NCBI GenBank assembly: GCA_964593925.1
Contig: CAZQKM010000019.1
Span: 19,081 to 43,080, forward strand
Source of the DNA: an uncultured Desulfovibrionaceae bacterium
GTDB taxonomy: Bacteria > Desulfobacterota > Desulfovibrionia > Desulfovibrionales > Desulfovibrionaceae
Length of the DNA stretch: 24,000 bases
Direction of reading: 5' to 3'
In this document: one piece after another, positions 1-24,000 of the stretch
Layout of the letters: each line of letters starts with the position of its first letter
How positions within the stretch are numbered: the stretch's first letter is position 1
Translations under genes and position numbers: made by a program
The notes under the pieces: model-generated
Seen by the model: only the letters and a program-made list of their open reading frames with translations
Database searches by the model: none
What the model was told of the DNA's origin: nothing

Positions 1-150
1 ACCCCCAAACAACAGTGGCCATATACAGCACATAGCCCCAATCACACAACGTTTCCTGTAAACAATAAAGCCCTTGTACAGCATACTACGAAAGCATACA
101 AAGATAACGATCTCATGAAGCTCCGTAGAATATTTCCAGAGAATGCACCA

Positions 151-1185
151 CTAATAGTAGTTCCGGGCAAGCCACTGCACGTGATCGTTACGCACCCTGC
201 ATACACCAATCCCGCGAGCCTCTGCGGCCCCATAGCGTACAGTCAGCTCCACCCTGAAGTACCTACTGCTCTCACCTAGGCAGGCAAAAGGAAACCTGTG
301 GGAACCATCCACACTGCCAAGAGCTGCCTCTTTGTACCACAGCCCTTTCAACTCGTTTTCTGGATTATCCCGGTACTGTCGGACATAGGACACAAACTCC
401 GATGCTGCCCCGGGATCCGGTATAAGTGCATGAACAAGAAAGGGCTTCAAAGTATTGATGTTCATGGGGCCCATTCCCCATACTGTAACCAAATCCACAA
501 GCCCCGGCCCTCTAGGCCCACCAAGTATGACCCGCCGTGCCTGCTCCTGCCCAACCCCTTTCCAATGCACCAGCAACAGCTCGCTTGTACTCAAAAGCCT
601 TGTGCCGGGAGAAATGCGAGATGGGGTCCCTTCCAAATATCCTTGCCATTCCCCTGGATCTGGTTGGACACGCCTGTCTCCCCCCCAGCGCAATATCGCT
701 TCTGCAAATACCTTTGCCTTTTCAAGGGCAATACTGTCGGCATATACAACGCCATGCATGACCAATAGTCGTGCGGTCAACCTGACAAAAATTTCGGTAT
801 ACTTTTGAGCCAGAACTTCTTCCTTTGCACTTCGCGCAAACATGGCTGGCAAGGGAAAGCGGGCACTTTCATCAGTGATACGACCTGCAAGCTCCGCGGA
901 CTCTAATCCAGAAGAAATACCCTGTACCAACACGGGAAACGACTCGGCCCATGCCTCATGCATGGTGTCTGGGGTTGCTTCTGCATGGTTTGCCAGTAAC
1001 AAGCCAGCAGCCATTTTTTCTGCGGAAACAAACAAGGGTTTGGCGCCAAGCGTTACCCTGCCCACAAGCGACGAGCTGTGGCCTGTCAGCGTAAGCCGCA
1101 CAATCCCAGCCAACATTAACGTCATCCCGGCCAGGATAACCAGAACGATGACAAGCACAACGCCACGCTGCTCATTGTGGGCCAT
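151..1185 (-). CDS. GspK-like type II secretion minor pseudopilin
   Basis: ORF 151..1284(-). Preferred start is ATG 1185 (MAHNEQRGVVLVIVLVILAGMTLMLAG...), with GGAGAAG about 7 nt upstream. The QRG motif plus a single N-terminal hydrophobic helix, and the ~344 aa length, fit GspK. It overlaps the stop of the upstream J-like gene by 14 nt and is last in an I-J-K order. No HMM confirmation. Confidence 0.6.
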   Translation of the reverse strand: MAHNEQRGVVLVIVLVILAGMTLMLAGIVRLTLTGHSSSLVGRVTLGAKPLFVSAEKMAAGLLLANHAEATPDTMHEAWAESFPVLVQGISSGLESAELAGRITDESARFPLPAMFARSAKEEVLAQKYTEIFVRLTARLLVMHGVVYADSIALEKAKVFAEAILRWGGDRRVQPDPGEWQGYLEGTPSRISPGTRLLSTSELLLVHWKGVGQEQARRVILGGPRGPGLVDLVTVWGMGPMNINTLKPFLVHALIPDPGAASEFVSYVRQYRDNPENELKGLWYKEAALGSVDGSHRFPFACLGESSRYFRVELTVRYGAAEARGIGVCRVRNDHVQWLARNYY

Positions 1186-1855
1186 ATGTCTTCTTCTCCG
1201 GCACTCTGATGATGAAAACTTCCGGCAAGCTGTCCCCAGCCTCATACCACACAGAAAAACGGATGGATCTGGGCATGTCGGCACTGGAAAGCATCCCCTG
1301 CCACTCCTGTGTATACTCTGCCGCTCCCTTGGGCCAGACCTCTGCCTTCAGTCTATACACCGAGGGTAGTAATATATGCTCGTCCCACGTAAAGTTGCCA
1401 TCAACGCCACAGTGCGGACGCTCGCGGCGGACAAAAGCCTGCTCCTGCAAGCGCCCACGCAACACATACTCTATACAATACACCCCCTCAAAAGGCGGCA
1501 CATCAGCAGAGACAAGACTGGATGTGGATGCAAAAGAAAACAAAAACGTATCCTCCCGCACCTCATCCCGCGGTCCATCTTCTCCCACAGCCTCCCAGTA
1601 TGCACTACCCACAGCAATTGCACTCTGTGAAAGCCTCGGCAGCCGCCGATCATACCCGGTTAGCATGGAACTGATGTCATCATCCAAAATACTTTTGAAA
1701 AGCCTGGGGTGTTCCTGCGCCGCAACCCAGGCTTTCGCATGGTCCCGACTCTCCAGGACATTACGATAGCTACTGAAAAGCACCAATCCGATAAGCGCAG
1801 TAAGCAGTATGGCAATGAGCATCTCAAGTAATGTAAAACCAGCCCCCCTGGTCAT
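1172..1855 (-). CDS. GspJ-like pseudopilin (prepilin-type N-terminal cleavage/methylation domain)
   Basis: ORF 1172..1996(-). Preferred start is ATG 1855, giving MTRGAG|FTLLEMLIAILLTALIGLVLF. That is a short basic leader, G-F cleavage site, Glu at +5 and a hydrophobic helix. GGGGGGA lies 6 nt upstream. ATG 1873 is an alternative start. The size (~227 aa) and the position between the I- and K-like genes fit GspJ. Confidence 0.65.
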   Translation of the reverse strand: MTRGAGFTLLEMLIAILLTALIGLVLFSSYRNVLESRDHAKAWVAAQEHPRLFKSILDDDISSMLTGYDRRLPRLSQSAIAVGSAYWEAVGEDGPRDEVREDTFLFSFASTSSLVSADVPPFEGVYCIEYVLRGRLQEQAFVRRERPHCGVDGNFTWDEHILLPSVYRLKAEVWPKGAAEYTQEWQGMLSSADMPRSIRFSVWYEAGDSLPEVFIIRVPEKKTYGPQ

Positions 1856-1937
1856 TCGCTGTCCCCCCGCCATAGCGGCATATGTGCAGTGCCGGGCAGT
1901 ACAATGACTGCGCCCCATAGCTCCGGGCGGTATATAT

Positions 1938-2384
1938 TTACCCTCGACTGACAAAAAGAGTCCGCGAGACCTCAAAAGTCTCAAGTCGTATTTCATAACG
2001 TTGTGTTCCCTGCTCTTTCCAGATCAGAACAACTGTGCGGGTAATCCCACCTTCTCCAAAATCTCGATGCTGCACTCTCCAGCGTATCTCCGGCCACTGC
2101 GGGGCAAATGAGCCTTCACCTCCGGGATGCCCTTCAAACGTTTGTGCATACAGAAGGTTCCTTCCCAGTAACGTCGCTAAGTCATTCCACCGGGATCTGG
2201 CCAAGGATTCCTGCCCTTCATGGACACCGCGCACAGTAACAGCGCCCAGTATTGCCAATATGCTTAGAGCAATCAGCACCTCCAGCAAAGAAAAACCAGC
2301 AGATACGTTCCCGTTCCTTCTCCGACGATATTTCTTCCCTGACCTGGAACGCAAAGCCCAGAAGTCACCCCATGAGCAAGCCAT
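1938..2384 (-). CDS. GspI-like pseudopilin (prepilin-type N-terminal domain)
   Basis: ORF 1938..2435(-). It carries the prepilin motif ...NGNVSAG|FSLLEVLIALSILAILGAV, and the mature part is 118 aa as in GspI. The start is uncertain. ATG 2384 overlaps the peptidase gene end by 20 nt and gives a 30-aa leader. TTG 2354 gives a 20-aa leader. Confidence 0.6.
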   Translation of the reverse strand: MACSWGDFWALRSRSGKKYRRRRNGNVSAGFSLLEVLIALSILAILGAVTVRGVHEGQESLARSRWNDLATLLGRNLLYAQTFEGHPGGEGSFAPQWPEIRWRVQHRDFGEGGITRTVVLIWKEQGTQRYEIRLETFEVSRTLFVSRG

Positions 2385-3114
2385 GCCCACCCCACAGCAC
2401 CTTGGCAAAAGCTCCCAGGCAAAGAAAAGGCCCAAAGGGCATCAGCTCAGGCATACGCCCCTGTATCCAGCGCAGCATGCCCGCGACAATCAAACCCACC
2501 AGCGCAGCAAAAAAAAGTATATCAAACACACCAGCTACACTGGTTAACAGCCCGAGTAGCGCCATAAGCTTCACATCTCCCAAACCAAGTCCTTCTTGCT
2601 TTCTTATCGCTCCATGAACAGCACGCAAAAGAAACAGCAGTCCACCGCCTACAAGCGAAGCATAAAACGGCTCTGGCCAAGGAGCAAGCTCCCCCCTGAC
2701 AAGCAGCAGCAGTACCGGGGCAAATCCCGCCACAAGGAGCGTATCCGGTAACCATAACGAATAAATATCAATAAGGGAGGCAGCAAGCATCAGGCCAAAA
2801 AATACCATAAACAGCACTGAAAGCTCTCCCCATGAAAAACGCCAGACAAGTAAGGCACAAGTTAATGCGCCGACTCCCTCCGCTACAGACACATACAATG
2901 GAATGAGTGCAGCACAGGACCGGCAGCGTCCGCGGAGTAACAAAATGCTGATTAAAGGGATATTGTCCCGCCACATAATGTGCGTCCCACAAGCATCACA
3001 ACAGGACTGCGCGGGTGAAAATAATGGTACATCGCGTAAAAATCTCGAAGCAAGGCAAGCCGCACCACTACCGATAATGCTTCCCAAGGCAAGGGCTAGA
3101 ACAACTTCAAGCAT
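2365..3114 (-). CDS. Prepilin (type 4 / GspO-PilD family, A24) leader peptidase
   Basis: 249-aa polytopic membrane protein. It has the Cys box CCDACGTHIMWRDNIPLISILLLRGRCRSC, and the two Asp-containing motifs LIDIYSLWLPD and GLGDVKLMALLG typical of A24 prepilin peptidases. It is the first gene of the pseudopilin operon. Confidence 0.85.
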   Translation of the reverse strand: MLEVVLALALGSIIGSGAACLASRFLRDVPLFSPAQSCCDACGTHIMWRDNIPLISILLLRGRCRSCAALIPLYVSVAEGVGALTCALLVWRFSWGELSVLFMVFFGLMLAASLIDIYSLWLPDTLLVAGFAPVLLLLVRGELAPWPEPFYASLVGGGLLFLLRAVHGAIRKQEGLGLGDVKLMALLGLLTSVAGVFDILFFAALVGLIVAGMLRWIQGRMPELMPFGPFLCLGAFAKVLWGGHGLLMG

Positions 3115-3610
3115 ACATGCGTAAAATGCAAATATCGCACCACACTAGCAGAAAGCACTCTTCGTCCAAGGTAATTCTAATATCACAAAGGCATTATACG
3201 TGACTATCCGCCTGTATAAACCCATGCGACTTTAAAAAATTCAGAAAACAGCCTTTACCACAGTATGCCTACGTATCCATGCTATACATCCTGGCTCTAG
3301 GCGTTGCCCAAAAATAGCGTTGAAAAATGCCTCATTTTCGCATATAATTTCTCGTATTAGTATACGAATAATATGTAGCCCTTAGCGCCAAAGGGTAATA
3401 TAAATAATTGCCTTTGGTAAAAAACATGAAAATATGTATGTATCTGCACGCAGGATTGGTAATAGTGCCACCATGGCGTGCTTGGTAAGGCCGCAAGGCA
3501 AGACGTCTCACACTTGGGTTTCCCCGTTGCAACAAACGCAGGATAGGAATATTTTTTAATCCAAATACCAAATCGCCGGCCTTATTACTGTGCCAGGCGA
3601 CTTTGCCTCC

Positions 3611-4918
3611 ATGCCTATGAGCCATAAAAAATATCCCACTAGCATCCCTGTCACACAGAATAGACACCCAGGACCAGAGTGGGCAATCCATTATTCCCAT
3701 ACGTTGTTGCGTGGTGTTTTTTATGCCTACTGTCTGCTGGCACCTTATGGTAAGGTGTTCCAAGTAGGTGGGGGTCTGCTGGGCCTACTGCTGCTTATTA
3801 CGTATTATGGCATGGCGTATTCAGAGTCCAATCTGGCACGGCTGCCTTTCAAAAAAATTTTTACCGCATTTTTCATCTACCCTTTTGTAGCAACGCTCTT
3901 TTCTCAATGGCCGGGGTACAGTTTTGGCTATACACAACATCTTCCTCATGAATCCTTGGTACTCTTTTTTATAGGGCTTGAAAGTATTCGCAGTCGTAAA
4001 GACATGGCTCTCATGGGCGCCTGCCTCCTGCTCTCGATATGCGTACAAGGGCTAGACGGTATCTGGCAGTACGCCACCGGTTACGATATGGTGCATGGCA
4101 CACCCATAGCTGACGGAGGGCGCCTGACCGGCTCCATGAGCACCTATCGAGTAGGGAACTACATTGCCATTACCATTATTCCCTCCCTGTTGGCATTTTG
4201 GGCCTTGCCCCATAACTTTTCCACCACAATCCGCACTGCAATACTGGCATTGGCATTGGCTCCACCATTTTTTCTCCTTGCCATGTCACAAACACGTAGC
4301 GGGGTGCTTGGGCTGTTCGCCGGGCTTTATCTGTATGCGGCAATAGCCCTACGAATCAACAGCAAAGTCTTGCTCCTACCCCCGCTGCTGTTTGTCGCCT
4401 TACTAATTTGGGGACCACAACGATTCTCACTGGCCCTAGCTCTCAAGGATGGCCGGTGGGAGCTCTGGCAGGCCTCTTGGCGCATATTTCTGGAAAATCC
4501 CCTGTTCGGTACAGGCCCCAGCACGTTTATGCCAGCTTTCAACTCTCTGGGCATCACATTTGCTACCAATGCGAGTAATATACCGCATCCACATGGCATT
4601 TTTGTACAATTTCTTTCAGATGGAGGCATTACCGGCGTTTTACTGCTTGCCGGGGTTCTTGTTGGCATAGGGTTTGTATGGTGCGGTATTCAAATATACA
4701 GCAACACCCAAAACCCCGTAACGCAGGATAAAAGCCACTGGCTCATGACCGGACTTTTATGGGCAGGGTTTGCAGCCTATCTGGCCACTGGCCTCTTTGG
4801 GCATAACTTCTACCGTACCTGGTGGCTGGCATTGGGACTGATGCTCCTTGGCTGTTCCATGGGCGCCATTCTCAACCCAGAAAAACCTTTAACTCCCCTT
4901 GGGCATTCTCAACTATGA
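3611..4918 (+). CDS. Wzy_C / O-antigen ligase-family polytopic membrane protein (WaaL- or O-oligosaccharyltransferase-like)
   Basis: ORF 3590..4918(+) with many hydrophobic segments. Family-type motifs are MSQTRSGVLGLFAGL and PHPHGIFVQFLSDGGITGVLLLAG (the H-x(n)-G-G-I-x-G box of O-antigen ligases). The start is uncertain (GTG 3590, ATG 3611 or ATG 3617) and no clear SD is present. The stop overlaps the next start as ATGA. Confidence 0.7.
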   Translation: MPMSHKKYPTSIPVTQNRHPGPEWAIHYSHTLLRGVFYAYCLLAPYGKVFQVGGGLLGLLLLITYYGMAYSESNLARLPFKKIFTAFFIYPFVATLFSQWPGYSFGYTQHLPHESLVLFFIGLESIRSRKDMALMGACLLLSICVQGLDGIWQYATGYDMVHGTPIADGGRLTGSMSTYRVGNYIAITIIPSLLAFWALPHNFSTTIRTAILALALAPPFFLLAMSQTRSGVLGLFAGLYLYAAIALRINSKVLLLPPLLFVALLIWGPQRFSLALALKDGRWELWQASWRIFLENPLFGTGPSTFMPAFNSLGITFATNASNIPHPHGIFVQFLSDGGITGVLLLAGVLVGIGFVWCGIQIYSNTQNPVTQDKSHWLMTGLLWAGFAAYLATGLFGHNFYRTWWLALGLMLLGCSMGAILNPEKPLTPLGHSQL

Positions 4919-6315
4919 AGAGTAGAATAAAAAAATATATCCCCACCATACACTTCTCTTCTAGAGTACGCATGATCCTGCTGATGCTGGCCTCGGATAT
5001 CTGCGCATTGGCCCTTGCCATCAGCAGCGCCATTCTGTTGCGCTATATTTTTGGTGGCCAGTTCCAGCCGATGTTTTACTTTGAACGCGCGCCCGTGGTT
5101 TGCTTTTTCATTGCTGCCTACGCCATGCTTGGGTTATATCCCGGTATCCTGACAGCCCCCCATGAAGAGCTAAAAAAGCTCACCATAAGCACCACACTTA
5201 TTTTCGCACTCTTCATTTCTACAACATTTTTTCTCAAACTGAGCACTGAATTTTCTCGCTTGGTTTTTTTGGGAGGCTGGCTGGGTTCTGTCATCCTCGT
5301 ACCCTTTTGCCGTGTGGTCGTACGCCGCATATTTTCACATAAGCCATGGTGGGGAATCCCCGCAGTTATATGGGGGCAGGCCGCTGAAGTGGAACAACTT
5401 GCCAACCGCTTCAGACGCGACCCGCGGCAAGGTATCCGCGTTCTTGATGCTGTCAGTACGGCAGAAAAAAATAATGATGATGCCCTGGCCCCACTCATGA
5501 AATATGCGGCCTTGTCTCCACAGCCCATCCTGGTATGTACCCCCGAGAGCCGTAAACTATTTTTCTCCAGTGAGGCGGTACGGCTGGAAGAACTGTTTCA
5601 GCGTATGCTTGTTATGCCGCCAAAGGCTCTTGACGCACTGAATATACAAGTGCTTGACGTAGGGGGAGTACTCTTTTTTCAATTGCAGACAAAGCTGCTG
5701 GATCCTTTCAGGCAACGCCTCAAACGCACCCTTGACCTACTGTTGATATTCTGTGCTCTGCCGCTGCTGCTCCCTCTCATGGCTGTGCTGGCCGTGGCCG
5801 TCAAAATGGATGGTGGTCCGGTGTTCTATACCCAGCCGCGTATCGGGCGCCATGGGCACACCTTTCGCATTTTCAAGTTTCGCACCATGGTCTGCAACGC
5901 TGACACAGTGTTACAGGAATGTCTGGCCCAAAATTTCCTGCTTGCGCAAGAATGGGCCGAAACACAAAAATTACGCTGCGATCCACGTATTACCAAAGTA
6001 GGGAGTTTTCTGCGCCGCACGAGCCTAGACGAATTACCCCAGGTTATAAATGTCCTCCGGGGAGAAATGAGCCTCGTGGGGCCACGCCCCATTGTACAAA
6101 CAGAAATACGGCGTTACGGCGATGCTTTTGCCCTGTACAAACGCACATTGCCCGGCATATCAGGCCTATGGCAGATCTCCGGGCGTAGCAGCACCACATA
6201 CGAAGAGCGTATCATGCTGGATACCTATTATTCGCGTAACTGGTCTGTATGGATCGACTTATACGTATTGTCGCGTACCGTGTGGGTCGTGCTTAAACAA
6301 AGCGGTGCGTACTAG
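4915..6315 (+). CDS. WbaP-type undecaprenyl-phosphate sugar phosphotransferase (initiating phosphoglycosyltransferase)
   Basis: ORF 4822..6315(+). Preferred start is ATG 4915 (MKSRIKKYIP...), overlapping the upstream stop (ATGA). The N-terminus has TM segments. The C-terminal bacterial sugar transferase domain carries PRIGRHGHTFRIFKFRTM and DELPQVINVLRGEMSLVGPRP. Confidence 0.85.
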   Translation: MKSRIKKYIPTIHFSSRVRMILLMLASDICALALAISSAILLRYIFGGQFQPMFYFERAPVVCFFIAAYAMLGLYPGILTAPHEELKKLTISTTLIFALFISTTFFLKLSTEFSRLVFLGGWLGSVILVPFCRVVVRRIFSHKPWWGIPAVIWGQAAEVEQLANRFRRDPRQGIRVLDAVSTAEKNNDDALAPLMKYAALSPQPILVCTPESRKLFFSSEAVRLEELFQRMLVMPPKALDALNIQVLDVGGVLFFQLQTKLLDPFRQRLKRTLDLLLIFCALPLLLPLMAVLAVAVKMDGGPVFYTQPRIGRHGHTFRIFKFRTMVCNADTVLQECLAQNFLLAQEWAETQKLRCDPRITKVGSFLRRTSLDELPQVINVLRGEMSLVGPRPIVQTEIRRYGDAFALYKRTLPGISGLWQISGRSSTTYEERIMLDTYYSRNWSVWIDLYVLSRTVWVVLKQSGAY

Positions 6316-6416
6316 CAGCCTCCATCAGGGATACAACAGCATTGTGCCGCAGCAGAGGCCGATGGTTCTTTCTCGTTGCGTGCATTGTCCCTTGCCGGAA
6401 GTGCATTGTATGCTCC

Positions 6417-7100
6417 CTAAAGGACCTGCTCTCCCTTTGCTACTGCCGCCAGCAGCTCTTTATCCATGATGGTGATCATGCGCCCCTCCATGGCAATAAC
6501 CTGATGAGATACAAGCCGGGCAAAAGCCCGCGACAAGCTTTCGCGTGCAGTCCCCAACAGACCTGCCAGCAGATGCTTGGAAATATCAAGCCTAATAACC
6601 TCACCATCAGATGTACCTGTACTGATGTGTAGCAGGTACACAGCCAGTCGCCGTGGAATTTCATGCAGGGTTAATGCCTCCACTTGCCGTGTAAACATCT
6701 GCAACCTGAGAGAAAGTGTTGCCAGCATGTTCAAAGCCAGTGCAGGATCGCCAGTAATACAGTGCACAATATCCTTGCGGGAAAGAAATAAAATTTTACC
6801 CGGCTCAAGAGCCATGGCACTGGCAGGAAATACTCCATTCTGGAATACGGCAACTTCACCAAAAGGCTCGCCTGGACCAAAAATATGCATAACTGCCTCA
6901 CGCCCATCCAATGTTGCCTTGTATATTTTCACCCGCCCCTCAAGCACTATATACAACCCCTCCGCCAGCTTGCCTTCTGCAAAAATAACCTGACCCTTGC
7001 TTACGGCCCTGTCCACGGCTATAGAAGCCACGGAAGTAATCTGAGCGTCGGACAAGCCCTTGAATAGCGTAATGTGCTTTAAAAAAAATGGGTCTGCCAT
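6417..7100 (-). CDS. Crp/Fnr-family transcriptional regulator
   Basis: 227 aa. The N-terminal cNMP-binding-type beta-roll shows FKGLSD..., EGRVKIYK and GEPFGEVAVF. The C-terminal HTH is LLGTARESLSRAFARLVS. A strong SD (GGGAGGA) lies upstream of ATG 7100. There is no N-terminal Cys cluster, so it is not a classical [4Fe-4S] FNR. Confidence 0.85.
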   Translation of the reverse strand: MADPFFLKHITLFKGLSDAQITSVASIAVDRAVSKGQVIFAEGKLAEGLYIVLEGRVKIYKATLDGREAVMHIFGPGEPFGEVAVFQNGVFPASAMALEPGKILFLSRKDIVHCITGDPALALNMLATLSLRLQMFTRQVEALTLHEIPRRLAVYLLHISTGTSDGEVIRLDISKHLLAGLLGTARESLSRAFARLVSHQVIAMEGRMITIMDKELLAAVAKGEQVL

Positions 7101-7246
7101 GTAAAATCCTCCCTATCAGGCTTGCCCGATAAAACACCTGTGCGATATCATTGGGTTGACAGGCACAAGCCCGCAGCAGATACGAAGATCTGGTCTATGC
7201 AGCTGCGACGGAAAAAACTGCCATACTGTACGAAGGAGTGTATACC

Positions 7247-7522
7247 ATGGCAAGTATGCCACAAAATATAGCGACCCGTATAGAAGACTTACTGCGAGAA
7301 GAGTTGCAGGAGCTGGGTATCAACCCCGAAGCATTGCCCCCCCATGAAATAACAGCCCACATGCGCTGTGAAGTACACCCTGACAAGAGTATGGTCTATA
7401 TGTGGAAAGAGCAGCCCATATTGCGCATCGTACCGGAAGATACCGGTGACGGCCACACCACATGGCGTATGTTCACGCGTGATGACACAGCAGCTATGCC
7501 CGGCAAGCTTCTTCCCCAGTAA
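7247..7522 (+). CDS. Hypothetical small acidic protein (91 aa)
   Basis: ORF 7238..7522(+). ATG 7247 is preceded by AAGGAG at 7233-7238 (8-nt spacing). The amino-acid composition looks non-random (MASMPQNIATRIEDLLREELQELGINPEAL...). I recognise no family. Confidence 0.5.
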   Translation: MASMPQNIATRIEDLLREELQELGINPEALPPHEITAHMRCEVHPDKSMVYMWKEQPILRIVPEDTGDGHTTWRMFTRDDTAAMPGKLLPQ

Positions 7523-7920
7523 CTAGTACCTGCGGTCCTTTCCCCTACCCTGATCGTAGAAAGCAGAAATCACATACCCTCCAGATCTGACAACGCCATC
7601 AGGCTTTGGGTAAGACTTTTCAGCTCGTGTCCCACACATTCTACCAATACAGCCTGCACAGCAAGACAGTATCTGAGGGGTATCTTTGGCCATCGGGCAA
7701 GGCCAAAAAGCACGGACAGTAGTAAAATTTTTGCCGAAGCGGCTTGCTACTGCTCTGATATTCCCGTGTTTTGGCTTTGGCGAGTGTATACATACATATG
7801 CGGGGCAACCAGCACCAGCGGGAACCTGACCGCCCCTCTATATGTTTGTCTGCCCAGCTTGTTCCCCTTGTTCCTAAAGACAGCTTCTTTAACAGCACTG
7901 AACCCTGTCTATGCCTGCAT

Positions 7921-7955
7921 ACAAAACGTCCCGCTCGTAAAATGCGAGCGGGACG
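7921..7955 (-). terminator. Rho-independent terminator of gltX
   Basis: Perfect 11-bp GC-rich inverted repeat: cgtcccgctcg (7927-7937) and cgagcgggacg (7945-7955), with a 7-nt loop. On the minus strand it is followed directly by TTTTGT (complement of 7921-7926). It lies 44 nt downstream of the gltX stop (8000-8002). Confidence 0.7.
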
Positions 7956-7999
7956 CCATGTTTCAAATAGGTTAGCGTTGCCCAAAATGATGCGTAAAC

Positions 8000-9394
8000 T
8001 TATAGTGCCATCGCACGGTCAAGCCGCCCAAGGGTACGGTCTTTACCAAGCAGCCCCATCACAGCAGCAAGATCAGGACCGCCCATACTACCCAATAAGG
8101 CCACACGTAAAGGCGGCCCCACCATTTTAAACTTAAGGCCATTGTCTGCCACATACTGTTGCAGCATATAATGCGCTGCCTGTCCATCAAACGGATCACA
8201 ACCCGCAAAAGCACTACGCAAGGCATGCAGGTGGGCCCGCCCTTCCTCGCTCAACGCTTTAGCAACAGCGCCGGTATCAAAAACAAGGTCTGCATCAGCA
8301 CACAGTACAGGCTGCATGGCCGTTGCCAACTCCAAAAGGTCTCGAGCACGCTCCTTGTACATCCCCACAGCCGCTGCCAGGCAGACATCATCAATAACTC
8401 CATATCCGGCATCAGCAAGAAAAGGACGTACCAACAGCGCCAGTTCGGTATCAGGAGTTGCCTTGATATATTGTGCATTGAGCCAAAGTAGCTTGTCAGG
8501 GTCAAACCCTGCCGCGGAACGTGAAAGACTGTCTGTGCTAAAAAGCGCCACCAGTTCCTGTAATGTAAATTTTTCCTGATCCTTATGGGACCAGCCAAGA
8601 CGTACAAGATAATTCACCAACGCATGGGGCAGTATGCCGGCCTGCTTGTATTCGATGACGGCTTTGGCTCCATGGCGTTTGGACAACTTTTGCCTGTCCG
8701 AACCAAGAATCATAGGGACATGCCCAAACAAAGGCACAGACAACCTCAAAGCCTCGTAAAGCAGAATCTGCTTGGGGGTATTGTTTACATGATCATCACC
8801 CCGTAACACATGCGTCACCCCCATGGTAGCATCATCCACCACCACGGCCAAGTTGTACGTGGCAGAGCCGTCTGCTCGACGCAGAATCATGTCATCCAGC
8901 TCGACATTTTCAAAAGCAATGGGACCTTTGACCAAGTCGGTGAATATTGTTTTTCCACTTTGCGGCGCTTTTAGGCGTACCACACAGCCCGGCCCGCCTG
9001 TCAGGCCAAGCTTCCGACAATGCCCGTCATATTTAGGCTTTGCCCCGCGCTCCCGAGCTGCCTCGCGCATGGCTTCCACTTCATCAGGGCTACACTGGCA
9101 CCAATAGGCTTTGCCTTCTTCCAGCAAGCGGTCAATATATGCATTGTATACCTCTGCACGGTGGCTCTGGTATACTGGCTCACCGTCCCAATCCAAGCCA
9201 AGCCATGCCATGGATGCTAAAATGGCATCTGTATATTCCTGCTTTGAACGCTGGCCATCAGTATCCTCAATCCGTAATACAAACTGACCTTGGCAATGAC
9301 GGGCCAGCAACCAACTGAACACGGCGGTACGCGCGCCGCCAAGATGCAAGTGCCCCGTGGGGCTGGGTGCAAACCTCGTAACAACCTTACTCAT
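8000..9394 (-). CDS. gltX: Glutamyl-tRNA synthetase
   Basis: 464 aa. The N-terminus is MSKVVTRFAPSPTGHLHLGGARTAVFSWLLAR (class I HIGH-type motif). It also has the KLSKRHG (KMSKS) motif. Length and overall sequence are typical of bacterial GltX. Confidence 0.95.
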   Translation of the reverse strand: MSKVVTRFAPSPTGHLHLGGARTAVFSWLLARHCQGQFVLRIEDTDGQRSKQEYTDAILASMAWLGLDWDGEPVYQSHRAEVYNAYIDRLLEEGKAYWCQCSPDEVEAMREAARERGAKPKYDGHCRKLGLTGGPGCVVRLKAPQSGKTIFTDLVKGPIAFENVELDDMILRRADGSATYNLAVVVDDATMGVTHVLRGDDHVNNTPKQILLYEALRLSVPLFGHVPMILGSDRQKLSKRHGAKAVIEYKQAGILPHALVNYLVRLGWSHKDQEKFTLQELVALFSTDSLSRSAAGFDPDKLLWLNAQYIKATPDTELALLVRPFLADAGYGVIDDVCLAAAVGMYKERARDLLELATAMQPVLCADADLVFDTGAVAKALSEEGRAHLHALRSAFAGCDPFDGQAAHYMLQQYVADNGLKFKMVGPPLRVALLGSMGGPDLAAVMGLLGKDRTLGRLDRAMAL

Positions 9395-9608
9395 ACAATA
9401 TCCTCATATGCCTTTGTCATACAAAAGCGTCGATATCTGAAGCCGCATGATCATGCTTACCAGCTTCGTTTCTTACTACCCCAAAAACATATCCACACGC
9501 CCCAAAAGTAGGCAGGCATACACACCAACGCCACAGCTACCCTGACAGCAGACCACAAGAATGCTTATGGTCTTGCTCCAGACGAATGGAAAAACCACCG
9601 TAAAAAAA

Positions 9609-10490
9609 CTAGACGATGACCACCGTGCACTTACGCTGCCAATCCACAGGATGATAAGTCAATTTTGCCTTACGCAGTCCCTCGTCCCCCAAGTCCTGTT
9701 CGCGATTGATGTACGCGTATCCTGTTCCCTCGCGCTCCACAAACATCTGATTGATTGCCTGGTATACGCCGCGGTACTCCTCGCGGGCCTTTTCAAAATG
9801 TACCACCATGGTATCTTCCGTCAAAGCTTCACCCACGGTATAGGCCACCATCAGGCCATCCACATACAACGTCCCGCCCCTAAGCCCCGGTATAGTGTCC
9901 CAATGCTCCAGAATACGTACCACAGCCTCATTTTCAGCCAACAAGGATTCGGATTCTTCACACTCACGCGAACGACACCACTCACGCTGCAGTTGCAGCA
10001 CAGCCTCTATGCAATCCGCTGTCATGGGGTGATACTGCCAGCTATATTGCTTTTTGAAGCCATTCACATGGTTTCTTTTTTTATGATATTTATTGCCAGC
10101 AAGCGTAGCCAGTTTTTCCGCAAGGTATACATAATCCCATTGGTCACGGGATTCTATGACCTGTACGCCTCCCCTCAGTCGCTTCTGCCATACTGTTGCA
10201 AGCTGCTCCGGCACCCGGATAAACGCTCTACCCGGCACCATCATGGGGCACTGGGGCCAGTCCTTCACCACAGCCCAGTCACCCACAGGAGCCCAATAAT
10301 ACACCTCTGGCTTTGTCTGTCGTATCCAAAACAAATTGGGGGTACGGCCAAGTTCAATACCATACTCCAGAGCCCAACCCCACAGATTGGTAAAGCTGTA
10401 ATCAGAAGTACGTACCGGCGTTTTGGCAAAAAACGCATTGTACTCTGCCATTACATCCATGCTGATGGGACGAAATTCCACTGTATGCAC
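9609..10490 (-). CDS. DUF2156-like protein (related to the C-terminal aminoacyl-tRNA-dependent transferase domain of MprF; GNAT-like fold)
   Basis: 293-aa soluble, Trp-rich ORF. The N-terminal signature is ...FFAKTPVRTSDYSFTNLWGWALEY..., which I recognise as DUF2156/LPG_synthase_C-like. It has a GTG start at 10490, 21 nt after the MATE stop. The gene call is solid. The family assignment is from memory only. Confidence 0.55.
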   Translation of the reverse strand: MHTVEFRPISMDVMAEYNAFFAKTPVRTSDYSFTNLWGWALEYGIELGRTPNLFWIRQTKPEVYYWAPVGDWAVVKDWPQCPMMVPGRAFIRVPEQLATVWQKRLRGGVQVIESRDQWDYVYLAEKLATLAGNKYHKKRNHVNGFKKQYSWQYHPMTADCIEAVLQLQREWCRSRECEESESLLAENEAVVRILEHWDTIPGLRGGTLYVDGLMVAYTVGEALTEDTMVVHFEKAREEYRGVYQAINQMFVEREGTGYAYINREQDLGDEGLRKAKLTYHPVDWQRKCTVVIV

Positions 10491-10511
10491 CAGATTATCA
10501 CTCCCTGTTTA

Positions 10512-11963
10512 TCAGGAAACCGTGTCCCCACTTTTACGGGATATATCACCATTACGCTTGATCATGCTAAAACGGCTCCAGTCGTGATACAGAAAAAGCC
10601 AAAACATAATCGTGGACTGAAACACCTGTGAAATGAGCATGGCCACAAATACGCCTTCGGAATTTTGCCACACATGGTGCCCCATCACATATGCCACCGG
10701 CAAACGCACCAGCCATGTAGCAGAACTGTATACAATAAATGTATAGACAGTGGCCCCTGCCCCGGTCATGATACCGCCCATGGTCATACTGGCCACGGTA
10801 AAAGGAACGGATATAAGATTGTACTTGAGGTATACGGCTGCTTGAGCTTGCACCAACGGTTCAGGCGATAAAAAAGCACATATACGGGCAACAAAGGGCC
10901 ACATCCCCACCGCCACCAAGCTCAACGAACCGCAGGCAATAAACAGTAGCCGTAGGGCCACACGCTTTGCCTCCTCTTTTTGCCCCGCACCCAGATAATG
11001 TCCCACCAGAATACTGGCAGTCATATTAAAGGCAAAAGCCGGCAAAAAAAGTAATGCTTCTATACGCATGCCGGCAGTCATCCCTGCCAGGGTATCTTCG
11101 CTGGCCAACGGCAACGAGCCCGTAATAGCAAAAAGCACCAAGTATCCTGCCTGCCACATGATCTGCATACCGCCGGCGGGCAGCGCCACCTTGAGCAGGT
11201 AAGGCCCGGCACGGCGTGCCCAGCGCCACGGTGCTGGCGTATCATAGCGCCACAGACCTTTTTTCCACAGCATCACAAGACTAAAAACAGCACCAGCTGA
11301 AACAGAAAAAAATGTGGCCCATGCAACCCCGGCATAGCCCATTTTGGGCAGCCCCCACCAGCCAAGTCCCAAGCCGAAATCAGCCACAGCATTCACAAGG
11401 CTCACCAGCATCATGCAAACAAGAGGAATATGGACTAACGTACGTGCTCGAAACGCCGCATTACTGATGTTCAACATATAGTACATGGGCAGCACATACA
11501 AATACACGTCATAAAAATACGCTGTCACAGGTCGGATACGCTCTGGAACCTGTAGTAAGTCGAGAAAAAGCTCTTTGGCAAAAAATCCGCATGCCAGAAC
11601 CAGCACACTTACGGCCAGTCCCAGCTTGAGCACCAGTGCCACATAGCGCTGTGCCCGTTTGGGTAACCCTGCTCCCATTGACTGGCCAATGGTCGCTACA
11701 GCAGCATTGGCAACAGCAATGGCTACAACCAACAAAAAAAACATACACTGCGTAATAATCCCCAGTGACGCCTGCACATCCTGATGGATTCTACCCGCTA
11801 CCCATACGTCCACAAAACCAATGAGAAAATGAAAAAACATCATGACCATCTGCGGCCATGTAAGGCTGAAAATGGCGGTATCAGACCCCCGCCCTGCCCA
11901 AGGGCTAAAACGCCCCAGTGCACCAGGTGCGGACAATTTGACAGATGAATGCGCGGAAGCCAT
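10512..11963 (-). CDS. MATE-family efflux transporter
   Basis: ORF 10512..12047(-). Preferred start is ATG 11963 (MASAHSS...). About 12 hydrophobic segments. The two half-repeat motifs IGQSMGAGLPKRAQRY and VGHYLGAGQKEEAKRV are typical of the internal duplication in MATE proteins. Confidence 0.8.
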   Translation of the reverse strand: MASAHSSVKLSAPGALGRFSPWAGRGSDTAIFSLTWPQMVMMFFHFLIGFVDVWVAGRIHQDVQASLGIITQCMFFLLVVAIAVANAAVATIGQSMGAGLPKRAQRYVALVLKLGLAVSVLVLACGFFAKELFLDLLQVPERIRPVTAYFYDVYLYVLPMYYMLNISNAAFRARTLVHIPLVCMMLVSLVNAVADFGLGLGWWGLPKMGYAGVAWATFFSVSAGAVFSLVMLWKKGLWRYDTPAPWRWARRAGPYLLKVALPAGGMQIMWQAGYLVLFAITGSLPLASEDTLAGMTAGMRIEALLFLPAFAFNMTASILVGHYLGAGQKEEAKRVALRLLFIACGSLSLVAVGMWPFVARICAFLSPEPLVQAQAAVYLKYNLISVPFTVASMTMGGIMTGAGATVYTFIVYSSATWLVRLPVAYVMGHHVWQNSEGVFVAMLISQVFQSTIMFWLFLYHDWSRFSMIKRNGDISRKSGDTVS

Positions 11964-12108
11964 AAGATACCAGCCTCGGAAAAATGTACTTGCCCTGCAA
12001 AAACAATCAACAATATGGCAAACGTTACATCGTGCCTCAGTTCCCAAGACAGGTCAACAAACTATACCCAAATACTGTAAAAGCATCTCGTATGCTGCCC
12101 CCAACAGC

Positions 12109-13167
12109 CTACGTTTCCAAAACATCTCCCACAGGGAGCTGATGAACACAGCCGCCTTCGTCCTTCAGCAGTAGCCTTCCACTATCATCCACATCCAGCA
12201 CCTGCCCTGTAATCACAGCATCCCCCCTGCCTAAACGGATATGATGTCCTACGATATGAGAGCATGACTTCCAACGGCTCACCACCGCACTTTCACCCTG
12301 AGTGCAAAATAACGTATACCATTCCTCCAGTGCTTCCAGGACATGCCGAGCCACGGGTGCGCGAGGAATCCTCCAGCCCTCTGGAGCCTGCTCGGCCACT
12401 CCTGCCATATGCTCACCTGTCACAGCTTCGCACAGCGAAATAGCCGTATCAGGCACTTCCAACCCCAACTTGCTACTGTCTGCAGACACATTAATACCCA
12501 CACCAAGCACAGCGTAGTCCAGCATGTCCGCAACCACCCCTGCCTCCACCAGGACCCCGCAAACCTTGCGTTGATGTATCAGCACGTCATTGGGCCACTT
12601 GGCAACAGCAGGCAAGCCTGTCATCTTACGTACAGCTTCAGTAACAGCAGCCGCTGTCAGCAAGGTTAATACGGGTACATTTTGCAGTGTACATCCGGGC
12701 CGCAGCAGCACAGACATGTATACGCCGCCGCCAGCTGGCGAATGCCATGTCCTGCCCTGCCGACCACGGCCGGCTGTCTGTTGCTCAGCAAGCACAACCG
12801 TGCCTTCCGCAGCGCCCTGCTCCGCCAACACCCGTGCCTCCATATTGGTGGAGGGTGTGCTGGCAAAATATACCACACGCCCCTGTCCAAAACATGCGGT
12901 ACGCAAACCATACCGAACTGCTTCATCCCGCAACGTATCCGCATCTCCCCCCAAGCGATAGCCATGCCGCGTTACGGCCTCCACAGGGTAGCCGACCTCT
13001 TTGAGCAATCGCATGTGCTTGGACACAGCCGCACGCGAGATACCAAGCTCCCGCCCCAATGTAGAACCTGAAACCCACTGCCCGGGATGTGCGTGCAAGA
13101 TTCGCAATATACTCAGACGCACGTGCTCGCCTTTGGAATCCTTTATCACAGTCAATTGTAAACCCAT
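12109..13167 (-). CDS. birA: Bifunctional biotin-[acetyl-CoA-carboxylase] ligase / biotin operon repressor
   Basis: The N-terminal winged HTH is STLGRELGISRAAVSKHMRLLKEVGYPVEAVTRHGYRL. The ligase motif is QTAGRGRQGRTWHSPAGGG (GRGRxGRxW). It is divergent from bioB. The start is uncertain: ATG 13167 has no SD and lies inside the operator, and GTG 13146 (VIKDSKGEH...) is an alternative. Confidence 0.9.
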   Translation of the reverse strand: MGLQLTVIKDSKGEHVRLSILRILHAHPGQWVSGSTLGRELGISRAAVSKHMRLLKEVGYPVEAVTRHGYRLGGDADTLRDEAVRYGLRTACFGQGRVVYFASTPSTNMEARVLAEQGAAEGTVVLAEQQTAGRGRQGRTWHSPAGGGVYMSVLLRPGCTLQNVPVLTLLTAAAVTEAVRKMTGLPAVAKWPNDVLIHQRKVCGVLVEAGVVADMLDYAVLGVGINVSADSSKLGLEVPDTAISLCEAVTGEHMAGVAEQAPEGWRIPRAPVARHVLEALEEWYTLFCTQGESAVVSRWKSCSHIVGHHIRLGRGDAVITGQVLDVDDSGRLLLKDEGGCVHQLPVGDVLET

Positions 13168-13188
13168 ATTAAAATAAAATGTTGACAA
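13156..13188. promoter_or_regulatory. BirA operator (bioO-like inverted repeat) in the birA-bioB divergent region
   Basis: TTGTAAACC (13156-13164), 15-nt A/T-rich spacer, then TGTTGACAA (13180-13188). The left half is identical to the E. coli-type BirA half-site TTGTAAACC. The right half matches GGTTTACAA at 7 of 9 positions. It lies 79 nt upstream of the bioB ATG and overlaps the annotated birA ATG. Confidence 0.7.
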
Positions 13189-13267
13189 TATAAAATACCA
13201 CACGCTACACCCCTTCCAGCCACTGACCCCATACCCTGTTGGCGTGGGTGACCATCAAGGATTGTAT

Positions 13268-14239
13268 ATGCTCATCGACTACACCGCACTATGCCAACGT
13301 ATTGTACACACCCCAGGCCTGGCTGCCACACCAGACGAAGCTGAGCGCCTTCTTGCCTTACCCCCCAGAGACACTCTGCCGTTATTGGCATGTGCCCAAC
13401 GCATCCGGCAAGCGCACAGCCCCACTGTATTTACATGCGCCATCATTAATGCGCGCTCAGGGCGCTGTGCCGAAAACTGCGCATTTTGTGCTCAATCAGC
13501 GCATCATGGCACCAATGCACCCATATATGATATGCTCTCCGTCACTGAGCTTATTCGGCGTGCCCAATGTTTTGCCGAAGCCGGTGTCAACAGGCTTGGA
13601 ATTGTCATTAGCGGCACGCGCCCCGGCATACGCGAAATTGACAGTGTATGTGAAGCCATACAACGCATTACAAAAAAAACATCGCTATCCATGTGTGCCT
13701 CGCTTGGCCTGATCACTGCCGAGCACGCGCAAATGCTCCACCAAGCGGGCCTTGAGCGTTACCACCACAATCTGGAAACCGCACGCAGCTTTTTTAACAA
13801 CATATGTACCACCCATGACTACGACGAAGCTGTGCATACCGTCAAACTCGCCCGACAGGCTGGCCTGCGCATCTGCTGTGGGGGTATTCTCGGTCTTGGT
13901 GAATCTTATGCGCACCTTACCGAACTGGCCGCAGAGCTTGAGCAGCTTACCGTGGACTCCATTCCCATAAATTTCCTTACACCCATTGCCGGAACCCCGC
14001 TGGCAAAACAGCCTCCAATGCCGCCTTTTGAGGCGTTACGCGCCATTGCTGCATTCCGATTCATGCATCCTGAACAGGATATCCTTGTGGCTGGCGGACG
14101 CGAGAATACACTTGGCCAGTACCGTTCATGGACCTTCATAAGCGGCGCCAACGGCCTTATGGTGGGTGACTACCTGACCACATCAGGCCAGGGGCTTACC
14201 CACGATTACGCCATGTTACGCGCCATGGGAGTTATCTAG
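13268..14239 (+). CDS. bioB: Biotin synthase (radical SAM)
   Basis: ORF 13244..14239(+). Preferred start is ATG 13268, with AAGGA 6 nt upstream. It has the radical-SAM motif CAENCAFC (CxxxCxxC), YHHNLET, and the overall BioB length and pattern. Confidence 0.95.
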   Translation: MLIDYTALCQRIVHTPGLAATPDEAERLLALPPRDTLPLLACAQRIRQAHSPTVFTCAIINARSGRCAENCAFCAQSAHHGTNAPIYDMLSVTELIRRAQCFAEAGVNRLGIVISGTRPGIREIDSVCEAIQRITKKTSLSMCASLGLITAEHAQMLHQAGLERYHHNLETARSFFNNICTTHDYDEAVHTVKLARQAGLRICCGGILGLGESYAHLTELAAELEQLTVDSIPINFLTPIAGTPLAKQPPMPPFEALRAIAAFRFMHPEQDILVAGGRENTLGQYRSWTFISGANGLMVGDYLTTSGQGLTHDYAMLRAMGVI

Positions 14240-15609
14240 TGTCGCATCCCCACGCCGAAACCCTCCGTTTACGCACCCTTGATGCCGCACATGTGTGGCA
14301 CCCTTTCACACAAATGGCCACCTGGCATAAAGACAATCCGCTTATCATCAACAGCGGCCAGGGAAGCTGGCTTACGGATACCGACGGCAAACGCTACCTA
14401 GACGGCGTATCCTCACTGTGGACCAATGTACATGGCCACAGGCATCCAGATATTGATGGCGCAGTACGCGATCAACTCGACAAAATTGCCCATTCCACCC
14501 TACTGGGCCTGTCCAATACACCTGCCGTAGAGTTGGCTGCCATGCTGGCAACTGTCAGTCCCCCAGGGCTTACACGTGTTTTTTACTCCGACAGTGGATC
14601 CAGTGCTGTGGAAGTAGCGCTAAAAATCGCGTATCAATATCAACGTCAACGCGGCCTCTCCGGTAAGGAGCGTACCGCCTTCTTGTGCCTGCACAACGCC
14701 TACCACGGCGATACCGTAGGAGCCGTTTCCCTAGGCGGTATTGACCTATTTCATGCGGTCTATGGTCCGCTGCTTTTTGCGACTGTTCGCGCCCAGAGCC
14801 CATACTGTTATCGTTGCCCTTTTGATAAAGAAGCCCAGAGCTGTGCCAAAGAATGCTTTACCCATCTGGAGGCAATGGCTGAACAGCATGCCACGGAACT
14901 GGCCGCATTAGTCATTGAGCCCCTGGTCCAAGGGGCTGCCGGCCAAGTTACGCATCCCCCAGGGTACCTCGCCCACGCTCGCAAGCTTTGCGACCATTAT
15001 GGAATGCTGCTCATTGCTGATGAGGTGGCAGTGGGGTTTGGCAAAACAGGCACACTCTTTGCCTGCGAACAAGAAAATGTAACTCCTGATCTGTTATGCT
15101 TGGCCAAAGGTATCTCTGGCGGCTACCTGCCTTTGGCCGCAACCCTTGCCACTGATGCGGTATATGAAGCATTTTTAGGTACCCATTCGGAGTGCCGCAC
15201 TTTTTTCCATGGTCATACCTACACCGGCAACCCGCTGGCTTGCGCCGCGGGTATCGCCAGCCTCAAGCTCTTTGACAGTGAAAATACCCTTGCCCGGCTG
15301 GGGGGTATCATCACTCACTATGCCGCCCTGCTGCATCCCCTCAAAGAACACCCTCATGTAGGGCAAATCCGCCGTCAAGGAATCATGACCGGTATTGAGC
15401 TGGTGGCAAAAAAAGACTCTAAAACGCCATATCCCTTTGCTGAACGCATGGGGCACAAAGTTGTCATGGCCGCCCGCAAACGGGGAGTTATTATCCGCCC
15501 TCTGGGAGATGTTCTAGTACTCATGCCACCTCTTAGCATCACTCCAAAAGAGTGTGATCTGTTGGTTAATGCCGTTGCCGAAGCCATTGACGAGGTCACA
15601 GGGGGCTAG
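14239..15609 (+). CDS. bioA: Adenosylmethionine-8-amino-7-oxononanoate aminotransferase
   Basis: GTG start overlaps the bioB TAG by 1 nt (TAGTG). Motifs are WHPFTQM, ADEVAVGFGKTGTLFACE and LAKGISGGYLPL (PLP lysine region). 456 aa. Confidence 0.95.
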   Translation: MSHPHAETLRLRTLDAAHVWHPFTQMATWHKDNPLIINSGQGSWLTDTDGKRYLDGVSSLWTNVHGHRHPDIDGAVRDQLDKIAHSTLLGLSNTPAVELAAMLATVSPPGLTRVFYSDSGSSAVEVALKIAYQYQRQRGLSGKERTAFLCLHNAYHGDTVGAVSLGGIDLFHAVYGPLLFATVRAQSPYCYRCPFDKEAQSCAKECFTHLEAMAEQHATELAALVIEPLVQGAAGQVTHPPGYLAHARKLCDHYGMLLIADEVAVGFGKTGTLFACEQENVTPDLLCLAKGISGGYLPLAATLATDAVYEAFLGTHSECRTFFHGHTYTGNPLACAAGIASLKLFDSENTLARLGGIITHYAALLHPLKEHPHVGQIRRQGIMTGIELVAKKDSKTPYPFAERMGHKVVMAARKRGVIIRPLGDVLVLMPPLSITPKECDLLVNAVAEAIDEVTGG

Positions 15610-15613
15610 CGCC

Positions 15614-15934
15614 ATGCATATGCCGAATACCGGATCACATGCCATGCCACAAAAACTATATGGCAGCTTTCATTTTTCCCCCCATGACCCCGTGTATGTA
15701 GAGCATTTTCCTGGTGCCCCCTGTGTACCGGGCTCCTTCCTTGTAGCCGCTTTTACCCAAGTGGCCACACAGCACGTACATGCAGGTCCCTGGCATGCAC
15801 ATAATTTTCGATTTCGAAGCTTCGTACCACCAGGAACACATCCTTTTTGCGTGGAATACTCGACAACAGAACTACGATGTACCCTGCATGTAGGCGAACT
15901 CAAGGCTATTACAGGAAAACTCTTATGTCGCTGA
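15614..15934 (+). CDS. Truncated FabZ-like hotdog-fold protein (3-hydroxyacyl-ACP dehydratase homologue, catalytic His present, Glu position = Ala)
   Basis: ORF 15554..15934(+). Preferred start is ATG 15614, 4 nt after the bioA stop. FSPHDPVYVEHFPGAPCVPGSFLVAAFTQVAT aligns without gaps to the FabZ motif N-E-P-F-F-x-G-HFPGxPxxPGVLxxEAxAQ. FRFRSFVPPG matches the FabZ ARFKRPVVPG region. It is only 106 aa and lacks the N-terminal PHRFPFLLVD strand. Confidence 0.7.
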   Translation: MHMPNTGSHAMPQKLYGSFHFSPHDPVYVEHFPGAPCVPGSFLVAAFTQVATQHVHAGPWHAHNFRFRSFVPPGTHPFCVEYSTTELRCTLHVGELKAITGKLLCR

Positions 15935-16686
15935 GCTTTCGCCATGGGGCCGTATTGATTCTAGGTGGTAGCAGCCATCTGGGGCGTACTGTGGCATATG
16001 CGCTTATGGCCGCGGGGGTCCCTGTTTGCCTCAGCGTCCGGAATAGTCAGCGCCAGGCAGACTTGGCCCATGCTTTTGCAGCCTCCTACCCCGCAACTGT
16101 CACAGCGGATCTTAGCTCTCCAGATGCAGCAGATAGCCTCATCCTACAAGTAGAACATGCCCTGCAACAACAGTATGGTACGGATTTAACCGTAGGCTAC
16201 CTAGTGGACTTTCTGCACACCGACTATGAAACGCTGCTCGCCGCAGCTGCTCCTGAACGCATCAGTACCTATGTGGAGAGTAACATCACATGGCGTGGCC
16301 GTATGCTCCGTGGTGTCAGTCGTCACATGCTACATCACGGCACAGGGCGCATGCTGTTTGTTTCTTCTACTGCGGCCGTGCTGCCCAATGCAGGGCAAGG
16401 ACTATATAGTGCATCAAAGCTGGCGGGCGAAGCGCTGTATCGCAATATGGGTATAGAGCTGGCAGCCAAGGGTATAACTACCTGTAGCCTACGCCTGGGA
16501 TACGTCAATGCAGGACGTGGAGCACAATACCTGCAACAGACCGATGTTACGACACGTATCCCCATGCAGCGTGCCTTGAGTTCCATAGAAGTAGCACAGG
16601 CCTGCACATTTTTACTCTGTGACCACTCCATCGGTATCAATGCCACCACAATAACCATGGACGGCGGCCTTACCGCCTGTAAATAA
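15925..16686 (+). CDS. Short-chain dehydrogenase/reductase, FabG-like (3-oxoacyl-ACP reductase homologue)
   Basis: ORF 15847..16686(+). Preferred start is ATG 15925 (MSLSFRHGAVLILGGSSHLGRTVA...), with AGGAAA 6 nt upstream and a 10-nt overlap with the previous gene. It has a Rossmann glycine motif GGSSHLG and the catalytic elements FVSSTAA ... YSASKLAGE (S, YxxxK). 253 aa. Confidence 0.85.
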   Translation: MSLSFRHGAVLILGGSSHLGRTVAYALMAAGVPVCLSVRNSQRQADLAHAFAASYPATVTADLSSPDAADSLILQVEHALQQQYGTDLTVGYLVDFLHTDYETLLAAAAPERISTYVESNITWRGRMLRGVSRHMLHHGTGRMLFVSSTAAVLPNAGQGLYSASKLAGEALYRNMGIELAAKGITTCSLRLGYVNAGRGAQYLQQTDVTTRIPMQRALSSIEVAQACTFLLCDHSIGINATTITMDGGLTACK

Positions 16687-16700
16687 CAGGAGAACTCGTC

Positions 16701-17114
16701 ATGTCGAGCCCACACCACCCCCAGGATATCACAGAAAAAATATATAGCATCATTGTAGACATACTGGATATTTCACCAAATGTACTGACCCCACAGACCT
16801 ATGTCATGCGTGAGCTTGATACAGAATCCATTGATCTTCTGGAGTATGGTGTAGCGTTAAACGCCACATTTGGTATCCCCGTACATGACGACACCGTGTT
16901 TCTTCGCTCACTGCGAACACATCTGCTTGAAGCTCAGCATACCGAAATTTCTGCAGAAGCCTATCTAGCCACATGGTACCCCCACCTGAGTGCCACACGC
17001 ATTGTAGAGATCATACATACAGTGGACCAAGGCCCCGTACTACGCATACAGGATATTACAGACTATGTCCGCCATACCCTGAACAAACAGGAACAAAGCG
17101 GACATGTCAGTTGA
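16701..17114 (+). CDS. Atypical acyl carrier protein (137 aa)
   Basis: AGGAGA lies 7 nt upstream of ATG 16701. ITEKIYSIIVDILDISPNVLTPQTYVMRELDTESIDLLEYGVALNATFGIPVHDD aligns to ACP helix I through helix II, with Ser43 (tcc, 16827-16829) at the phosphopantetheine position (D-S-L-D becomes E-S-I-D). It has about 55-60 residues more than canonical ACPs. Confidence 0.75.
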   Translation: MSSPHHPQDITEKIYSIIVDILDISPNVLTPQTYVMRELDTESIDLLEYGVALNATFGIPVHDDTVFLRSLRTHLLEAQHTEISAEAYLATWYPHLSATRIVEIIHTVDQGPVLRIQDITDYVRHTLNKQEQSGHVS

Positions 17115-18468
17115 ATTGCATCGTGTGGTTATTACCGGGGCAGGGGCCATTACGCCACAGGGTAACACCCCCCAAGCTGTAGTCGATGCCTTCAGAAGCG
17201 GATACACGGCCTTTGAGCCTGCACCGCTCTTACCCGGTGTAGCACAAGCCCCTGCCTGGTTTGATGTAAACAGTGAGCTTTGCTCTTGGCGACACCGTCG
17301 CTATCTGAATCGAGGTGCGGCCATGTGTGTAGCCGCCGCACTGCAAGCCGCACGGCACGCAAAAGCTACAGAATTTCCTCCGCGCTGTGGCCTGTTCATC
17401 GGTTGCGGCCCCAACCTTGAACCTTACAGTCATGCCGCTCCTGAAGCAGACAGTACTTGCAGCAATTCCGGGCCTTCCGCCCTGTGGATCCTGCGATATC
17501 TACCCAATACAGCCGCATCGGCCATAAGCCGACTTTTGGGTATCCATGGCGAAAACCTGACATTGGGAACAGCCTGTACCGCCTCACTACAGGCACTAGG
17601 CGAAGCCTTTCGGCGTATCCGTCGAGGCGAGATGCCCATGGCTCTGGCAGGCGGTGGAGACTCACGCCTGTCGCGCCAAGGCTTGCTGGCCTATGCCCAG
17701 GCTGGAGCACTGGCTCCTTGTGCCCCTGCCCCAGCAAAAGAAACGGAACAGGGGCAGCACATGAGCACACCTTTTTTTACCACCGTCCATATACAGCAGC
17801 TACCCGCTGCACCACTGGCCTGCCGCCCTTTTGATCTTTCGCGTCAGGGTTTTGTAGCCGGTGAGGGAGCAGGCATGTATGTACTGGAGTCTCTGGACCA
17901 CGCTCTTACACGTGGAGCTCGCCCACTGGCAGAAATACTCGGATACGGAGCTTCCATGGACGGGCATGCCATGACCGCACCGGATCCTTATGGAACCCAC
18001 GCCGAAACCGCGGTGCGTACCGCACTAGAAGAGGCGGACATCCACCCTGAAGACATTGCTGCCATATGCGCACACGGCACCGGAACCTCGCGCAACGATG
18101 AAGCTGAAGCCAGCATGCTTCAAAGGCTATTTGCCGACACAACATACAGACCTCCGGTTCTGGCTCTTAAATCATGGACCGGACACTGTGCTTCTGCCTG
18201 CGGTGCGGTGGAGCTGGCCTTGCTGCTAGCCTGTTCCCGTAACGGCTTCTTACCCCCGATACGCAACCTGCGCAACCCGCTTACCCCTGCGCTGGCACTG
18301 ATGCGCCATGTCCAACCATTTATTCCCGCAGATCCTCCTGTCACGGACCACATACCAGCACCGCCACACACCCCCTCAACCATTCTGTTAGAAAATTTCG
18401 GATTTGGAGGCCAAAATGCCGCACTTGTTGTTCGTCCTTTCAGCCCTTGCAAATCAGACGGAGTCTAG
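17104..18468 (+). CDS. Beta-ketoacyl-ACP synthase, FabF/FabB (KAS I/II, Cys-His-His) type
   Basis: ATG 17104 overlaps the ACP gene end by 11 nt. Motifs are HRVVITGAGAITPQG, active-site GTAC(158)TAS (TGT 17575-17577), RPFD, CAH(324)GTGT, K(356)SWTGH(361)CASACG and ENFGFGGQNAALVV. 454 aa. Confidence 0.9.
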   Translation: MSVELHRVVITGAGAITPQGNTPQAVVDAFRSGYTAFEPAPLLPGVAQAPAWFDVNSELCSWRHRRYLNRGAAMCVAAALQAARHAKATEFPPRCGLFIGCGPNLEPYSHAAPEADSTCSNSGPSALWILRYLPNTAASAISRLLGIHGENLTLGTACTASLQALGEAFRRIRRGEMPMALAGGGDSRLSRQGLLAYAQAGALAPCAPAPAKETEQGQHMSTPFFTTVHIQQLPAAPLACRPFDLSRQGFVAGEGAGMYVLESLDHALTRGARPLAEILGYGASMDGHAMTAPDPYGTHAETAVRTALEEADIHPEDIAAICAHGTGTSRNDEAEASMLQRLFADTTYRPPVLALKSWTGHCASACGAVELALLLACSRNGFLPPIRNLRNPLTPALALMRHVQPFIPADPPVTDHIPAPPHTPSTILLENFGFGGQNAALVVRPFSPCKSDGV

Positions 18469-18472
18469 TTAG

Positions 18473-18982
18473 ATGCATCTCGCTCCTTTAAGTGTACATA
18501 GCGGACTTCCCGCCAACCCTAAGGGCAGCATACATCCACGCTTTGTACTGCCCCGCAGCCTAGATGCCCCTACGGCAAATACTCTTTCCGGCTTTCTGTC
18601 CTCTTGGCATGGCAATACTCCACTCTGGTATGTAACTGAGGCTCTTGCTCAACTTGCAACACTCCATACCCGCTGGCTTTGCGATTTTGCCTGCCATGGC
18701 TTTTTACTGTCTATCCGCAGCCTGCCGACAACGCCCTCCATACATCCTGCGGTTTCCGCAAAAAATGAAAAAGAAAAAGCATACCACATACATGCCGAAC
18801 TGCTTGCCCAAAGTGGCGCTGGGCATACCAAAACCTTTGAGTACAAAGTGTCACTTGAACTCCCCACACACCCCGTACAGGGCGTCCTGCGTACCGCTAC
18901 CCGCCCTTATGACCAGACATTTTCGGCCACCCTACTACAGACTCGCTACCAAAGGCTGTTTACATGGCTCCAACAGCATTAA
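18473..18982 (+). CDS. Hypothetical protein, probable degenerate FabZ-like hotdog (Glu motif present, canonical His position = Leu)
   Basis: ATG 18473 lies 4 nt after the KAS stop, and the 3' end overlaps bioF by 19 nt. SIHPRFVLPRSLD resembles the FabZ N-terminal LPHRFPFLLVDRV. NTPLWYVTEALAQLATL aligns to PxxPGVLxxEAMAQ, with Glu56 (gag, 18638-18640) at the catalytic Glu position. Similarity is weak and judged by eye only. Confidence 0.5.
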   Translation: MHLAPLSVHSGLPANPKGSIHPRFVLPRSLDAPTANTLSGFLSSWHGNTPLWYVTEALAQLATLHTRWLCDFACHGFLLSIRSLPTTPSIHPAVSAKNEKEKAYHIHAELLAQSGAGHTKTFEYKVSLELPTHPVQGVLRTATRPYDQTFSATLLQTRYQRLFTWLQQH

Positions 18983-20124
18983 ACGCACACCTTGAAACAC
19001 TACGTCATGCGAGCTGCCATCGTACCCGACCAGAGATCTCGGCACGGCAGGGAAAATGGATCGAACTGGACGGCACCCGTTTATTGAATTTTGCCTCCAA
19101 TGATTACTTGGGGCTGGCTGCATGCCCACAATGGCACGCCACTGTAGCCCAGTGCTTTGCCACCCACGCACCCTGCGCCTCTGCTTCTCCTCTTGCTGGC
19201 GGGCACTCCTCTGTGGTTCAAAAGGCGGAACAGACTCTTGCCACCTACTTCGGCTATGATGAAGCTCTGCTCATGCCCAGCGGATATCAGGCAAACATTG
19301 CGGTATTGTGGGTAATGAGCATGGCCCATGGGCGGATACTCTATGACAAACGCATCCATGCCAGCACGGCCATGGCCATACGCGGTAGCAGCGCCATCCC
19401 CCATGGTTTTATCCATAATGACATGAGCGCACTAGAGCGCAGGCTACGTCATATCGTATACAAACATACACACTGCACTGGTGATGCCGTTTTTGTGGAA
19501 TCATTATATAGTATGGATGGTGACAGCCCGAACTTTAGCGCCCTTGGCAAGCTCAAGGAGCGTTATGGCTATACTCTCGTTGTTGATGAAGCCCACGCCC
19601 TAGGGGTGCTGGGGCCGGGTGGGCGGGGGCTGGGCGCTGGCACTGCGGATATCGCCGTGGGCACTCTTGGTAAGGCTCTTGGCCTGTTCGGCGCATTCAT
19701 CCTGCTACCAAAAGGGTGGAGCGAATTTTTCCAAAACCTGGCTTCACCGTTTATACACTCCACAGCGTTGCCCGACGCACATGCAGCCTGCGTGACCTAC
19801 CTGCCAAAACAACTGGCAAGCATGGATACACAACGGGCGCACCTAGCTGCCATGAGTAGCCTGCTACATGAAAAACTGCACCATGCGGGCCTGCCTACAC
19901 AAGGTCGTGAGCACATTGTCGTGGTCCCCATAGGCGCTGAACAACGGGCTACTGCTGTGGCAGAGGCATTACGACACCAAAGCATCTTTGCCCTAGCAGC
20001 ACGCCCCCCCACAACCCCCAGGGGCAAATCCGTTGTACGCCTTGGTGTGACTGCGCTGCATACCCCCCATGACATTGAGATCTGCGCACAAGCGCTTATT
20101 CGCAGTATCCGGAGTATACCATGA
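18964..20124 (+). CDS. bioF: 8-amino-7-oxononanoate synthase
   Basis: Motifs are LLNFASNDYLGLA, VVDEAHALGVLGPGGRG and GTLGKALG (PLP lysine). 386 aa. The N-terminus is collinear with E. coli BioF. Confidence 0.9.
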   Translation: MAPTALNAHLETLRHASCHRTRPEISARQGKWIELDGTRLLNFASNDYLGLAACPQWHATVAQCFATHAPCASASPLAGGHSSVVQKAEQTLATYFGYDEALLMPSGYQANIAVLWVMSMAHGRILYDKRIHASTAMAIRGSSAIPHGFIHNDMSALERRLRHIVYKHTHCTGDAVFVESLYSMDGDSPNFSALGKLKERYGYTLVVDEAHALGVLGPGGRGLGAGTADIAVGTLGKALGLFGAFILLPKGWSEFFQNLASPFIHSTALPDAHAACVTYLPKQLASMDTQRAHLAAMSSLLHEKLHHAGLPTQGREHIVVVPIGAEQRATAVAEALRHQSIFALAARPPTTPRGKSVVRLGVTALHTPHDIEICAQALIRSIRSIP

Positions 20125-20831
20125 AAAAACATACCTTGTTGCCCGAAGACCTTTTTGTCACCGGAACCGACACTGACGTGGGCAAAACCACAGTCAGCCT
20201 GTTACTGTTACGCGCATGGCGCGAATACGGTCATGAAGCCCGCTATTTCAAACCGGTACAGACGGGTTGCGCACATCCGGATGATGCCATGGGCGATGCC
20301 CACTTTATCCACAGCCACAATCCGCAATGCACACAGACTTCTCACACGTCCACCGGACTGTGCTTCACAGCCCCCAAAGCCCCACTTTATGCTGCGCGCG
20401 ATCAAAAGCACACCATAGAACTGAAAACGCTTCTGCACAGACTGGCATGCCTGCGCCAACCCCATAGCCCCTTAGTTGTAGAAGGCTCTGGAGGGCTCAT
20501 GGTACCACTCAATGAACAAAATACCATGGCAGATTTCATCAAAGCCACAGGGATGCGCACCATACTGATAGCCCGCACCGGCCTTGGCACCATCAACCAC
20601 ACGCTCCTTTCGCTGGAAGCCCTCAAGGTTCGCAATGTGAACGTGGCAGGCATCCTGTTTGTAGAAACAGAGCGCATCCCTCCAGCCCAATCCATGGTTC
20701 AAGAAAACATGGAAGCCATCGCCACGTTTTCAGGTACACGTGTCAGTGGAGTCATTCCGTACATTGCCGATTTTCAAACTCCGCCAGCCCAGGCTCAGTA
20801 CACTGTACAACAGATACTGGAGGCGCTGTAA
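20121..20831 (+). CDS. bioD: Dethiobiotin synthetase
   Basis: ATGA overlap with the bioF stop, and GGAG upstream. P-loop LFVTGTDTDVGKTTVS. 236 aa. Confidence 0.9.
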   Translation: MKKHTLLPEDLFVTGTDTDVGKTTVSLLLLRAWREYGHEARYFKPVQTGCAHPDDAMGDAHFIHSHNPQCTQTSHTSTGLCFTAPKAPLYAARDQKHTIELKTLLHRLACLRQPHSPLVVEGSGGLMVPLNEQNTMADFIKATGMRTILIARTGLGTINHTLLSLEALKVRNVNVAGILFVETERIPPAQSMVQENMEAIATFSGTRVSGVIPYIADFQTPPAQAQYTVQQILEAL

Positions 20832-20846
20832 CACCGACTCTGTACG

Positions 20847-22109
20847 TCAGCTCAGTTCGGGAAAACAGGCAAGTACGTCTTCAATGCGGTCACGCCGGCG
20901 AATAAGCCTGTGCGAGCCTTGCATGTCCACAAGTACCTCTGCGGGGCGCAGCCGCTGGGTATACCCCGAACTCATGGAAAACCCGTATGCACCAGCATCA
21001 AGCATGGCCAAGACATCACCTTCGCGCATTTCAGGCAAAGCACATTCTTTAACCATGATATCACCCGACTCACAAATATTACCCACCACGGTCTGAGGCA
21101 TGGTCTGCTCCACGGGAGCGCCGCCATGACGGTGGATCTCCACATCATGATACGCATCATACAGCATCGGACGCTGCAAGGTGTTAAACCCAAGATCAGT
21201 CCCTACAAAGCGGCGTGTGCCATTATCTTTCACGGCATGGACTGTGCCCAACAAGACACCACACTCCGCAGCCACATACCTACCGGGCTCCACCATAAAA
21301 CGACCGCCATACCCTGTACGCTTAGCCCACTGGCTAATACTCTCATGCAGTTGGGCACCCATATCTCCCATGTCAAGACGGGGTTGGCCCTCGTATTTTC
21401 TGTACGGAATGCCAAACCCACCCCCAAAATCGATAAGCTCCACAGAGGGCCACTGCTCTGCCTCTCGTAACAAGAAAGACACGGCCTCCATGTAGCTAGA
21501 CGGATCCATAAACAATGAGCCAATGTGCTGATTCAAGCCCACAAGCGTCAGATCATGGCGCGCCAAGATAGCGCGCACGGCATCGCCATCATCCGCCCCA
21601 ATGCCAAATTTGGTATCCTCACCCGCAGTGATAACCTTTGCATGATGACCTGCGCCAATACCAGGGTTGATACGAATCATGGCCCTACCACCAGGATTCA
21701 CACGCCCTAAAAGATCCAGCTGAGACAAAGAGTCCACGCTGATAAGTACACCGTGCTCCACGGCATTACGTATCTCCTCTGCGGAAACATTATTGCACAC
21801 ATATGTGATTTCATCAGTGGCAAACCCTGCGGCAATGTGCACGGCAAGCTCACCAGGTGACATGGCATCTACAGCCAAACCTTCAGAACGGATAATGCGC
21901 AGCAATGACAGGTTGGCATTAGATTTTGCTGAGTAACTTACACAAAATCCAGGATGTGAGGAAAGCCCCTTTAACTCGCGGCAACGCTCACGCAATATTC
22001 TTTCACTATAGACATACAAAGGGCTACCATATATTTCTACCAGTTCCATGGGCGTTGAAGAGGCAAAAAATTTCTGTGCATCTGTTACTACTGAACGAAC
22101 ATTTTTCAT
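20847..22109 (-). CDS. lysA: Diaminopimelate decarboxylase
   Basis: ORF 20847..22151(-). Preferred start is ATG 22109 (MKNVRSVV...), preceded by GGGGAAAAG. Motifs are YGSPLYVYSE, YSAKSNANLSLL (PLP lysine), GGGFGIPY and NICESGD. It is a fold-type III PLP decarboxylase of LysA length. A related decarboxylase of the same family cannot be fully excluded. Confidence 0.8.
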   Translation of the reverse strand: MKNVRSVVTDAQKFFASSTPMELVEIYGSPLYVYSERILRERCRELKGLSSHPGFCVSYSAKSNANLSLLRIIRSEGLAVDAMSPGELAVHIAAGFATDEITYVCNNVSAEEIRNAVEHGVLISVDSLSQLDLLGRVNPGGRAMIRINPGIGAGHHAKVITAGEDTKFGIGADDGDAVRAILARHDLTLVGLNQHIGSLFMDPSSYMEAVSFLLREAEQWPSVELIDFGGGFGIPYRKYEGQPRLDMGDMGAQLHESISQWAKRTGYGGRFMVEPGRYVAAECGVLLGTVHAVKDNGTRRFVGTDLGFNTLQRPMLYDAYHDVEIHRHGGAPVEQTMPQTVVGNICESGDIMVKECALPEMREGDVLAMLDAGAYGFSMSSGYTQRLRPAEVLVDMQGSHRLIRRRDRIEDVLACFPELS

Positions 22110-22644
22110 CTTTTCCCCATTAGAAGCGCATATCTTTTTACAAAAAAACAAAATCTTGCAAAATATTACGCAACTCCATCAATCATAAAATTTTCTCAGA
22201 AATACACAATACAAAAAAATAATTTTACAAATATATCAGGCAATAGTGCATGCAATATTCATAAAATGACAACCACAAAAAACATGAAAACAACGTGATA
22301 CAAGAATCTATGTGCAAAAAAATCTTGAAATACCTACAATAATACATCTACATAAAAAGACGCATACCAGCATGCATGAGACAGGCAACATATAGCAGCA
22401 GTCCATGCTATATATTTAATAATATTTTTGAAAAACATACACCTACGTACTACTATCCCTACGAATTTGCCCTGTCAATGCATCTTTAGCCCCTCGACAT
22501 CCAGCCTCTCCTTTCACTCCAGACAGGCCCACCGAATGCCCTGCCTTTACCTTCCTCCATGTTTTATCTAACATTTGTATCACAGGCCATAACTGCCTTT
22601 TGACGTCTCCTTCTCTGTTTCCCTCTACAGCTGCCGGAGAAAAC

Positions 22645-23859
22645 ATGACATCCCCCTCTCTTTCAGACACCATTGCAAAGTTGGCTCGCTCAACCGTTGC
22701 CGACTTCACAAAATTCCGCCACGACCTACACTGCATCCCCGAACCTAGCCAAGGCGAAGAAAAAACAGCAAGATACATTGCGGAGCGCCTGTGTGAAATG
22801 GGCATACCGTATGCCACGGATATTGCCGGACACGGCGTCTGCGCCCTCATTGACTCGGGTATCCCAGGCCCTACAGTCATGCTACGTGCTGACATGGATG
22901 CTTTACCCATTACAGAGCAAAGCGGGATACCCTGCTCTTCACAACATGATGGATTCATGCACGCGTGTGGCCACGACTGCCATATGGCCATGATTTTGGG
23001 CACAGCGCATATTTTGCGTAAACTTGTCCGTGAACCACAACGATATCGCCTACGGGGAAGTGTCAAATTACTCTTTCAGCCTGCCGAAGAGTATCCCGGC
23101 GGTGCAAAACCCATGATTGACGCAGGGGTCATGGAGCAGCCACATGTGGACTACTGCCTTGGGGCCCATATCTGGCCCGACCTTCCCCAAGGAACCGTGG
23201 CAATATCCCCCGGGCCTGTCATGGCGGCCGTGGACCGTTTTGATATTACCATCCACGGAAAAGGCGGCCATGCAGCAAAGCCCCACCAGTGCGTGGATGC
23301 GCTGGAGGTTGGAACACAGGTTGTCGGTGCCATGCAGCGCATTATCAGCCGCAAGGTTGACCCCCTGCAACCTGCCCTGCTCACCGTGGGCGAATTTCAC
23401 GCAGGTAGCGCATTCAACATCATCCCCGGAGAAGCCCATATCAGCGGAACCCTGCGTACCCTTGATCCGGGCACCCGCCATGGATGGGAACCGTTACTAA
23501 GGCAGGTAACAAACGGTATATGCACCTCCATGGGTGCGAGAAGTACACTTCTTTTCCGTCCCGGATACCCCCCCGTGGTAAATGACGGATATGTTTCCAC
23601 TCTAGTGGCTCAAACCGCTCGAAACGTGCTAGGAAAAGAGTCAGTTCTCCCGCAGGAACAAAGCATGGCCGGCGAAGATATGGCCTATTTTCTGCACCGT
23701 GCTCCTGGGTGTTTTTTCTTTTTGGGTAGCGGGTTTAAAAGCTGCGCCCCCCTCCATAATCCGCACTTCTTTGTCCATGATGTTGTCATGCTTCCTGGCG
23801 TGGAAATCTTTTGTAAAGCCGTTGTGGCCCTACTTTGCAAAGACGTCTGTGCCACCTGA
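22645..23859 (+). CDS. M20D-family amidohydrolase (N-acyl-L-amino acid amidohydrolase / hippurate hydrolase-like)
   Basis: ORF 22600..23859(+). Preferred start is ATG 22645, after GGAGAAAAC. Motifs are FRHDLHCIPEPSQGEEKTARYI, MHACGHDCHMAMILG, LLFQPAEE and GGHAAKPH. Confidence 0.85.
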   Translation: MTSPSLSDTIAKLARSTVADFTKFRHDLHCIPEPSQGEEKTARYIAERLCEMGIPYATDIAGHGVCALIDSGIPGPTVMLRADMDALPITEQSGIPCSSQHDGFMHACGHDCHMAMILGTAHILRKLVREPQRYRLRGSVKLLFQPAEEYPGGAKPMIDAGVMEQPHVDYCLGAHIWPDLPQGTVAISPGPVMAAVDRFDITIHGKGGHAAKPHQCVDALEVGTQVVGAMQRIISRKVDPLQPALLTVGEFHAGSAFNIIPGEAHISGTLRTLDPGTRHGWEPLLRQVTNGICTSMGARSTLLFRPGYPPVVNDGYVSTLVAQTARNVLGKESVLPQEQSMAGEDMAYFLHRAPGCFFFLGSGFKSCAPLHNPHFFVHDVVMLPGVEIFCKAVVALLCKDVCAT

Positions 23860-23987
23860 GTCATACTCTTCTTGCCTCTGACATATGTAAAACAGTCTAT
23901 GAAATCGAAAAGAACTTTGACTTTCCAGCCCGAGCAGGCCATGATAGAAAATCATAGTATCAAATTTGTATTCGAAAGGAGTTTTTC

Positions 23988-24000
23988 ATGACCATCAACA
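23988..24000 (+). CDS. 5' end of an unidentified CDS running out of the window
   Basis: GAAAGGAG (23974-23981) lies 6 nt upstream of ATG 23988 (MTIN...). Only 4 codons are visible. Confidence 0.3.

What the first reader, a model, noticed from the sequence alone, without database searches (positions are those of the whole stretch)
15614..15934. FabZ-like hotdog that keeps the catalytic His but has Ala at the catalytic Glu position and lacks the N-terminal strand
Seen in sequence: EHFPGAPCVPGSFLVAAFTQ aligns without gaps to the FabZ motif HFPGxPxxPGVLxxEAxAQ.
- The PG at +8/+9 and the Q at +18 are conserved.
- His31 (cat, 15704-15706) is present.
- The residue at +14, which is the catalytic Glu in FabZ, is Ala45 (gcc, 15746-15748).
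- The protein is only 106 aa and starts just before this motif, so the N-terminal PHRFPFLLVD segment of FabZ is missing.

Established knowledge: in FabZ/FabA dimers each active site is built from the His of one subunit and the Glu or Asp of the other.

Inference: as a homodimer this protein should be catalytically dead. It probably needs a partner that donates the acidic residue (see the finding at 18473-18982).
Basis: partly seen in the sequence, partly recalled or inferred. Interest (0 to 1): 0.7.

Follow-up and report, generated by a model that had tools for sequence, protein, structure and literature searches.

The report
Half of a split biotin-pathway dehydratase
This small gene in a biotin operon encodes the histidine-bearing half of a two-protein dehydratase whose glutamate-bearing half lies four genes downstream, an arrangement already solved for the ApeI:ApeP pair of aryl-polyene synthesis but not yet described for biotin synthesis.

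Summary
Window 15614-15934 encodes a 106-aa FabZ-like hotdog with His31, Ala45 at the FabZ Glu position, and no N-terminal strand. It lies in the known Desulfovibrio-type extended biotin operon: bioB-bioA-HD1-SDR-ACP-KAS-HD2-bioF-bioD, with a BirA operator.

- **HD1 in 18 orthologous bio clusters:** the His motif is invariant. The +14 position is unconstrained (Q5 H4 E2 D2 G2 A1 S1 N1), so "Ala" is one state of a relaxed site. The short N-terminus is a family trait.
- **HD2 (18473-18982):** it is present in all 11 clusters that extend far enough. It is the mirror image of HD1. It keeps an invariant Glu56 in an EAxAQ motif across 109 sequences and keeps the FabZ N-terminal strand. It has a 14-residue deletion exactly over the FabZ His loop.
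- **Known precedent:** HD1 matches ApeI (hhalign 93.7%; 6qsr_A). The best solved-structure match of the HD2 model is ApeP (6qsr_B). ApeI:ApeP is described as a heterodimeric dehydratase with a single active site, and E. coli ApeI and ApeP show the same His-only/Glu-only split.

Best explanation: an HD1:HD2 heterodimer with one composite His31/Glu56 site dehydrates 3-hydroxyacyl-ACP intermediates on the way to pimeloyl-ACP. The complex is inferred, not shown. I rate it a new member of a known kind, of moderate interest.

The parts
13156..13188 (.). BirA operator, TTGTAAACC-N15-tGTTGACAA, between divergent birA and bioB
   Evidence: It matches the consensus and the Desulfovibrio sites listed in PMC545781.
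12109..13203 (-). birA, biotin ligase/repressor. The true start is probably the ATG near 13167, which overlaps the operator.
   Evidence: Pfam HTH_11, BPL_LplA_LipB and BPL_C; sequence.
13244..14239 (+). bioB
   Evidence: Pfam Radical_SAM and BATS.
14239..15609 (+). bioA
   Evidence: Pfam Aminotran_3, E=1e-103.
15614..15934 (+). HD1: 106-aa ApeI-like/FabZ-like hotdog. This is the His-bearing half of the proposed split dehydratase and the subject of the finding.
   Evidence: (precomputed PF22818 ApeI-like).
15704..15706 (+). His31 codon (cat), the proposed catalytic base. Invariant in 18 of 18 bio-context orthologues and across the 126-sequence family alignment.
15746..15748 (+). Ala45 codon (gcc), at the position of FabZ Glu68. 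The position is unconstrained in orthologues.
15925..16686 (+). SDR, a FabG-like 3-oxoacyl-ACP reductase. Its start overlaps the HD1 stop by 10 nt.
16701..17114 (+). Dedicated acyl carrier protein of 137 aa, with a C-terminal extension of about 55 aa
   Evidence: Pfam PP-binding and NCBIfam ACP models cover only residues 8-66.
17104..18468 (+). KAS I/II-type ketosynthase. The Cys and His motifs are present.
18473..18982 (+). HD2: 169-aa ApeP-like hotdog. This is the Glu-bearing half. It lacks the His loop and keeps the N-terminal strand.
18638..18640 (+). Glu56 codon of HD2, the proposed catalytic acid. Invariant in the 109-sequence alignment and aligned to FabZ Glu68 and to the ApeP Glu.
18665..18673 (+). 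His65-Thr66-Arg67 of HD2. His65 and Arg67 are invariant in the family; their role is unknown.
18964..20124 (+). bioF
   Evidence: Pfam Aminotran_1_2.
20121..20831 (+). bioD
   Evidence: Pfam AAA_26, the dethiobiotin synthetase type.

Best explanation
HD1 (15614-15934) and HD2 (18473-18982) are the two subunits of an ApeI:ApeP-type heterodimeric 3-hydroxyacyl-ACP dehydratase. In a FabZ-type dimer each active site takes its His from one subunit and its Glu from the other. Here HD1 supplies only the His (His31) and HD2 supplies only the Glu (Glu56). The heterodimer therefore has one working site, His31(HD1)/Glu56(HD2). The symmetry-related site is vacant, because HD2 has no His loop and HD1 position 45 is free to drift.

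The enzyme works within the dedicated ACP/KAS/SDR module of the BirA-controlled biotin operon. It would dehydrate the 3-hydroxy intermediates, presumably 3-hydroxyglutaryl-ACP and 3-hydroxypimeloyl-ACP, made while malonyl-ACP is elongated to pimeloyl-ACP, the BioF substrate.

Shown here: the sequence features, their conservation, the gene linkage, the predicted folds, and the similarity to ApeI and ApeP. Inferred: physical heterodimerisation, the composite active site, and the substrates.
For: **HD1 is a FabZ/ApeI-like hotdog.**
- Pfam FabA, E=9e-6.
- Precomputed PF22818 ApeI-like on the identical protein and on the L001 orthologue.
- hhalign to E. coli ApeI: probability 93.7%, E=2e-7.
- The model matches FabZ structures and 6qsr_A.

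**Conservation in HD1.**
- Across 18 bio clusters His and the HFPGxPxVPG motif are invariant, while +14 has 2.75 bits of entropy and an acid in only 4 of 18.
- Internal control within one search: FabZ-like hits with PG[V/A/I/L] are 95% acidic at +14 (n=21). The short PG[S/T] class is 26% acidic (n=111).

**HD2 is the complement.**
- E56, A59, Q60, H65 and R67 are invariant in 109 sequences.
- None of 112 homologues has a His motif.
- Alignment with E. coli FabZ shows a 14-residue deletion exactly over FQGHFPGKPIFPGV, with E56 on Glu68.
- The model is a hotdog (pLDDT 84.6) and its best PDB match is 6qsr_B, ApeP.
- hhalign to E. coli ApeP gives E=4e-4 with Glu aligned on Glu.

**E. coli ApeI and ApeP show the same split.**
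- ApeI has HFAVQPLLPG. ApeP has no His motif but has LELMAQ and the N-terminal PMLLLEDV.
- They map to 6qsr_A and 6qsr_B.
- PMC8041823 describes ApeI/ApeP as heterodimeric dehydratases with a single active site.

**Linkage and genetics.**
- HD2 is present between KAS and bioF in 11 of 11 loci that reach that far.
- In D. vulgaris the whole cluster, which includes both FabZ-like genes DVU2560 and DORF42491, is needed for growth without biotin (PMC10102598).
Against: - No direct evidence of a complex.
- The sequence link from HD2 to FabZ/ApeP is weak. hhalign probability is only 35%. There is no Pfam, NCBIfam or PDB sequence hit. The HD1 and HD2 profiles do not match each other.
- Foldseek scores HD2 almost equally against Arthrobacter 4-hydroxybenzoyl-CoA thioesterases, so the fold alone does not exclude a thioesterase.
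- Four of 18 HD1 orthologues keep E or D at +14, so some HD1 homodimers might retain activity.
- The substrates are deduced from pathway logic, not tested.
Confidence: 0.7

Rival explanations
1. HD1 works alone as a homodimeric dehydratase, using His31 with water or some other residue as the acid. HD2 has a separate job, for example as a hotdog thioesterase or a chain-length/product-release factor acting on pimeloyl-ACP.
For: - The HD2 model matches Arthrobacter 4-hydroxybenzoyl-CoA thioesterases nearly as well as ApeP or FabZ.
- One source labels an HD2 homologue 'Thioesterase'.
- HD2 has no Pfam or NCBIfam dehydratase hit.
Against: - HD1 has no invariant acidic residue that could replace the Glu, and +14 is unconstrained.
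- HD2 carries the FabZ-type EAxAQ motif and the N-terminal strand, and its Glu aligns with the ApeP Glu.
- A free-pimelate route would need a BioW-like ligase, which Rodionov et al. report as missing in Desulfovibrio (PMC545781).
- From established knowledge: E. coli BioF accepts pimeloyl-ACP directly.
Confidence: 0.12
2. HD1 and HD2 do form a heterodimer, but it catalyses something other than simple dehydration. Examples are a FabA-like isomerisation or a decarboxylation step specific to dicarboxylate intermediates. HD2 His65 and Arg67 would be the key residues.
For: - His65 and Arg67 are invariant in HD2 and absent from FabZ and ApeP.
- The pathway chemistry has not been worked out (PMC10102598).
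Against: - The cluster otherwise lacks any dehydratase candidate, and the elongation cycle needs one.
- The conserved His/Glu pair is the canonical dehydratase dyad.
Confidence: 0.1
3. HD1 is a non-catalytic or degenerate remnant, such as a scaffold or an ACP-docking subunit. The dehydration would be done by housekeeping FabZ, possibly paired with HD1 or HD2.
For: - HD1 is truncated and lacks the acid.
- NCBIfam FabZ scores are far below the cut-off: 20.9 bits against 113.
Against: - The His motif is invariant across more than 100 family members, and the model is confident (pLDDT 92).
- The gene is retained in every bio cluster examined.
- The D. vulgaris cluster that includes the FabZ-like gene DVU2560 is needed for growth without biotin.
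Confidence: 0.05

Closest known systems
ApeI:ApeP dehydratase heterocomplex of aryl-polyene type II PKS (PDB 6QSR, Xenorhabdus doucetiae; E. coli CFT073 ApeI and ApeP)
   Same: - A short hotdog of about 110 aa with the His motif and no N-terminal strand (ApeI, like HD1).
- A hotdog of about 150 aa with the Glu motif, the N-terminal strand and no His loop (ApeP, like HD2).
- Both are encoded in one cluster together with a dedicated ACP, KS and KR, and the pair is described as having a single active site.
- Support: hhalign HD1 to ApeI 93.7%; best solved-structure match of HD2 is 6qsr_B.
   Different: - The context is a BirA-regulated biotin operon, not an APE gene cluster.
- The presumed substrates are short ω-carboxy acyl-ACPs rather than aryl-polyenoyl-ACPs.
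- HD2 is only remotely related to ApeP (19% identity in the structural alignment; hhalign probability 35%). It carries its own invariant His65/Arg67 and a conserved C-terminal helix.
- Neither protein hit any NCBIfam model other than FabZ.
FabZ (3-hydroxyacyl-ACP dehydratase of type II fatty acid synthesis)
   Same: Hotdog fold, the HFPGxPxxPG His motif, the FRFRxxVxPG strand, and active sites built across a dimer interface.
   Different: - FabZ subunits each carry both His and Glu, so the dimer has two sites per pair.
- HD1 lacks the Glu and the N-terminal strand and is about 45 aa shorter.
- HD1 scores 20.9 bits against the 113-bit cut-off of the FabZ equivalog model.
Desulfovibrio extended biotin operon (DVU2558-DVU2565; Rodionov 2004, Trotter 2023)
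   Same: - Same gene set and order, with the BirA box between birA and bioB.
- DVU2560 and DORF42491 are already noted as FabZ-like, and the cluster is genetically required for growth without biotin.
   Different: - The papers I could search treat the two FabZ-like genes simply as dehydratase candidates.
- None describes the His-only/Glu-only split, a heterodimer, or the ApeI/ApeP relationship.
Double-hotdog dehydratases (PKS/FAS DH domains) and mycobacterial HadAB/HadBC
   Same: This comparison rests on established knowledge and was not tested here. These enzymes have two unequal hotdog halves that build one active site. In PKS DH domains the His sits in the N-terminal half and the acid in the C-terminal half.
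   Different: - Those halves are fused (PKS/FAS), or one subunit carries both catalytic residues (HadB).
- Here the dyad is split between two separate small proteins.

Membership tests
FabZ (canonical homodimeric 3-hydroxyacyl-ACP dehydratase) | Hotdog fold with the His of the HxxxGxxxxP-type motif | tested here: met
   Pfam FabA E=9e-6. The AF2 model (pLDDT 92) superposes on FabZ structures with TM 0.62-0.74. His31 is present.
FabZ (canonical homodimeric 3-hydroxyacyl-ACP dehydratase) | Catalytic Glu 14 residues after the His, in the same polypeptide | tested here: not met
   Ala45 in this protein. The position is unconstrained in 18 orthologues.
FabZ (canonical homodimeric 3-hydroxyacyl-ACP dehydratase) | N-terminal strand (PHRxPFLLVD) and full length of about 145-170 aa; score above the curated equivalog cut-off | tested here: not met
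   The protein is 106 aa. The Pfam match starts at profile position 26. NCBIfam FabZ scores 20.9 bits against a 113-bit cut-off.
ApeI-like short dehydratase subunit (Pfam PF22818) | Sequence and profile similarity to ApeI | tested here: met
   - Precomputed PF22818 on the identical protein P0001 and on the L001 orthologue.
- hhalign to E. coli ApeI: probability 93.7%, E=2e-7 over the full length.
- My own Pfam scan listed only FabA.
ApeI-like short dehydratase subunit (Pfam PF22818) | Short hotdog that keeps the His motif and lacks the FabZ N-terminal strand; fold like 6qsr_A | tested here: met
   (6qsr_A: TM 0.69/0.66, rmsd 2.8 Å).
ApeI:ApeP-type heterodimeric dehydratase | A partner gene in the same cluster encoding a hotdog with the Glu motif but no His loop | tested here: met
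   HD2: invariant Glu56, a 14-residue deletion over the His loop, best PDB match 6qsr_B, and presence in 11 of 11 clusters that reach far enough.
ApeI:ApeP-type heterodimeric dehydratase | Physical 1:1 heterocomplex with one composite His/Glu site | not testable with these tools
It needs co-expression and pull-down, or a structure.
ApeI:ApeP-type heterodimeric dehydratase | Location in an aryl-polyene biosynthetic gene cluster | tested here: not met
   The context is bioB-bioA-...-bioF-bioD with a BirA box. None of the APE-specific genes seen in the CFT073 cluster is present.
Desulfovibrio-type extended biotin operon | ACP, KAS, SDR and two hotdog genes inserted between bioA and bioF, with a BirA operator upstream | tested here: met
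   The same architecture occurs in L001-L016 and L018 and is described in PMC545781 and PMC10102598.

The most novel reading that the evidence does not exclude
The biotin-operon pair is a dedicated dehydratase for free ω-carboxy intermediates (3-hydroxyglutaryl-ACP and 3-hydroxypimeloyl-ACP). The invariant His65/Arg67 of HD2, absent from FabZ and ApeP, would recognise the distal carboxylate and help fix the chain length at C7. This would explain how these anaerobes make pimeloyl-ACP without the BioC/BioH methyl-ester disguise. It would also mean that an aryl-polyene-type PKS dehydratase architecture was recruited into primary cofactor metabolism.
Probability: 0.25. Interest if true: 0.65.

Novelty: new member of a known kind. 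Interest (0 to 1): 0.45.

Why it matters
How Desulfovibrio and related anaerobes make the pimeloyl precursor of biotin has been open since the extended operon was noticed in 2004. Genetics in 2023 showed the whole cluster is needed, but no enzyme has been characterised.

Recognising the two FabZ-like genes as the His half and the Glu half of one ApeI:ApeP-type enzyme has two consequences:
- It gives a concrete experimental recipe: co-express both proteins, then mutate His31 of HD1 and Glu56 of HD2.
- It explains why a single-protein assay of either would probably fail.

It also extends the split-dyad heterodimeric dehydratase from a pigment pathway into primary metabolism. Finally, it shows that a missing catalytic Glu in this protein family reflects relaxed selection on a vacant second site, not a pseudogene.

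Tried and rejected
- **Complex prediction.** I built HD1-(GGGGS)6-HD2 fusions with a paired alignment of 10 loci (A5).
- **HD1 against HD2.** Profile-profile comparison of the two families found nothing (probability 0.5%). Their relationship rests on each one's link to FabZ, ApeI or ApeP.
- **HD2 against libraries.** The HD2 profile against PDB sequences gave no hit up to E=10. Pfam and NCBIfam also gave none.
- **Single-sequence homologue searches.** These were nearly empty: 3 hits for HD1 and only self for HD2. An exhaustive profile search and an alignment query were needed.
- **L023.** It is labelled as a Klebsiella MAG and I took it for an APE cluster. It is a high-GC locus with a FabZ-like protein carrying both His and Glu, so it was not useful. 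I used the E. coli CFT073 APE cluster instead.
- **Source paper for ApeI:P.** The JACS 2019 paper is not held. The \"single active site\" statement is cited from PMC8041823.
- **Organism.** The window is about 52% GC and syntenic with the Logan contig L001. I did not establish its taxonomy.
- **An upstream start restoring the N-terminal strand.** Rejected.
- **Pseudogene or degenerate remnant.** Rejected because the motif is invariant and the model is confident.

Full report
**1.

Window 15614-15934 is an ORF of 106 codons (ATG to TGA). It starts 4 nt after the bioA stop and overlaps the start of the next gene by 10 nt. His31 is cat at 15704-15706 and Ala45 is gcc at 15746-15748.

HFPGAPCVPGSFLVAAFTQ aligns without gaps to the E. 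coli FabZ segment HFPGKPIFPGVLILEAMAQ. His31 falls on FabZ His54 and Ala45 on FabZ Glu68.

The similarity is significant:
- Pfam FabA: E=9.2e-6, above the gathering score.
- A small profile against PDB FabZ 1u1z: E=1.5e-6.
- The AlphaFold2 model (pLDDT 92) superposes on FabZ structures with TM 0.62-0.74.

The N-terminal FabZ strand is truly absent. The Pfam match begins at profile position 26 of 138. The in-frame upstream extension overlaps bioA and has no such segment. In all 18 orthologues the candidate start nearest the His motif lies 13-30 residues before it.

**2. Context: a known operon**

The gene order is birA(-) | bioB, bioA, HD1, SDR, ACP, KAS, HD2, bioF, bioD. A BirA operator, TTGTAAACC-N15-tGTTGACAA, lies at 13156-13188 between birA and bioB.

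This is the extended biotin operon first noted in Desulfovibrio by Rodionov et al. 2004 (PMC545781). Trotter et al. 2023 (PMC10102598) showed by transposon fitness that the nine genes DVU2558-DVU2565 are needed without biotin. [quoted passage not shown] They also found that an unlinked nitroreductase-like gene, DVU1220, is required.

The proposed route elongates malonyl-ACP to pimeloyl-ACP on a dedicated ACP without methyl-ester intermediates. No enzyme of the module has been characterised.

**3. Orthologues show a relaxed acid position in HD1**

An exhaustive profile search found 1,481 relatives at E≤1e-3, most of them about 95-125 aa long. A genome scan returned 55 loci. Seventeen of them (L001-L016 and L018) have the bio-type neighbourhood.

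In the window plus these loci (18 sequences):
- H, F, P, G, P, V, P and G of the motif are invariant.
- Position +14 reads Q5 H4 E2 D2 G2 A1 S1 N1, with 2.75 bits of entropy, among the highest in that stretch.
- The Gln at +18 is also not conserved.

An internal control comes from the same search. Hits with the FabZ-type PG[V/A/I/L] are 95% acidic at +14 (n=21). The short PG[S/T] class to which HD1 belongs is 26% acidic (n=111).

So the Ala is not a specific substitution. Selection on the acid has been lost in this family, while the His remains under strict selection.

**4. The partner is the mirror image**

HD2 (18473-18982, 169 aa) has no Pfam, NCBIfam or PDB sequence hit. An ORF of this family sits between KAS and bioF in all 11 bio-type clusters, the window included, that extend that far.

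An alignment-based search found 113 homologues, nearly all unnamed. In the 109-sequence alignment E56, A59, Q60, H65, R67 and L166 are invariant. None of 112 homologues has an HFPG-type motif.

Aligned with E. coli FabZ, the family shows three things:
- A 14-residue deletion exactly over FQGHFPGKPIFPGV.
- E56 placed on Glu68, A59 on Ala71 and Q60 on Gln72.
- Retention of the N-terminal strand (F-V/L-L-L-D-x-V) that HD1 lacks.

The AlphaFold2 model (pLDDT 84.6) is a hotdog with only about 8 residues between the strand at residues 37-42 and the central helix, plus an extra C-terminal helix. An HMM of HD2 weakly hits FabZ-like ORFs in other loci at E=1e-5 to 1e-3.

**5. The solved precedent**

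The best PDB match of the HD2 model is 6qsr_B, from [quoted passage not shown]. HD1 matches 6qsr_A with TM 0.69/0.66.

I located the E. coli CFT073 aryl-polyene cluster and read its two dehydratase genes:
- ApeI (117 aa) has GHFAVQPLLPG and no N-terminal strand.
- ApeP (154 aa) has PMLLLEDV at its N-terminus and LELMAQ, but no His motif.
- They correspond to 6qsr_A and 6qsr_B at E=4e-40 and 2e-47.

hhalign gives the HD1 profile against ApeI a probability of 93.7% and E=2e-7 over the full length. The HD2 profile against ApeP gets probability 35% and E=4e-4, with strand on strand and Glu on Glu.

Precomputed Pfam already labels the identical protein P0001 and the L001 orthologue as PF22818 ApeI-like. 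[quoted passage not shown]

**6. Mechanism**

Established knowledge: each FabZ/FabA site uses the His of one subunit and the Glu or Asp of the other.

Inference: an HD1:HD2 heterodimer has exactly one complete site, His31(HD1) with Glu56(HD2). The symmetry-related site lacks its His because the HD2 loop is deleted. That explains why HD1 position 45 drifts freely.

The enzyme would carry out the dehydration step of the two elongation rounds between malonyl-ACP and pimeloyl-ACP. The HD2-specific invariant His65/Arg67 may recognise the distal carboxylate of these unusual substrates. This last idea is speculation.

I put the heterodimer model at about 0.7.

**7. Rivals**

- **(a) HD1 active alone, HD2 a thioesterase or release factor (about 0.12).** The HD2 model matches Arthrobacter 4-hydroxybenzoyl-CoA thioesterases almost as well as ApeP. 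Against this, HD1 has no alternative conserved acid, HD2 carries FabZ-type motifs, and no pimelate ligase is reported in these genomes.
- **(b) A heterodimer with chemistry other than dehydration (about 0.1).**
- **(c) HD1 as a non-catalytic remnant (about 0.05).** This is contradicted by the invariant His motif and by the genetic requirement for the D. vulgaris cluster that includes DVU2560.

**8. Novelty and limits**

The operon, the FabZ-like nature of both genes and the ApeI:ApeP architecture are all published. What I did not find in the searchable literature is the link between them. That library lacks most subscription journals.

The finding is therefore a new member of a known kind. Its practical value is that it turns an uncharacterised step of an alternative biotin pathway into a specific, testable two-protein experiment.

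Limits:
- No complex model could be made.
- The HD2-ApeP relationship is remote.
- The organism could not be named.

Noticed in passing
window 13156-13188: A near-perfect BirA operator, TTGTAAACC-N15-tGTTGACAA, lies between divergent birA and bioB. The listed GTG start of birA (13203) lies beyond it. The real birA start is probably the ATG near 13167, inside the left half-site.
   Followed up: partly
window 16701-17114: The cluster's ACP is 137 aa. ACP models cover only residues about 8-66, leaving a C-terminal extension of about 55-70 aa. Orthologues keep the extension (112-146 aa, with a conserved 'YP.LS..R..EI' stretch). Its function is unknown.
   Followed up: partly
L003 9887-10519; L004 10444-11097; L005 1752-2426; L006, L007, L009, L011, L012, L013, L015: In the Syntrophales, Desulfobacterales, Cloacimonadota and related loci listed here, a nitroreductase-like gene of about 210-224 aa sits between the ACP and KAS genes. 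This fits the unlinked nitroreductase DVU1220 that D. vulgaris needs for biotin synthesis. It is absent from this window (best tblastn E=2.8) and from L001, where ACP and KAS abut.
   Followed up: partly
window 18665-18673 (HD2 His65-Thr66-Arg67): His65 and Arg67 on the central helix are invariant in 109 HD2 homologues and have no counterpart in FabZ or ApeP. They might bind the ω-carboxylate, the ACP or the partner. This was not tested.
   Followed up: no
window 17104-18468: The KAS keeps the Cys/His/His motifs. Compared with the orthologues aligned, it has a lineage-specific insertion of about 16-26 aa (KETEQGQHMSTPFFTTVHIQQLPAAP) and a proline-rich insertion near the C-terminus of about 3-16 aa. 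Both are only partly shared with L001.
   Followed up: partly
L016 3855-4451 (Nitratidesulfovibrio liaohensis); proteins P0063, P0068, P0078: HD1 orthologues of the Nitratidesulfovibrio type carry a low-complexity insertion of about 70-100 residues between the central helix and the FRFRxF strand. The profile search therefore matches them in two stretches.
   Followed up: no
proteins P0105 (390 aa), P0121 (416 aa), P0133 (584 aa): Some HD1/ApeI-like domains are the C-terminal part of much longer proteins. This is consistent with the ApeH-ApeI (acyl-ACP synthetase-dehydratase) fusion reported for Acinetobacter baumannii in PMC8041823.
   Followed up: no
family-wide: In the short PG[S/T] class the commonest residue at the former Glu position is His (29 of 111), more frequent than Glu. 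I do not know whether this means anything or is drift.
   Followed up: no
window 10512-12047 (-) and 20847-22151 (-); L001 4132-5619 and 15294-16598: The flanking genes are a MatE-family transporter upstream of birA and an Orn/DAP/Arg decarboxylase (lysA-like) downstream of bioD. Both are syntenic between the window and the Logan contig L001.
   Followed up: no

Follow-up and report, generated by a model that had tools for sequence, protein, structure and literature searches.

A FabZ-derived hotdog protein of a Desulfovibrio-type biotin operon lacks the catalytic histidine and may form a heterodimeric dehydratase with a small ApeI-like hotdog protein

Results

Two hotdog proteins are encoded in an extended biotin operon

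The window analysed here, a 24,000 nucleotide stretch of DNA from an uncultured Desulfovibrionaceae bacterium, carries the genes bioB, bioA, HD1, KR, ACP, KS, HD2, bioF and bioD in that order, with birA divergent (Table 1). This arrangement recurs in related loci, where tblastn shows the bioB and bioA ORFs to be conserved beside the cassette. The inverted repeat upstream of bioB matches the Desulfovibrio BirA sites collected in Table 1 of PMC545781, and this BirA-box-like site falls within the first 16 codons of birA as called. The reductase additionally gives FabG-type NCBIfam matches, which are below cut-offs.

Table 1. Features of the biotin cassette and their positions in the window.
Feature	Position	Strand	Description
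birA, divergent	12109..13203	-	ORF translation; called start probably too far upstream
BirA-operator-like inverted repeat	13156..13188	.	TTGTAAACC-N15-TGTTGACAA; upstream of bioB
bioB	13244-14239	+	ORF; name inferred from translation and synteny
bioA	14239-15609	+	ORF; name inferred from translation and synteny
HD1	15614..15934	+	truncated hotdog of 106 aa, ApeI-like/FabZ-like; proposed donor of His31
3-oxoacyl-ACP reductase (SDR; KR)	15925..16686	+	adh_short_C2 E 5e-23; start codon uncertain
Dedicated ACP-like protein	16701..17114	+	137 aa; PP-binding domain at residues 12-67; ACP NCBIfam matches
FabF-like beta-ketoacyl-ACP synthase (KS)	17104..18468	+	ketoacyl-synt N- and C-terminal domains
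HD2	18473..18982	+	169 aa, ATG start; His-less, Glu-bearing FabZ-derived hotdog; proposed donor of Glu56
Glu56 codon of HD2	18638..18640	+	GAG; corresponds to the catalytic Glu of FabZ (HpFabZ Glu72)
bioF	18964-20124	+	TIGR00858, E 1.4e-82
Arg67 codon of HD2	18671..18673	+	Glu+11 position; invariant
bioD	20121-20831	+	ORF; name inferred from synteny

HD2, the gene of interest, begins 4 nt after the end of the KS stop codon at 18468 and is preceded by a Shine-Dalgarno site, GGAG, 9 nt 5' of its ATG. At its 3' end the start of bioF at 18964 gives the 19-nt overlap described in the initial annotation. A word-indexed search with the single protein returned one match, 99% identical, and the HD2 family was assembled via exhaustive phmmer searches, locus mining and profile searches. 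KS served as the anchor for 80 related loci. In 70 of 71 related loci a homologue of HD2 occupies the interval from KS to bioF. Conservation, synteny and a confidently predicted fold rule out that HD2 is a spurious ORF or a pseudogene.

HD2 has a hotdog fold and derives from FabZ

The AlphaFold2 model of HD2 (pLDDT 83.5, pTM 0.80) has a hotdog fold, in which the strands wrap a long central helix (residues 51-69), and a C-terminal helix follows at 152-168. In a Foldseek search of the PDB with this model, the best 50 matches listed are all hotdog proteins, so that model and matches agree on the fold that had been proposed. Matches to FabZ chains have TM scores of 0.55-0.66 and E-values of 1e-4 (1.3e-4), and the best matches are Arthrobacter 4-hydroxybenzoyl-CoA thioesterases (3r3a, 3r32 and related entries; E 3.9e-5), with E-values as good as those of FabZ and slightly ahead.

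Pfam and NCBIfam scans of the window protein gave no match, the FabA Pfam family was matched by only 3 of the 66 HD2 family members (best E 0.15), and the 4HBT families (PF03061/PF13279) were matched by 0/66. Homology to the PF07977 family is visible only in profile-to-sequence comparison by hhalign: the 66-member HD2 profile aligns with a bona fide FabZ (P0088) over 113 columns with a probability of 97.8% (E 9.7e-13), pairing FVLPRSL with FLLIDKI and VTEALAQ with IMEALAQ. Deletions of 11 and 3 residues in HD2 remove the His-bearing GHFP region from this alignment. When the HD2 family profile was searched against the PDB, FabZ chains were the sole profile matches. In a search of 5.8 billion sequences the profile found a true FabZ at E 1.4e-5.

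The resemblance of HD2 motifs to FabZ, which had been judged by eye, is therefore real, as the hhalign probability indicates. The FabZ-like N-terminal segment stands as regards the FVLPRSL/FLLIDKI strand; the likeness of HPRF to HRFPF is coincidental, since just 2 of the 66 family members have the inserted 'IHPR' that precedes F24. We conclude from these alignments that HD2 is a descendant of FabZ which has lost the His-carrying loop and kept the Glu of the central helix.

The structural matches raise the alternative that HD1 and HD2 act separately, HD2 as a homo-oligomeric Glu56 hotdog enzyme, for example a thioesterase or acyl-transfer enzyme that ends elongation at C7, and HD1 in a reaction of its own, as a dehydratase or a decarboxylase-like enzyme. 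The lead of the thioesterases over FabZ in Foldseek speaks for such an arrangement, as does the FabZ-like hotdog AmcE, a decarboxylase on a dicarboxylate-ACP, which illustrates that the chemistry can change (PMC10698177). The profile evidence points the other way, with FabZ alone matched in the PDB, no 4HBT match against three for FabA, and the strong hhalign probability for FabZ. Moreover, a route that released free pimelate would need BioW, an enzyme that, like BioC and BioH, is reported to be missing from the pathway (PMC545781, PMC10102598), and in most species HD1 has only the His and is without the FabZ acid. On balance we regard separate action as unlikely.

The catalytic residues of FabZ are divided between HD2 and HD1

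Glu56 of HD2, which aligns with the Glu in IMEALAQ of FabZ, is invariant in 66/66 locus-derived sequences and 41/41 database homologues (107/107), so the acidic motif VTEALAQ singled out in the initial annotation is genuine. Within the E-A-x-A-Q stretch of the central helix E56, A59 and Q60 vary hardly or not at all, and the invariant residues of the protein comprise E56, A59, R67, H75, F77 and L78. Three of the invariant positions are specific to the family (H65, R67 and H75), with Arg67 present in all 66 + 41 sequences. The C-terminal helix is likewise conserved and is absent from FabZ.

A conserved His was sought in family columns 36-55 of HD2 and none was found in any column. Leu42 of the window protein, which occupies the His position in the ungapped FabZ alignment, lies in a G/A family column, the gapped alignment shifts the position to column 43, and the nearby His46 sits in an N/G/K/D column. 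The lack of the catalytic His is thus a family-wide trait under either alignment.

HD1 has the reverse pattern. Its His31 is invariant (62/62 plus 63/63 sequences, 125/125), and position 45, the equivalent of the Glu, is Ala in the window and variable among the 62 proteins (30 His, 10 Gln, 8 Glu, the rest other residues). Since 8/62 of the HD1 proteins retain Glu45, action as a homodimer would be possible for them in principle. The description of HD1 as His-plus and Glu-minus, and of the two ORFs as complementary, accordingly extends from the window to both families.

It might instead be argued that HD2 is a non-catalytic structural partner, a stabiliser or an ACP-docking or chain-length subunit, in which Glu56 is structural and HD1 does the chemistry. 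Inert hotdog partners are known in HadAB/HadBC-type and ChsH-type pairs, and the HD2-specific invariant H65, R67 and H75, together with the conserved C-terminal helix, may serve binding. A role of this kind sits poorly with the retention of the exact FabZ catalytic motif P-x5-E-A-x-A-Q and of an invariant Glu56, and with the FabZ architecture, in which a His-only subunit needs the acid from its partner (PMC5143422); we consider it quite improbable.

HD1 is a truncated hotdog, probably ApeI-like

The window HD1 matches the Pfam FabA family (E 9e-6), and the HD1 profile finds FabZ chains in the PDB at E 2.5e-7. Its AlphaFold2 model (pLDDT 89.9) matches FabZ chains and 6qsr_A (ApeI) in Foldseek, with TM 0.66, rmsd 2.8 Å and E 3.5e-5. 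Precomputed annotation places the ApeI-like family PF22818.3 on all of the 120 HD1 relatives listed, including the identical protein P0159; a local scan with PF22818.2 gave no match for the window HD1 or for P0089. Comparison of HD1 with E. coli ApeI by hhalign is weak (17%), and HD1-family proteins and E. coli ApeI share weak PKS_DH_N matches. The HD2 and HD1 families give an insignificant hhalign probability against one another (3.7%), and the two are therefore no recent duplicates.

HD1 and HD2 co-occur without detectable rate covariation

Of the 50 loci that cover both positions, 45 carry HD1 together with HD2, as the proposed partnership had anticipated. Four of the 5 loci without both are split clusters, and in the fifth (L019) the cluster looks intact and HD1 is missing. 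The pair shares a single BirA-regulated operon in several orders, its members never adjacent and about 2.5 kb apart in the window. No natural HD1-HD2 fusion was found among approximately 250 family proteins: in the long HD2-family proteins (P0037, P0031, P0045 and others) the additional sequence is low-complexity, inserted or appended, and includes no HD1 domain, and the HD1-family matches listed do not exceed 205 aa.

The covariation that the initial annotation suggested looking for was not seen. Over 37 loci the partial r between HD1 and HD2 rates was -0.02 to -0.10, rank 13-15 of 15 protein pairs. This mirror-tree/rate-covariation test is crude, with saturated distances and 37 loci, and none of its four variants gave an HD1-HD2 signal. 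We read this as an absence of support for pairing and not as a refutation. The null result counts in favour of separate action, and also of a further alternative in which the housekeeping FabZ, and not the other cassette hotdog, is the partner of HD1, of HD2 or of both. Such pairing could be imagined for two proteins that are both FabZ-derived; the shared operon across several orders and the precedent of ApeI:ApeP, which joins two cluster-encoded subunits, make it very improbable.

Discussion

A proposed heterodimeric dehydratase for pimeloyl-ACP synthesis

HD2 is a real and conserved hotdog protein descended from FabZ, in which the catalytic Glu is retained and the catalytic His is gone. In FabZ the active site is built from residues of different monomers, His58' and Glu72 (PMC5143422), and Gly78/79 and Phe83 are the further landmarks of the HpFabZ numbering (PMC5143422). 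Since a FabZ-type site takes its His and its Glu from different subunits, an HD1:HD2 dimer would contain exactly one complete site.

We favour, with moderate confidence, the reading that HD1:HD2 is a one-site heterodimeric dehydratase on the Desulfovibrio-type route to pimeloyl-ACP, for which we infer both the pairing and the substrates. HD2 would pair with HD1, the truncated ApeI-like hotdog that keeps His and is without Glu, and together they would form an asymmetric 3-hydroxyacyl-ACP dehydratase in which HD1 His31 and HD2 Glu56 make up the single complete site and the other site is dead. Its substrates may be 3-hydroxyglutaryl- and 3-hydroxypimeloyl-ACP, carried on the ACP of the cassette itself. 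The enzyme would thereby provide the dehydration step of the Desulfovibrio-type route, which starts from malonyl-ACP, uses no methyl ester and supplies BioF with pimeloyl-ACP. As to the interpretation from which we started, the fold, the FabZ ancestry, the complementary residues and the co-occurrence have held up, and covariation has not.

The family-specific Arg67, His65 and His75 may have a role of their own. Arg67 lies at the position of the FabZ 'backdoor' Phe83 and is a candidate contact for the omega-carboxylate. The tunnel for a dicarboxylate chain put forward in the initial annotation is speculative, and we view as tentative, and on the whole rather doubtful, a version of it in which HD1:HD2 is a single-tunnel dehydratase for free dicarboxylates. 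Here deletion of the His loop would abolish the second tunnel, and Arg67, at the tunnel fork, would together with His75 and perhaps His65 cap the one that is left and form an ion pair with the free omega-carboxylate of the C5 and C7 intermediates. If true, this would explain both how the route avoids the BioC/BioH methyl-ester disguise and why the chain grows no longer than pimelate.

The Desulfovibrio-type pimeloyl-ACP route has been validated genetically and its biochemistry is uncharacterised (PMC10102598). If its dehydratase is an obligate HD1:HD2 heterodimer, reconstitution would fail unless both small proteins were co-expressed, and one of the two is usually unannotated or called 'hypothetical'. 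The HD2 family is without a Pfam or NCBIfam model, and the present alignment defines one. The proposal, if correct, would carry the single-site design of ApeI:ApeP beyond pigment polyketide synthesis into primary vitamin metabolism. HD1 His31 and HD2 Glu56, Arg67 and His75 would be mutable handles on how FAS-like machinery deals with a chain that has a free distal carboxylate.

Comparison with known systems

The initial annotation compared the pair with HadAB-type heterodimers. There HadB holds the catalytic Asp as well as the His and HadA is inert, so that the residues are not split. A MaoC Pfam match was sought in HD1 and HD2 and none was found. The analogy is imprecise, and we rejected a HadAB-type mechanism because the catalytic residues here are FabZ-type and split between subunits. 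Mycobacterial HadAB and HadBC are described in PMC4491049 as two-hotdog MaoC-type heterodimers with one active site.

A better analogue, alongside ApeI:ApeP and as had been suggested, is the double-hotdog DH domain of PKS and type I FAS (PF21089 PKS_DH_N plus a C-terminal half), in which each pseudo-dimer has one site and the His belongs to the N-terminal hotdog. The catalytic acid of these domains lies in the C-terminal hotdog. HD1 and HD2 differ in being separate polypeptides, encoded about 2.5 kb apart, with an acid that is the FabZ-type Glu in EAxAQ.

With FabZ itself (PF07977; the H. pylori enzyme is homodimeric/hexameric), HD2 shares the hotdog fold, the P-x5-E-A-L-A-Q-x-G-A motif and the 'AFLL' of beta3, and two subunits make up each FabZ tunnel, one contributing the His and the other the Glu. 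Unlike FabZ, HD2 is without the catalytic His region (the HFP..P..PG loop), goes unrecognised by Pfam and has an invariant Arg in place of Phe83. In HD1 the N-terminal strand is missing, as is the Glu in most species.

A precedent is ApeI/ApeP of aryl-polyene biosynthesis, described as a dehydratase heterodimer that has just one active site (PMC8041823), for which the heterocomplex has been solved (PDB 6QSR, with ApeI as chain 6qsr_A). In both systems two FabZ-derived hotdogs of unequal size are encoded by non-adjacent genes of one cluster. The small subunit (approximately 100-117 aa) keeps the HF..P..PG His motif, seen as GHFAVQPLLPG in E. coli ApeI and also found in HD1. The larger (approximately 150 aa) is without the His and retains the Glu of E-x-x-A-Q as well as the N-terminal strand: E. 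coli ApeP has ALELMAQ and the LPHDAPMLLLEDV strand and no His, and HD2 is similarly a full-length hotdog with the Glu and without the His, whose operon also encodes an ApeI-like small subunit. ApeP likeness is not detectable by sequence, as PF22817 (ApeP-like) was matched by 0/66 HD2 family members at E <= 1, against 2e-41 for E. coli ApeP itself, and hhalign of the family with E. coli ApeP gave 16%. The His-loop deletion is also much larger in HD2, with 30 residues counted from the first strand to the Glu versus 43 in ApeP and 46 in FabZ, and HD2 carries its own invariant H65/R67/H75 signature. ApeI:ApeP serves a polyene pigment pathway, whereas HD1 and HD2 would serve vitamin synthesis on a dicarboxylate chain.

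At the level of the operon, the window shares gene content, gene order and the BirA site with the extended biotin operon of the Desulfovibrio type (DVU2558-DVU2565 plus DORF42491). The D. vulgaris cluster is the same cassette, bioB-bioA-FabZ-like-KR-ACP-KS-second FabZ-like ORF-bioF-bioD with birA divergent, and DORF42491 is almost certainly its orthologue of HD2. Transposon fitness data for D. vulgaris Hildenborough show that the FabZ-like DVU2560 and DORF42491 are both required in the absence of biotin (Trotter et al. 2023, PMC10102598). That paper describes the two only as proteins that 'have FabZ-like domains', with no mention of complementary residues or of a heterodimer. That the cluster holds two FabZ-like genes, both of them needed, was thus already known; what we add is the predicted division of the His and Glu between them and the proposal that they form a heterodimer.

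A conserved second hotdog gene in the biotin operon

The plus strand of the window carries an extended biotin operon of the Desulfovibrio type, from which birA is divergently transcribed. The gene under study, HD2, encodes 169 amino acids; the initial annotation correctly gave its length, the 19 nt that it shares with bioF and the Glu56 codon, GAG, at 18638–18640. Its ATG is preceded by GGAG at 9 nt and follows the stop codon of the FabF-like ketosynthase (KS) gene by 4 nt, a gap equal to that between bioA and HD1, the gene for the proposed partner.

Features of the biotin operon and its surroundings in the window
Feature	Position	Strand	Remark
Class I Glu/Gln tRNA synthetase	8000–9394	-	Pfam
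BirA-operator-like inverted repeat	13156–13188		TTGTAAACC-N15-TGTTGACAA; 56–88 nt upstream of bioB; compare PMC545781 Table 1
bioB	13244–14239	+	
bioA	14239–15609	+	
HD1	15614–15934	+	small FabA/FabZ-like hotdog
SDR ketoreductase (KR)	~15925–16686	+	start uncertain
ACP-like protein	16701–17114	+	
FabF-like KS	17104–18468	+	
HD2	18473–18982	+	
bioF	18964–20124	+	
bioD	20121–20831	+	
434-aa ORF	20847–22151	-	diaminopimelate-decarboxylase-like PLP enzyme by look of translation
M20 peptidase	22600–23859	+	Pfam

Using KS as anchor, 80 loci were gathered from the Desulfovibrionales, Syntrophales, Desulfobacterales, Desulfarculales and Syntrophobacterales. In 70 of the 71 loci whose sequence extends far enough downstream, a family HMM placed an HD2 homologue between KS and bioF, and exhaustive phmmer searching gave 50 cluster representatives. 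The 41 proteins from a profile search were called 'hypothetical protein' wherever the source gave a name, and none except one true FabZ carried a precomputed Pfam domain. HD2 is a real and conserved gene. It also travels with HD1: of the 50 loci in which the two positions are covered, 45 contain both genes; four of the others are split clusters, and the fifth (L019) lacks HD1. The 10,060-nt contig of L019 holds bioB, bioA, KR, ACP, nitroreductase, KS, HD2, bioF and bioD, and HD1 is absent between bioA and KR and from the rest of the contig.

Records identical to the HD2 protein come from just two contigs of ~1.2 kb (GCA_019826165.1, SRR15291766), and KS of the closest species-level genome, an Oleidesulfovibrio MAG, is only 58% identical; sequence collections cover the source organism poorly.

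Several further features of the locus were observed. The mechanical call for birA begins at GTG 13203, which places the BirA-like repeat within its first 16 codons; the true birA start is therefore probably further downstream. The KS gene of the window starts 11 nt before the ACP gene ends; between these two genes most non-Desulfovibrionaceae loci have a gene of ~210–220 aa of the nitroreductase family (such as L012:6320–6988 and L046:6281–6913; PF00881, E 6e-29 and 3e-23), the candidate enoyl reductase. In the window's organism that enzyme must be encoded elsewhere, as in D. vulgaris (DVU1220). The PP-binding domain of the 137-aa ACP occupies residues 12–67 only; the C-terminal ~65 residues match no family, and tblastn alignments with related loci span much of this region. 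Models of fabF match KS in two stretches, between which lies a ~40-residue insertion (residues ~195–238, APCAPAPAKETEQGQHMSTPFF...) absent from FabF. The tRNA synthetase, putative PLP enzyme and peptidase genes are ordinary housekeeping context, and GC skew is negative in all 1-kb bins, whichever strand the genes occupy.

HD2 descends from FabZ

HD2 had no match in Pfam or NCBIfam scans. An AlphaFold2 model built from a 41-sequence alignment (pLDDT 83.5, pTM 0.80) comprises a strand, a long central helix (51–69), four long antiparallel strands and a C-terminal helix (152–168). Since the best 50 Foldseek matches listed from the PDB are all hotdog proteins, the fold can be taken as settled. These matches include Arthrobacter-type 4-hydroxybenzoyl-CoA thioesterases, FabZ, FabA and PaaI-like proteins, and the enzyme class cannot be told from the predicted structure alone. 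A stand-alone thioesterase or other activity for HD2 has support from the fold only and conflicts with pathway logic, as the pathway has no BioW to re-activate free pimelate.

Desulfovibrionaceae homologues of HD2, P0002 (L003:8597–9352), P0031, P0037 and P0027 among them, tolerate long low-complexity loop insertions, giving proteins of up to 476 aa. Their β3–β4 and β5–β6 loops measure 19–105 and 24–98 residues, against 15 and 8 elsewhere; HD2 of the window has smaller versions (residues 84–101 and 115–118).

Profile comparisons settle the ancestry in favour of FabZ. The only PDB matches of the HD2 family profile were FabZ chains, sub-threshold (E 0.2–0.9) but coherent and with the Glu motif aligned, and among 5.8 billion sequences the profile retrieved a genuine FabZ (P0088) with E 1.4e-5. 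With hhalign the two align at 97.8% probability (E 9.7e-13); the 113 aligned columns begin in the first strand (FvLlD.I / FLLIDKI) and reach the last, and HD2 has deletions of 11 and 3 residues exactly opposite FabZ ...NEAFFQGHFPNDPIM.... HD2 therefore descends from FabZ, with the His loop excised.

Equivalents of the FabZ catalytic residues are divided between HD1 and HD2

In the HD2 family E56, A59, R67, H75, F77 and L78 are invariant, Q60, A63, H65, F72, G102, Y146, F150, L155, Y159 and L166 reach 90% conservation or more, and the FabZ motif P-x5-E-A-x-A-Q-x-G-A is intact. A purely structural role for HD2 is hard to reconcile with this invariant catalytic motif. No column that could match the FabZ His holds a conserved His; His46 of the window's protein stands in a column of N, G, K or D. 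In HD1 the invariant residues are G17, F21, H31, F32, P33, P39, G40, F67, F70, P73, C89 and G101, and the Glu-equivalent position 45 (15746–15748) is variable (His 30, Gln 10, Glu 8, others 14; n = 62). The complementarity first noted in one pair of proteins, HD1 with His and HD2 with Glu, thus extends across the families. Glu45 is confined to the loci of gut Desulfovibrio, Bilophila and Desulfoluna and to a few further ones; HD2 co-occurs with these HD1 proteins too, although they keep a FabZ-like IEA motif.

Each FabZ tunnel combines His from one monomer with Glu from its partner (His58' and Glu72 in the H. pylori enzyme, HpFabZ; PMC5143422), so that in an HD1:HD2 dimer one site would be complete (His31 + Glu56) and the other would lack both residues. 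As aligned, an HD2 homodimer would have no His and most HD1 homodimers no acid. Pairing of either with the housekeeping FabZ would be unparsimonious.

The tunnel was read by alignment and the numbering of a single paper, in which Glu72, Gly78/79 (the fork), Phe83 (the 'backdoor'), Ile98 and Tyr100 (the gate) are described (PMC5143422). Glu+6/Glu+7 correspond to G62/A63 of HD2 and Glu+11 to invariant Arg67; given their i, i+4, i+7, i+11 spacing, E56, Q60, A63 and R67 lie on one helix face. By motif alignment invariant H75 and F77 match Ile98 and Tyr100, and on the His-donor side invariant F70 of HD1 matches Pro112' and R/K68 of HD1 matches Arg110'. On these equivalences (F77, H75 and R67; F70), the predicted lining of the single live tunnel is invariant in both proteins. 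HD2 appears to have Arg and His in place of two hydrophobic residues of the FabZ tunnel, which would fit a suggestion that pockets for free-carboxylate intermediates are less hydrophobic in these enzymes (PMC10102598).

Weighing the heterodimer

We consider an HD1:HD2 heterodimeric dehydratase, as initially proposed, moderately probable. Fold, ancestry, complementarity, co-occurrence and precedent speak for it; co-variation does not. Distance matrices of six cassette proteins from 37 loci were correlated pair by pair, with the four remaining proteins controlled for. HD1–HD2 gave no signal: in four variants of this crude test, whose distances are saturated, it ranked 13th to 15th among the 15 pairs. 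This is a failed prediction and lowers our confidence. No natural HD1–HD2 fusion was found among proteins of both families. Also counted against a dehydratase is AmcE, a FabZ-like hotdog that acts as a decarboxylase on a dicarboxylate-ACP (PMC10698177), which means that such proteins can switch chemistry.

In the correlation test the strongest residual pairs were KS–bioF, HD2–bioF, ACP–bioF, HD1–KS and HD1–KR. The ACP–bioF signal would fit BioF taking pimeloyl-ACP straight from the dedicated ACP. Gene adjacency may confound these rankings.

Comparison with known systems

In 2004 the cassette was predicted to supply the pimelate moiety by a new route (PMC545781), and transposon fitness in 2023 showed that D. 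vulgaris Hildenborough requires it for growth without biotin (PMC10102598); that a second FabZ-like ORF exists and is needed is already in print. Our literature search found no mention of complementary residues or a heterodimer for HD1 and HD2. The gene and the need for it were known, and for the architecture there is a precedent with a solved structure. In the literature searched, the proposed mechanism is unpublished; it bears on an uncharacterised vitamin pathway and is directly testable.

The precedent is the aryl-polyene dehydratase. The HD1 family carries the precomputed label PF22818, 'ApeI dehydratase', and the HD1 model (pLDDT 89.9), whose Foldseek matches include FabZ chains, has its best target-normalised TM-score (0.66, rmsd 2.8 Å) with 6qsr_A, from 'The Dehydratase Heterocomplex ApeI:P from Xenorhabdus doucetiae'. 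We translated both genes of the E. coli CFT073 aryl-polyene cluster: ApeI (117 aa, ...NGHFAVQPLLPGV...) bears the His, and ApeP (154 aa), with a FabZ-like first strand LPHDAPMLLLEDV and ...LPGWFALELMAQ..., has the Glu and lacks the His. The architecture is therefore the same as that of HD1/HD2, a His-bearing subunit with a Glu-bearing, His-less one. However, HD2 has no match to PF22817, the ApeP-like family, hhalign gives 16% probability for HD2 with ApeP and 17% for HD1 with ApeI, and the His-region deletion is far larger in HD2 than in ApeP. Specific orthology is not supported, and because of these weak matches and the larger deletion we file the pair as a variant of the ApeI:ApeP type, outside those families.
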